A stretch of DNA of 64,000 bases, from positions 20,336,001 through 20,400,000 of the forward strand of contig NC_043016.1 in the NCBI RefSeq assembly GCF_006345805.1, in the 5' to 3' direction. Source of the stretch: Octopus sinensis (taxonomy: Eukaryota). Positions 1 through 64,000 of this stretch are shown piece after piece. How positions within the stretch are numbered: position 1 is the first letter of the stretch; the number at the start of each line of letters is the position of its first letter. The position numbers and the translations under genes were made by a program. The notes below the pieces were generated by a model, which did not search any database, was not told the DNA's origin, and saw only the letters and a program-made list of their open reading frames with translations.

Positions 1-360
1 GACATGTTGGGCAGCATTCCCATGTATCCTATGGTGTGCATGGTGGTTATGACTTTGGCTCCAGGAATGAGGAGGGAACAAGGCTACTGGAGTTCTGTGA
101 CACAAATGATCTCATGATCTGCAACACTAACTTCAGCAAACCAGTCAACCACCTAATCACATATCAGTCTGGTGGGAATATAAGCCAGGTCAGCCACATC
201 CTCACCAGACAATGAGATAGGCAGATGCTCACAAATGCAAAGTCTTTCCCAGGTGTAGAGTGTACACCCCAACAGGCTACTAGTTATTGACTTCAGAATT
301 AGGGCTAGAAAGACTTGGAGAACCAAACCATACTGAAAAAGAAGATAATGGAAGCCTCTG
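1..360 (+). mobile_element. RTE-clade LINE fragment, AP-endonuclease region (degenerate)
   Basis: Manual translation HGGYDFGSRNEEGTRLLEFCDTNDLMICNTNF...ITYQSGG...HILTR; same family as 62360..62809. Confidence 0.85.
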
Positions 361-499
361 ATGACAGAGAGGAGGAGGAGGAAGAAGGGAAATATAGCTT
401 AGAGGACATTAAACAATGATGATGATGATATATGTGGCCATCCATTATACATGCTTGTCCATTATGGCTTTGCCCCCTCCCTCTCCCAGCCAAGAGAGG

Positions 500-742
500 T
501 CTTTGTCTTACAGGTGCCAGTGCCACATAAAATGACCTTGTGTTGGTGCCATATAAATGTATCCCTGCCAATGGTGCATAAAGAGCACTCAACATACTCT
601 ATAAAGTGGCTGGCATTAGAAAGGCATCCAGCCATAGAAACCATGCCACAGAAGACAACTGTAGTTTGGACTGCTCCTGTCAAACTATTCAACTCATGCC
701 AGCATGGAAAACATTAAACAATGATGATGATGGTTATGATGG
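500..742 (+). mobile_element. RTE LINE 3' UTR/tail
   Basis: ggcattagaaaggcatccagc...catgccagcatggaaaac...(gat)n motif, repeated at about 41860, 42900, 51230, 56720 and 61550. Confidence 0.8.
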
Positions 743-748
743 TTATAT

Positions 749-817
749 ACTTTTTTCTTGTTTCAGTCATTGACTGTGGCCATGTTGAAGAACCACCTCC
801 ACCTTAATGTGGCCATG
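749..817 (-). mobile_element. SINE 3' tail fragment
   Basis: ttgtttcagtcattgactgtggccatg matches the tail of the SINE at 4981..5370. Confidence 0.7.
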
Positions 818-1417
818 CTGGAACTTACATATAAATATACACACACACACACACACACACATTCATAAACACATGCATACACACACACACATACACACAC
901 ACTTACATATATCATTACACACCTGAACATGCATATATGAATTTACACAAATGTGCACATCTTTATATACATACACAGAAAAATACATACTCACTCAGAG
1001 AATAGGAATACTTTAACACAAAATGATGCAGGCAATAGTGGGTAATGAAGCATAGTTATTGGGGTTAGATGGCATAAGAGTATTACAAAGAGAGAAAAAT
1101 ATAACAGTTTAGAAAATAATACAAAATATAGTAATATAGAAGGTAGTAGTATGCATTTATAAAAAAAATAACACAAAATTATGTAGACAGAGGTATCTAG
1201 ACTGAGTGTAGTTCTGAGTGTCAGATAATGAGGAAAGAGTATTACTAATAGCTAGTGATGGATATGTGCTCAATACCAGTTATAAAATATATATAAAAAT
1301 ATAAAAAGTGAAAAGTGGAATTTTAAATAAAAGATACAGTAAAATAAGATAACATAAAATTATAAATACAAAATATAAAAATATAGAATAAAAAATAAGA
1401 TAAACATTAAAGTAACA

Positions 1418-1651
1418 TTATTTAACACACTCACCGGTAAAATTTCCACTTATTTCTTATTTTTATTTTCGAAAAAAATTTTCGTTGCGTCTTGCAACCT
1501 TTTCAATAGTCTTCTATTTTCATTGCGTCTTGCGATCTTTTCAATAGTCTTGAGAGTCAAGACTATAGAAAAGGTTGCAAGACGCAACAAAAATTTTAGA
1601 AAATAAAAATAAAAAATAAGTGGAAATTTTACCGGTGAGTGTGTTAAATAA
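1418..1651. repeat. Long inverted repeat (PLE pLTR-like) with HHR-like motif in the arms
   Basis: ttatttaacacactcaccggtaaaatttccactt...gttgcgtcttgcaaccttttc mirrored by gaaaaggttgcaagacgcaac...aagtggaaattttaccggtgagtgtgttaaataa; related arm at 33232..33346. Confidence 0.85.
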
Positions 1652-2174
1652 TAAGGCACTAAAAGAGAATGACTCTCCCCAGACACAACAGAATATGCTT
1701 CAACACATGAACTCATATAAAGAATCTTGCAGACCAAATCCAAAAACGAAATTAAAGTAACAAATATTGTAAAAATATGAGACCATAATTAAAAAGAAAA
1801 GTAAAAGATAATTAAGAAATTCCAAATTAAAAGAAAATCATAACCAATAGTCTAGGATGTAGTCTTGGTCAAAATCTCCAAATGAGATGAAGTATAAAAT
1901 TTTAAAAAACGAGACTATAGATAAAGTAAAAATATAATCTAAAAGATCTTTAAGAAATCCTTAATCTAAAGAAAATATATAAAAAATATGGGAGTAAAGT
2001 AAAAGAAATAAAGAAAAGATATAATATAAAAGATATTTGAGAAATCCTAATCTGAAGAAAAAGCAGCTTATGGTGAGATCCTAATGAGATGCAGGCAGTA
2101 ACAATGACCTCATGAAATTTATTAATCAAGATACCTTTGCAGTTCATTTAGTATTTGTTGTTCTGGCAGAGTAC

Positions 2175-2790
2175 TTCACTCTGTGATGTTGTGGTCTCTG
2201 GAAGCTAGGGCTAGACAAATGGCTTGTTACAGCTGTACAGGCCACATACAGAGGTGCTGTCCAGTAAGGTAAGAACATAGTGATGAACTGAGTGTGCAGG
2301 TAAGTGTTCATTAGCACTTGGTTCTCACTCCACTCCTATTCATCACCATCATCCAGGCCAAAACAGAGGAATTTATGACTAACTGCCTGTGTGGGAACTA
2401 CTATATGCTGATGATCTTGCTCTCAGCAGAATCTGTAACAAAATTGGAAAAGAAATTCCAGGTATGGAAGTTAAGCCTGGTATCAAAGGACCTTAGATTT
2501 AACTTAGCAAAGACTAAGGTTCTAGTAAACAAGAAAACAGACAGGCCCTGCTCGATATGTAGGAAAGGTGTAGGCAGGAATTCCGTATAATGTACCCTGT
2601 GCAAGCTGTAGACACATAAGAGGTGCAGTGGAATCACGGGAGGTTAACAGAGAAAGTAGTGTTTTTGTGTGTGTGGAAGATGCGCAGGAACCATAAAGAC
2701 TACAGACACATGGGAAATTGATTTTCTCAAATGCTTCAGATGCTCTCTAGAGGTAGATAATTTCAATTATCAAGGTGACCTAATTATCAG
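2175..2790 (+). mobile_element. RTE LINE fragment (RT C-terminal region plus Cys-rich finger)
   Basis: ORF 2318..2590 LEKKFQVWK...FNLAKTKVL...PCSICRKGVGRNS; YADD encoded out of frame (tatgctgatgat). Confidence 0.85.
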
Positions 2791-4943
2791 ATGTTTAGTA
2801 AGAATGTAGGCTATTAAAATGTTTTCTCGATATTTATGCCTCAATTGTCAATTCCCATCACACGGTTGTTTTTCCTCACATAGCTATATAAATTATTTTA
2901 TTTTAAGGTCTATAGATCTTAGAATAAAATAACTGATATTGCTACGATGCCAAAAAGATCAGTCTGCTTTGTTGCACTTTGTTGGCATTCTGCAAGACAA
3001 TATATTCAGTGACAACTTGGCATTGGATACTAGAATTAGTAGAGTAGACAAGATGTTGGCATCAATCAGTCAATTAGTAATCTTGAATGCTGACAGGTAA
3101 CTTGTTTGATAATGTTGGATTACAAATGAGTTTAAGACAAACATGTAAACAGGCACCAGGAATTGTATACAATTATTATATTTGTGAGTATGTGAGCAAG
3201 CTAGGCCTAGGGTAGTATATCCAAGTTATCAGCAAGCAAAGACTTGAAGTTCACCAGTAGGGAATATCTCCAGTGGGAATAATAAAATAGGTTGTTTTCT
3301 TCTATTAATGATAGTGCAGGCTAATGGAACATGTGCAGTTTCTCACACAAGTGGGATTGGAATACAAGTTCCAGATGAATAAGGAGTTCTCGAGGAAGTC
3401 ATTTTGATGATTCCAGTATCTCTAGATAAAGAAGAATAGTCATTTCGGAATAGGTAATGACTGTCCCCATAATGGGAAATGCCTATGCAAAAATATAGTA
3501 TACAAATGTCATATCTATACATGTGACAGTACTAAATAGATTCTTCTTCTAGTTTTTAAAAACATAGATTCTTGACACATAAACATTCATTCATTGATTA
3601 TAAATCAATGTCTTCAACAATACTGGCTGAGTATATTTGGAGTTTGGTTTTAAACTTGAATGAAATATTATAGGTACTGTACTATTTTATATAGGTGAGT
3701 GACACTAATACACATATGGATCTAATCAAATATTACTGGAAGATGATACATCTCATATACAAAAGTAATAATAGTGGGAAGTGGAAATATTGTTATACTA
3801 ATTCAGTAATGCAACATTAAAGATTATATTAGGCATTATTAATTCTCTTCTAACACCTCCCAATATTTTTCTTCATACTACTTGGTTCTTAGATTACTTT
3901 TTATCTAATACCTTTAACAAATGTCATATCCCCTAGTTGCTGCTTATATAATTTGTAACTTAATAAATCATTGCAATTCAAATAATATCCCTGCATAATG
4001 TATAAAAGATTTCAATCAACTTTGAACTATTATTTTGTTATGCAAGTCTATATTTGAAAAAGAAATAATTGTTTATGCTATCTTACTATGTGCTTGTATA
4101 ACAGTATATAAATATATGTGAATGTATAACCTGTATCACAGACATGAACAACGTTTCATGTCCACACACTACACATACCAACAAGAACGTAAAAACACAC
4201 ATGCAGCTTCACAAATAAAAATCAGGCTGAGTACAAAAATATTTTTACATGCAGAAACACACACACTATCTAACACAAACACACACACAATCAGTAAACC
4301 CACCTACCTATACATATACACTTAAATAACATGGACAATCACGTTAACTCTCTTTCACACACACAAATGATTGTAATGACATTCAACATTGCATCACCGT
4401 GGTTAAAATTTGATACTTCCTTTAATAGTTTTCTTCTCATTTCTCTTTCCTTTATAATTATATTTATGGCTGCTTTGCCTCTTTACTCATAACGTCCTCA
4501 AAGTTATGCACGCACATACACACACATTGCAAACATGGTATGCAAAATTAACCATTTTCAAAAAAGTCTGCACCACACTAATATTAACCATGTACACACA
4601 CACATACACTCACACAAAATAGATGTGATGCATAAAAATACGCAACCACCCAGTGCATTCTTCCTTGAAGAGTTTGATTAATCTGTCCACTGGATCCATA
4701 AGGCTCACTAATAATAAAATATGCACTCTACATGATTGTGTATTGACCTGTATTTGAACAATGGTCATTTCTGATTTATGCCCTACATATTCCAGATATA
4801 CATGTGTGTGTATATGTGTGTGTGTGCACATATGTACGTACACACACACAAACAGAAGTACAGCTAAATATAAAGTATAATATATAATATATATATAATA
4901 TATATATATATATATGTGATAATAATAATAATATATTTTATTT

Positions 4944-4980
<37 letters not shown>

Positions 4981-4981
<1 letters not shown>

Positions 4982-5370
4982 TCTTTACTCTTTTACTTGT
5001 TTCAGTCATTTGACTGCGGCCATGCTGGAGCACCACCTTTAATCGAGCAACTCGACCCCAGGACTTATTCTTTTGTAAGCCCAGTACTTATTCTATCGGT
5101 CTCTTTTGCCAAACCACTAAGTAACGGGGACATAAACACACCAGCATCGGTTGTCAAGCAATGCTAGGGGGACAAACACAGACACACAAACACACACACA
5201 AATACACAATATATACATATATACGACAGGCTTCTTTCTACCAAATCCACTCACAAGGCATTGGTCAGCCCGAGGCTATAGCAGAAGACACTTGCCCAAG
5301 ATGCCACGCATTGCGACTGAACCCGGAACCATGTGGTTGGTTAGCAAGCTACTTACCACACAGCCACTCC
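4981..5370 (-). mobile_element. Near full-length tRNA-derived SINE
   Basis: Minus strand reads tggctgtgtggtaag (A-box-like)...ggttccgggttcagtc (B-box-like)...ggtgctccagcatggccgcagtcaaatgactgaaac, then (aagagta)n tail; other copies at 8222, 29259, 38870. Confidence 0.9.
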
Positions 5371-5869
5371 TGTATATATATATATATATAACGGGAAGCT
5401 TTATGAAAATAGACAAAAGACGAAGGCAGGTGGAAAACAAACAAACAATTGTATTAGTATGGCGCTCAGGAAATATAAATAAAACAAGTCTTTAATATAT
5501 ATATATATAAATGTATACATTGATAAACACATGCACACATGTATATATACAATTTATGAGTAATAAGATGCCAAATGTCAAGAGATAATACGTACATACA
5601 ATGAGTGCTCAAGTTGAAATAGTACCTAAACTCTAGTTTTAAGTGCATGGATATGAGATCAGTCTAAATGAAGATTTCTATAAGCAATGTATTGGTTGAG
5701 TTTGGTATAGGCATAATGGAACATGAACAGGCACAGAAGTATAATAGTTTGTACTCTTTACCTTGTATTTTGATATTTTGGGATTAGGTCCCCTTCTGGA
5801 AATCTTCAGAAAAATGGTATTGTTCAATAGAGAGAGAGAGAGAGTGTGTGTGCATGTGAGGGGTCACTT

Positions 5870-6152
5870 TGCATTGCTATAGTAGCCATTCAGCTGTGTG
5901 CTGTTTGGATCTGTTATTAACATGTGGATTGGTCCTGCTAATTAAGATGGCTTCTTTTTTTCTCAAGTTCCCAATGTTTCATTCAGTAGCTCCAACAGAA
6001 ACCTGGGTGTCTTGGGTCTGGCATTTTGTAGGTGTTTTTGACTGAAACATTAGCTTAGAGGTGTTTAAAAACAACTGTATGTATACTTGTCTGACAGTAC
6101 ATCTAATGTAGAATTCATTACATTGCTACATGTGATCTTATACACCACATAG

Positions 6153-6156
<4 letters not shown>
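5870..6156 (-). mobile_element. Penelope-like element GIY-YIG fragment
   Basis: Minus strand encodes SYVVYKITCS..NEFYIRCTVRQ (frameshifted GIY-YIG motif). Confidence 0.6.
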
Positions 6157-6207
<51 letters not shown>

Positions 6208-6444
6208 CCCACTCTAAGGAATAATGTTGGATTACAGCTGTCCTTTTTTTTATATATAAAATGTGGCAGCTTTCAATAAAAAAAAGATGCTATCCTTAGT
6301 GATCTCCAAAACACTACCCTTGATGTGGAAGCTGATGATAAGAATAATTCTAATGGTGTTTGACTTCCTGGAAATAAATTACAAACTGGCAGTGAAATAG
6401 AATAGATACAGGAGGAAAAGCTGAGGGACAAAGGATCAACTTCT

Positions 6445-6945
6445 TATAGACAGACAGGTAAGAAAAGCCATACTAATCTGGGTATGGCATGGATCAATTA
6501 TAATTTTAGAAGGTCTTGAGTTGGAACAGATATCTGACAACATTTTCAATTTTATTAAGAGATCAATAGAGAACTGGAATTCATAGTTAACACCATGAGG
6601 AAAATTTTTCACAAAGGTTGTCTTTTTAAGAGAGGCATATTTCAGGGAAGTAATATGTTGCCATTGCTGTTTGTGATTTCTATGATATACACTTAACACA
6701 GATGTTACAGAAAGTGACATCAGGATACACCTTGAAAAATGAAGAAAAGTTAAATCAACTTTAAATCACCTGTTATATATAGATGACTTAAAGATCTTCA
6801 GTAAAAATAAATGTAAAATAAATGGTCTGGTTTCAACAGTGCAGATAGTCAGTAAAGATATCAGGATCAAATTCAGGATTAAAAGTGTGGCATGCTCATC
6901 ATAAAAAAAATAAAATGTAGAGTACTATCATCTGATGGTGTAGAA
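6445..6945 (+). mobile_element. R4/Dong-type non-LTR retrotransposon RT fragment
   Basis: Manual translation HTNLGMAWINY...RGIFQG...PLLFVISM...NHLLYIDDLKIFSK...SKDIRIKF. Confidence 0.75.
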
Positions 6946-7114
6946 CCTCATGAATGTTTTACCTTACTGAGTTCACAGTAAGGTAAAACAACCATTAGGT
7001 GTCATTTGTTGATAGTATATTACAGGTATGTGTACACATTCACACATACAAATAACAAATCAAAACCTTGAGATCTAAACCAGGGTTGGTTCCAGGTGTG
7101 ATGCATGTATAAAA

Positions 7115-7384
7115 GAACAGAAATGGGGTTTAAAATTTACTACAGCTGTTTTGGTACCATTTTATTGATGCATTCTTAGATTACACCCCAGCAAAAATCC
7201 ACCATCCTCAGGTAAATTTTATTGTTCATCATGTTAGTTGGTAAATAGGTCATCTAGTTTTACCTTGTCCATTTATGTGTGTTTAAAATTTTACCTGAGA
7301 ATGGTGGATTTTTGTTATGAAATAAGCTAAAAATGTATCAATAAAATGCTAATGAAACAGTAAATTCTAAACCAACTTGTGTTC
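7115..7384. repeat. Inverted repeat with a type-I hammerhead in each arm
   Basis: Arms 7115-7221 and 7284-7384; minus arm reads aaaatttac CTGAGGA tggt...acc AAAA CAGCTG TA gtaaatttt. Confidence 0.8.
7132..7220 (-). ncRNA. Type-I hammerhead ribozyme motif (GAAA mutated to AAAA)
   Basis: 9-bp stem I aaaatttac/gtaaatttt, CUGAGGA core, stem II ggt/acc, palindromic CAGCTG stem III, GUA triplet. Confidence 0.75.
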
Positions 7385-8221
7385 CATGTGCGTGAAACTT
7401 TTAGTAGTGTGGGCCATACATGTGAGGTGATCATGAAAAACAATAGTTACTCTCGTTAGGTGAAGCACTCTTTTTTGTTGAACTTAGACATACGGAACAA
7501 TATTTATATATATATATATATACATATATAATGGGTGAAGGGTTTATGTATGCAATGCACTGTATGCCTTACTTATTTTCCATAATAAATAATTTTCGTG
7601 TAATCTAAAATTAATTATTGATCATTTTCACTACCCTCATCGTATTCATGACATTTTTTTGTATTTCCCATTCCTTCATTTCTTGGTTTTAAACTGTAGA
7701 CAATCAATGTTATTTAACAAGTGTATGTAGAGAAAGCTCCTGTTAGTTTAGCAAAATAAGAAGGAAAAACAGTGAATCAATCGATTTCCTGTTCTTTTTG
7801 AGGGAGTTTTCCAGAGAAATGCAATTTTTTTTTTTTGCTTGTTTTCAGTCTTAGTAAGTAAGAGCAATGGTGTTAGTTTCTTCATATTCTATTATTCTCT
7901 ACAAGAAGAGTGTCAAAACAAGAGGCAAAACAATTGAGTGAGTAGTAGAAGAAAGAGAGAAAAACAGATTTTTTTACTGCTTGTCTTGGAGCTGTGTTAA
8001 GCCAGTAGATACACTGTCAACACATTTTCGCCTGAAGCACTGGTGTTTTTACTGCCTTGTGTAGCAGAGATCAAAGACTTACCTATTCAAAGGACTTAAA
8101 GCTTTCCTCATAATCAAACAGATTTAGACAAGAAATGAATGTTTAGTCAATTTGCATTTTTAGCTTCATTGCTGAATCTGGTCTATTTTGTATGATTATT
8201 CAGTACTGAAGATGTATATTT

Positions 8222-8558
8222 TATCTTCTACTTGCTTCAGTCATTAGACTGTGGCCATGCTGGGGCACTGCCTTGAAGAATTTTTACTGAATGAATTGAC
8301 CCCAATACTTTTTTTTTAAACCTGGTACTTATTCTATTGGTTACTCACACTGAACTGCTAAGTTAGAAGGACATAAACACACCAAGACTGGCTGTCAAGC
8401 AGTGCTAGGGGATAAACACAGAATCACACACACATATATAAGGCTTCATTCAGTTTCCATCTACAAGGCTTAGGTAGGCCTGTGCCTACAATAGAAGACA
8501 TTTACTCAAAGTGCTATGCTGTTGGACTGAACCCAGAAGCAAACTTTTTACCACACTG
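8222..8558 (-). mobile_element. tRNA-derived SINE, diverged copy
   Basis: Aligns by eye with 4981..5370. Confidence 0.8.
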
Positions 8559-8954
8559 CCCCTCCTGTTTCTTAAAAAGATTTAACCCATGGAGAGTATT
8601 CTTGATCCCTTCTTAAGACCTGAATTCAGTCATATGACCCCCCAGAGTTTTTTTCTTGACTCACACTTAGAACAAAAAGAAGCAACCAGCAAAGTTTATT
8701 TTTTTGTAATTAAAAAGTTAAAATTTTCATTTATTTATCTATGCCAATGCTTTAAAATTTAACTTTAAATATTTAGAATGATTTTAAAAAGATTATATAA
8801 AAAAGTAAACTACCACCTAAATTTTTGTGACAATAAAGCTTTAATTCACTTAAAAGATTATAAACATTTTTCTCACTTTTAAACTTAAAGTGGGTAGCAA
8901 GGAATATCCTGGTTATTTTGATTCTCAGTATTACAAACAGTATGAATGAATGAT

Positions 8955-9480
8955 GAAATGTCCCATTCTGAACAAATTTCTGTTTCCAATGTCTGTTATT
9001 TTGTCAGCATAAGAACATATGGACAACTACTGGCTACTGTGATTTGTACAATTTGATTATGGCTTTGACAAAACACAAAAATCTCAGAGCCATCTGAATT
9101 CCATAATTGCTCTGAAAACTTTGGCCAACACGGAATTGATACAGTGATTGATCACTGGAAAGCAGCTTTGATTCAGTCCCACGATAGATCAGTCAAAAAA
9201 AGTCATGATATATTGAAAAGATTAATTCATTGAATTGGAATTTTGGCCAGTCAAGAATTACCACTTGGAGGACATGATGAAACAGAAGAATCAAACAATA
9301 AGGGTAATTTTCTGTGAAAAAGTAGCAAAACACAATGATTGTTTAAGATCACATTTAGATTTCATGAAGAAATGATAATAGCACATCTTCTGTACTTTCG
9401 TGTCATAGTCAAAACGAGATAATTTAATTGTACAGATGCTACAAATGAAGGAGAAATTAAGGCAATGATTGGAAAAACAG
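8955..9480 (+). mobile_element. hAT (ZMYM1/TTF-like) transposase remnant
   Basis: FCFQCLLFCQHKNIWTTTGY...LASQELPLGGHDETEESNNKGNF, with frameshifts. Confidence 0.7.
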
Positions 9481-9810
9481 TCATTCTAAAAATAAGCAAT
9501 CACATCATTGAAATTTGAAAGCTGTGATATAAATGCATGACAAATTCAAAAGAATGTGAATAAAAAAGCATTACATTTGACAGAATAATCTGAATAGTAA
9601 GAAGTTAAGTAAAATATATGGCTTGTTACTATGGAAACAGGCACCAATATGTCTGTGGTTCTCAATCGTTTAAAATTACACAAAGTTTTCAAGCTTTAAA
9701 AGCTAACGTTTCTACATCAGTACATCAAATTTGAAAAAAAACCGAAATGAAATTAAAACAATTAAAAACCGACAGCAACACAAAAGATCCTAAATATCTT
9801 TATTTACTGC

Positions 9811-9896
9811 AGTTCCACATGATTGATGTACAGTTGTTTGAAACATTGTACAGTTTATGTGAGGCATAACTGTATCAACATTTTGTCAGTGGAACT
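9811..9896 (-). ncRNA. Degenerate hammerhead-like motif
   Basis: Minus strand agttcca CTGACAA, long hairpin stem II, tCAAA CAACTG TA...tggaact, followed by AATAAA. Confidence 0.45.
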
Positions 9897-10299
9897 AATG
9901 ACTGTAAAGTAATTTAAGTTTGCAGTGCAGAATAACACTGGAGGATAACGATGATACGCACTGAGAAAGTAGTGTGGGGAAGGGTTAATGAGGGATAGAA
10001 AGGTAAGAATGGGGTGGAGTTAGGGAGATGAAAAGCTAATGCTAATATTTGCTGGGTGTACAGTGGGGGTAGAGCTAATAGCAAGTGTGGTTTCAGATAA
10101 ATGATTTCAACAGTCTAGGCTGCATAAATACTTAGGAAAATATCAAGGTAATTAACTGGGGCAAATTGGGTGAGAGGATATGAATTATTGCAGTGCCTAT
10201 ACTATATCAACTGTAGTGCTGAGTGCTAGTTTGGTTGCCTGTCCTGGAGGATAGTTATAAAAAAGTTGAAATAAGATTTCTCTCTTTCATAAAAGCTAA

Positions 10300-11700
10300 A
10301 TTCTTGTTATTGGATATGACATGCTGTCTGTATTCCTAGTTGATTGTACAGGAGCTAGATACCTGTTTCATCATATATTTCCAGCATCTTAACTACCCTA
10401 CCTGATGGACCAACTGCTCACCCCATCTTCATAACTTTAATGACTATTGTGATGATATAATTTCTATTTTGATAGCTGGTCTCTTCTTTCAATCATTACT
10501 GACAATAATAGAGGCACCATCATTTCAAACACACTTTTCTCTAACATCTTGATTTACACTAACATGCAATCACACAATCTGAAAAACTACACACCTCTGA
10601 TCCTCTCGTCACAAAAGACTGGCAAAACTCCTGCTCTCGGCTTCTTTACAAGCAGTGTATTTGTCACCTAGCTTCCCTCTTGGCCTCATGACAATTCTTT
10701 GCAGCCCACTTTCTTCCATCCTTGTCTTTTACTTCTTATGGCTCTATTTACAGTGCTATTCCTCTACTATGTTACCTTATGTTTGGTTAGTACCTTGCTC
10801 CAGCCACAGAAATGGTCTATAGTTTTCAGCATGTTGCCTCATAAAAATTTTAAGTCGGTTTTTTTTTCTAGTTTCCATCTTCTCCTCTTTTTCGTCATAA
10901 GCATCATCTAGAATTGTTCAGAACATATATTTATTTAGCAGAAGGTTGTTTCAATTTCTTTACCATCCTTTCTCAGAATATCTGTGGTCTCATTTGTGAA
11001 GCTCTTTTTTCTAAAGTCACTAATCAGTAGCCTATGTTAAGTGGCACATTGTTTACTGAGGAAGGACTTATTTGCAACCATTTGCTTGTTAGGTTTCTGA
11101 TGAGAATGACATTTGTCAAGCTTGAACATTCACCTCATTGGAAGATGGCTAGTTCATTTGTATCAGAATACTCCAGAGGATTTGATCCCTCATATTTAGG
11201 ACCATAACCATAGTCACTATGTACTCCAGAGAAGCCACCATAGAGGATCTGAACCAAGATAATGAAGTAGTTGCCAATGTTAACAAAGTGGTTCACAAGA
11301 GAGCCTTGTAAATAAGGATTTTTTTTTTATTCATTGGTCAGCTTTAGTGGTTATAAGTAAGCAGACATATTAATTGCTGTTGTTTTAATTACAACTAGTC
11401 TAAGTTTAATTATTCTGTCACATATTCTGGCTACTTCAAGTGTGTTACATATCCATTTCTTCACCACCAATATGCCTAATCCACTTAAACCAGCAGAAGA
11501 ATTCATTCTTGAGTTGTTTGCTTGAGATGTCTGAATGATATTCCTCAGACAAAAAGATGAGTTCATCTCACTTCTTGCATGCAGCACATATCAACTTTCC
11601 TTCAGGCTAGTATCTCTATAACCCCCCTACATCTACCTTGAATTGTGTCTATGTTAATAGTTGGTGATGCAGATGGTAAGGCCATTTACAACTTTGATCT
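10300..11700 (-). mobile_element. RTE LINE fragment (endonuclease to linker)
   Basis: GLGILVVKKWI..VARICDRIIKLRLV (ORF 11351..11587) and KMG.AVGPSG near 10400. Confidence 0.7.
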
Positions 11701-14039
11701 CCCCTCAGTTCATGTGCTATAACTGTAGCAGTCATGTATGCCAGTGAAGTCCTCATTATGTTATTTGATTTCTCCATTAAATATGCTAGCCACAGTGATT
11801 ACTGTAATTTTGAAGTCAGCAAAAAGGCCTCAAAAAAGTATCCTGTTCACCTATCGCACCTGACCTTGGTGTATAATCATAAATAAATATTGCTATTATG
11901 TTGCTCAAGAGTAACCCATGCTTATTTGTCTTATTCCTCATCCCCCATTTCTTCCAAGAAGAAACTATACCTTTGTTCCTTACCCACGGGAAGCATAGGT
12001 AGGCTCCTCTCCATCTTACTTCTTGTATACATCACACATCTAATTGCCTTCATTCCAGCACCTCCACAATCTCACCCAACCTACCTTTCATTGTACGGGG
12101 GTTGATGGTGGCTGCCATAAAGTTGTAGCCCTGAGAGGAAGTGGGATCCAAAAATGGATCCTCTTGTTGGCATCTGCCTTCTGCACCTGAAAGGAAGAAG
12201 AAAGTTTGTGGGATCGCTTGGTGCCGACCAAGAGGTTCTTAGGAATAGTTAGATGCTTCTAATTTTGATTGATTTGCTAATGATTTCCAATGAATAACTA
12301 AACAATCATCACTGTAATTATTAAACATGGTGGGAGTTAGTCTGTATACCTGGTATGTAAGTAACAAACATATTTTACCCCCCCCCCCCAATATGTTCAT
12401 CACTCTTTCTCTCTCTCTTGCTCACTAGCTCCTTGGCCAGTTGAATCTTGACTACTGTACAAAATAGAAGTGCTAGCTTACCTGTCACATACCCACCCTA
12501 CCCACCTCCATCACCAAATACTGGAAATCTATCATCATTCTCTCTCTCTCTCTCTCTCTCGGTAGGTAACAAAGCTTTAAGCTCCCAGCGAAACGTTAAT
12601 GTCTCACTCTGTATTACATACCACAGAACCTCCCAAAACTAGACACCAATATTTAAGCATTATCTAGGCCTAATAAGATTACCTAACTCCCATATCAGAT
12701 AACTGAATTTCAACATTCATCACCAACACCAACAGCAACAACACTACCACCAACAACAACACCAATGATACAACTACTGACATCAACATCAAGGACACTA
12801 ATGACGATAACTGTATGAAAAAGCATTTAAGATAGCATACATGAAAAAGGACTGGGGATTAGGCAAATGAACGCAGATCAGGTAAAAAGACAAACACAAA
12901 GTATGTGTGTGTGAACCTACTGGTTGTCAGCAAGCCACAGCACAAGCTTTCTTATTCCCTACAGTATAGAAGCCAAACAGCTACCAACGAAACTGTATTA
13001 TGTATGGGCAAGTGAGGATTGATGGAATGGTGCAAGATCAATAAATATGGTAGTCATGTGGTGCCAGAACATACCTTAAAAGTAACATGTTCAAGAAAGT
13101 GAATAAAAGTGTGTAGTGACAGGAGAATCAGAAAAGGTGGGTAAAGGTTAAAAGAATGTGGTGGGGAGTGAGAAATATATAGAAATAGGGATACAGATGA
13201 TCAGAGATACATAGGCGGTGAGTGTAGTGAACCATGGTAGGCAGGAGTTGATGATAAATATGAATGAGAGGATAATAAAAATGAGGATTAAATCGGAAGT
13301 GGCTCAAAGATGCAGGAATGATGATTAGCAGTATAGAAAGGATGATACTATGATATATAGTAGCAGGTTCAGTTATCTCAACATCAAAATAATGCAATAA
13401 ATATAAATGTGATGAAAAGGTGTGTAACAGAGAGATGACTGGTGGGTGTTAAAGTTACTTAGAATAATGAGGTGAGTGATGGAGTGTATAAAGGCGATCA
13501 GAGGCATACAAGGGGAAATGTAGTGATTAGAGAACAAAAGTGGTGATCAATGGTAAAAATAAAAGACGATGTCATTAGGAGAAGTGAATTGCAGTACAGA
13601 AAGGATGATGACATATATAATAACAGGTTCTGTTTTTATTAATTGCAGCAATAGAATAATCCAGTAGATAAAAGTTTAATGGATAGGTAAGGGTAGAGGA
13701 ACAGCAGATATAGACTTGACAGGGACATATTGGGTTAGGGACCAAATTGTGTGCATATACGTTATACTTCCAAAAGCTCAGTTGTGCCTAGCTGTGTCTA
13801 ATAGATCAGCAACTTTCCCTTAACCACTCTATCTATAAAACTGTTGTCAACTTAAGCCATAGATAAAAGGCACTACTGAACAGTCTGTATCTATCCATCA
13901 CTTACTTTTGCCTTTATCTCCTTATCTGGAAGTTACCCTGCTTATCTCCTTATCTGGAATTTACAGCAGATGTGAACATCTGCTGTTGCCATAATTCCCT
14001 TTCTAAATCCACCCCAAATTATTCTGCCATTCTGGCTAT

Positions 14040-14437
14040 CAAGACCAAACACCCAGGAAAACTGACAAAAAAGGGTCATCAGGACATTGTTCCAACACAC
14101 AAGTCCTTGCTTTCAATGGCTGTTGTGTGTGGCTGTGGTTTTGGACTGATTGATCACCCTCTCTATTCTCCTGGTTTGGCCCCCACCTGACTATCAACTG
14201 TTCCCCAACATGAAAAAAACCCACTTGACTGGGATGCAGTGCAACAGTGATAATGATGTCATACCTGCTGTTGACGTTTTTTTGCCCAACAGAATGAAAG
14301 TTCCTCTACAAATGAGATCCAAGTATTGAAACACTGATGGGACTATGCAAGAGGGACTATGTTGAAAAATAAGCCTCATTTGGCCACATTTCATGAGAAT
14401 ATCTTGGTCAGCCCATGAACTTTTCAGCTGATCCTCA
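14040..14437 (+). mobile_element. mariner transposon 3' fragment
   Basis: DHPLYSPGLAP.DYQLFPNMKK (YSPDLAP motif); ends in TIR-like aacttttcagctgatcctcata. Confidence 0.8.
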
Positions 14438-14548
14438 TATATTTACACACACATGTCTGTGCATATACACGTGTGTGCGTGTGTGCATGTGTGAGTATAG
14501 ATCTAGATGTTAAAAAATGACAATGGTGATTATACATACATACATATC

Positions 14549-14603
<55 letters not shown>

Positions 14604-15879
14604 CACACACACAAAAGAAATTATGACAAACACAAGTTTTATATCATTAATTTCTATGTACATTTTACAAATGTTGTTGTTTAGATCCACACCATTGGAT
14701 GTTCCAAGTACAGTTGGATGCTTTACTGCAACAGATCATCAGGGGAACATTTTATTGAGATCTAATGTCTGAAGTTGGAGACATGATAAGACATTTTATA
14801 AGTATTTTGAGAAGGAAGTAGGAAATAAACAGCAAAGAGATATGGAGAGGGACAAAAAGAAAAAAAAAAAGAGAAAGGGAGATAGGAAAAAAACAAAAAG
14901 GGAAAATCAGAGAAAACAAAAGGGAAGGAGATAGGGGTGGGAGGAAGGAAGAAGGGATGGAGAATAAGAGTGAGTGAATGAGGAAGGAAGGAAGGAAGGC
15001 TGAAGAGGACAACCATAAAAAAGGATAAAATTTTAAGGCATCTATCCAAACCAATGGTTAGAAACTGGAAAATAAATATAAACTCAGATCAAATACACAA
15101 GAATATAATGGTATGGAGTGGGCTATGTATCACTTTTTATTTAGTAACTGCTACATAGTAGAATAGTAGACAAAGGAACAAATAAACAGTATAGGGGTCA
15201 AAAGATCAATCTCTACATTTCCATAGGACTAAATGTAAAGACATATTTTATTGTATTTCGGGATGGTCTTTTTATTTATTTTAAAAAAAAATTTTATTTT
15301 CCGCCCTTTAAACACACTATATATTCATTCTTCACTTATTTATTATTGTTCTTATTGTAACTCATGTCCATTGTCCGGAAATCTTTTATCACCCATCTGT
15401 GACCTCCTTGGTGAGACTTTCCATCTTTGTGTATGCTCTTACTCTGCTTATTCCATCTTTGGAATAAGAACAGTAGTAAATGAGTGAAGAATGGATATAT
15501 AGTGTGTGTTTATTTGGCAAAAAACCCCCCGACCATCCTGAAATACAACAATATCTGTTTCAACAGACAACTTCACGTCAAGAATTTTGCAACACAAATT
15601 CATAACTGTAAAGACATATTTTGGGGTACACACATGCACTCATATACATATATATACACACACACATGTTCAAGCAGGTGTATGCACGCACACACACTTA
15701 AAATATATACATACACACACATATGCACATACCAATAACTGCAGGAACATCAAGAGTAGCACCATCACCAGCTGAAGTACCACCAGCAGCAGCACTAATG
15801 TCTTTTCCTTGGCAAGAGATATAGCTCATAAAACCACACATCATCATTAAGTTCCCACAGCTGATGCAGTCAACCATTG

Positions 15880-16420
15880 AGGTCCTACTCTAGAAGCTTT
15901 TGCAATCAGCCATTGCCACTGATCTTTGTTCTCTGTCAAGCGTAGCAGGTTCACAGTGTTGTGATTTGTCCATTCCTTGATGTTGTTAAACCAAGATTTT
16001 CTCTGCCTCTCTGCCCTCATTCAACTATGCCCTAAAGAATGGTCTTGTACAGAGAGTTGTGGTGGGATATGTGACTACCATGCAGGCTTTCACCCTTTTT
16101 TCTCCATAAGGAGTGTTTACTGTTGACTTGCTGCCTGATAAACCCATTCATTTTATGCTTTTGTACAAGATGATAAGCAGCCTTCTGAAACATTTGTGCT
16201 CAAATGCCTGAATTCTTTGCTCAATGTTAGCCCTGACACCCATACAGAAGGATTGAAGTCACCATATGTTGTTCAGCTTCATTATGGCAGTAGAAACTAA
16301 AACCACACATCAAGACCTGTAAATAAAACCTTGAAGAATGGTTTTGGACAAGGAGTTGTGGTGGGATACATGACTACCATGCAAGCTTTTATCTTTTTAT
16401 CTGCACAAGAAGTGGTTATT
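15880..16420 (-). mobile_element. RTE-like LINE 3' fragment with partial internal duplication
   Basis: Minus strand RIQAFEHKCFRRLL and HNSLYKTIL; 16030-16120 resembles 16330-16420. Confidence 0.6.
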
Positions 16421-16429
16421 GTTTGTCAA

Positions 16430-16520
16430 AGAATAAGTCCAGGGGTCGTTTTGCTTGACTAAAGGAGGTGCTCCAGCATGGCCACAGCCAAATGACTGAA
16501 ACAAGTAAAAGAATAAGAGA
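16430..16520 (+). mobile_element. SINE 3' end
   Basis: gaataagtccaggggtcg...ggtgctccagcatggccacagccaaatgactgaaacaagtaaaag. Confidence 0.85.
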
Positions 16521-18206
16521 ATATAGTAAATTTAAGGGGACACTACGCTTTATTCTTGGTAAGGATTGAATTAGGATTGTAGAAAATTTTCGTACAACCT
16601 GAGTAACATATTACTTACAACTTTGTTCTCTCATCAACAAATCTGTGTAGATATTGTTGAAAATGTGTTACTTTTTATTTTGAATTAAGAGCACAAAAAA
16701 ATTCACAAATGTTACCTGGAATATGCATTTAAAATCAAACTTAAATTTTGGCAATAGGAATAATTTGATACACATTGGTGTAAAAAGTTTCTCCTAAGAC
16801 TTCAATGTACTCCTGCTTCAGCAAATTGCTACACCAATGCATTTTTGATTTTTAAAAAAATATTTTTTTTTTATTATTTAGAGAGTAGAGAGACCAAAAT
16901 TCTTTCAACTTTGATCTTTAATTAAAAAGTACTTAAATATTCAGTTAATTATTCAGACTATTAAGTTTTATTATTCTTAATTTACTTTATCATCCTAACT
17001 CAGTTTTTTTTTTTTTTTTTTTTTTTGAGAAAGGCAACTCTTTTCAATTAATCTGAACTTGAACTGAAACTTGCTTTCATGATAACATTCCCATTTTTCA
17101 AATTTCCTAACAGGCAAGAAGTCTCACTTAAATCTCAAATATTACTTAAAGTTGTTCAATTGTTTCATAAAATCTCATGAATAATTTTTTTCCTTCTTTT
17201 AAAATAGTTAAGTATTTTCCAATTTATTGAATATCTTTAGGGTAAGGTTCCTTTTAATTAGTAATTATTTGATGAACTTACATTTTCTTTGTAAAAATGT
17301 TCAGTTTTCATTTATTTTTTTTTACAGTACAGAGACTCTTAATTTGATTTTCAATAAGTACTCAAAATGAATTAGATGGTTAAGTCTTGCAAGTTATATT
17401 TTTTGTAATAAGGGGTGAGTTTCCTTTTAATTAATACCTCTTAGAAATAAATAGACTTCAAAAGCTGAGGTTTCTTTGCTGTGTCTTTTTTGCTTTTTGG
17501 CTGAAACTCACTAATTGATAGAATAGAAGGAAACTTCAAAATTTACTCATTAAATGTAATTCAAATTCATCATAGTTTCATTAATAATTTTTCTCATAAT
17601 GTAAATTGTTGTTGCATTATTTTGTAAGTGGAAAAAGGAAATACAGCAAAACAAAATCAACATTGATATGTAAGAAAATTTTGAGTACTGTAATAATTTT
17701 AATATAGTCATGATGTTTTTATAGCAAGACACTCAAGATTGACGGGAGTTTAAAAAATGTTTTGGGTATTTAAATAAGGAAGCATAAAAAAACTGCAAGT
17801 GCTAGGTTTTTCTCTTAGTATAAATTTCTTTCAATATTTTTCATTTACAGTAATTAACAAACCATCGCTATAAGAAAATTATTTTTTTAAAACTCATAAA
17901 ATAATTTTTAAATTGAAGAAAAATTTCAAAATAATTTTTTTTTTTTTTTTTTGAGAATTTTTCTATGACTTGAAACTTAGTTGGTCAAAAAATTCTTGTC
18001 CCCACCCCAATAATTTCGACCATATATGCCCCTGATTGTATGTACTAATTTCAAATATTGCAGATGCTTACTCAATTATCTAATTTTTTTTTCCTTTTCA
18101 GGAAATATTTCATTTTAATTATTTATATTTGAGGCCAATCTCAATTTTTCACAAATTTGAAAAATTATATAAATTTAAAAATTAAAGCCTTTCTACAAAA
18201 ATAAGT

Positions 18207-20112
18207 ATGACAAAAAGAGTTTCACCAAAGTTGGCAGTGTTTGAATATTTTACAATCACAACAGATAGAAAATATTATCATTGCCAGTGTAACGTCAATG
18301 GTGGTGAAAAATTATGTCATTCAAAAATCAGTAGTTTCACTGGTTCCTCAAAGAATGCTTCTACAATAGTTTCAAATTTGAAAAGATACTTGCAATGTTA
18401 TCATCTTAAGGCGTTAGAAGAAGTAAATAGGAAAGATAGAGAAAATATTAATGTAAGCACTCCAGCTATAAAAGATGAGAAATCTTCAAGAAGACAATCC
18501 AAAATATCAGCTGTCTTTACTTCTGATAAAGTTACTGTAACAATGACATCACAGAAGTTTAAGAGCTACACCACTGAAATGGTAGTAAAAGACAGTGTAC
18601 CTATATCATGTTTTTTTTTGTTTTTTGTTTTGCAACCAGCCTTCCAGCCTTTAAATGGAGAAATGGCCAGAAAAGTTAGTGTTTCACTGAAAAGAGAAAG
18701 TATAAAAAGGTTTGTAATCGAAGAGGTCCAATATAAGAAAGAAGAACTTAAAAAAGGTCTAAAGGAACGCTTTGTCTTTATTAAAATGGATGCCCACAGA
18801 ACCAACTATTTTGCCATTAACGTCAGGTTTGTTGATGAGAATGATAAGGTGGTGACACAGACATTGGCAGTAAAGGACACTCAGGCACAACACTATTGCA
18901 TATCTTCAGAAGTTGGTGGAAGAAGTATTTTATTGTAACTGATAATGTTTCAAATATGTTGAGTACAACTGAGAAAATAAATAAAGCTACTGAAGAAGGT
19001 ACAAAAACATGAGATGATAAAGAGAACATTCCTGGAACAGTAGCAGAACTAACAGAAGCACTAGAGGAGAACTCTAGTGCTTCAGAAGAAGTATCCAGAT
19101 TATTTACAATTCAACATATACACTGTGCTGCACATTCACTACAACTAGCAATAAAAGATGGATAGAAAGATTGACATGCAGCTACTCTCATTGGAAAGCG
19201 GAGACAAGTAGCTGTTGCAGCCCAAACACCCAAAACAGATGCCATTCTGAAGAGACGTGCTGGAAAGGGGGCTATTTTAGATCTAGCAACACACTGGGGT
19301 AGCACCTCTTTGATGATCAAACTAAAAACTTTTCTGAAGGATCTAGATAACCAAAATATTTCACTAACTGAAAACTAGTGGACACAAGTAAAAGAACTAG
19401 AAAGTTTGCTTTTTCAGCCTTATATTGGCACCAAGAAGTTGCAGTCTGAGGATTTAACCCCTGGTGGATTCTTGTTGGAGTGGAAAAAGTTGATATTTAG
19501 TCTGTAACAAAAAAGGAGGATTAATTTCTGATGGTATTGTTCTTTCAATGAGAAAAAGAGAATCTCTCTTGCTGGACAATAAAATTTTGTTAGCTGCTAT
19601 TTACATTGATCCGATGAATTGAATTTTAATAAACAATAAGCAAATTGATGAAGGAAAACAGGCACAGAGTGGAATAGCATATCAAATGAAAGGACATGAG
19701 AGGCAACCCAAAACTGAAATTAAAGATGTTCACAGTACCAGTAACTTGAAAGCAACCTATTCAGAATCGAATGAATAATTAGACTTTGAAGCTGTTTTGG
19801 ATGAAATGGAGCATTCAAAAGTGAAGTGACAGCAATTGAATGAAGAAACTACAAAAACACCATTAGAACTTTAAATAAAAAAGAAAGTTTCAGCAAGATA
19901 CTCTTAATGCCTTAAAAGAAGTGGAAAAGTATGATCAGTCATCGAAACTTACTGTAGAAGAAGTCATCCTTCTTTATCCAGATATTATTAGGGATGTAGC
20001 CAGAACTTTAACAGCAATGCTTTCTGCTCTAAAGATAATTAAATCTGATTCAAGGGCTTCTATGAAGGAAGATGTGGTAGAAGCCATTCTGTTTTTAAGA
20101 ACAATGTTTTAG
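18207..20112 (+). pseudogene. hAT transposase pseudogene with BED zinc finger
   Basis: BED-like CQC...C...NLKRYLQCYH; KMDA, VTDNVSNM, HCAAHSLQLAI and ATHWGST motifs; C-terminal RASMKEDVVEAILFLR dimerisation motif; stops and frameshifts present; putative 3' TIR aacttcacaaccctg ends at about 20591. Confidence 0.88.
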
Positions 20113-20735
20113 TTGCTTCATGAAAAACTTTAACACCAATTGAACTTTTTTTTTTTCATTTCTTAGGGTATTCCTGACTATATAATTAATAAAATCTTAC
20201 AGACTTATAGACTTATTATTTTTGTTATGTCTTTAATAACCTGTCAAAGATTATATTTCAACTTGTTAGTAGTTTTATTTTTTGATGTACTTATTTCTTA
20301 TTTCCTAAGATACTCATGTAATAAGCCTTACATTTATAGCCTTTTTATTTCTATTGTCATTTCATCCATATCCTTTCAAAAATTGCCTCTAATTCTGTTA
20401 GAAAATATTGAAAATTGAATAGGTGTGATATAATAAATCACAATATCTTTATTCTTTAGTATAAACCAGTTATAACATATCGGCCTACTCAAAGTACAAG
20501 TGTATGCATATGCTTTATGAGATATGCAGACCACAGTCACTTAATTACATAAAGAGGAGTTAAAGTTTTTTGTTTCAACTTCACAACCCTGATTTAAAAT
20601 AAGGATTTATTCCATCTGTAAACAATGAGCAATTGTCACTATATTTGATATATGAAAAAACATTCTCTGATGACGTAATGAAGCCTCCAAGAATGTGTGT
20701 GTGTATATATATACACCTATACACATGTCCATATA

Positions 20736-21579
20736 CGAGGGACGTTCAATAAGTAATGCCTCTGACCCACTTGCAGTTGTTTGATCTAGCTGAAATTTTG
20801 CATGTGCAATCATTTATATCTCTATAGAGTAAGTGGCAAATTACAGTTCTGAATTAATTGTGGTTTCTGATTTGGAGATGTGCCAAGAAGATGAGTCAAA
20901 ATTTTTCAAAAGACTGATTACACAGGATGAAACCAGGGTCCATCACGATGATCCAGAGACCAAAGCCCAGTCAATGCAGTGGAAGCACCGTGACTCACCC
21001 CCTCCAAAGAATGCAAAGTTGCAGCCCTCCACTGGCAAGGTCATGCTCACAGTCTTCTGGGACCAGGACAGAGTAGTGATGACAGATTTCCTGGCAAAGG
21101 GAACCACAATTGCAGGAGTCTATTATGCTTCCCTTTTGAGGAAATTAAGAGAAGTTATCAAAATCAAGAGGCGGAGCAAGATCAGCAAAGGCATCCTCCT
21201 CCTGCAGGACAACGCTTCGGTCCACAACTCGCTTGTCGCCAGATCAGAAGCACAGGCGTATGGCTATGAACTCCTCCCCCATCCCCCTACTTTCCTGACC
21301 TTGCACCCTCTGATTTTCACCTCTTCCCAGTCATGAAGTTGTTTTTGAAAGGAAAGCGTTTCCCAGATGATGCAGCCTTGATTTCTGAAGTCACGTTCAG
21401 GTTGGAGGACCAAGCTGGGGTCTTCTACAAAAACGGTCTCCAGAGCTGCATCAAACAATGGGAGAAATGCGTAACTCTGGGTGGTTCCTATGTAGAAAAA
21501 GACTAATAACTGTGCCAAGTTCCGTTGCTCTACTGCTATGGGAAGTGGGTCAGGGGCATTACTTATTGAACGCCCCTCG
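20736..21579 (+). mobile_element. Internally deleted mariner element with both TIRs and TA TSD
   Basis: TA|cgagggacgttcaataagtaatgcctctgacccactt ... aagtgggtcaggggcattacttattgaacgcccctcg|TA; ITQDET, LQDNA and SDFHLF catalytic motifs; N-terminal HTH missing. Confidence 0.95.
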
Positions 21580-21619
21580 TACATACAAATGGTGATTGCC
21601 ACTTCTTAAAAGAAGAAGG

Positions 21620-22220
21620 CCATTTCTTCAATTAGGAAATGTCATGAGGTCTCATTTGACTTGCAAGTCTAGCTTTGGACAAACAGACCTTGTTGCAGAT
21701 ACTATAAACATTTCCAGGCAGAAAAGTGTCTGAGATTGGAGTCAAGTCCAGTTTACAAAGTGCTCACTTCAAGATGAATTGTTTGAGTCACCATGTTTCA
21801 AATGTTTTGCAACCATTGTAGATAACTTCTTTCCAAACCAATTGATTTTCTAGCATCTGCTCCCCAGTTTAATATTCACACTAAGAGCCTTAAGGTTGCT
21901 TTCGATGGCATTTCTAAAATGCTTTTTACATTTATGTCTCAGATGTTTATTACTACACAAATCTCCATAAACAACTGCTTTGGTAACCTGTCACCTAGCA
22001 TCCTATGAAGAGCACTTCAATATTGAATATACTGGCTTGCTGAAGAACAATGGTGTCTGGTATTAGAGGTTGTCATTTGATGCTTAAGATCCTCCTAAGG
22101 CAAGTTTGATGGAATCTTTTCAAAGCCTTGATGTGACAACAACATGTAGTCCAAGTCTTAGAAGAGTATTAAAGAGCAGTTAAGATGCATAATTCATAGA
22201 TGCTGAGCTTGGTTTTCATT
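21620..22220 (-). mobile_element. RTE-like LINE fragment
   Basis: Minus strand FHQTCLRRILSIK near 22080-22115. Confidence 0.6.
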
Positions 22221-22488
22221 CAAGTTTTACACATGCCTAACTTAGGGTCCATTCAGTGTCAAGGGCCCAAAAAAGTTTCATCTTCTTACCTAATTCAAGC
22301 CTGGAGCAATCTCTTATCTCTTACACTATTTCAGTATTACGTGTCATAGTGAAACAATAACATCTCTAATGTAATGTGAGTTAATACTTTCACTATTAAT
22401 ACTGAAACTATTATCTCACATGTATATATGCACACGCACATGCACACACACAATATATATTATGTATATATATATATTTAGTATATAC

Positions 22489-22521
<33 letters not shown>

Positions 22522-22578
22522 ATATTATATATATATATATATATGAGGGCATAAATTAGGTCATGCTAGAAAGAAGAG

Positions 22579-23327
22579 AATAATGGAATTTTTTAGAAAT
22601 TTGTTGGCTTTTTTCGAGTAGCGTGCGTATTGTGAAAAAATGATATGGTTAATGGACAATATGTCCAATTTTTTGGCATATTTGGCATTAGAAATCTTTT
22701 CCTTTCCTCATTTATGAATTGTTTATAAATTTAACCGTTAAAGGTATTTTTAATATGCTGGCCATTGATAAAATTTTTTTCGAGAAATATATTTTTTTCA
22801 AAAAGAATTTTATCCTCACATTTGATATAAATTTAAGCGTTCACTTCCGAACTAACTAATTCACTCTGTGAGAGCCTCAGTTCAAATCGCACGTGCCTCG
22901 AATGGCTGGGGTATTTCTATTTTGGATGTATTGGGGGGTACTTAGTTGTGCCCATAATAGTATTTGCTTCTTCCATGGGTGCGAGTAAGTATCTCATTTA
23001 TTTCTTTTGCCACATGTATCACTGAAGAAGAGAGGGCTCTTAGTAGCTAACTCTGAAATCGGTCCGATATGGTAATAATGGAATTTTTTAGAAATTTCTG
23101 TCGGCCTTTTTTCGAGTAGCGTGCGTATTGTGAAAAAATTATATGGTTAATGACAATATGTCCAATTTTTCGGCATATTTGGCATTAGAAATCTTTTCCT
23201 TTGCCTCATTTATGAATTGTTTATAAATTTAACCGTTAAAGGTATTTTTAATAGGCTGCTGGCCATGATAAAATTTTTTTTGAGAATTATTTTTTTTCGA
23301 AAAGAATTTTATCCTCACATTTGATAT
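22579..23327 (+). mobile_element. Candidate non-LTR retrozyme: 1.5 tandem copies of a 495-bp ORF-less unit with one HHR
   Basis: 22579-22828 recurs at 23074-23327; HHR sits at the unit junction; (TA)n on both flanks. Confidence 0.7.
23010..23073 (+). ncRNA. Type-I minimal hammerhead ribozyme
   Basis: tatca CTGAAGA AGAG..CTCT GAAA TCGG TC^ cgata; core intact; predicted cut after C23064. Confidence 0.8.
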
Positions 23328-23373
23328 ATATATATATAGATAAATATATATATATATAATATTTATGTATATA

Positions 23374-25391
23374 CTAGCTGGTGTACTGGTAATTCCCGGG
23401 GGGAAGGGGTAAAGATGTCTTATTGAAATGCCTTATTACTCTGATATAAGAAAGCAATTTCATTATAACTGCCACAAAATGTGTATTCTCCGTTGCGAAA
23501 AAGTACAAAAAACTGTCAGCTGGAGGAGGGAGAGATTGTTGGAGATTGGCAAGAAAGTACGCTGACTCGTCCTAGCATTTTAAAGGTGAACTTTATGAAG
23601 GCTAATTTATTACAGGTAATATATAAATGTAGTAGATATGTATATAAGTATATGAATGAAGTGTTTAATGTTTAAGAATGAAATGAAGAAAATGCAATAA
23701 TAACATTCACACTCACTGATGGTAGCCCTCAGTAACTGCCTTTAGCTTACAGAGTTCTTGTTTTTATAACTATCGAAAAGCAGCCAGAAAGATAGATATA
23801 TTGTTGAGAACAAATGATTTTGTTGAAGGTCTGTTATCTCCATTCCAGCTCCTAGTGGCCTGGAAGAGGTTAGAAGGGTCAAGTGGCAAAGACATTATTC
23901 TCCTTAGTGAAGGCATCTCAGAAATGTATAACTGCTGTCATTCACAGAAAAACTATTGTTTTACTGTGAGATAAGTTCTGTTGAGATGTTAAGTGAAATT
24001 TGGCAACAGAGGATCAAATCCACGCTATGCCTGCAGGAAGCCACTACAAATATGTTGTGGAATAAAAAATTGATCTACTATGGAAAAAGTGTAACTGTAA
24101 AAAGACAGATTTATTAGAGTAATAGGCATTCAAAAAAGTATGTATGCATAAAAATGTATGAATGAAGCCTTCAAGGTTTAAGATTCAAATCAAGGAAGTG
24201 CAATAATAATGTTTAGCAGTTCCAGCTGATCATGAGAATCAAAAAGTGATCACTTCGCTAAAAATTGCAGGTGGTATGGATTATTCCCTTGGGTTGCTTA
24301 AATAAAATATTAGTAATATGTAGTAGATAGAAGGATCCATTGGAGGGCCCATTTATCGACTTTTTTCAACAATCTAAGTATGTCACAAGGTTTCCAGACT
24401 TGAGTTCTACTTACGTGTCAAATAAAGTATAAAAGTGATATTGTCTGCAAAAATTAGAAATTGGACACACAAAAAATCATTATTCAAAGTAACTGAACAT
24501 AAACAATGAAACCTGTAAAATATTTCTAAATTCGATGGCTCAATCAGTTTTATGAAAATGTATAAACTATAAATAACCAATAAATATTATGATTTGTAAA
24601 ATAAGTATAAGTGATACAGGGTGTCCCAACTGAACGTTGTGTGGAAGTTTGGTTTCATTTTTTAAGAATTTTAAGCATTCAAAATATGTGTTCATTGTAT
24701 TGGGACACACTTATTAAATACATTCCAGAATCAAAAATTTCTGCAGTATTATCGAAAAATTTTAACTGGTAAAATGCAGAATTATCGGAGTTATGCGCAC
24801 TGAAAGTGTACATGCATCAAGAAAGTGGAATAATAAGGTTTAGCAGTTCAAAACTGTGAGTAGTGAGATGCAGGATAAGGTCTGCTGAATCTGGAATCAA
24901 AAATCTATGTACTGTCATTGGAAACATTTAACTAGGAAAATGCAGAATTATCAGAGTTATGGGCATTGAAAGTGTACAATCATCAAAAAAATGCAATAAT
25001 AAGGATTAGGAGTTGAAAACTGTGAGTAGTGAAATGCAGAATTAGGCTGGCTGATTGTGAGAAACAAATATAGATTGCTTTGCTAAAAACTAACAACTGC
25101 AAATGCAGATGCTATGGGTTATTTCCCTTGAGTGTTTAAAAAATATATTGTGCAGGTGCTATGGGTTATTTCTCTTGGGTGTTTAAAAAAGAGTAGTTAT
25201 ATGAGATAGATATAAAAATCCCTTCCAGGGGCTGTATTATCGATTTTTTTCAACAATCAAATTATGTCACAAGGTTTCCAGACATGAGTTCTACTCACAT
25301 GTCAAATTTCATCAAAATCAATAAAACGATGTAGGAGTTAGCTAAAAACACCACAAACAAACACACGATGATTTTCCACACATATAGTAGA
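23374..25391 (-). mobile_element. Non-autonomous Helitron-like element
   Basis: Minus strand starts A|TCtactatatg at 25391 and ends ccgggaattaccagtacaccagCTAG|T at 23374; internal repeats 24290-24420 vs 25170-25300 and tandem units of about 170 bp at 24720-25060. Confidence 0.7.
24617..24711. mobile_element. Tc1-type MITE nested in the Helitron
   Basis: TA|cagggtgtcccaa ... ttgggacacact|TA. Confidence 0.65.
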
Positions 25392-25596
25392 TATATTATA
25401 TATATATCTATATCTATATCTATATATATAACTTGGAATAACTTAACTTAGAAAGGTTTTGGCCAGTATGGCCCAGGCCATGTCTGACTTACAGCACCAC
25501 CTGGCGAAGTCTTTCAATTCAGGATTTGGGCACCAAGGCCCATTCGAGCAGAGAGTTAGTTTGCGGTGACATATTCGGAGTGTGGTTGGTTTGGTC

Positions 25597-25696
25597 NNNN
25601 NNNNNNNNNNNNNNNNNNNNNNNNNNNNNNNNNNNNNNNNNNNNNNNNNNNNNNNNNNNNNNNNNNNNNNNNNNNNNNNNNNNNNNNNNNNNNNNN
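25597..25696. other. Assembly gap (100 N)
   Basis: Run of N. Confidence 1.
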
Positions 25697-26779
25697 AAGA
25701 GGAGAAAGAGGTGAGGGAGTAAATTAATGGTTATTAAAAAGTTGAAGGGAGTGATATAGAAAATGAAGTTTGAAATACAATGTTTAGCTGAGGGATGAAG
25801 TCCCAGTGGTGTGAATAAAGAAAGGCAAACAGAGAGAAGGGTGGGGGGTTTTGGTAGAAATGTTTTTGCTAACCAATGCATCCAGCTGTCATGTTGTTAG
25901 TGGAAGTGAGAGATGAAGAGAAAGAGCGAAATGATGACATGAAGATGGGAATTACATGGTTAAAAAGTTTGTTGAAGTGAGAGAGAGAGAGATAGAAAGA
26001 GAGAGAGAAATAGAGAGAGAGAGATAGAAGAGTAAGAGAGAGAGAGATAGAAGAGTGAGAGAGAGAAAGACAGAAATATATTTAGTTGAGGGAAAGTTTA
26101 AACACAAATTATTGTGACTGACAACAAAATAACATTTTAATATTTGATTTTTTTAATATCTTCTACTTGATCTATTTATCCAATCTATATCCTCATTTAC
26201 AAATACATCAATGGCTAGATGGTAGAATGAAGACTTACATTAAGACATGATAATAGTAAACTTACAATAGTAAACATTTCAATGAAAAGCTGTAAAACAG
26301 CTGTGGATGTTATATCTTTAAAATTTGTCATTCAAACTTTGTATTGACAGCAAGAAAAGCTGATACAAACAAACAACTGAGCTTTATAACTGAAAACTAA
26401 GATGATGGTGATGATGATGATGATGGTGGTGTAAGAATAGTAAAAGGTGTATTTTTTTTTTAATGAACAAAAGTTTTTATATCACCTGTCACTTAACACA
26501 TGTGCATAAGTGCAATAATTTATTGTTTGCTTACTTGAAAATATTTGTTTATAAAATATGGATTAACAGATAATGTAAGCTAACAAGAGAAAAAATGAGA
26601 TGGTACAGGCAATGACATAAAGAGAAGCAGAGGGTCGAATCCCTAGAACAAGCATAGGAGCATCAGCATGTAGAAGAAAAAAATCTGAATCAAAGAGTAT
26701 AGACTGAGTATTTACAATGGATAAGGAAATATATCCAAGCTAGAATAGAAAATGAAAATGAGATAGAATGTCAAAAAAA

Positions 26780-26940
26780 CCAAGCATATGGTGGAAAATT
26801 ATAACATTGTTGACATGAATATTCCCTGTTATCAATGTGAAGCTCTTAGATTTATAAATGAACCCCTGAATAGCTGAAAGAATGGGAAAGTCATGTTCCT
26901 TCAATTACAGCTTTATTCAGAAGAACTGAAAGGTGCTTTT
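26780..26940 (+). mobile_element. Helitron Rep N-terminal Cys-rich fragment
   Basis: NIVDMNIPCYQCEALRFINEPLNS*KNGKVM..LQLYSEELK resembles the Helitron MxxxCxxCxAxxFxxE..CCxxGKV motif. Confidence 0.6.
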
Positions 26941-27162
26941 AAATGAAAATAATGTAGAATACATTTATAAAGGAACATTAATTTTTATGGCTCTGTAAAC
27001 TTAAAACCATCTAAAAATTTTGTATTTACCATGGAATTTCCACAGGTACTGCTAGTATTAGACTATACTCCAATATCTGTACTCACAAGAATGTTTATAT
27101 ATACATTATAGGATGCAGGTATTACAAGCTTTATGAGTAATGAATGAAAATAAAGTAATTAA

Positions 27163-27967
27163 CCCCTTAATGGATCAATTATATTGACATGGCATTTAAT
27201 TTCCTTTTTTAATTATATACACTGTGTTAATTACAAAATAAAATGTTTTTTATCTTGTTTTCTTTATTTTTTATTATAGAAATTAATATGTACTTTTACT
27301 CATTTGGATTTAAATGAGTTAACTTGGACATTGAAAAAATACATATAACTTAACTATCTTCCATTTTTTATAAGATGTATTGCTTTTAAATCAAAGGAAA
27401 ATTTTTTTTAAATGAGAGTTTATTTAGAATGATAATTTTTAAAATCTTGCAGACATTATACATGTATCTGCTTTCTCTTCGAATCTTCTTTCCTTTAGCA
27501 TCTCTCTTCTCTATGCATTTTGCACACTATCTTGTAGGGTTCTTTTTCTTATCACTTGGTGGTATTTCCATGGGAAAGTGACCAGCTGGGGCAAATCTTG
27601 TTGGATGTGGAATCGATGATGGTCTTCCTGGTTTCGTGGGAAACAATAAGGGCCTATATTTTTCAATAATCTTGGTGATTATTTGCATTCTAAATTTCAG
27701 CAGTTTCATAGCAGAAGCTGAAGTTTCCAAAGATGCTTTATACAAAACATAATCATTCCAGATAGCCAAATCCATCAAATGAAAAAATACTTATTTTTTT
27801 TAAACAATGCGAGTAAATTCGTGATTGCTCAAAAATGAAATGACGCAGGGCAAATAAACTCGTTTGAGTGCTAAAATTAAAAGTTAATTTTGACCGAGTA
27901 TACTTGTCTGGTTCTAAAAAGATACATTTGCGATGCACGAGTAAACTTGGGATAATCCATTAAGGGA
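27163..27967 (-). mobile_element. Internally deleted piggyBac element
   Basis: TTAA|ccccttaatggat ... atccattaaggga|TTAA; minus ORF DLAIWNDYVLY...LKFRMQII...HFPMEIPP...TR*CAKC (piggyBac C-terminus). Confidence 0.9.
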
Positions 27968-28476
27968 TTAAATAACAATGGAAAACTAAACAGAGTAATT
28001 TAATGACTGGATTCTTTATATACACTTCTGTAATATCATAAATTACACAATAATATCATATTACACAATGTATTGTTTCAAGTCATCTGATACCACATTT
28101 TCAGAAAAAAATACCTTAATGAAAATAATTTACTATACTAGGCAATTATAGAAAGTAACAATGGGACAAACTAAGAAAAAAAAAAAAAAAGGAAAACCTG
28201 AAAGCTGTATATTAAGTTAGATTAGAAGAGATAAGTAATCTCAAAGAATATGTTTGAGAATCATGCAGATTTGTTTGTTATGATCTGACAGCTGAAGATA
28301 AAGATATAGTAGCATGAAAACTGCTAAAATCTAATTGAGAAGTTCATACACCAGTCAAGATGAAGAGATAAAGTGAATTTCAAATGGAAGATAATTACTT
28401 TCAAAGATAGCATTAATTATAAGAGATATAGAGACACAGAGTCTAGAAATTACATATAAACTTTTGTGTGTGTGTA

Positions 28477-29254
28477 CAGGGTACAGTGACTAAACTGTCA
28501 TCTAAATTACGCAAAAATGAAAATAACGCACACATCCCATTTTAACAGATATATTTATCAAAATTACATAAAAATATCTTGAAATACTAAAGAGTAAATT
28601 TATTCAATAGAATTACCATTGGCTTCAACCACAGCCTCCAGATGACTTTGGATCTCCAGCAACTCTTATGGACATAATAATAACCAACACATAATAATCA
28701 AGAGGACTGCAGTCTGGAGAGTTAGGCGGCCAGATGTAAGAAGTGATGTCATCACAGACATTGTGACAGCTATTACTGGGTTCTCCTGCTTGTGTGGCAT
28801 GGTGCAGAGTCCTGTTGCCAGACATAGGGTCTTCCAACAGCCACCTTCTTGACCTAGGGTAGCACTACTTCCTCCAAGCACTTGCTGTAAGCCTCTGTAT
28901 TGAGTTTGAGGAAGATGAATGGAGGCATAATGATGCCATCACTAGTGATCACTAAAAAGACCAAGATGTTGATTGGATGTTTGATTTTTATCACTCTCAG
29001 TACAAGTTTTGGAGACTCAGATTGGCACACAATACCCTGAAAAATTTCATACTGGAGGTCCCAGTGTGAATGTCAAGCAGTACAGCATGTTGTTTCCAAA
29101 TTTCTAGTAGAGTGAACTGCGTCATGGTGCTGTTTTTCTCAGAGATGGTGCCCAACTGGCCCTACTATACTGTGTAGTCGACAAAATCAAAAACAAACAA
29201 TGCATGTGTGAAATTAAAAATATGAAATGGTGGCAATTTACCCATCACACCCTG
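28477..29254 (-). mobile_element. Tc1/maT-type DNA transposon, deleted
   Basis: TA-flanked imperfect TIRs cagggtacagtgactaaactgtca / tggcaatttacccatcacaccctg; WPPNSPDCSPLDYYV motif. Confidence 0.85.
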
Positions 29255-29258
29255 TATA

Positions 29259-29582
29259 TATGGCTGTGTGGTAAGAAGCTTGCTTCCTGGCCACATGGTT
29301 CCAGGTTCAGTCCCACTGTGTGGCATCTCAGGCAAGTGCTTTCTACTGTAAACAGAATTGGTAGACGGAAACTGAAAGAAGCCTGCCATATATATATATA
29401 TATGTACATGCATATCTATAAGTGTGCATCTTTGTGTATGAGTTTGTCCTGTTGTCAAACCAAGGCTGGTTTCTTTATATCCCCCATAACTTAGTGGTTC
29501 TGTAAAAGAGACTGATAGAACAATTACCAGGCCTATAGAAAATATAGTTACTAGGGGTTGATTTATTCAGCTAAACCCTTCA
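29259..29582 (+). mobile_element. tRNA-derived SINE
   Basis: tggctgtgtggtaagaagcttgc...ggttcagtccc; same family as 4981..5370. Confidence 0.85.
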
Positions 29583-30349
29583 AACTCAAAACTAACAGTT
29601 CTTCCATGAAAACTATAGATAAAATTCCAGAAAATCTTGAAGAACAAAAATGACTATGGGGGGAAAATAGTAAGTGGAGAAAATGAAGGTAGAAATAGAA
29701 TTACTAAAATTTAAAGTGACAAACAGTGAACAAATATGATCTGTGGTAGAAGGCAACTCTGGAGTTAATCAAGCTACCTGAGAAACGTGCTACAATTGGA
29801 TGCCAAATAAAATTATTTTTGGAAAACCGATTATAGCAGCAACTCCATCAATTCCTAGGGATATCTGAAGAAAGAATTTTATTCCGAAATATCATATCAG
29901 ACTATGGATGATTAGATTACAACAGTTATTATAGTCCACCATTTGTATTATGTAATGCATTGTTGTGTCATTCAAAATATTTCATTCTTTACAAACAATA
30001 CGCAATGCTACAAGCGAACTATGATACTTTCCTATATACATATATCTATATATTTCCTCCTTGACTCTCTTGATCACACGTGACTAACAGCCATTCTCTC
30101 TTTCTTCCACTTCCTTCCTAAAGACAAGATGTGCTTTCATCTGTCTCTTCTCAAAGCTCGTCTTTCTAGCATTCAGCACTTCACATCATCTTGGCTTAAC
30201 AGCCCTCACCGTTTGTTTTTACTATTTTGTTCTCACTGTCCTGTTTTTGTTCACCTTCCGCAAAAAATCTCAAATTTTATTTAATTTGCTATGCGGGAAG
30301 GACTGTTTTAATGAAGTTACATCTTGTCCTTACCTTTGAAACGCTGGTG

Positions 30350-31045
30350 ACATTGACGTGTGCGTGTGTGCATGTGTAGGTGTATGGATTATGGTGAAGG
30401 GGTGCTGTAAAGTGGTCAGTGCTAGTGTGTGCAGGGGTGGTGTGATGTGGTGGTGGTGTGGTGTTGGGGTGTGGGAAAAGCGTGAGTGGGGAAGCAAGGG
30501 TGGGGTCTAAGGGATGAGGTGGGGGTGAGATGGGATGTATAGGGATGGTGGGGTTGGAATGTGTAGGAGTAGGGTAACAAGGGAGAGAGTGGAAGGGAGA
30601 AGGTGGGTAGGACTGAAAAGAGGAGGCAGTAGGTGCCAGAGCAAGAGAGGAGGTGGGTGGGAGGAAGTAGGTGTGAGAAGAAGAGAAGAGAGAGGAGGTC
30701 TCGGAGGTTGTGGGCTTGTTTGAAGGAGGAGAGGGGTCGGTAAGAGGAGATATGCGAAGTGAAGGAGTCAGACTGGAGTCACCGGAAGGCTCAGAGAATG
30801 GTGTGTTGGAGAGGTAGGGTGGTAGGTGAGGGGAAACAGGAGACAGTGGGGTAGATGTGGGGAAGAGAGCAGATGCACAGTCCATAGAACATGCTCTGGC
30901 AAGGGCAGTGTAGATAGTGGTGAGAGGATATCCACGTAGGATGATGTGGCAAGTCATGAGTTGAGACTGAGTTTCAAAGTCGTGGTTGTCACTACAGAGT
31001 CTGCATAAACAGAGGAATTGGGAATAGGGGATGGAGAGCTGGTCT
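30350..31045 (-). mobile_element. Penelope-like element fragment (RT thumb plus pyrimidine-rich tail)
   Basis: SIPYSQFLCLCRLCSDNHDFETQSQLM...LRGYP (PLE thumb motif). Confidence 0.7.
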
Positions 31046-31049
31046 CCTT

Positions 31050-31672
31050 GTTTAAGTTGGTGAATGCTGCCATAATCCTTGCCTTCAGTTCATCTTTGGT
31101 GTTACAAAGAGTTTTGTTGGTCTCTCACTCAACAGCATCCTGCACATAATAATCAAGGGGGTTGCAGTCTGGGGAGTTAGGTAGCATGATGTTAGGGAAG
31201 ATGTGATTGTAGAAATTGTTTGACAGCCATGACTGGGTTCTCTTGGTTGTGTGGCATGGTGCAAAGTCCTGTTGCCAGACATAGGGTCTTCCAGCAGTCA
31301 CCCTCTTGACCCAAGGCAGCACTACCCACTTCAAGCACTTGATGTAGGCCTCTGTGTTGAGAAAAAGGCCATGTGGGAAGATGATTGGAGGTATAACATC
31401 GCCATCACTAGTGATCACTCCAAACACTATGATTTTGACTGGATGTTTAATTTTTATCACTCTCAGAACATGTTTTGAGGACTCAGACTGACACCCAAAC
31501 ACTCTGAAACGTTCGTACTGGAGCTTCTGGTGTAAATGCCAAGCAGTACAGCATGTCATTTCCAAATTTCAGATAGAGTGAATTGCATCATAATGCTGTT
31601 TTTCTCACAGATGATGTGCAACTGACCCTACTACACTGTGTAGTTGACAAAATAAAAGACAAAAACAAACGT
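31050..31672 (-). mobile_element. Second maT/Tc1 copy
   Basis: ORF 31125..31565 VFGVITSDG...YVWQQDFAPCH...PNSPDCNPLDYYV; homologous to 28477..29254. Confidence 0.88.
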
Positions 31673-31689
31673 GCTACTATCACATGAAA

Positions 31690-31857
31690 CCATCTGCTCG
31701 CAATACCAGAGGGCGCACACTCTTCCTACCCTGATGTATTCTCCAGGGATACAGGCATCCAGCAACAGGACCTCCATAATGCTAAGATGGACAGTGAAGT
31801 CTGGCGTAACATAGTAAATTCCATTGTCTCGACCATGGGCAAACAATGATGATGATC
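31690..31857 (+). mobile_element. RTE 3' fragment (same family as 40097)
   Basis: cagggatacaggcatccagcaacaggacctcc...aacaatgatgatgat. Confidence 0.85.
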
Positions 31858-32340
31858 ACATGAAGCGCCTATTACAGTCAACATAGTAGTCAATTACAAA
31901 TAAGTGTAATGTAGAGTGTCCATACAACTGAAAATCTAGAAAATCCAAGTGATAAAGATATTCCATGAGGGGTATATAAAATTACAAAGTCAGGAGACAT
32001 AAGAGGTGAATAAATATTTATCTAACCAGATGCATTCCATAGGGTTAGAGCTGTTTCAGTACCTTCTTTGTGCCATATAATTCCAATATGGAAGAAATTA
32101 TGCATAAATGTTTGCATTAACGTGTACGCATAGCTTTATACAATGCAATTATATATCCAGAAATTAATGCAAATAAAGAAAGGTAGCTCATCAGATCACC
32201 TGAACATCATTGTTACACCAACAATTAAGCTCTAATTACACACATGAAATTCTTCTCGTGTATACAATGTATGGAAGCCTGAAACTGGACAAAATTAGGT
32301 TGACTCAGTCAATAAAAAAAAATATATATATTGATGTTAT

Positions 32341-32407
<67 letters not shown>

Positions 32408-33086
32408 TGTGTGTGTGTGTGTGTGTGTCTCTCTCTAAATTAACTATGTCACACAAATCCCAAAAGAATATTTTTCTTCCTTGTGTTCTGACCACCCTAA
32501 CCCCCTATCTCTTGCTGTCTCACTCTGTCTGTCAGTCTCTCTCTCTCTCTCTCTCGGCCTCTGTCTGTGTTTCTCTCTCTCTCTCTCTCTCTTTCGATTA
32601 CCACTTGTCACACCAAGACTTCCTCCATCGCCACCACTGTCAACAGTTGGGTCTATGGGTATGACCCTGAGATGTATCTTTATTGATTACTACAATTGTT
32701 TTGACCAATATAGCATCCATGCTTTGTGGGTGGGATACTGGATATCTGGTTTAGGTGTATCCCTCAGTGTAGATATGTCTCCTCAGATGATTTCAAGAGG
32801 TTTCTCATTAAAATAAACACTGTTTCACAAGATTCTTCTTGGTCTTCGTATATAGAAATGGAAAATTAAGGTATACAGCTTCATTCTTATAGAAGATCCA
32901 TAATATTGGTCTCTCTCTCATTAATGAGTCCTGTCTCTTTCAATCAAATACCCAATGAACACTGAGCCAGTCAATGTGCTTTACTGGCAAATTACCAGGT
33001 GTATACCATATGATTTATTAACTAATAATATATATATATATATACACACACACACATATATGTATATGCATATATATATATTACTG

Positions 33087-33222
33087 TTTGAGGTCGACTT
33101 TGCCTTTCATCCTTTCAGGGTCAATTAAATAAGTACCAGTTAATCACTGGGGTCAATGTAATCGACTTAATCCCCTTGTCTATCCCCTCTATGTTTAGCC
33201 CTCCTTGTGGGCAATAAAGAAA
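33087..33222 (+). mobile_element. SINE 3' fragment (second family)
   Basis: gtcgactttgcctttcatcctttc.gggtc..aaataagtaccag resembles a conserved metazoan SINE central domain (from recall). Confidence 0.6.
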
Positions 33223-33551
33223 TATATATATCATTGTATCTGAGGTGAGTCATTCTGTTTTAATACCTTATTGATGAACACACTCACTGGTTTGATTTCC
33301 ACTCATTTGCTTATTTACTTTTTTCTAAAATTTTCGTTGTTGACTCTGTCCATTATTGGAGTTGCATTATTTTTGCATCTTTGTGTACAGGTGTGTGCAT
33401 CAGTGTTCATGTGTATACACATATGTATGTATATAATTGCTCAGTTTTATTTCAAGATTTTTTGCCAATAGAGAAAGAGCTAGATTTGCATGTTTTGTTA
33501 TATATGTATTCTCATGCATATAGTTGCATATCTAGACATGCGCATATATAT

Positions 33552-34655
33552 TTAAATGATGAACTTCTGGAAAGTTTTACAGATTTTTACAGTTCCGGTG
33601 ATGGATTGGATATGTAGTCTTCGAATTAGCTTTCTCTTTTCTAGTTTTGAGAAGCCTAATTTCTCAACATTGTTATTTAGGCAGTGTGTTACATATCCCA
33701 GAGCCCCAATAATTATAGGTATAAACCTGAACTTGTAATCTGGATAGAGTAACTGCAGATTTCTCAATAGTTCAGCATAAATATTCTCTTTTTCACTGAT
33801 CTTCAGGTTTATGTTAACATTCGCTGGGCAGCTAATTTCCACAACTGTGCAGTTTCTCTTCTCTATACCAAATCATTATATCAGGTCTGTTGTGCTTACA
33901 TTTTATTGAGGTCTTCACTGGGACATTCCACTGATACTCCTTTTTATTATGAGTGGCTATGGCTTCTACCATACTGTGGGTTCTCATTTTTTTGTCCTTG
34001 GGGTTATCCTTCTGATGGATTTCATTATAGAGTGTCCTATTTACAAAATCATGTCTAATCATTAGATAATACCATGACATTTTTGGACAACTGCTTATAA
34101 TGTGAGTGATACCTTTGGTGTTAACTCCACAAAGTCTGCATTGGTTGTCACATTTTTCAGCTTTTCCTGCGTTTCTGTCCCTTTTGTGCATCAGGTATTT
34201 GGTTGATATTTCTAGTTTCTGGATTGCAAATGCATACCCTTCAAAGTAGGAGGTAGTAAGTCAGCTATTCGTCCATGATAAACTGCTTTGATAATCAATG
34301 TTACTATCATCACAGAACTTTCTACTAACATATCTATGCATAATCTTCTGCTCATATAGGCCCATCCCACCATCTGATAAGTTGTGGTAGAGTTGTGCGA
34401 CTTCTTTGGGCATATATTCTAGGCTATCAGACAAAGAATGTTGCTCAAGGAGCTGCCTTCCAAATCTTATGATGTTACCAGCCTCATGTAAGCAAACTTG
34501 GTCAAGGGATGCACTTCGACACTTGGTGCTTAAAAGATGTTGTCGAAGGGATATGATACGACATTCAAAGGCATTTTGGATCGATGTTAAGCCTCTGCTG
34601 CTTTGTTTTCATTTTAGGTAAAGATGTCTACATCACTGTTTATGTAAAAATTATG
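33552..34655 (-). mobile_element. R4/Dong-type non-LTR retrotransposon 3' part (CCHC plus restriction-like endonuclease)
   Basis: CRLCG...THIISSC...RHD, HNRPDIMIW, EISCP, FIPIIIGALG. Confidence 0.9.
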
Positions 34656-34906
34656 TGTGCTTGTTAGTATTTTTAGTAGTATGCTTATTAGTATGTATCT
34701 AGGAATGTATATGCGTGTAGGCATATATGCATGTGTGTACGTTTGTATGTATGTATTCTGCATATTCATGTTTGTGTTCATGTTTGCGTGTGTGTGTGTG
34801 TGTACCCGTCTCCTTGTGTGTGCATGTTTGAGTGTGTTTATGTGTATGGGTTGGTGTGACTATGTATGTGTGTCTGTTATGTATAGACGTGTGCCTCCAT
34901 ATGTAT

Positions 34907-34912
<6 letters not shown>

Positions 34913-34954
<42 letters not shown>

Positions 34955-35269
34955 ATATGGCCATGTGTTTCAGTCTTCTTTTGTGTGTGTATGTATGTAT
35001 GCATGTGTGCTTGCCTGTCCTTATTACCTATGTATCTATCTACTTATCTATCTGTTTACTTACATATCCATTTGCCTACTTATATACATATATATGTGTG
35101 TGTGTGGTGTGTGTGTGTGTGTGTGTGTATGTGTATATATGGCCATGTGTTTCAGTCTTCTTTTGTGTGTGTATGTATGTATGCATGTGTGCTTGCCTGT
35201 CCTTATTACCTATGTATCTATCTACTTATCTATCTGTTTACTTACATATCCATTTGCCTACTTATATAC

Positions 35270-35305
<36 letters not shown>
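34913..35305. repeat. Near-identical tandem duplication of about 183 bp between (GT)n tracts
   Basis: atgtgtatatatggccatgtgtttcagtc...tatacatatatat at about 34947 and 35129. Confidence 0.9.
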
Positions 35306-35399
35306 CTACATAACAGCCTACAAACAAATTTACCTGCGTATGTATAAACAGTAGGTATTGGGGTATCACTACCTTCTACATATATCTCCTATTTAGTAC

Positions 35400-35735
35400 T
35401 GGGGATGTTTCATTAATGAAGACATACTCTTGTACTTGTCTTCAGGTACTTGGATAAAATGTGGGTGTCAAATCAACCTAGTGTGCCTCTATGTTGGTCT
35501 TTGAGATGTTAGTAGAGTATGAAGAACTGTTTTCTGTTATCACATTGTCTCAAATGTCATTTAGTCTCTCTGCAATGCTTCTAGATGTCTCACGAATGTA
35601 TGTCATGTTCTTGTCTTTGCAAGCACCCTCTATGCACCTTATGCTGTAAACTACATTTCTAATTCTACAGTTAATGCCAGGGTTAATCTTACATGCCATG
35701 CAGTTCTCATTGGTACATGTGGTTTTCTCAAAGGG
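35400..35735 (-). mobile_element. Penelope-like element GIY-YIG fragment
   Basis: CTNENCMAC...NCRIRNVVYSIRC...YIRETSRSIAERLND (ORF 35550..35768). Confidence 0.8.
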
Positions 35736-35892
35736 GTACATCCTACACACATGCACACACACACACATCTATATAATACATATTTTAAATATAAATAAAC
35801 AAATACATAAACAGGACATTAAATGATGATGATATCTAGCTATCTATCTATCTATCTAAACGATGATGATGATGATGATGATATATATATAT

Positions 35893-35920
<28 letters not shown>

Positions 35921-35923
<3 letters not shown>

Positions 35924-36428
35924 TCTGGGTTATTTCCCTTTATCAGCACAGAATAATTGCTCGGCTAGAGGTGGCGCTGCCAAATTCCTGTTCAAAATAT
36001 ATAGTTTTCAAAGTGACAACTAGTCACTGATTTATAAATTAGAAAATTACTATTTTTAAATCTCACAACATGAGACATTCAGCAACAGTACTTAATAGAA
36101 AAGATTGCTTGCCAATATAACAGGAATTCAAATGAGAATTTGGCAGAGCCACCTCTAGCTGAGCAATTATTCTGTGCTGATGAAGAGAAATAACCTAGAA
36201 ATCTCAATACACAGATATTGTTTTGAGCTGAGTGCGGGTGCTAGATTCTCTTGTTTGAAAATATAAGGACACAGATCATGTCATATAGCCAGCTGGAGAC
36301 GATGTCTCCTGGGGCTAAATTACAGCAACATTAGTCCTAAACCAGTAATGCCATGCTTTGGTGGCAAACAGTCTTTACTACAATGCTGAATATCTCATGT
36401 TGCGAGACTTAAAAATAGTAATTTTCTA
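35921..36428. mobile_element. HHR-bearing ORF-less unit plus inverted, permuted partial copy (retrozyme/pLTR-like)
   Basis: 35921-35987 is inverted at 36137-36204; 36041-36085 is inverted at 36385-36427. Confidence 0.7.
36173..36213 (+). ncRNA. Type-I minimal hammerhead ribozyme motif
   Basis: ctgtg CTGATGA agag aaataa ccta GAAA tctca ATA^ cacag; the inverted copy has the paired stem II ggg/ccc. Confidence 0.7.
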
Positions 36429-36684
36429 AAAGTAAACAAATAAAAAATTTTTACAGAAATTAACGAACTCACTTGAAAATAATTTTTAAAAAAAACATTA
36501 AAATATTGTCTATTTAAAGAAAACTAAAATATGATACTTACTGTACAAACAACTTACATTTTTGAAATCACATTCAGTTATAAATATTTCTAAATCAATA
36601 AAATATTGTGTACTTCAAAAAGTCAATGTTTTTTTTCCTTCTTAGAGAGCACGAAGGCTATGTGTGTGAATATGTCATAGATAT

Positions 36685-37063
36685 GGAGGTGCAAAGGACC
36701 AGTGGTTAGAGCAGTGGACTCGTGGTTGTAGGATGACAGTTTTAATTCCCAGACTGGGCGTTGTGAGTGTTTATTGAGTGAAAAACACCTACTCGTAAAA
36801 GCTCCACGAGGCTCCGGCAGGGGGTGGTGGCAAACCCTACTGTACGCTTTCACCACAACTTTCTCTCACCCTTTCTTCCTGTTTCTGTTGTACCTGTATT
36901 TCAAAGGGCCAGCTTTGTCACAGTCTGTGTCACTGAATTTCCCCCAGAACTACTTTAAGGTTACACATGTCTGTGGAGTGCTCAGCCACAGTAATTTCAT
37001 GAGCAGGCTGTTCTGTTGATCGGATCAACTGGAGCCCTCATCGTTGTAACCAATGGAGTGCCA
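36685..37063 (+). mobile_element. tRNA-derived SINE (third family)
   Basis: tRNA-like head ggaccagtggttagagcagtggactc...ttaattcccagactggg; non-coding body. Confidence 0.7.
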
Positions 37064-37640
37064 TAATATGTCACAGATAGCAGCCATGTGTTTGTGTTGA
37101 TTAACATGCCATGACAATCATTATATTTGTGTATGTGTACTGACATCACGGAAGCCATGTTCTTTTCGTCAAGAAATAACAAACAAAAATTGTGTTTAAT
37201 CGTTTTCACTAATAGAGGTCCAAATATCACAAAAATTTGTACTGCACTGCTGAAGGTATGAAAATAAATATGCCAAAAAAAAAAATTAAGATAAAATATA
37301 TTATTTCTGAGATATTTCTGGTACACACAAACATCTCTAGAGTTTTAGCATTATTAAGATATATATATATATACATTTACTTCTTTACATCTACTCCATA
37401 ATGGTTTTAGATTGCTCTTGGTTTTAAATTTAACTGACTAATTACAGAGATGGCTGGACTTTGGTCAATTTTACTTAAGAACCAGTTTTATTTCATTATT
37501 TACACACCCTGGTACTCCTAAAGAAAGATTAACCACCAATTATTTTTCTAGTTTATTTGCTAGTTTATTAAGCCTTCTTTCCTCATCTCAAGGCACCGTG
37601 CTTTCCTCTTCCCTCTTCTTTTATTTTATGCATTTGTATT

Positions 37641-37757
37641 CACTCTGATGAAGCTCTATGTACTAGACTGGATGTGTTATAAAGATGATGAATATTATCA
37701 TTTTCATAATTTCCTTTGGCAGCACTGACTGACATTGGAGTCTGAACCAGCTGGAAG
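37641..37757 (+). ncRNA. Degenerate hammerhead motif upstream of PLE RT
   Basis: CTGATGA agctc ...long loop... gagtct GAAC CAGCTG. Confidence 0.45.
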
Positions 37758-37853
37758 CAATGTTCAAAGCTTTGTATTATAAATATTCAACGATGGTAGT
37801 CAATTTGCTTGTTGATCAAAAGTTTTCTCCATTTTCTGCTCATTTCAAATTTA

Positions 37854-37925
<72 letters not shown>

Positions 37926-37974
37926 CACACACATATATATATACATATACACACACACATATATATAAGAAAGA

Positions 37975-38810
37975 TAGGCATTGTCAGTAAGTGCATTCTT
38001 GATACTATCCAGTCAGATATTAGAAGGGCCCATATTAATGGGATTCCACCACAGTTCTGATTGACTAATTCCATGGAATCAAAAATAAATAAATAAACCT
38101 GCAAATTCACACAGTTCGACATTGTGGACTTGTACCCTTCTATATTTTTCCTGTCAGACCTAGATTTTGCTAGGCAATTTACCAGTATAAGCAACCTTGA
38201 TGTCAGAATCATCATAGGCATCAGAAAGTCAATTTTGGTTCTCAATGATTCCTTTTGGATGAAGAAAGGTGATATACTGTTCAACATTTCTATGGGGAGC
38301 TACAGGGTTAGATCGGTACCCTTATCATGTTATTTCTCTTGGATACCTTCAAGAAATGCACACAAACACACAAGTTGGCCCATTTACAGGGATGACAGCC
38401 TGAATTTCTCAAATCATATGAATGGCTTTGATAAAAATATTCAAAGAATTTGGCTTGTCATAACAGATACCACCAACTTGACCATGGCTGACATTCTAGA
38501 TATGACCCTAGACCTGAAAATGGACAAGTACTACCTTTACAGGAAGCTCAATGAGGAAACTGTGTACATCTACAGAAGCTTTAACCATCCACACCCCCAG
38601 TTGTAATTAGAAACCTAGTTTTAAGCTTCAGCAGAAAAAATATCTAAGCTTCCAGCAGAGAGGGAGATATTCAATAGAATCCCTCACCACCACTACAAAT
38701 ATACAATGGCAAGGTGTGAATTTCCTGAGAAATTAGCATATGGAGGATCACCAACCTCCACCTCTGCACCCAAAGAGGAACAAAAGGAGAGGTAATCTGG
38801 TTCACCCCTC
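37975..38810 (+). mobile_element. Penelope-like element RT fragment
   Basis: FTQFDIVDLYPSI, FNISMGSY, YRDDSL, LDMTLDL..YYLYRKLNEETVYI. Confidence 0.85.
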
Positions 38811-38869
38811 CCCCATTGTGTGTGTGCACATATTCATAAATTACGTATATAAATTATACAGATATCTTT

Positions 38870-39060
38870 TACCTTTTACTTGTTTCACTCGTTAGACTGG
38901 GACACTACCTTGAATTTTAGTCCACCAAATCAACCCCAGTGCTTATTTATTTTTAAGCCTGGTACATTTATTCTATCAGTAACTTTTGCTGAACCTCTAA
39001 GTAAACACACCACTTGTTATTAAGTGGGAATGGGGGACAAACATGGATGCAAAGACACAT
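38870..39060 (-). mobile_element. SINE fragment
   Basis: Diverged match to the 3' half of 4981..5370. Confidence 0.65.
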
Positions 39061-39156
39061 ACACATTAATACATATATAGATTTACATATACATGCAGTG
39101 GGACTGTATATATACATACATACACACTTTTATTAAAGCTGCAAAATTATCACAAA

Positions 39157-39198
39157 AACTGTCACTCGGAGTTTCACATTCCAATTCACTGGACAGTT
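39157..39198 (-). ncRNA. Degenerate minimal hammerhead motif
   Basis: aactgt ccagtga attggaatgt GAAA CTCcGAG tg acagtt, then AATAAA; stems intact, core decayed. Confidence 0.5.
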
Positions 39199-39618
39199 GT
39201 GATGAAAACCAAATTAAAATTGTGATGGTGCATGTAATAATTGTGATGTAATGTAATTCAAATACATGAATAAACATTTAAGTTTGATTGGATGGTTGAT
39301 GTTCAAAACATAACAGTGTAATATTCATTACCAGCTGGGTGTTTGGGAGGGTTTGAAAATTACCAGTAAGGTATATATAAATATAAATATTACATGATCA
39401 AAAAAGAACCTTGAGTGCATGTATTTATGTATATGATTTTTACCTATTTACATGTAAGCTGTTTATTAATTATTAATATTCTATTTATTTTAATATCACT
39501 TATTTTTCATCTCATTTTTTTTAACACCCATCTCATGATCCCACTTCAATATTAATTATTATCAATTAATTATTTTCTGAACTCCACCCCCTGCTCTAGT
39601 ACACACACACACACATAA

Positions 39619-39689
<71 letters not shown>

Positions 39690-41983
39690 ATTAAGATAAT
39701 GAAGACTAGGAAAGCCTCTGGTCCATTAGGAATTACTTATGAAATGCTTAAAATACCTAGCAGTCTAAGATATGGCCACATCACTTGCATTGTTAATCAG
39801 GTTGTACAGGAAGAGATTATACCTAATGCCTAGTGTAGCAGAATCATAATCAACAAAGAAAGAGTTATTACAGAGGTACCAACTTACTGGACCATATTAT
39901 GAAAATCACTGAGAGTTATAACAAAATTAATTGGAAAGGGAGTTAACCTAGATAAGATGCAGTTTGGTTTTTGTGCTAGGAAGAAGCACTAATGATAATG
40001 ATGCTCTCATTATATTATAGTTTGTCAATTACAGGAGAAGTATTTACTAAAAAGTAAGCCACTATACTTAGCATCTGCTGACTTGGAGAAAGCTTTGTGA
40101 AAGGTAGGAGAGTCCAGTTTGCTGGACATTGTTGTAGAGCTGAAAACGAGGCAATTTCTACTCTTCTCTGGAAGCCATCTACTCGCGATACCAGAGGGCA
40201 CACACTCTTCTACCCTGATGTAATCTCCAGGGATACAGGCATCCAGCAACAGGACCTCCGTAATGCTATGATGGACCGTGAAGTCTGGCGTAGCATGGTA
40301 AATTCCATTGTCTCAACCACGGTCGAACAATGATGATGGTGATTTGATAGAGTGTCGATCTTTCATCTGATAGTAGCTACAATAGCCTAGGAGTAGATGA
40401 GTAGCTACTGAGAGCTATTCAAATCATGTATAGCAGGGATGCCATTAGGAAAGTGAGAGCTAAAGTGTACAGCAATGAATTAAGAATGAAGGTAAGAGTT
40501 TATCACTGTCTAGTTATCAATCTCTTTTATTTATCATAGTCCTCCAGAGTATAACAGAGAAATTTACAATCAGTTATACATCGGAACTCCTCTATGCTGA
40601 TAACTTTGTACTTAGCTGAAAGTGTAGAAGGATTAGAATTCAAATTCTAAGTATGGAAACAAAATCTGGAATCAAGAGGTCTTGAAGCTAACTTAACAAA
40701 GACTAACATTCTGATTAGTAGGAAAATAGACAGAACGCTAATCCCTTCAGGTAAATAGCATTGTTCCCTTTGTAGACAAAGTGTAGGTCAAGATTTTATA
40801 TGATGTGCTCAGTGCAGACTATGGACACATAAGAGGTGCAATGGAATCACAGGAAAGTTAACAGAGAAAGTGGAATTTGTCTGTGGCAGATGTGCAGGAA
40901 CAATAAATAATAGAAGCATACATTTTGAAATGCCCAGGAGGCTCCCTAGAAGTGCTAGATAATTTCTATTACCTAGACGGCCTAATTAGCAGTGGCAGAG
41001 GATACTCTGAAAGAATAGTTGTTACAATACGAATTGGCCGGAGAAAATTCAGAGAGCCTTTATTGCTGATAGCAACAAAAGGTCTCTCTTACAGAATGAA
41101 AGACAGCTTTGTGATACCTGTATATAAACAGCAATGCTATATGGCTGTGAAACTTGGGCTGTGAATGCATAGGACTTGCAAAGTCTTGAACAAAATGAAA
41201 CAAGTATGCTCTGATGGATGTGCAACGTCAGTGTGCATATACAGAGAAAAATTGGGCATAAGAGGTATCAGATGTAGTATGCAAGTGAGAAGACGGCACT
41301 GGTATGGTCATGTGATGTGGATGGATAAGTACAGCTGTATAAAGAAGTGACTAATCACTAAATGTGGAAGGAAAATTTGGAAAAGGTAGACCTTAGACGA
41401 TGTGGGACAAAGCAGTGAAGACGGACTTTAAGATACTGAGCCTCTCAGAGGAGATGATGAGACTGTGATGAATGGCGGTTTGCTGTACTTGAGAAGACCC
41501 ATTCATCTCTGTCAAGCCTTCCTCCACAACACATACCCAACTCATTTCCTATCACAAATCATGTCACACTATTTTCACTCAGTGCACTTATCTACACATC
41601 CACATTTTCTCCATTTTTATTCTAGTATCTCATATTCACATTGTACCCAGATCCTAACCTCTCTAGCCCCGCCTCTCTCTCTCTCCAAATAAGGAAGCTA
41701 TGTATTTACCTCTTCAGTACAACACCTGCTCCTCTCCCTCTATCATAGTTTCTTATCCCTCCAGCCTATACCCCACTCAGTTGAGGGGTCTTACCTTGCA
41801 GGTACTTGATAGCTTCCCTGGTGCTGGTACCACATAAAAAGCACCAAATACACTCTGTTAAGTAGTTGGTATTAGGAAGGGCATCCAGCTGTAGAGACCA
41901 TGTGAAGCCCTCTGGCTTGTCTGTTCTTGTCAAACCGTCCAACCCATGCCAGCATGGAAAAAAGAATGTTAAATGATGATGAT
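39690..41983 (+). mobile_element. RTE LINE 3' half including 3' UTR (degenerate)
   Basis: MKTRKASGP, MQFGF, DLEKAFD, YADN, Cys-rich finger, LDNFYYLD, HWYGHVM, (gat)n tail. Confidence 0.88.
40097..40341 (+). mobile_element. 5'-truncated RTE of a second family inserted into an RTE RT
   Basis: ORF KGRRVQFAGHCCR...MMDREVWRSMV with (gat)n tail splits the host DLEKAF|DRV motif; short tttg duplication. Confidence 0.85.
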
Positions 41984-42789
41984 GTAGAAAAGACAGAGAA
42001 ATACAAATTTCACAGATAAATCATAATTTAATGACTTTCATCAGCTGTTTCATTAAAATAAACGTAATTAATTCTATAATTATGTAATAAAGATACATAA
42101 TCAATGAGAATACATTCAAATTAACTAAAGCTAAATAAGTGCTTATCTGAAATTATCAGGAATATCAATGCCATAAGCTGATGCTCATTTAAATATGAGA
42201 TTGACAAAATTGACCATATATATACACATATATATACATACATACACACACATCTCTCTCCCACCAGAGCTCTTTCCCCTTCCCCATAGCAATTTTGTCT
42301 CTTGCTACTCAGAACCAACTCCTTTGTCAGCCATTCTTCATCCATTAATATTGTTCTCCACACCCATATGTTACAATGTCCCCCCCCACCACCACCACCA
42401 CACAGAGACTTTTTTTGACCTTGTGCACTATGTCAGTTTATCGCTCTATTCCACTCCTGCAGTCTACCCGAACTTATCATCTCTCTTCTTCCCCTGTCTA
42501 TGGTAACATCATTACTTCTTTGCTACTAGCATCTCTCTAGCCTCCCCTCAACTGTTCCCAATCAAAGATATTGCCAACCCCACCTTCCCTTATCTCTTTC
42601 ATCACAAACTCTTGCGAAACCCCATCCACTACTACCCCTCTTACCACCACAATCTAACCCTTTTGAGATGCCACCAATTCATTCTCACTCTCTCTCTCCT
42701 AAATATGAGTTGCCATGTAGCTCCTCTACAACAATAACCAGTTCTACTCCAGTCTCTTCTGTCATACCTTAATTTCCATATAACATAAA

Positions 42790-43030
42790 GAAGCACCCCA
42801 CCTCCCTGGATTTGTAGACCTGCAAGCTACATAGTGATTTCAATAGTTCTGGTGGCATGAACAAATTACCCAGTATACACAAAAAAAGTGGTTGACAATT
42901 AGGAAGATTATCCAGCTATAGAAACCATACCAAAGTAGACACTGGAACATGATGCAGTCCTTCAACTCAATGGATCCTTGTCAAACCATCTAACCCATAC
43001 CAACATGAAACGTGAACATTAAATGATAAT
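42790..43030 (+). mobile_element. RTE 3' UTR tail
   Basis: tccagctatagaaacc...gtcaaaccatctaacccataccaacatg...attaaatgat. Confidence 0.7.
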
Positions 43031-43031
43031 G

Positions 43032-44173
43032 TATATATATAAATGGCAATTTCCGTCTGTCTGTCTATCTGTTACTATCTTAGTGCCTAAACCAGCAAAC
43101 CAATATTCATGAAACTTTGCATACATGTTACACCAACATCCAGTTCAATAATAGGCTAATTAGATTTCAATAAAAATCTATGTGCCCCCAAGGACGTTGG
43201 GCAAGTTACATGATAAAATAAGAAGATTGCAAAAAGTATTAGTCTGAGGGTAAGGTAGTAACAGAGAGAGGGTGACATATCAGTGAAGGCGAGAACAGCA
43301 GTAGCAATGGGATAGTAATGTTACTACAGCTGTTATATACTCATGATGCTGCTTACATACTTTCGTAAATACATAGATACAACACAAACACACACAGAGA
43401 AAGGGGTGTGTGTGAGGAATACATAACTTTAATGAGAGAGAGGGTAGGTGGCTTTTCTGCTGTCCATTGCAAAGAAACACTCACATACATATATATAATA
43501 TATATACATATGTACATACATACACACATTTACTATACACCATTTTAAACTCATGATTACCTGTGTACAAATGTGCATGTGTGTGTGTGTGTGAGAGAGA
43601 GATGCCCCCCTACTTTTGGAGGGCCTTCCCTGTTGTTGTCATGTATTCTGAGATTTTAAAATTATGTCAAAATTTTCAAACTTGGTATATTGAAATAATT
43701 TTCCACATTAAATCCGATCTTGTTATTTATTTGTTTCAGAAAAGTTACAGAAAAATGTTACTGAGGTTTAAAGTAATCAATTTTACCTAATCAGAAAACA
43801 GGATTTGGAAGCTGGCATTTTCTACATGATAGCTGGCATTTTCAGCATGATAGCTGTCTATCACAAAATGAAAGCAAAATCATTAGGAAGAATTTTTATT
43901 AAACAAATGAAAGCAAAGCATTACAACAACCAAAGTTGTAAGAACCTCTAAAGTTTTAAAGAATGAAGTCATGTGAAAAGGTCAAACGGATATCTAAATA
44001 ATTTAAAATGGAAAAAATCCTCAATGATGATTTTTGGCGAAGAATTACACAAATTTGTCCTGATTAAGAGGCCTATCTTTCAAGGAAGGCATGCTCTGAC
44101 ATGGAATAAATAAATATTTATATAAGACATTCTATTGTAAAAATTGCCTGGCAACGACGGGCTATTTAGCTAG
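43032..44173 (+). mobile_element. Non-autonomous Helitron-like element
   Basis: 5' tatatataaatggc..(tctg)n..ttcatgaaactttgcataca; 3' hairpin gcctggcaacgacgggc followed by CTAG|T at 44170-44174. Confidence 0.7.
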
Positions 44174-44944
44174 TATATAATAAAATGTGGTACATGAGAA
44201 CAACAAAAAATCAAACAGAAAAAAGTAAAAATACAATGGACATGAACAGCCTTTACCACTCCCCAGTTATTGATTAAAAACCATCATGATCTCAACACCT
44301 GATAATATTGTTCAATTTGGTGATGTCAGCAACATAAGATGCTGGGGTATAAATGAGTGAATACAAAAGACAAGTATAAACAAGAATAAATAAAGACAAG
44401 TTAAAAAAAAAAAGATGAAGCTTCTAGAACAAGTGGTAGAAGGATGAGTTATGAGGGAAATATCTCTAAAAGTAAAATCAAAGATAGTAATGAAAAAGAA
44501 AATATATAATAAATGACACAAATATTTGTATACATAAAAGAACAGAATTAAGACATGCTAAAGTAATGTTAATAGAAAAGAAAGTGATACTTTTGGACAT
44601 AGAAAAATATATGTAGGAAAATGATATAAATGATTTTAAACATGCAAACCATGAGCTGGAAATAAATTTTAAAATTTAGACAAATCAGAAGCTGAAAAAA
44701 AAAAAATAAGGCAATGGACCAAAAGAATAGATAGTCTTAAAAACAGGATGGTACTGTAGTGTCTCCTGTGAGAGAAGAAAAAGGGAAACAGTGGGTTGAG
44801 AGAAAGACAAAGAATGGTCGAGAGGAAAAAATAAAACAGAGTAGGAATGGCTAAATCAAAAAAAGTTAGAAAACAGTTACAAAGAAAGAAGGATATATAT
44901 ATATTATGAAAGAAGGTTTGAAAATGCAATTTCAAAGATGTTTA

Positions 44945-44993
44945 TTCACTTGACCGGTTTCACTTTTTTAGAAAAAGATTGTCAAAAGTAAAA
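44945..44993 (-). ncRNA. Minimal hammerhead with UUGANAA core, inverted upstream of a PLE
   Basis: tttactt TTGACAA t cttttt cta aaaaag t GAAA CCGG TC^ aagtgaa taaa. Confidence 0.65.
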
Positions 44994-45024
44994 TGTAAAG
45001 CTTTGTATAAGCTTTGTTGTGTTA

Positions 45025-48000
45025 AGTACTGGTTGTCCAACTCCACAATACCCTAACCTGAGTGAAATACAGGATATCTCACACTTTTGCAGAAAATTAT
45101 GCCTCACAGAGGAATTTTTTGACAAAGAAATCAATAACGATTAAATCAATGGTTCGTAACAAAAGGCAGAAACAAAACTTTGGACAAATTTTGTGACTAC
45201 ATTTCAATCTTTCCTTATAGTGAACTTTCACAACCTAAACCCAAACCCAATACTAGTAAAAGGGGATGGGAAATCATCTATGAGTTACGAAACAATTATG
45301 ACATCACAATCAAGGAAGCAGTACTGTCATCATTATGGATACTGAACAGTATAACTACTCTGTATCTCACCTTTTACAAGATACTACCTACTATTCACAA
45401 ACAATATGGATATTATCCATAATGTTAAAGTGATGCCGATAATGATCTCGGATCACAACATAATAGAGCTGTCTATGTATGGACCAAAAGCCCCCGTAGA
45501 CACACAGCCTATACGAAGCATCCACCATCTCTCCAACTTAAACTTTCATAAAGCAAACTGGAAGTTGATTGAGAAAGAGATCCTCAAACAGGATTGGCCT
45601 AAATGTCTCTCCACACCGGACATTAACATGAAACACAAACACTTCATGTCCATAATACAAGCCATATGTGACAAATATGTCCCAGTGTACAGGGCCAGCA
45701 CACACAAAAACAGGATCCCTAGAGAAAGGAGGATTCTTATGAGACGACGGACAAGGATTGCGAACCGCCTGAGCAAGCACACCAAAAGTGGTGAGAAGTC
45801 TCGGCTTGAGAGAATGCTAATGGAAATTGAGAAAAATCTGCATCAATCCCATGAAAAGGAGAGAGCAGATAAAGAAGTTTGGATAATAGAAAATATAAAA
45901 TCAAACCCTAAAGCTTTCTTTAAGTTTGCCAAAGAGACAGCCACAGTGCACCAGAGAATAGGACCTCTCTTCCAAAAAGATGGCTCTCTCACAGGAAATC
46001 CCACAAGGATAAGTGAAATACTGAACGAACAATTCCAAAGTGTGTTCACTACACCTCTGGGACACAGGCAAGTAAACAACCCAGACGAATTCTTTGCCAC
46101 TTTACCTGTGGCCAAAGAGGCAAAAATTGAGTACATCAACATTGAAGATGATGATATCACACTAGCCATAGATGAGATTAACACAAACTCAACTGCTGAA
46201 CCTGATGGATTTCCAGCGATCCTTCTCAAATCATGCAAACGAGCCCTTGCAAAACCGCTACAGCTACTTTTTCAGAGCTTCCTTGCAAGTGGTAAGCTCC
46301 CAGCCAAATTGAAAGAGGGGGTAATATGTCCTATCCATAAGGGAGGTAGCAGAGCAGATGCTAAAAATTATAGGCCTATCTCTCTGACCTCAAACATCAG
46401 CAAAGTCATGGAATGAATAGTCCACAAGAAACTAATCATGTACCTGGATTTCGACCAGGTAGAAGCTGCCTAACACAGCTCCTGCAACACTATACTGGGT
46501 GTTAAAACAGCTACTAAATGGCTCAAATGTGGATGTAATATATCTCGACTTTGCAAAAGCCTTTGATAAAGTCGACCATGGTATGATCTGTCACAAACTG
46601 CGTGGTCTCGGCAGAGGCGGAAAACTTGGAGAGTGGCTGCTCAACTTCCTAAAAGACAGAAGACAGGCAGTTGTGAGCAATGGAGCCACCTCCAAGGAAA
46701 CACAAATAACAAGCGGTGTTCCACAGGGCACTGTCTTGGGGGCCACTGCTGTTCATAGGGGCCCTTTCAGACATGCCTTCAGTTGCTACGATGGCCACCC
46801 TTGCTAGCTATGCAGATGACACAAAAGTCTCCCACACAATACAAAACCCTGAAAATATTGCGCATCTGCAACAGGAGTTGGATAAAATATATAGGTGGGT
46901 GGAGGACAACAACATGCAGCTTAATGCAGGTAAGTTCCAGGCCCTGCGCTACTGGCACACAAAGGTAAACGATATGCAGACTGGATACACTGGCCCAGGA
47001 AGAATTGCAATCCCTGAGTGAAAATCAGTGTGTGACCTAGGCATTGACATGAGCAATGATGCATCTTTCCAAGTGCATATTACTAATCTGGTGATAAAAT
47101 GCAGACGGCTAGCTGGATGGATTCTCCGAACTTTCAGAACAAGAGAGAAGGAGACACTGATGGTCCTCTGGAAAACATTCATCCTCAGCCACTTGGACTA
47201 CTGCTCCCAACTATGGTCACCACCCAATATAAAACTAACAGCAGAACTCGAAGCAATTCAGAGAAGCTACACAAAGAAGATCGTCTCAATGCAAAATATC
47301 AGCTACTGGGAAAGACAAAGTATTAAACCTCTTCTCCCTAGAGCGGAGGCGGGAGAGATATGCGGTGATATACATCTGGAAAATCCTGGAGGGTCTTGTC
47401 CCAAACTTTGGCATTCAAAGTTACCCCAATCGCAGAACGGGGCGCCACTGCATGGTGCCAAAGATTCCAACATCACCATCAAAATACAGGACCAGATACT
47501 GCAACAGCTTGGGTTTCAGAGGACCACAGCTCTTTAACATCCTCCCTAAATGCCTAAGAGACTTACATGGTGTGGATGTGAGTTTCTTTAAAACTAAACT
47601 GGATCTCTTCTTGTCGGGAGTCCCAGATGAATCTACCTCACGACAGGAGACGCAGATGCGGGCAGCAGCATCGAACTCCCTTGTTGATCAAGTGCCACGT
47701 ATCAGAGGTGGATTCACATATTAGTGTAGCTCATTCAGCGGTGGTGCCCCAGCATGGCAGCGGCCTTCGGGCTAAAACATTTTTAAGGATTTAAGAGCAA
47801 TCAGAACAATTACCAAATTAGACACACTCATTTGCCAACATCGAAATAATTTAACAGCAAAGGAATGTGACTACATAACAAACTTTAATTGCAAAACCAG
47901 CATCCTCTATGAACTTCCAAAAATCCACAAGAGCAAAATTATTACTGAAGCTTGCAAAAAGTCCTCTTCAACCTGCATCACTGTGCCACATCCGACTGAT

Positions 48001-49258
48001 CTCAAACTGAGACCAATTGTGGCAGGCCCAAACAATGAAACACACAGATTAAGCAACTTTATTGATATCATCTTAAAACCAATATTTAAACACATACCAA
48101 GTATTGTAAGAGATGACCTGGACCTATTAAATCATCTCCTCAAACATACCAATAAAGACATTTTCATTGTCTCCTATGATATAATAAACCCTTACACTAC
48201 GATCCCACATGAATATGGACCGGAAGTCATTAAATTCTTGCAAGAAAAATATCTCAATGAGGTCCTGGAAAGAATAAAAAAAGAATTCATCATCAAGGGC
48301 CTTACGTTTATTCTCCAAAACAACTTTATGAATTTTCATAATAACACCTACAGACAGGTATCAGCGACTGCAATGGGTACTAAAGTTGCTCCTACTTATG
48401 CAAATCTGGTGATGGCCTACCTAGAATTACAAATTTATGACAAATCCAAATATAAGTATGGCCTGTCTTTCCACAAATACCTGTTGGAGAATTGGAAATG
48501 CCACTTAGATAATTGCCTCATCCTATGGTCCCACACACTCAACCAACTTATTGACTTCAAAAACCTAATCAACAGTGTCAACAACCATATCCAATTTACA
48601 ATGGAATATAGTCAAGACCAACTTCCTTTTCTTGACATTCTTCTTATTAAAAAAGGCACCAACATTGAAACAGATACCCACTACAAACCAACTGATTACA
48701 AACAATACCTTCTGTTCACCTCCAATTACCCAAAGCACACGAAGACAAACATCCCCTTCAACCTAATGAGAAGAATCTGCACAATTGTCTCAAATCATAG
48801 AACACGAAATAAAAGACTCCAAGAAATAAGAGCAATTCTTCTTGAAAAACATTACCCAGCATCACTAGTTAACAGTGAAATAGAACGGGCCCAGACTATT
48901 ACTACCCAAGACTTATGAAAACCAAAACACACTCAAGGTACAGTAAATAACCTCCCCTATCTCTCAATACACAATCCAAGAAATGCAGAAGCTTACACAA
49001 TTATATACAAGAACATCCTACAGCTGAATCAAGACCCACGTCTAAAAAAGTACTCGCAACCCATAAAATAATAAAAGCAAAAGACAACCCAAATCCCGAA
49101 AAAACCTACTCACCAATGCAAAATTACCTAACACAAGCCCACCGACAAAAAATGTAGTCGTTCCAACTGCAGGACTTGCATCCACCTCATTGAAGGAACA
49201 ATGTAAAAATTCCAGTTGGGACACGCTTTTGTCATAAAAAATAACTTCACCTGTGCAT
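45025..49258 (+). mobile_element. Penelope-like element (RT plus Cys linker), split by a LINE and 3'-truncated
   Basis: YELPKIHK, RPIVAG, SYDIINPYTTIP, YRQVSATAMG, LPFLDI (ORF 47983..48918); KKCSRSNCRTC linker; N-terminal part ITIKEA...LQDTTYY at 45300-45418. Confidence 0.92.
45419..47795 (+). mobile_element. 5'-truncated CR1/jockey-group LINE, relatively young
   Basis: SDHN, NYRPISLTS, YLDFAKAFDKVDH, GVPQGTVLG, YADD, LDYCSQLW, stop at 47724; short 3' UTR and (ttaagga)n-like tail; few frameshifts. Confidence 0.95.
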
Positions 49259-49778
49259 CAATTTTGGAATTTATTGCGTTTTTAAATTTTGTAATCTATT
49301 TTTATCGAGAATTCTATTTTTGAATCATTTTGGAATCTATTTTGTTTTTCTCTAGTTAATTTTAATTAGTTTTTGTTTATTTTCAGATCATTAAAATGGA
49401 ATGTCAAGTTTAAAAAAATGAGCATTTTTGACACTTCCTTCTTTTTGCTTGTAATCAAGGTTCTAAGGCTGCAAAAGCTGCTTGCGACATTTGTGCTGTG
49501 TATGGAGAGGGTACCATAGTCGAAAGAACCGCTCTTAATAGGTATGCCAAGTTCAAAAATGGAAATTTTGACCTCGAAGACGCACCTCATTGTGGTTGTC
49601 CAGTTGAGTTCAATGAAGAGCGATTAAACTAACTTTTGCATGAAAATTCTTGTCAAATGACAAGGTAACTGGCAGAGAAATGGAATGTTCTCACACTACT
49701 ATAGAGAAGCATCTTCACTCAATGGAAAAGGTTCAGAAGTATGGAGCATGGATTCAGCATGCTTTAAGTGACAAGAAC
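49259..49778 (+). mobile_element. mariner 5' fragment (HTH region)
   Basis: AAKAACDICAVYGEG...YAKFKNGNFDLEDAP.CGCP...GAWIQHALS. Confidence 0.85.
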
Positions 49779-51355
49779 AGGTGATGAAAGTTATAGAAAG
49801 GGTCATAGCTCAATTAATTAGGAAGAGAGGTAGCGGAGATGCAGTTTCGATATGTGCCAAGGAAAAGCATGACTGATGCTATATTCCTGGATAGGCAACT
49901 GCAGCCGAAGCATTTACCCCAAAATAAACCTCTGTACTTGGCTTTTGTCAACATGGAGAAAGCCTTTGACAGGGTCCTCTACTCCTCTATCTGGTGGTCA
50001 ATGTGGAAGTGGGGATAGATGAGTGGTTAGTGAGAGCTGTACAAGCCATGTACAGGTATACTGCCAGTAAGGTGAAGGTTGGTAACCAATATAGCAATGA
50101 ATTCATTGAATGTGTAGGAGTTCACCAAGGATCAGTTCTCATCCTCTTCTTGTTTATCTTAGTCCTCCAGGCCATAACAGAGGAATTGAAGACCAGCTGC
50201 TTCTGGGGTCTCCTCTATGCTGATGACCTTGTTTTTATAGCTCAATCATTACTTGACCTAGAGAAGAATTTTCAGGTGTGCAAGCAAGGCCTGAAATCTA
50301 AGGGCCATAAGAGTTAATTTAGCAAAAACCAAAGTTCTAGTAAGTACAAAAACAGACAAATCACAAGTCCTTTCAGGGAGATGGCCTGTTCAATATGTAT
50401 GAAGGGGATTTGTAGAAATTCCGTTGTACCTAGTGTAAGCTTTAGACACATAAGAGGTGTAGCAGTATCACAGGAAGGTTAAAGGAAAAAGTAGTCATTG
50501 TGTGTAACAAATGTGTGGGTACAATAAGCACTAAAAATGCACAGGTAATAGACTCCTTCAAATGCTTCAGGGGACCATTAGAAGTAGTAGATAGTTTCTG
50601 TTACCTAGGAGACCAAGTTATCACCGTAGGGGGAAGCTCTTAGAGTGTAGTTACTAGAATAAGAATGGGCTGGAAAAAATTTCAGAGAGCTTCTACTTTT
50701 GTTGGTAACTAAGGGCCTCTCCCTCAAAGTGAAAGCCAGATTGTATGATGTCTGTGTACATACAGCTTTGTTACATGGTAGTGAAACATGGATTTTGACT
50801 TGTGAAGGCTTGAAAGAAATGAAGCTAGCATGTAAATGATTTAAGAGGAAAACTGGGTAAAGAGGTATCAAATTTTGTGTGCAAGAGAGAAGACTGCACT
50901 GGTTTGGTCATGTGATGAGTATGGATGAGGACAGCTGCTGAGCTCTAAGTTTGGCGGGAACTTGTAGAAGGGGTAGATTGAGGAAGACATGGGGCAAAGT
51001 GGTGAAAAGGTATCTTTGGATGCTGGGCCTTACTGAGGACATGACAATGGACCAGGAGTTGTGGCAATTTCCTGTACTTGAGAAGACATGCCAAGCTAGG
51101 TAAAATCACTGCCATCCATACATACAGGTTTGTCCTTCAAAATACACACATAAAATACACTCATGCTGGTGTGGCAAAATGCACCCATGCCAATGGCATG
51201 TAAAAAGCACCCTGGACAGTCAGCAAAGTGGTTAGGAAGGGCATCTAGTCATAAAAACCATGCTACAAGAGACAGAGTCTGGACAGCTGCATGTCAAATT
51301 GTCCAACCCATGCCGGCATGGAAAACAGATGTATGATGATGTTGATGATGATGAT
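49779..51355 (+). mobile_element. RTE LINE 3' part
   Basis: MEKAFDRV, GVHQGSVL, LLYADDLV, Cys finger, FCYLG, HWFGHV, 3' UTR and (gat)n tail. Confidence 0.9.
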
Positions 51356-51379
51356 ATATATATATAACAAAAATACATA

Positions 51380-51597
51380 AGATGAAAGATGGATTATACA
51401 AGAATTTATTATCCACGACAATCCCTCAAGGATGGGACACTCAACAACTGCTTCAGATATATGAGATACATCTGCACCACTGGATGCTCCTGAACCAGTT
51501 GTTGAGTGTCCCACCTGTGAGGCATTGATGCTAGATGTGTCGAAACAATTGTCATGATTAATAAATTATTCTATGTCCTTCTTCCGTCTTTCATTTG

Positions 51598-51598
<1 letters not shown>
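51380..51598. repeat. Inverted repeat with hammerhead motif, inside (TA)n
   Basis: tgggacactcaacaactg / cagttgttgagtgtccca; plus arm ccac CTG-TGA ggca..tgtc GAAA CAATTG TC (51511-51557). Confidence 0.75.
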
Positions 51599-51640
<42 letters not shown>

Positions 51641-51879
51641 ATATATACATACACATAAAATATTAAAATAAATATTAATATCCTCAAAATATATGTTAAC
51701 ACATTATCAACACTATTCAAAATTAGCAAAATCAAATTGAACATCAGAAGTATTACTAGTAGATAGACGCTAACAAAAAGACTGCTTAAAGTGAATTCAA
51801 CCTAACACATTGCTTTATTTGACTAATGGTGATGTCATTGGATAACAAAAATTCATTAAAAGTCAGTTTCAATCTTGCT

Positions 51880-54695
51880 TGATTGCTTGTAATGTTAATC
51901 AGCAAAATTGGCACTTACTGGGAAAATACCATGAATCAAGTTTATCCTGAAATGTTAATAAGAATCGAATGAAACAAGTTTCATGTAAATCAGTAAAGTA
52001 GTTTTCAAGATAGTAGAAATTTTCAGGGTATAAATACCCGAAATGGTGCATAATAGGAAAATGTTCCGAAAATTAACTTCATCCTGAGAGGGAAGAAACT
52101 CTTATCTTTCTATTAGACAGTGAGTTGACAACAAAATAAAGTTTTTTTTTTTTTTTGTTTTTACAATTTCTATTTTCATTTTTATTAAATACAATATTTT
52201 AATCATTTACAAGTATTTTTAAGTGAATGTGATTTCAAAAATGTAAGTTGTTTGTACAGTAAGTATTTATATTTTAGCTTTCTTTAAACAAATAATATTT
52301 TTATGTTGTTTAAAATTATTTTCAAGTGAATACCATTACAAAAATTTCTTTGTGACTTATTTAAAAATGTTCCAAAGTGAAAATAAATTTAAAAATACAA
52401 TAGATATTTTGTAAAAGACCCGTTTGTAACCTCAGTGTGAAATACTTTTTTCGAGTACATTCAACATATCACCCCTCCAAAGATTTGGCTTCTATTTCTA
52501 GCATGCCCTGCTACAACATAACAGCTATTTGTGAAAAAGGACCCAAAATAGTTCTTATGTGGTAGCAGGGTGTGCAAGAAATAGCAGCCAAATCTTTCCA
52601 ACCCACAAAACAAAACTCTGTTGCTGGGAAACTCAAGAGTTTCCTGGTGATCCAACAGGTCATAGGTAGTCTAGTATTATATTAAAAATGAACTTCAATT
52701 ATGCTTGCTTCCAACGTTACACAGCCAAACTGGTGCATAATGGGAAAATACTATGAATTAAGGTCCTCCTGAAATGTGAATACAAATGGAATAAAACAAG
52801 TTTCACATAAATTGGGCAGCTGATTCTTGAGATATTGGGGTTTTTTGGGGGGTATAAATACTCCAAACAGTGCATAATGGGAAAACACTCCAAAAATAAC
52901 TTAACCCTGAAAGGTAAGAAACTAACTTTTCAATTAGACACATTACGATGAGCAAAATTCTTAGTGACTTGCCAATGAAGAAATACAAGTTGTTTTTTTA
53001 CAGTAAATGTTTCTGTTTTCGCTTTTGTTAAACACAATATTTTAATGATTTAGAAATATTTTTAAGTGAATGTGATTTCAAAAATGTAAGTTGTTTGTAC
53101 AGTAAGTATTTATATTTTAGCTTTCTTTAAACAGACAATATTTTTATCTTTTTCAAAATTATTTCAAGTGAAAAAGGGGGGGGGCATATTAAAAATATCT
53201 TAAAGTGAAAATGACTTTTAAAATATAGTAAATATTTCATAAAAGATCCGTTTGTAATCTCAGTGTTAAATAATTTATTTCCATAGGTTTTTTCAAGTGC
53301 ATTCAACGTATTTCACCTCCAAAGATTTGGATGCCATTTCTAGCACACCCTGCTACTACATAACAGCTATTTGTGATAAAGGACCCAAAATAACTGTTAT
53401 ATGGTAGCAGGGCATGCAAGTAATAGCAACCAAATCTTTCCTTTTCTGGGTAAAGGAGCCATTTACATGTGATTTCGGTGTCACATTTGTTGAAAGCATG
53501 TGAAATAATCTGGAAACGAAGAAGAAAAACTCGCGAAACAAAACGCTGTTGGTGGGACAATCTAGGTGAAGTATTTTTGAACAATTGCATCTTAGTACCT
53601 CTTAACCAAATGATGAGAAGCATCAATTCCACCTATATCAGATGCTTCCCAGGAATCATAAAAGAGTACTGATACCACTCATTTCCCAACTGAATACCTT
53701 GATTCACTTGAACTATCAAGACTGCCACCACAAAAGCTGGAATTGAAAAAAGGATTGCCTATAATTCAAATGAGAAACTTGAATCCTTCAAGGCTTTGTA
53801 ATGGAATGCACATGAACATGGAAGAACTGCACAAGAATCTCATAGTAGCAAGAATCAACACTGCCACTTTCAGAAATGAAATCATTACGATACCAAGAAT
53901 AACAATTAATCTATCTGAAGGTGAGGATATCCCTTTGCAGCAAAGTCAATTCCCAGTTCAATCATGCCAATTCTTAACGCACAAAGACAAACTATGGACA
54001 ACTTCTTGATTTATCTGGAACATCCTGTATTCCAACATGGTCAACTGTATGTAGCTGCAGAAAACGAAAGGAGAATGTCAGAGTGTTTCTGAAAGATACC
54101 CAGTCACCTAAGAATGCTATCATCAAAAGCATTTTTTTAAACAAACTGTAACAGCGTCAAAATTAGAAAATATTCCTTCTGACGTCAGAACACGGAAGAA
54201 AAAGGGAAAACTAAGACAAGTATGAATAGTTGCCTTCATTTCAATGCAATGTTGAATTCAGCCTCAATGTTTTATAACCTGAACCGTCAGTGACCCAACA
54301 GGGCCATTTGTGCGTGATATTGATGTAAATAGAAGGGTCGATGAGACTAATGAAGCAAGAGCTGAGCATCTGGCAGAACAGAGGGAAAGAAACAGAAGCA
54401 GCAGAGATCAGGAATCAGACACTTGAAGAGTTGAGACAAAAGCAGGAGACGTCTTGAATTGGATGCTCATGTGAATACAAATGGAATAAAACAAGGTTAC
54501 CACAGGTAACCAAGTAAATATTTGGGGGTGGGGATATCTTTATAAATAACCAAATGTGTGTATAATGGGGAAAATGCTTTGAAAGTAAGGTACCGCTGAA
54601 ATGTGAATACACACAAAATGACAGAAGTTTTGCATAAATTGGATCACGGTTTTGTCAGGTACCTTTGGGGACCCAACAGGTCATAGGCAGTCTAG
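51880..54695 (+). mobile_element. Composite/tandem Helitron-derived region
   Basis: 51890-52590 recurs at 52730-53440; hairpin plus CTAG ends at 52671-52674 and 54692-54695. Confidence 0.7.
53600..54060 (+). pseudogene. Helitron PIF1-like helicase remnant
   Basis: LPPQKLELKKGLPIIQMRNLNPSRLCNG...IPRI...QFPV...HGQLYVA. Confidence 0.85.
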
Positions 54696-54948
54696 CATTA
54701 TTATAAAAATGAAAAATAAACATATTTAAGAAAGGTAATTTTTGTATTCAACTATTAGTGACATAAGTGGATAATGAAATAATAACAAAAAAAAAATAAA
54801 CATAAGAATTCTACATTATGACAATTCTAAATATACAGAAATATAATCTAAAAAAGCCTATTTATGTATTCAACTATTGGTAATGTCACTGGATAATTAA
54901 AGAATAAAAAATGAAGATAAAAATTCTATGATTATTAGAAACTTAGAC

Positions 54949-55229
54949 ATCATCATCATCATCGTTTAACGTCCGTTTTCCATGCTACATGGGTTGGACG
55001 GTTCAACTGGGGTCTGGGAAGCTAGAAGGCTGTGCCAGGCCCAGTCTGATCTAGCAGTGTTTCTACAGCTGGATGCCCTTCCTAACGCCAACCACTCCGT
55101 GAGTGTAGTGGGTGCTTTTTACATGCCACCTGCACAGGTGCCAGACGAGGCTGGTAAACGGCCACGATCGGATGGTGCTTTTTACGTGCCACTGGCATGG
55201 AGGCCAGTCGGGCCGGCGCTGGCAACAGC
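54949..55229 (-). mobile_element. RTE 3' tail
   Basis: (cat)n cgtttaacgtccgttttccatgct...ggatgcccttcctaacgccaaccact. Confidence 0.9.
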
Positions 55230-56224
55230 TACTTAAACAACAATTAGTTATCTACTTATTAAACCTTTTAGAAGAATTAACCTTATTATATGATATATGA
55301 AAAATTATTATAATTAATAATTGAAATATTTGAATGTCTTTCTAAATTCATGGCAACATCTTATTGTAAAGTTCACATTAAAATTCAATAAAATTAATTT
55401 AGAAGTAATTATATAATATGTTTCTTCAAGGCAAAGATCACATGTAGAATTACCAATATTGTACAATGGTGCATAAGTAATAATGGACCATTTTAAATCC
55501 TACTTAATGTTCTTATCTCTTAAATCCCAAATGCATTTACTAAGGTTTGTAGAATTACTTTTTCTTCTATACTTAAATGAATGAAAATGATTATGAAATC
55601 TAGATTTCCATATAGTAGCAGATAACCAATATAATAATACTTATGATCTCCTGTTATTATTATCTTACACTGATATACCATATATTTTTCCTTAAACACT
55701 CATTTTCTAAAGGACATACAATTTTGTTTATTCATTTGCATTTGGTACACATAGTTAAAAAAATTTTTCACTAGTTCCCCCTCTGCAAATTAGGTGGGAT
55801 TATTATTATTAGAATTAATATTAAAGCTAGGTGATAACCTAACTGTATTATCAGAGTCATGATTACTTATAGAATCAAAACCTAGTTCAGAAAGAGTATC
55901 ATTAGAGTTATTAGATATTCCCTAAATCTCTGTTTATTGTGTGCTGCTATAATCTCCTTGTAAAGCTTTTGTATTCAACCACTAGAAATTTAACTATGGC
56001 AATTAAATAATTTCCCATATTTACTTGGAGGTGGGAAATACTTATCAGGAGCAGCAAAAAATTTTCAGGGGATATTTGAAACTATTGAATAATAGAATGG
56101 AGTATTATACCATATAAGATTTGTTGATCTATTCTTTTCATTATCTATATAAACTTTTTTTATTAGTATTACCTTTATTAACACTGGATTTTTTCCTACT
56201 GTCTTACTGTAATTTTATTCTTAA

Positions 56225-56259
<35 letters not shown>

Positions 56260-56260
<1 letters not shown>

Positions 56261-56834
56261 GCCAAGTGAGACCATAACCCATGGCCTATGCCAGTGGTGT
56301 TACCAGCCCACTTATCCGTACCTTCCCTTCATTGGACACTAAACTCTGCTTGCAAAGACCTGTTAAGGCAAGTGAAATCGAAATCAAATTCGATGACAGC
56401 ACCACTTGACTGGCATCCATGCTAGTGGAGCGCTAAGAGCACCATCCAAGCATGATTGTTGCCAGGGCCGCTGACTGGTTCCTGTGCCGGTGGCACGTAA
56501 AAAGCACCATTTGAGCGTGATTGTTACCAGTGTCACCTTACTGGCACTTGTGCTGGTGGCACATGAAAGACAACATTTGAGCAAGGTCGTTGCCAGTGCT
56601 GCTGGACTGGCTCCTGTGCAGGTGGCACGCAAAAAACACCATTTGAGCGTGGCCATTGCCAGTACCGCCTGACTGGCCCTTGTGCCGGTGGCATGTAAAA
56701 GCACCCACTACACTCTCGGAATGGTTGGCATTAGGAAGGGCATCAAGCTGTAGAATCTCTGCCAGTCCTCAGTCAAACCGTCCAACCCATGCCAGCATGG
56801 AAAGCAGATGTTAAACGATGATGATGATGATGAT
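56260..56834 (+). mobile_element. RTE 3' UTR with tandem repeats of about 66 bp
   Basis: tgtgccggtggcacgtaaaaagcacc repeated four times, then the standard RTE tail and (gat)n. Confidence 0.85.
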
Positions 56835-57574
56835 TATTATCATTATTATTATTCATACCAACCACATATTTAGAATTTACATTTTCAGACCTACACTTAT
56901 TAATAATATGTTCATCTTTAATACTTAGATTTTTGCTAACACATTTGTATCATTATTGCTCTTTCTTTTATTTAGCTCAGTTAAAAAAGATTGCTTAATT
57001 CATTTATTTCTATCTAAATTTTTCAGTTTTATTATACTCCCTATTAATTTCCATCTTATCCAAAATTTTATTTATTTCCAGGAATTTTATTATTATTATC
57101 ATTCTGGATACAGTAAATTTTATCTTTATATCCAGCTTCAAATAAAGCATGGTTATAGCAATTTTGATTTCGTTTAAATACATCCTCATTAGCCGAAAGT
57201 CTCAGTATATATTTGTAATGATATAATTTATTATGCTTCATGGATGATTTGAATTTTTATTTACATATCTTAAGCACTCATTAGGCTGATAATGTAGGAA
57301 TAGCTCCTTACTTAAACCAAGAGTAATATCAAGGAAGTTAGTTCTAGTATAGTATAGTGACACATAGATCAAGATGCTTAAATAATTTAAAAAGACTTTT
57401 TTTGGACCTTTCTAAATTAACCACATTATATCTATATATAGTGAATAGAACATCATCTCTATATAACCCACCTCTTAATTCAAGAAATTCATTATGTATG
57501 TGTGGTATCCTCCATCTTCAATGTCATGGTACTGACATGATATTGTGACAGATGGTTTAGATAAACTGTACCAG

Positions 57575-57874
57575 TGTTGTAACAGTAAACAAGATAACGA
57601 TGCAGTCATAATAACAATGTAACAACCCAACAAGCTCTTCATGAACCTACAATCAATATTCCAAACAAACTAACTAGCCGACACCTTCTGACTTCACTGT
57701 GAACTCAACTCAAATTAACTCACATACTTCACTCCAATCACTGCTATTTATAATCAGTTGGTCCAATCTATTTCTCACAAGGGGGTGTCATGACTCTCAT
57801 CACAACATCTTCCTTTTGAGATTTCAACTTCCGTAAGTGTCGCAGTGTATTCGTTTATCAATAAGGATATAACA
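57575..57874 (+). repeat. 5' LTR (about 300 bp)
   Basis: TGTTGT...ATAACA ends, tatttataa TATA-like box, aataa near the 3' end, directly followed by a PBS. Confidence 0.7.
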
Positions 57875-57876
57875 TC

Positions 57877-57889
57877 TGGTGACAAGGAT
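57877..57889 (+). promoter_or_regulatory. Primer-binding site (tRNA-Ser-like)
   Basis: TGGTGACAAGGAT is a CpG-decayed TGGCGACGAGGAT, complementary to the tRNA-Ser(GCU) 3' end. Confidence 0.7.
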
Positions 57890-60096
57890 CATTCAAAACT
57901 CACATTGTTATTTGACAACTTCTACATCATGGAAAACCTATTAGATGCAGTAGTGCAGCTTCAAGAGAAGTAACAGCAACAACTACAGGAGTTGCAAAAG
58001 CAAACACTACAACTACAACAATTGAGTTACAGTTGGTGAAGTCTGAAAATCAAGAAAGTTCATTTACATCAGGTGTCGTGGCTAACGCAATTTCTGAATT
58101 TACGTATAATCCAGAGGAGGGTATTACATTTTCCGTGTATTATAGATGATATGAAGAAATTTTTTAATGAGTGGAAGTCATGGTTGGAGGAACAAAAAGT
58201 AAAGCTTTTACTATGCAAGGTAGCTCCTGTTACTGTAACTTTATTCTGCCCAAAAACTCAAGTGAGATTGGTTTCCAAAAAAACCATGGAATTGCTTTCA
58301 AAAATGTTTGTAATAGAAGTTCTTTATTCAATACCAGAATGGAGTGTTGGAACTTAACAAATGAGGAGGATGGTTTGTCGAGATTTCAAACTCCAGGATC
58401 TCACCCAGGATATGTTCAAATCACTTGTCCTCAAGCAAGGATTTATAGCACCCGAAGATAGAGAAATTCAGGCAAGGATTCTTTTGAAAATGGTGCAAGC
58501 GAACCAAGATTTATCTCCACAGACCATCACCAAAGAATGTCAGACTATGGTAAATCTTAAACATGATGTGAAAAAAATGCAAGACAAAGACACTGCAAAA
58601 ATTCAAAAATGTGTCATCCTAGGAAGCACAATCAAAAAAAAAAAAGTGTCAGGTCCCAATCCATGTTATGGTTGTAGAGGCCTACACTACAAAAAGGACT
58701 GTCCATTTAAAAACAAAAAATACTATAATTGTCAGAAGCTGAGACACAGAAGTTCTCATTGTAGAACAAGACTACGAGGCTCAAACACAAAAAGTTTTAA
58801 GGTGTTTTCAGTGGGGAGTGACTGCAACAGAAAAACAAGAAAATTTGTGCAAGTGAAAATAAATGACATGAATACCAAATATATACACAGGTAGTGACAT
58901 CTTGATTATAAATGCAGATACTTGGAAAAAAATTGGTAAACCAAGATTATGTAAAACAGTAAAAATAGTGCATGGCGTGGGGAATGAATTACATTTAACA
59001 GGCAAAACATGTATCAACATCATATTTTGAGGAGAGGCATGCAAAGCAAAATTATTTGTTGTGGATAATACAATCAATCTGTTTGGTATAGATTGGTTAG
59101 AACTATTCAATTTATGTCACCTCCCCATAAACCTTTACAGCAATAACATAAATGGTTATCCCATTTGGAAGAACTGACGAAAAAATTGAAAGAAATGTTC
59201 CCACAAGTGTTACCAGAAGATCTAGGTCTATGTAGAAACATGGATGCCTATTTCTAAGTAAGTGAAAACACTGTACAAGTATTTAAAGCAAACAGAAGAG
59301 TACCATTCACAGCAATTGAAACCATAAATGAAGAATTGGACAAACTCAAAAAACATGGAGTCATCAAAAATGTGGATTACACGAAATGGGTGGCACTCAC
59401 AGTATGTATTAAAAAAAAAAAAGATTAGGTTGTGTGCCAATTTCTCTACAGGATTGAACAACTGCTTAAAAGCATACCACCATCCACTCCCAACTGCAGA
59501 GGACATTTTTTCAAAGTTAAATGCTGAAAAATTTTTTTTCCAAATTAGATCTGTCTGAAGCCTATTTACAGATAAAATGAAAAATGAAAAATGCTCAAAA
59601 GTATTTGACAATAAATACACACAGAGGATTGTACAGATGCACATGATTACCTTTTGGATTAAAAGTGGCACTAGCAATATTCCAGCAAATCATGGATATA
59701 ATGTTATCTGATTGTAAATTTGTAATCCCATACTTGGACAATATTTTGATCAAGAGTAATTCTTGTGAGCAGCATGTGGAACATATAAAAGCTGTGTTTA
59801 AGAAAATTAAAGTTTCCGGGTTCATTTTGAGTGAAGAAAAATGTGAATTCTTTTTACTCCAAATTAAGTACTTAGGACAAATAATTCACAAAAGTGGTGT
59901 ATGACCTGACCTGTTGATGGCAGACACAATAAGGAATATGCCTGCACTGACAAATGTTCCAACTTTACAAGTATTTCTTGGGTTGGCAAACTAGTATCAA
60001 AGTTACATTCCTAATATGCCAAGTTAAGAGTTCCACTTAAATGACTTATTGAAAAAACAAGGTAAAGTGGAATGTACATGTAGTGGAATGTACATG

Positions 60097-60800
60097 TTAC
60101 TTGACCCAAATCACTGCACTCCATAGTAATGTCAAAATAATCAGGCCTGTCAGTTCTAGTCCAATACTTCCCATTGAATTCAATTATGGTTTTCCTAGCT
60201 GTTAGTACTATATCAACCTCTTGGTTACTTGACCCAAATCACTGCACCCTATAGTAATGTCAAAATAATCAGGCCTGTCAGTTCTAGTCCAATACTTCCC
60301 ATCGAATTCAATTATGGTTTTCCTAGCTGTTAGTACTATATTGACCTCACATTTGGATAATTCTGAATTCTTCATAGTGAAAATTAATGCTTTATTCAGA
60401 AAGATAGTGTTGATAGATGAGTAATAATTAGAAATATCCAACTGAATGAATCTAGTATGTTTTTTATCCTTAGTGTTAATGTCAGTGAACCAACTAATAA
60501 CCTCCAAAGAATTAGATAAAAAAAAAACTAATATATTGTTCACGCTTAGGAATATGTAAATGAATAATAAATTTACTAATCTTATAAATATCTTGTTTCA
60601 ATGGGCAGATCAGCCTAACCTGTGGATCAATATTACAATTAGGATTAAATTAGTTCTGGGGGTTTTGGGAGTGTAAGGTTCAGTTCGATTTTCAACTTGT
60701 AGGTCTTCAAAAATGCCTTTGACAATTATGTTAATGCTTAGTAAATTTTCTTTGGAGGTAATTTTATAATCCTTTGTTGTTTTGTAACTAAAGAGAAGTA
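60097..60800 (-). mobile_element. Penelope-like element RT fragment with 128-bp junction duplication
   Basis: FIQLDISNYYSSI...ARKTII...FDITIGCSDLGQV; 60097-60220 recurs at 60225-60347. Confidence 0.8.
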
Positions 60801-60924
60801 TTTTTCTTGTTTATTCTGCACACATAAGAGTATGTGCATTGGAGAACTATTGGCATATATCTATGCACATAAGTATATGTATGTATGTTTATGCATATAT
60901 ATATATATATATATATATAGGGTT

Positions 60925-61692
60925 TGGTTCTTAGCTCCCATTTTATTTATCATGGTCCTCCAAGCTATAACTGAGGAACTTAAGACTGGCTGCCCTTGGG
61001 AGCTCCTCTATACTGATAACTTTGTTCTTATTGCTGTATCACTACCAAAACTGGAGAAGAAATTTCAGGCATGGAAGCAAGGGCTGGAATCAAAGGGCCT
61101 TAGAGTTAATTTAACAAGGACAAAAATATTGATAAGGGAGATGGCTCTGCTCAATATGTAGAAAAGGTGTCAGGAAAAACTCCATATGGTGTACACTGTG
61201 CAAGCTATGGACATATAAGAGGTGCAACTGTGTCACTGGATGACTAATGGAGAAAGTAGTCTTTACATGTGGCAAATGTGCAGGTACATTAAACACCAGT
61301 TATATAAAAAAAACAAAAAACTCCTTCATATGTCAGTGGAGATCCCTAGAACTAGTAGACAGTTTCCGTTTCTTAGGTGACCAAGTTAGTAGTAGGGGTG
61401 GTTGTTCCAAAAGCATAGCTGCTAGAATAAGAATAGGCCGAGTAAAGTTCAGAGAATGACTACTTCTGTTAGTAACAAAGAGCATCTCCCAGTGAAAAAA
61501 GCACCTGTGCCGGTGCTGCATAAAAGCACCCATTACACTCTGTAAAGTGGTTGGCATTAGGAAAGGCATCCGATCATAGAAACCATGCCAAAACAGATAT
61601 GGAGCTTGAACAGCCCTTCAGCTGGTAAGCTCTTGTCAAACTATCCAACTCATGCTAGCATCGAAAACAAATGATGATGATGATGATAATGA
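60925..61692 (+). mobile_element. RTE LINE 3' fragment with internal deletion
   Basis: LQAITEELKTGCPWELLY, Cys finger, FRFLGD joined directly to the 3' tail. Confidence 0.88.
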
Positions 61693-62199
61693 TATACACA
61701 GACAAATATTGCCTGTGATGATTTTACAATCTGTGAACTGTATTTATAAATGCGTAGTTATAGAGTACATGTAATGCATGTATGTAACCTGTGGATCCCA
61801 CATGCATGTTTCTACATGTAATACATTATTCATGTACACACTTATATGTACATGTGTATGTTTATGGATATATGACTACAATATGATGTTCATAATGATT
61901 TGGAATATATATATTATCATCATGTGTGCAGCTACTTCTGCATCCTGGAAACTGACTGTTGCTTTAATAATAATTTTGAAAACTCCCTACCCTTCCTCAA
62001 CCTTATCTGCTTCCCTCTCCCATAGCAGTCGCATATCCAAAAGCCTTTACAGGACTGAAAGAAATTGTAATTGTAATCCATGCTGAAACCTGTGCCTGCT
62101 TACAGGAAGCTGTTGGACCTGCTACCTTCAGGCAAACTATCATAATGATCTTCTTTTGAGATGCTGAAAACATCCCTCACAACTTCCATCTCAGGCGTC

Positions 62200-64000
62200 C
62201 CTGATTCACAATCTCAGAGCTACTACAATCAACACTAGCACAAGGTAGGTCAGGTGAGATCATTGAAATGCTTGAGCAGAGGTATGTAAATGTGTGCAAT
62301 GGAGGAGAACCTCAGTTAGCCTGCTCACCAGCAAGAAGCATAGATACAAGTTCTTCTGAGTGGGCAGCAATGATGGCATAGGTATTCTTTTGGCAGAGGA
62401 ATGGATGGATAAGGTGAGTGAGGTAGAAAGGGTGCTTGATAGAATTATTAAGCTAAGATTAGTCCTGGTCACAGAAACGATGAGAGAAAGGTTGCTGGAG
62501 TTTTGTGATGTAAATGACTTAATAGTTTGCAACACTAACTTCAGGAAACCTAACTGCCACCTTATCACTTGTCAATCTGATGGGCATACTAGGCAGATTG
62601 ACTACATCTTCACCAGAAACAGGGACATGCGGATTTTCATGAATGCAAAGTCTTTCCCAGTTGAAGAATGTACAACTCAACATAGGTTACTGGTTAGCAA
62701 TTTCAGACATAGAGATAAAAGCATCCAGTGGCACAAATCAATATGGAAAGGAGATAATGAAAGCTTACAGATCTTGCAAGTTGCTAGAAATTTAGAGATG
62801 TCCTTATGAAGCCTTTGATGAGAAGGGGGAAGAGATGGAAATATATGACATAGAGGACAATTAAAAGTTCTTAGGGGACAATCTACTGAGGGTGAAAAAC
62901 CAAAGGTGACCTGGTGCTGGAACACTGAGGTCAATAGGGCTATAAAAGAGAAAAGAGGGGTTTGGAAAGAGTGGAAGAGTGGATGTAGCAAAAACAACAT
63001 ATCAGATAGCTATAAGAGAAGCTAGACATCAGCTGTATCTAGCTATGGCAGAAGGAGGAAAGAAGAGGTTTGCCAGTGTCTTACAGCAGGAATATCAGAG
63101 ACTTGAGGTGTTCCAGATTGCTAGGCAGTATGTTAGAGAGAATCAAAATGTTCTGGGAGACAAGTGTGTAAGAACAGATAACAGTATGCTTGCTTTTCGT
63201 GATCCTGAAAAGAAAGAGGAGTGGAGGAGTGGAAGAGCTACCTTGAAAGGCTATTAAATGTGGAGAATGAATGGGAGAAAGAGAATCTCCCTCATATGAA
63301 CCCAACAGCGGGACCAGCTATCCTAGTTGACAGCAGCATGGTAGATAAGGGAATTAAACATATGAAGACAGGGAAGGCCCCTGGTCCATTAAGAGTCACA
63401 GTTGAGATGCCTTAGATACAGTCTAGTCACCTGCATAGTTAGCTAGATTATTCCGGAAGGTATAATCCCAAGTCACTGGCATAGCAGCATCATAGTCAGC
63501 TGCTATAAGGGCAAGGAAGACGCCTTAGCTAGAAGTAATTACAGAGGCATCAAATTGCTGGACCAGGTGGTGAGAGTTGTGATGAGTGTTATAGCCCAGT
63601 TAATTAGGAACAGAATTTGACTAGATGAAATGCAGTTTGGCTTTGTCCAAATAGAAGCACCACTGCAGCAGAAGTTTCACTAAGAATAAGCAGTTGCACT
63701 TGGTATTTGTTGGTCTAAAGAAAGCCTTCCACAGAGTGCCTCACTCTGTGATGTGGTGGTCATTGAGGAAGCTTGAGGTAGACAAGTGGCTTGTTAAAGT
63801 CATACAAGCCATTTACAGAGAGGCTGTTAGTTAGGTAAGAGTTATCCATGGGTACAGTGATGAAATTAGTGTACAGGTAGGTGTTCACTAAGGCTTGCTC
63901 CTCAGCTCTCTTCTATTCATCATCATCCTCCTCCAGGCCATAATCAAGAAATTTAAGACTACAAGCCAAAGGGAACTACTATATGCTCATGATCTGACCC
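62200..64000 (+). mobile_element. RTE LINE ORF (endonuclease to RT), continues beyond the window
   Basis: GIGILLAEEW, DRIIKLRL, QIDYIF, TQHRLLV, KAPGP, NYRGIKLL, MQFGF. Confidence 0.92.

What the first reader, a model, noticed from the sequence alone, without database searches (positions are those of the whole stretch)
22579..23327. Candidate octopus non-LTR retrozyme: 495-nt tandem unit starting next to its own hammerhead cut site
Seen: an ORF-less unit repeats with period 495 (22579 vs 23074) and has an intact type-I HHR core at the junction (CTGAAGA-AGAG..CTCT-GAAA-TCGGTC^). The first copy begins about 9 nt downstream of the position equivalent to the predicted cut, and the array sits between (TA)n tracts. 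A B-box-like GTTCAAATC lies at 22881. Established: non-LTR retrozymes are tandem HHR repeats that yield self-cleaved monomers and circRNAs and are thought to use PLE reverse transcriptase. Inference: this is a cDNA of a cleaved multimer or circle, from a family I do not know to be described in cephalopods.
Basis: partly seen in the sequence, partly recalled or inferred. Interest (0 to 1): 0.82.

Follow-up and report, generated by a model that had tools for sequence, protein, structure and literature searches.

The report
Octopus hammerhead-ribozyme jumping repeat
This is a worn one-and-a-half-unit copy of an abundant non-coding octopus repeat that carries a conserved self-cutting RNA motif and was likely pasted into TA microsatellites by a Penelope-type retrotransposon enzyme, making it a probable new cephalopod member of a known class (retrozymes) whose cutting and circular RNA remain untested.

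Summary
The repeat is real but smaller than described: about 1.5 units (251-nt partial copy + 244-nt middle + 255-nt copy) with one hammerhead, and a 34-nt non-family head before the left (TA)n. The first copy starts 9 nt after the predicted cut. The host is an octopod, and the family is high-copy in four organism labels. Family alleles hit the free core position 7 and change two stem II pairs on both sides, and they spare the unit's predicted fold (z -4.9), so the motif is not chance. But the monomer is predicted to fold with its core blocked, stem I closes on an A-C mismatch, and Rfam finds nothing. Family 3' ends fall not at the cut but about 160 and 262 nt downstream, each at the TATA of a repeated 16-nt motif next to (TA)n. 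This resembles the internal priming shown for a Penelope element. The B-box is chance-level. Best reading: a non-autonomous, Penelope-mobilised hammerhead repeat (non-LTR retrozyme type), apparently undescribed in cephalopods. Cleavage, transcription, circles and the helper were not shown. New member of a known kind; interest 0.42.

The parts
22453..22544 (.). Left (TA)n microsatellite, likely part of the target
22545..22578 (.). 34-nt head, not matched to the family; host DNA, filler or a PLE-type 'tail' (unresolved)
   Evidence: No contig cover at 22545-71 in 4 runs; no match to the unit above shuffles
22579..22829 (+). Part A, first copy; begins 9 nt after the position equivalent to the predicted cut
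22830..23073 (+). Part B, single copy here, ending with the hammerhead and 9 nt after the cut
   Evidence: A-to-B junction bridged by X4 record 17 and X9 record 25
23007..23075 (+). Type I hammerhead motif: bulged stem I (23007-12/23070-75, 23017-20/23066-69), core 23022-28 and 23055-58, stem II 23029-54 (4+4 bp), self-complementary stem III strand 23058-63, predicted cut after 23064
   Evidence: family alleles
23074..23328 (+). Part A, second copy; ends in an ATATA microhomology with the right (TA)n
22594..22919 (+). Predicted long-range helix pairing the start of A (22594-22650) with mid-B (22873-22919, which includes the B-box-like word)
   Evidence: main helices p 0.92-0.99; also forms in the B-then-A permutation
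22767..22814 (.). 48-nt AT-rich hairpin 11 nt before the main 3' end (second copy 23267-23313)
22935..22995 (+). Predicted 10+10 bp hairpin in B; family alleles at 22952, 22981 and 22982 keep pairing
22724..22739 (+). Copy 1 of a 16-nt motif TATAAATTTAA(C/G)CGTT (also 23222-23237); minor family 3'-end class lies at its TATA
22826..22841 (+). Copy 2 of the 16-nt motif, spanning the A-to-B junction; the main 3' end, including that of this insertion, lies at its TATA
22880..22888 (+). B-box-like word, judged chance or part of the long helix
23324..23373 (.). Right (TA)n microsatellite, likely priming site

Best explanation
This is a 1.5-unit copy of a high-copy, non-coding octopod repeat whose 495-nt unit carries a structurally conserved type I hammerhead motif, and it was most likely copied from RNA into a (TA)n tract by the RT-endonuclease of a Penelope-like element acting in trans. 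Steps: (1) SHOWN: a fixed unit (B, hammerhead, A) joined head to tail, many copies in four organism labels, ends next to (TA)n. (2) PREDICTED: the plus-strand unit folds as one branched RNA, and family variation spares that fold. (3) INFERRED: multimers are transcribed, probably not by Pol III. (4) PREDICTED: the hammerhead is closed as a monomer and would cut slowly, as a dimer or with protein help, so partly cleaved multimers (and perhaps ligated circles) would persist. (5) INFERRED: a PLE endonuclease nicks (TA)n and the RT starts inside the RNA at the UAUA of one of two copies of a 16-nt motif, about 160 or 262 nt after the cut. (6) INFERRED, weakest: here cDNA ran through one uncut hammerhead and stopped 9 nt short of an RNA 5' end made by the previous hammerhead. 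The copy has since decayed and, with one hammerhead, could not release a unit RNA by itself.
For: High copy: 20 of 24 listed runs hold part of it (4 organism labels, 9 studies); 4198, 2226, 3423 and 146 contig records were laid in the 4 runs tested. Hammerhead not chance: 0 hits in 5000 shuffles. Of 40 alleles shown (16 hidden), 6 fall in 23022-64: one at free position 7 (A>C, about 99% of depth in the three large runs, 90% in X9), one in the stem II loop, and four forming two both-sided changes (23031/23052 A-U to G-C; 23037/23046 C-G to U-A); none hits an invariant core base. Whole-unit structure: circular MFE -126.8 vs -100.6+-5.3, z -4.9, 0 of 100 shuffles; linear permutations z -3.7 and -5.8; minus strand z -2.5. 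Of 33 allele sites, 5 break a pair vs 11.6 expected (P=0.002); outside the hammerhead 5 of 27 vs 9.2 (P=0.027); minus-strand control P=0.20. Same A-to-B junction in runs of two organism labels (2 of 32 listed records). 3' ends at TATA then TA repeats: loose-end consensus at the A end (4 of 9 such rows run clearly into TA) and after 23225 (rows in 4 of 4 runs); the 16-nt repeat (15/16) arises in 3 of 300 shuffles. Five of 15 shown joints are strand inversions, a PLE trait; one lies at 23064, the cut base, in 3 runs. A PLE RT with a C-x4-C-x2-C linker exists in this window, and PLEs cover 6.83% of the O. vulgaris genome (PMC13282606 supplement). Internal RT initiation downstream of the hammerhead, and protein-assisted cleavage, are shown for a lizard PLE (PMC11167929).
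Against: One hammerhead only, so this copy fails the 'active retrozyme' definition of Li et al. 2026. No Rfam match. A-C mismatch at the stem I closing pair and A-U at 10.1-11.1, with no correcting allele among the 40 shown; the closed fold stays favoured with majority alleles. A subfamily with an altered cleavage triplet appears in 7 contigs of X3 and 15 of X4, so copies can apparently spread without the canonical core. Hammerhead cleavage was dispensable for insertion in the lizard PLE, and 8 of 9 Xenopus retrozyme dimers did not cleave. The two compensatory pairs alone are not significant (P=0.069), and alleles are not independent events. The 23205 loose ends have median length 14-18, so only a minority reach the end point. 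The unit has only three TATA sites, so plain microhomology could explain the ends. No sequence link to the PLE remnant in the window (score 38 vs 38-53 in control tiles). No target-site duplication is readable. One of 18 non-overlapping control tiles folded with a stronger z.
Confidence: 0.7

Rival explanations
1. The unit is the pseudo-LTR of an autonomous octopus Penelope/Neptune element, and these copies are 5'-truncated or partial-tandem by-products of that element rather than a self-standing non-autonomous family.
For: Same layout as PLE pLTRs: hammerhead followed by the insertion's 3' end (PMC11167929). Partial tandems and inverted junctions are PLE hallmarks. Three X1 contigs carry unrelated A-rich sequence (median 67 letters) upstream of 22862. 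Li et al. 2026 find 24 of 57 Xenopus retrozyme families homologous to Repbase elements, nearly all PLEs.
Against: No ORF remnant in A or B; best tblastn E 0.035 inside the element with 120 PLE-family proteins. The same A-to-B junction is bridged in two organism labels. The long helix ties A to B as one unit.
Confidence: 0.17
2. A monomer was inserted and part A was later duplicated locally at DNA level, so the 495-nt period and the start 9 nt after the cut are accidents of this locus.
For: The two A copies differ by 8 substitutions and 10 gap bases. One copy cannot establish a pattern; a random 5' end falls within 10 nt after the cut about 2% of the time (my arithmetic, post hoc).
Against: The A-to-B junction exists in other genomes' contigs, and the 16-nt motif and the helix at 22815-72 span it.
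Confidence: 0.08
3. A non-autonomous DNA element (Helitron/Helentron- or MITE-like) with a subterminal hairpin that happens to contain a hammerhead-like motif.
For: A 48-nt hairpin 11 nt before the 3' end; TA targets.
Against: No terminal inverted repeats. No 5'-TC or CTRR-3' ends in the sequence (Helitron end motifs recalled). Structure conservation is plus-strand and RNA-like. Hammerhead covariation.
Confidence: 0.05

Closest known systems
Metazoan non-LTR retrozymes (coral, mussel Mytilus galloprovincialis, axolotl; Cervera and De la Pena 2020, PMC7229834; Li, Clavereau and Pollet 2026, bioRxiv 10.64898/2026.07.22.740005)
   Same: ORF-less, low-GC (34%) head-to-tail unit with one type I hammerhead per unit, short self-complementary stem III, highly self-paired predicted RNA, thousands of contig records, PLEs in the same genome.
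   Different: The unit is 495 nt, against 150-450 nt in the 2020 paper but within the 51-972 nt of the 2026 preprint. This copy has one hammerhead. The core is predicted blocked by self-pairing, whereas the 2020 paper says most metazoan circles leave it free, some mussel circles excepted. Defined 3' ends at (TA)n. No expression or circle data here.
pLTRs of endonuclease-bearing Penelope-like elements with minimal hammerheads (Penelope/Poseidon, Neptune; PMC4209133, PMC3846280, PMC11167929)
   Same: CUGANGA(H)-stem II-GAAA-palindrome-UH layout; partial tandem; inverted junctions; 3' ends downstream of the hammerhead at two internal positions; AT-rich or microsatellite target.
   Different: No ORF or ORF start. 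The two end classes are about 102 nt apart rather than a 30-40 nt tail. The ends match the target by TATA microhomology, whereas the lizard PAc starts RT at a site not homologous to the cut DNA. Stem II ends in U rather than the consensus C before GAAA.
Naiad PLEs and non-autonomous Chlamys elements such as MRC1 (Craig et al. 2021, bioRxiv 10.1101/2021.04.23.441226)
   Same: (TA)n insertion bias that hides target-site duplications; head-to-tail non-autonomous copies; Naiads occur in Octopus.
   Different: Naiads and most Chlamys lack hammerheads; this family has one.
tRNA-derived SINEs
   Same: Short, non-coding, high-copy, ends at a simple repeat; one B-box-like word.
   Different: No A-box, ten T>=4 runs, B-box word at chance level, tandem junction and hammerhead present.

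Membership tests
Non-LTR retrozyme | Type I hammerhead core in the unit | tested here: met
   All invariant bases present; 0 of 5000 shuffles; family alleles spare the core. No Rfam model match.
Non-LTR retrozyme | No protein-coding capacity; no LTR/PBS/PPT architecture | tested here: met
   Longest stop-free frame 62 codons; no convincing PLE protein match. PBS and PPT judged by eye only.
Non-LTR retrozyme | Head-to-tail repeat unit of a few hundred bases, dispersed at high copy | tested here: met
   495-nt unit; junction bridged in two organism labels; thousands of contig records.
Non-LTR retrozyme | At least two consecutive units each with a complete hammerhead ('active' definition of Li et al. 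2026) | tested here: not met
   Not met for this copy: one hammerhead. Whether other loci of the family meet it could not be tested: no genome held, and contigs are too short.
Non-LTR retrozyme | Self-cleavage of the RNA (monomer or dimer) | not testable with these tools
   Folding predicts a closed monomer and a weak 6-bp dimer stem III (-3.1 kcal/mol).
Non-LTR retrozyme | Expressed as unit-length linear and circular RNA | not testable with these tools
   No holder on record as RNA; contigs cannot show ends, strand or circles.
Non-LTR retrozyme | Highly self-paired unit RNA | tested here: met
   z -4.9 circular; alleles avoid breaking pairs, P=0.002. Prediction only.
Autonomous PLE / ordinary pLTR | Adjacent RT + GIY-YIG ORF | tested here: not met
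   None within 2 kb; nearest PLE remnant is 22 kb away with no shared sequence. Other copies not testable.
Autonomous PLE / ordinary pLTR | Partial tandem and inverted 5' copies | tested here: met
   Partial tandem here; 5 of 15 shown joints are inversions. The tool warns that such joints are less reliable at 80% likeness.
Autonomous PLE / ordinary pLTR | Optional 30-40 nt tail | tested here: inconclusive
   The 34-nt head has the right size but no family cover.
tRNA-derived SINE | A- and B-box internal Pol III promoter without internal T runs | tested here: not met
   No A-box; ten T>=4 runs; B-box word in 15% of shuffles.
Helitron / MITE | 5'-TC and CTRR-3' ends with hairpin, or terminal inverted repeats | tested here: not met
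   Hairpin present but no such ends or TIRs; end motifs recalled.

The most novel reading that the evidence does not exclude
An abundant octopod retrozyme whose priming signal lies just beyond the copied end: the Penelope RT starts at the UAUA of a twice-repeated 16-nt motif, and the main copy of that motif is complete only across the unit junction. Only circles or multimers, never a lone genomic monomer, would then be full templates, while a self-blocked hammerhead meters their supply. This would tie retrozyme circles to PLE internal initiation and explain why these elements must be tandem.
Probability: 0.2. Interest if true: 0.68.

Novelty: new member of a known kind. Interest (0 to 1): 0.42.

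Why it matters
It extends hammerhead-bearing non-autonomous repeats to cephalopods; my paper searches found none described there. Repbase, Dfam and the O. vulgaris library with 190 Penelope-like families were not visible and may already hold the consensus. The family offers something the retrozyme literature lacks: defined 3' ends tied to a repeated motif and a microsatellite target. That makes the open question of which RT mobilises retrozymes, and from what template (circle, multimer or uncut RNA), testable by end mapping in existing octopus assemblies and by an in vitro priming assay.

Tried and rejected
Own genome: none held, so no copy census. Rfam: no hammerhead family at either threshold; the 18 weak hits were unrelated families far below their gathering scores. 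Metagenome scan: 1 hit, a chance 20-mer in unrelated DNA. Prokaryote and viral pattern scans: 120 and 11 loci, none with similarity to the element (all 132 loci held were blasted, only the chance 20-mer at E<0.01); a family-specific 20-mer gave 0 viral hits. Earlier findings of the scan: 0 by sequence, genome or relatives, and one unrelated note by words. Expression: no RNA holder listed; X9 is only guessed to be RNA, so it is not used as evidence of transcription. Contig depth was not used as copy number or as a 5'-truncation profile. Pol III promoter from the B-box: rejected. Head as a degenerate hammerhead or inverted end: not above chance. Target-site duplication: unreadable in TA repeats. 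The window's PLE remnant as direct parent: no shared DNA and no pLTR or hammerhead left. A-to-I editing of A23021 as an on-switch: rejected; the closed fold stays favoured by 4.2 kcal/mol and all 7 A>G places of X9 are accounted for elsewhere. Supplements not seen: PMC7229834 (too large), file 1 of PMC4209133, and both bioRxiv papers' supplements; a cephalopod entry there cannot be excluded.

Full report
Observation. The stretch between two (TA)n tracts (22453-22544 and 23324-23373) reads: a 34-nt head (22545-22578), part A (22579-22829), part B ending in a hammerhead motif (22830-23073), and part A again (23074-23328). The two A copies share 246 of 254 aligned bases with 10 gap bases. So the 495-nt period is right, but only about half the unit is repeated and there is one hammerhead. 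No other copy lies in the window. There is no ORF.

The hammerhead. All invariant core bases are in place. My type I descriptor found only this site in 64 kb, against 0 hits in 5000 shuffles of the element and 4 in 100 shuffles of the window. Stem I is 4 bp, a 4-nt bulge and 6 bp; stem II is 4+4 bp; the stem III strand is a self-complementary hexamer that could pair between two copies (-3.1 kcal/mol). This is the dimer-type architecture described for metazoan repeats and PLEs (PMC4209133, parts 1-2 of 4 read). Against activity: the pair closing stem I is an A-C mismatch, stem II closes on A-U, the monomer is predicted to pair the core with the stem III strand (p about 1.0; closed -18.4 vs open -12.0), and Rfam gives no hammerhead hit. 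Both odd positions sit in CA/TG contexts that could be CpG decay (inference).

The family. No genome is held, so I used public runs. Twenty of 24 listed runs hold part of the element, across four organism labels and nine studies; the best share is 0.35 and none is on record as RNA. I laid 4 of the 24 runs at 80% likeness: 4198, 2226, 3423 and 146 contig records matched. The element is therefore a high-copy family and this copy is diverged. Of 40 alleles shown (16 hidden), six lie in the hammerhead between 23022 and 23064. One is at the free position 7, one in the stem II loop, and four change two stem II pairs on both sides (A-U to G-C; C-G to U-A, with equal depth in X9). None touches an invariant base, and none corrects the A-C mismatch. 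A subfamily with an altered cleavage triplet shows as a loose end in 7 contigs of X3 and 15 of X4. The A-to-B junction is bridged in 2 of the 32 listed records, from two organism labels, so the unit junction is a family feature.

Whole-unit structure. The 495-nt unit folded as a circle gives -126.8 kcal/mol against -100.6 +- 5.3 (z -4.9, 0 of 100). The two linear permutations give z -3.7 and -5.8, and the minus strand -2.5. One of 18 non-overlapping control tiles was more extreme; one further tile overlapped the element and one with Ns was dropped. A long helix joins the start of A to mid-B and absorbs the B-box-like word. I mapped 39 of the 40 alleles to 33 distinct unit sites. Five break a predicted pair against 11.6 expected (P=0.002); outside the hammerhead it is 5 of 27 against 9.2 (P=0.027); the minus-strand control gives P=0.20. 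The count of both-sided pairs alone is not significant (P=0.069). Alleles are not independent events, so these P values are optimistic. The helix forms in linear and circular forms alike and does not prove a circle.

Ends. Of 24 loose-end rows shown (586 hidden), 9 concern the A end and 4 of these run clearly into TA repeats at the place where this copy ends. Four more rows, one per run, turn into TA after the equivalent of 23225; their median length of 14-18 means only a minority of those contigs reach that point. Both end classes fall on the TATA that opens a 16-nt motif present twice in the unit (22724 and 22826; 15 of 16 identical; 3 of 300 shuffles match this), about 160 and 262 nt after the cut. 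The unit has only three TATA sites, so simple microhomology could suffice. Family 3' ends are thus not at the cut. For 5' ends the data are thin: this copy at +9, and among 5 strand-inversion joints (15 of 24 joints shown) one at 23064, the cut base itself, in one contig of each of three runs, and one near +22/+32 in two runs. One of ten joint ends falling within a base of the cut has about a 6% chance (my arithmetic, post hoc), and the tool warns about joints at this likeness. A circle has no end, so if the +9 start is meaningful it points to a linear multimer cut once, not a circle.

Host and helper. An ORF at 47776-48915 has its best hit in Octopus bimaculoides (82% identity) and its relatives carry RT and GIY-YIG domains, which places the window in an octopod and shows that PLEs are present. 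The remnant (about 45004-49260, interrupted by a LINE) has a C-x4-C-x2-C linker, the motif proposed to bias Neptune elements to microsatellites (Craig et al., passages). It has no pLTR left and no DNA similarity to the unit (score 38, controls 38-53), so it is not shown to be the helper.

Comparison with the literature. Non-LTR retrozymes are ORF-less tandem repeats with type I hammerheads, expressed as circles in coral, mussel and axolotl (PMC7229834, parts 2-4 of 6 and a term search with no 'octopus' or 'cephalopod'; supplement unreadable). A 2026 preprint derives them from PLE pLTRs, requires two consecutive hammerheads for an active copy, and saw cleavage in 1 of 9 dimers (parts 1-3 of 5). 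In a lizard PLE, RT starts internally at two sites downstream of the hammerhead, the ribozyme needs protein, and cleavage is not needed for insertion (PMC11167929, parts 1-2 of 4). Partial tandems, inverted copies and tails are described in PMC3846280 (passages), and weak natural stems in PMC3088659 (passages). Two cephalopod repeat papers mention Penelope elements but no ribozyme (PMC13282606 passages and supplement; PMC8967140 passages). Searches listed no cephalopod hammerhead family; repeat databases were not visible.

Verdict. It works like a non-LTR retrozyme, a non-autonomous PLE partner (0.70). The family meets the sequence-level criteria; this copy fails the two-hammerhead criterion, and cleavage and circles are untested. 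An ordinary pLTR by-product is the main rival (0.17), then local duplication (0.08) and a DNA element (0.05). It is a new member of a known kind. Interest 0.42.

Noticed in passing
window 45004-49260 (+): Decayed Penelope-like element (RT, C-x4-C-x2-C linker, start of the endonuclease region), best hit Octopus bimaculoides at 82%; split by a LINE insertion; no pLTR left.
   Followed up: partly
window about 45355-47776 (+): Frameshifted LINE-type RT (Pfam RVT_1 weak hits) inserted inside the PLE remnant; clade (CR1/Jockey-like) judged from memory.
   Followed up: no
window 20724-21591: Mariner-like element with 49-nt inverted ends (88% complementary) and a Pfam Transposase_1 match (E 7e-22), 860 nt left of the finding.
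   Followed up: no
window 23374-23420: A different repeat appears to begin right after the right (TA)n, with a CTAG end and a GC-rich stretch, like a worn Helitron-type end (recalled pattern).
   Followed up: no
window 22549-22558: A 10-nt word of the 34-nt head also occurs in an X9 loose-end consensus behind 23105 (6 contigs); the head may come from a diverged relative of part A. Unexplained.
   Followed up: partly
window 22862 (loose end, run X1): Three contigs carry about 67 unrelated A-rich letters upstream of part B; a possible parent element.
   Followed up: no
window 56438-56705: Four tandem copies of a 66-nt unit resembling an octopus SINE body repeat (recalled, not tested).
   Followed up: no
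window 23631-25307: A nest of 40-166 nt direct repeats at spacings of 166, 506, 838 and 884 nt, probably rearranged non-autonomous DNA elements.
   Followed up: no
window 49940-51100 and 60745-61158: Further decayed LINE RT pieces (RVT_1 weak hit at 60745; RTE-like by eye).
   Followed up: no
window 30808-31041 (-): One weak tblastn match (E 3e-5) to a PLE-family protein inside a 266-codon open frame; possibly a second, older PLE fragment.
   Followed up: no

Follow-up and report, generated by a model that had tools for sequence, protein, structure and literature searches.

Non-LTR retrozymes have been described among metazoans from coral, mussel (350–390 nt), and axolotl (331/353 nt) (Cervera and de la Pena, 2020; PMC7229834), and they have been proposed to be non-autonomous derivatives of Penelope-like elements (PLEs) (for vertebrates: Li, Clavereau and Pollet, 2026; bioRxiv 10.64898/2026.07.22.740005). 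As criteria for assigning a repeat to them we used a non-coding monomer of about 150–400 nt with a GC content below 45%, one type I hammerhead, and self-pairing of the monomer. Retrozymes of this group are further marked by head-to-tail arrays, from dimers up to multimers, and by transcripts in the form of linear and circular monomers. PLE insertions often carry an inverted, 5′-truncated copy at their 5′ end and are biased toward microsatellites (PMC8557442). Head-to-head is the commonest of the PLE inversions and has been explained by self-priming, with palindromes at the junctions (PMC3846280). The purified protein of the PLE Poseidon, a predicted dimer, cuts and extends both DNA strands and starts inside its RNA, ribozyme cleavage not being needed (PMC11167929). 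The hammerheads of PLEs are characterized by an unpaired base after A9, and for the form with a short palindromic helix III an activity as a dimer is described (Cervera and de la Pena, 2014; PMC4209133).

The 64-kb window (the whole stretch of 64,000 nucleotides that was analyzed and to whose positions all coordinates refer) contains at 35920–36429 a locus that resembles the metazoan retrozymes in its non-coding unit of about 350 nt, its GC content below 45%, its single type I hammerhead, its self-paired monomer, the dispersal of its copies, and a proposed mobilization by PLEs. It differs from them in that each arm holds less than one unit and in that the two arms stand head to head. By these features its membership in the non-LTR retrozymes is likely, if not complete. 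Two-armed insertions are absent from the available text of PMC7229834, in which the word "inverted" occurs 0 times, and from that of bioRxiv 10.64898/2026.07.22.740005, in which "head-to-head" occurs 0 times. A search of the literature yielded no paper devoted to cephalopod retrozymes, to two-armed retrozyme insertions, or to PLE twin priming, although the supplements of PMC7229834 and PMC8557442 may list cephalopod families.

With EN+ PLEs (Penelope/Poseidon, Neptune, and Naiad; PMC8557442, PMC3846280, PMC11167929) the locus shares an inverted, 5′-truncated, head-to-head copy, a fixed internal 3′ end downstream of the hammerhead, an AT-rich or microsatellite target, and an uncut ribozyme inside the insert; the inverted copy, and the fixed internal 3′ end together with the AT-rich target, are what we count as a Penelope-type footprint. 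Unlike an autonomous PLE, in which an open reading frame (ORF) for reverse transcriptase and GIY-YIG endonuclease lies between pLTRs, the locus has no such ORF: there is none in the unit, and none of at least 100 codons within 35400–36990. Our reading, which we hold to be probably correct, is that the locus is an old and decayed insertion of a protein-free hammerhead repeat in two overlapping head-to-head arms, written by Penelope-type priming from two ends, the template being an RNA that was circular or an uncut multimer.

Two Arms of One Unit, Head to Head

A repeat search of the window found two interlaced inverted repeats, 35919–35987/36136–36204 (69 nt, 93%) and 36039–36084/36384–36429 (46 nt, 93%). 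Their arms follow each other along the locus in the order A, B, A′, B′, just as an earlier note on this DNA had described it, and their local alignment scores of 52 and 36 compare with a maximum of 11 in 300 dinucleotide shuffles. The inverted repeats mark the places where two arms of a single repeat unit, standing head to head, overlap. The segments of this unit are named, in RNA sense, a (which ends at the cut), y, b, and x, the ring being a-y-b-x-a, and positions within the 353-nt unit are counted from the base directly after the predicted cut. The parts of the locus are the following.

35920..36122, minus strand: minus arm of 203 nt, with the end of y (30 nt), 8 nt, b, x, and a; unit positions 145–347
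35988..36038, minus strand: segment x, 51 nt, which closes the ring from b to a
36123..36126, no strand: spacer of 4 nt between the two 5′-truncated arm ends, which lie head to head
36127..36429, plus strand: plus arm of 303 nt, with the end of x (9 nt), a, the uncut hammerhead, y, and b; unit positions 271–353 and then 1–228

Both arms turn out to be longer than had been claimed: the stretch 36085–36122, previously a linker in the middle, is mostly further minus-arm sequence (8 nt followed by 30 nt matching the end of the plus-arm y segment at 21/30 positions), and 36127–36135 is the decayed end of x. The arms have their 5′ ends at unit positions 145 (minus) and 271 (plus), and only a 6-nt palindrome (36124–36129) lies across the spacer at their junction. 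The outer end of the minus arm lies 6 nt ahead of the cut when the letters of the family are used; the distance of about 5 nt given before is obtained if a T common to the arm and the microsatellite is counted as well.

Since the minus arm lacks 144 nt of y and the plus arm lacks most of x, neither arm can have been copied from the other. The part of x at 35997–36038 has no second occurrence in the window, and for x and y as wholes no other match was found anywhere in the 64 kb. A pair of overlapping MITEs whose terminal repeats would be A/A′ and B/B′ is ruled out by the ring order in the family and by arms that extend past the repeats, and a simple fold-back is ruled out by 5′ ends that are not mirror images and by the sequence private to each arm. 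The two overlaps of the arms (36127–36203 and 36354–36429) measure 77 nt and 84 nt when counted in unit positions of the family; that they are near-equal may be chance.

The arms differ at 22 of the 153 positions that they share (14%), with about 7% private changes in each, and two CpGs have decayed in opposite directions between them; the copy is therefore old and not an assembly duplicate. It is true that no contig spans the whole stretch and that inverted PLE structures are hard to assemble (PMC8557442), as one would have it if the layout were an assembly artefact or a set of chance inverted repeats. Such an explanation is nevertheless hardly credible in view of the 22 differences with their independent CpG decay, of alignment scores far above those of shuffles, and of a matching 13-nt repeat in the flanks. 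The copy in the window is probably inactive.

As joined from both arms the unit has 345 nt. Between y and b the minus arm has 8 nt that the plus arm has lost, and if these are included the length is about 353 nt. At their loose ends other copies are seen to keep the 8 nt of the minus arm at this place, so that the unit of the family is about 353 nt long. Its GC content is 37%. Over four tandem joins the longest stop-free frame has 46–56 codons, with 28–29 codons from a Met, and there is no ORF. The ORF-less unit of about 345 nt with one hammerhead, which had been obtained before by joining the two strands, is confirmed (345 nt, a longest stop-free frame of 46 codons, one motif). The circular fold of the 345-nt join has a z of −2.7 (3/100 shuffles as good) and that of the 353-nt join a z of −2.8 (0/100 shuffles as good).

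The Hammerhead Motif

With the descriptor used there is one hammerhead-like motif in the 64-kb window; when the 508 nt were shuffled 2000 times, such a motif arose in 3 of the shuffles. The ribozyme parts and the fold predicted around them are listed here.

36171..36215, plus strand: type I hammerhead motif, decayed; stem I at 36171–36176/36210–36215 (6 bp), CUGAUGA at 36177–36183, GAAA at 36198–36201
Further parts of the same plus-arm motif: stem II region at 36184–36197 (broken), helix III at 36202–36207 (palindrome lost), UA at 36208–36209, predicted cut 36209/36210
35920..35952, minus strand: second hammerhead copy, truncated, with a family-type stem II and G8 of the core changed to A; it has no cut site and no 3′ strand of stem I
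36127..36259, plus strand: predicted rod that prolongs stem I on both sides of the ribozyme, the end of x and a pairing with the start of y (−44.5 kcal/mol, z −4.65, 0/200 shuffles as good)

The core is complete in the plus arm (CUGANGA, GAAA, and UH). Rfam gave no hammerhead at the gathering score in the whole window, nor at E up to 10 in 35700–36700, the matches obtained being microsatellite-driven miRNA/snoRNA noise only, and minimum free energy folding of the local plus-arm ribozyme gave no hammerhead junction (z −1.24). The majority letters of the family at 36186 and 36196 restore a stem II of 3 bp, all G-C, those at 36204 and 36206 restore a self-complementary (palindromic) helix III, and pairs of the rod are restored by majority letters as well. 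Read with these letters, the family motif is a predicted type I hammerhead with a palindromic helix III, and both local copies are decayed, the plus-arm copy in stems II and III, the minus-arm copy at G8 and by truncation. Two pairs of the rod, 36130/36256 and 36135/36249, are A-U in the plus arm and G-C in the family majority, and the minus arm keeps the G; these A-U pairs private to the plus arm may go back to chance decay, to hairpin repair in DNA, or to a different template.

The closing pair of stem II next to the hammerhead core is usually G10.1-C11.1. This closure was not found in the family, in which a purine stands instead of C11.1 before GAAA: between stem II and the core there is one A on the 5′ side, and on the 3′ side one A or G. 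The family motif resembles the minimal and palindromic-helix-III hammerheads of type I known from PLEs (Cervera and de la Pena, 2014; PMC4209133) in its unpaired base after A9, here an A, in its palindromic helix III (in family letters), and in the occurrence of the motif in pairs that lie on opposite strands at a distance of 100–700 bp. It is unlike those hammerheads in having a stem II of 3 bp with the extra purine before GAAA and a stem I of 6 bp that runs on into the long predicted rod, and in that the local copies are decayed.

The Family in Public DNA Contigs

Seven of 24 listed public sequencing runs were aligned to the locus; run X20 (share 0.06) and 16 others were left out. The references were the 556 nt around the locus and the stretch 35982–36392, which holds each part of the unit once. 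In all four DNA runs, 4,739–8,304 contigs per run match the 556-nt reference, mostly at 90–99%; the repeat family is a high-copy one, the summed depth of contigs not being taken as a copy number. Among the 32 contig pieces listed, 3 bridge the whole of x; the cut site is spanned by 21, with at least 31 letters on each side. Because each of the listed pieces carries 10–30 differing letters, they represent other copies. The joint from x to a (35988 to 36136) is present in 6 and 5 RNA reads (4 starts each) and in 3 DNA contigs, and the joint from y to b (36093 to 36382) in 49 and 25 RNA reads (19 and 13 starts) and in 1 contig; run X16 has neither of the two joints. All three junctions of the ring a-y-b-x-a thus occur in other copies, at the level of the family only since the records are shorter than the whole unit. 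The earlier note had expected both the A′-to-B′ and the B′-to-A′ adjacency in copies elsewhere. Both are indeed present beyond the locus, in different records of the family, the contigs being too short to hold both in one, and because both occur in other copies a local rearrangement or misassembly is unlikely. Exact-motif scans found no match in metagenome contigs or in viral contigs.

Among the top six loose ends in 6 of the 7 runs are those before 36038/36039, where the unit gives way to mixed AT-rich flanks (agreement 0.39–0.47); 42–60 contigs per DNA run and 100 and 93 RNA reads end in this way. The 3′ end of the plus arm lies at the base equivalent to this preferred end of the family directly after b. 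No pile was found among the loose ends listed for the end of the minus arm or for a second family-wide end.

The depth decreases from b/y via a to x, which is expected of 5′-truncated copies and would also suit the view that the arms are fragments of the terminal repeats (pLTRs) of an autonomous Penelope-like element and not a separate retrozyme. The hammerheads of PLEs are mostly single truncated copies, and in Schistosoma there are opposite-strand pairs 100–700 bp apart (PMC4209133); the unpaired base after A9 points in the same direction. In the locus and in other copies, however, b reaches a via only the 51 nt of x, the ring of about 353 nt has no ORF, and none of the loose ends listed reads as a common continuation out of x. 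We consider the arms very unlikely to be pLTR fragments.

Two further observations were made on the family at large. At 36257–36332 the depth exceeds that of the ribozyme part several times over, and 25–48 contigs per DNA run exit at 36319 and go on with a sequence that is related yet not the same; this core hairpin region is seemingly common to sister families. One contig of run X1 joins the end of x directly to the end of y (36122 to 35985); such a unit would have been shortened by deletion to about 144 nt and would have no ribozyme.

RNA Reads

In the two raw RNA runs, which are labeled with another organism than the best-matching DNA runs, the matching reads number 1,948 among 12.9 million in one and 1,720 among 12.0 million in the other. 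First mates are equally distributed on both strands, 72–77% of the matching reads continue into unlike sequence, and only 16 and 14 reads are 99% alike to the locus. In neither of these two runs was there a pile-up of molecule ends anywhere, the predicted cut at 36209/36210, where a type I hammerhead would cleave after H17, included. About half of the RNA reads over the core (36180) have A6 changed to C, a change that is nearly absent from the DNA run, which suggests that one or a few dead copies dominate the expression. This pattern looks like read-through of few dead genomic copies rather than like an active circle; the reads that span the joints are compatible with circles and with tandem transcripts alike.

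At 36291 and 36344 about one third of the RNA reads in both raw runs have G for A, as compared with less than 2% in the DNA run, and places with such a change number 18 in the RNA runs and 9 in DNA. A-to-I editing is a possible cause, as are alleles of the other organism.

The Probable Landing Site and the Surrounding Window

The flanks of the locus contain the following features.

35793..35805, plus strand: left copy of a 13-nt direct repeat (12/13 identical), a candidate target-site duplication
35806..35919, plus strand: left flank, beginning with the 3′ tip (about 28 nt) of a common (GAT)n-tailed retroelement and continuing as a (TATC)/(GAT)/(AT)/(GATA) compound microsatellite
36430..36442, plus strand: right copy of the 13-nt direct repeat, adjoining the 3′ end of the plus arm

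The tailed fragment with its AT-rich microsatellite in the left flank is the probable landing site. The 13-nt repeat brackets this fragment and both arms, 35793–35805 being its only match with at most one mismatch on the plus strand of the 64 kb; the left copy is 114 nt away from the minus arm, and the repeat was found after the fact. A shared 10-mer of the same kind occurred in 6 of 500 shuffles. Directly at the two arm ends no target-site duplication was found. The end of the minus arm adjoins an unstable microsatellite with a microhomology of 3 nt. From this arrangement we infer, post hoc, that the tailed fragment came first, together with the 13-nt duplication, and that the arms were inserted later at the right-hand border of its tail, little of the flank being lost. 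Alternatively, the tailed fragment and the arms are the product of one joint event.

The flanks also bear on the question of whether the arms might be two independent insertions in opposite orientation, one beside or into an older copy of the other, or else the remainder of a longer two-armed array trimmed by deletion. The family is very abundant, the end of the minus arm, next to its unstable microsatellite and microhomology, is not among the listed ends of the family, and the plus arm has two both-sided pair changes that are absent from the minus arm, all of which could be accommodated in this way. Yet the two 5′ ends meet within 4 nt, the arms are similarly decayed and have two minority letters in common, and one 13-nt direct repeat brackets the whole structure, no second duplication being seen. 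We therefore regard two separate insertions, or a trimmed array, as unlikely.

The window as a whole is AT-rich (29–45% GC per 2 kb) and full of microsatellites and decayed mobile elements. The end motif of the (GAT)n-tailed element is found at five other places, at 410, 715, 41970, and 56812 on the plus strand and at 54968 on the minus strand. The right flank of the locus at 36469–36611 belongs to an AT-rich repeat with 88–90% identical copies on the minus strand at 52191–52329 and 53032–53171 and a further one at 53662–54006. This repeat forms a tandem of about 850 bp at 52000–53400 beside a fragment of a Pif1 helicase (PF21530, E 8e-12), from which it is inferred that the repeat is probably Helitron-related.

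Decayed ORF fragments at 47776–48918 and 38097–38606 (both plus strand) and at 60208–60597 and 30289–31089 (both minus strand) are, judging by their motifs, presumably similar to Penelope-type reverse transcriptases. A Pfam scan of seven ORF fragments of the window gave a weak RVT_1 match at 47776–48915 (E 0.0013, below the cut-off) and the Pif1 domain, and nothing else. Other long pairs of inverted repeats, unrelated to the family, are present at 1417–1652 (59 nt, 97%), 7146–7360 (75 nt, 80%), and 55051–56765 (69 nt, 90%), the last of which sits among copies of the (GAT)n-tailed retroelement. At 34925–35288 there is an exact tandem duplication of 182 bp of microsatellite-rich DNA, which is possibly recent or an assembly duplicate.

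Copying and Insertion

According to the reading that we prefer, a Penelope-type reverse transcriptase would have written retrozyme RNA into DNA, primed from both ends of one break. The first cDNA would have started at the preferred internal site of the family, the end of b, and run back through y, the uncut ribozyme site, and a. The second would have started 6 nt before the cut site and proceeded, likewise backward, over a, x, and b as far as y. The two 5′-truncated cDNA ends would then have been joined via the 4-nt spacer, and after the insertion each arm would have acquired its private changes (about 7%) and the plus arm would have lost its 8 nt. The template of such a reaction would be more than one unit: a circle of 353 nt, a linear multimer that keeps one uncut site and measures about 430 nt or more, or a pair of RNA molecules. 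A tandem or circular hammerhead RNA had already been proposed as the template, and the proposal is supported by the ring order of the unit of about 350 nt and by the B′-x-A′ and A′-y-B′ adjacencies in other copies. The two minority letters common to both arms favor one template or one subfamily; the two pairs that have changed on both sides in the plus arm alone may weakly point to two different templates.

Two primings from two DNA ends give the simplest account of the geometry, in which the RNA 3′ end of each arm faces the flank and the truncated ends meet in the middle of the locus. In this respect the head-to-head inversion is like LINE-1 twin priming, in which both DNA ends prime on one RNA. 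The segments produced by twin priming of LINE-1 abut with little overlap. Here, by contrast, the arms overlap twice, by about 77–84 nt, and the template exceeds one unit. It should be noted that one measure speaks against two-ended priming of the PLE type: the outer ends of the arms are about 119 nt apart in the unit, whereas 30–40 nt lie between the start sites described in PMC11167929 and the tail of EN+ PLEs is of that length.

The earlier note had ascribed the inverted arm to a strand switch, that is, to a single priming in which one long cDNA from a tandem or circular RNA folds or jumps onto itself and is copied in turn. Self-priming has been proposed for head-to-head PLE inversions with junction palindromes (PMC3846280), a palindrome does lie across the arm junction here, and the two minority letters that the arms have in common against the family majority (36163/35960 and 36398/36070) would fit one template. 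But the palindrome is merely 6 nt long, and the 5′ ends at unit positions 145 and 271 are not mirror images. Moreover, each arm holds sequence that the other lacks, and the missing x and the missing 144 nt of y would require an extra jump and the loss of a longer intermediate. A strand switch is improbable on these grounds, and Penelope-type insertion from two ends remains the best reading.

A more specific form of two-ended insertion can be conceived, to which we assign rather little probability: one enzyme dimer would have used one retrozyme RNA with two kinds of start, the stem-loop site after b and a 3′ end made by the hammerhead. The basis for a hammerhead-made start is the end of the minus arm, only 6 nt away from the cut, together with the 13-nt repeat, which suggests that no flank was lost. 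If true, ribozyme cleavage would set the priming site of integration, a role not found in the in vitro study of Poseidon, and the two overlaps, of about 80 nt each, would have been left by a pair of cDNAs that displaced each other.

What the Locus Means for Animal Retrozymes

In the available literature, the spread of animal retrozymes by Penelope-type enzymes from circular or multimeric RNA has so far rested on co-occurrence and on sequence kinship. Arms that are shorter than a unit, circularly permuted, and head to head would be a compact genomic footprint of Penelope-type copying. To this the locus adds one old example and one more family, whose unit has about 353 nt. Taken by itself it carries modest weight, and it would gain in importance if further copies throughout the family were to have an arm end at the same place next to the cut.
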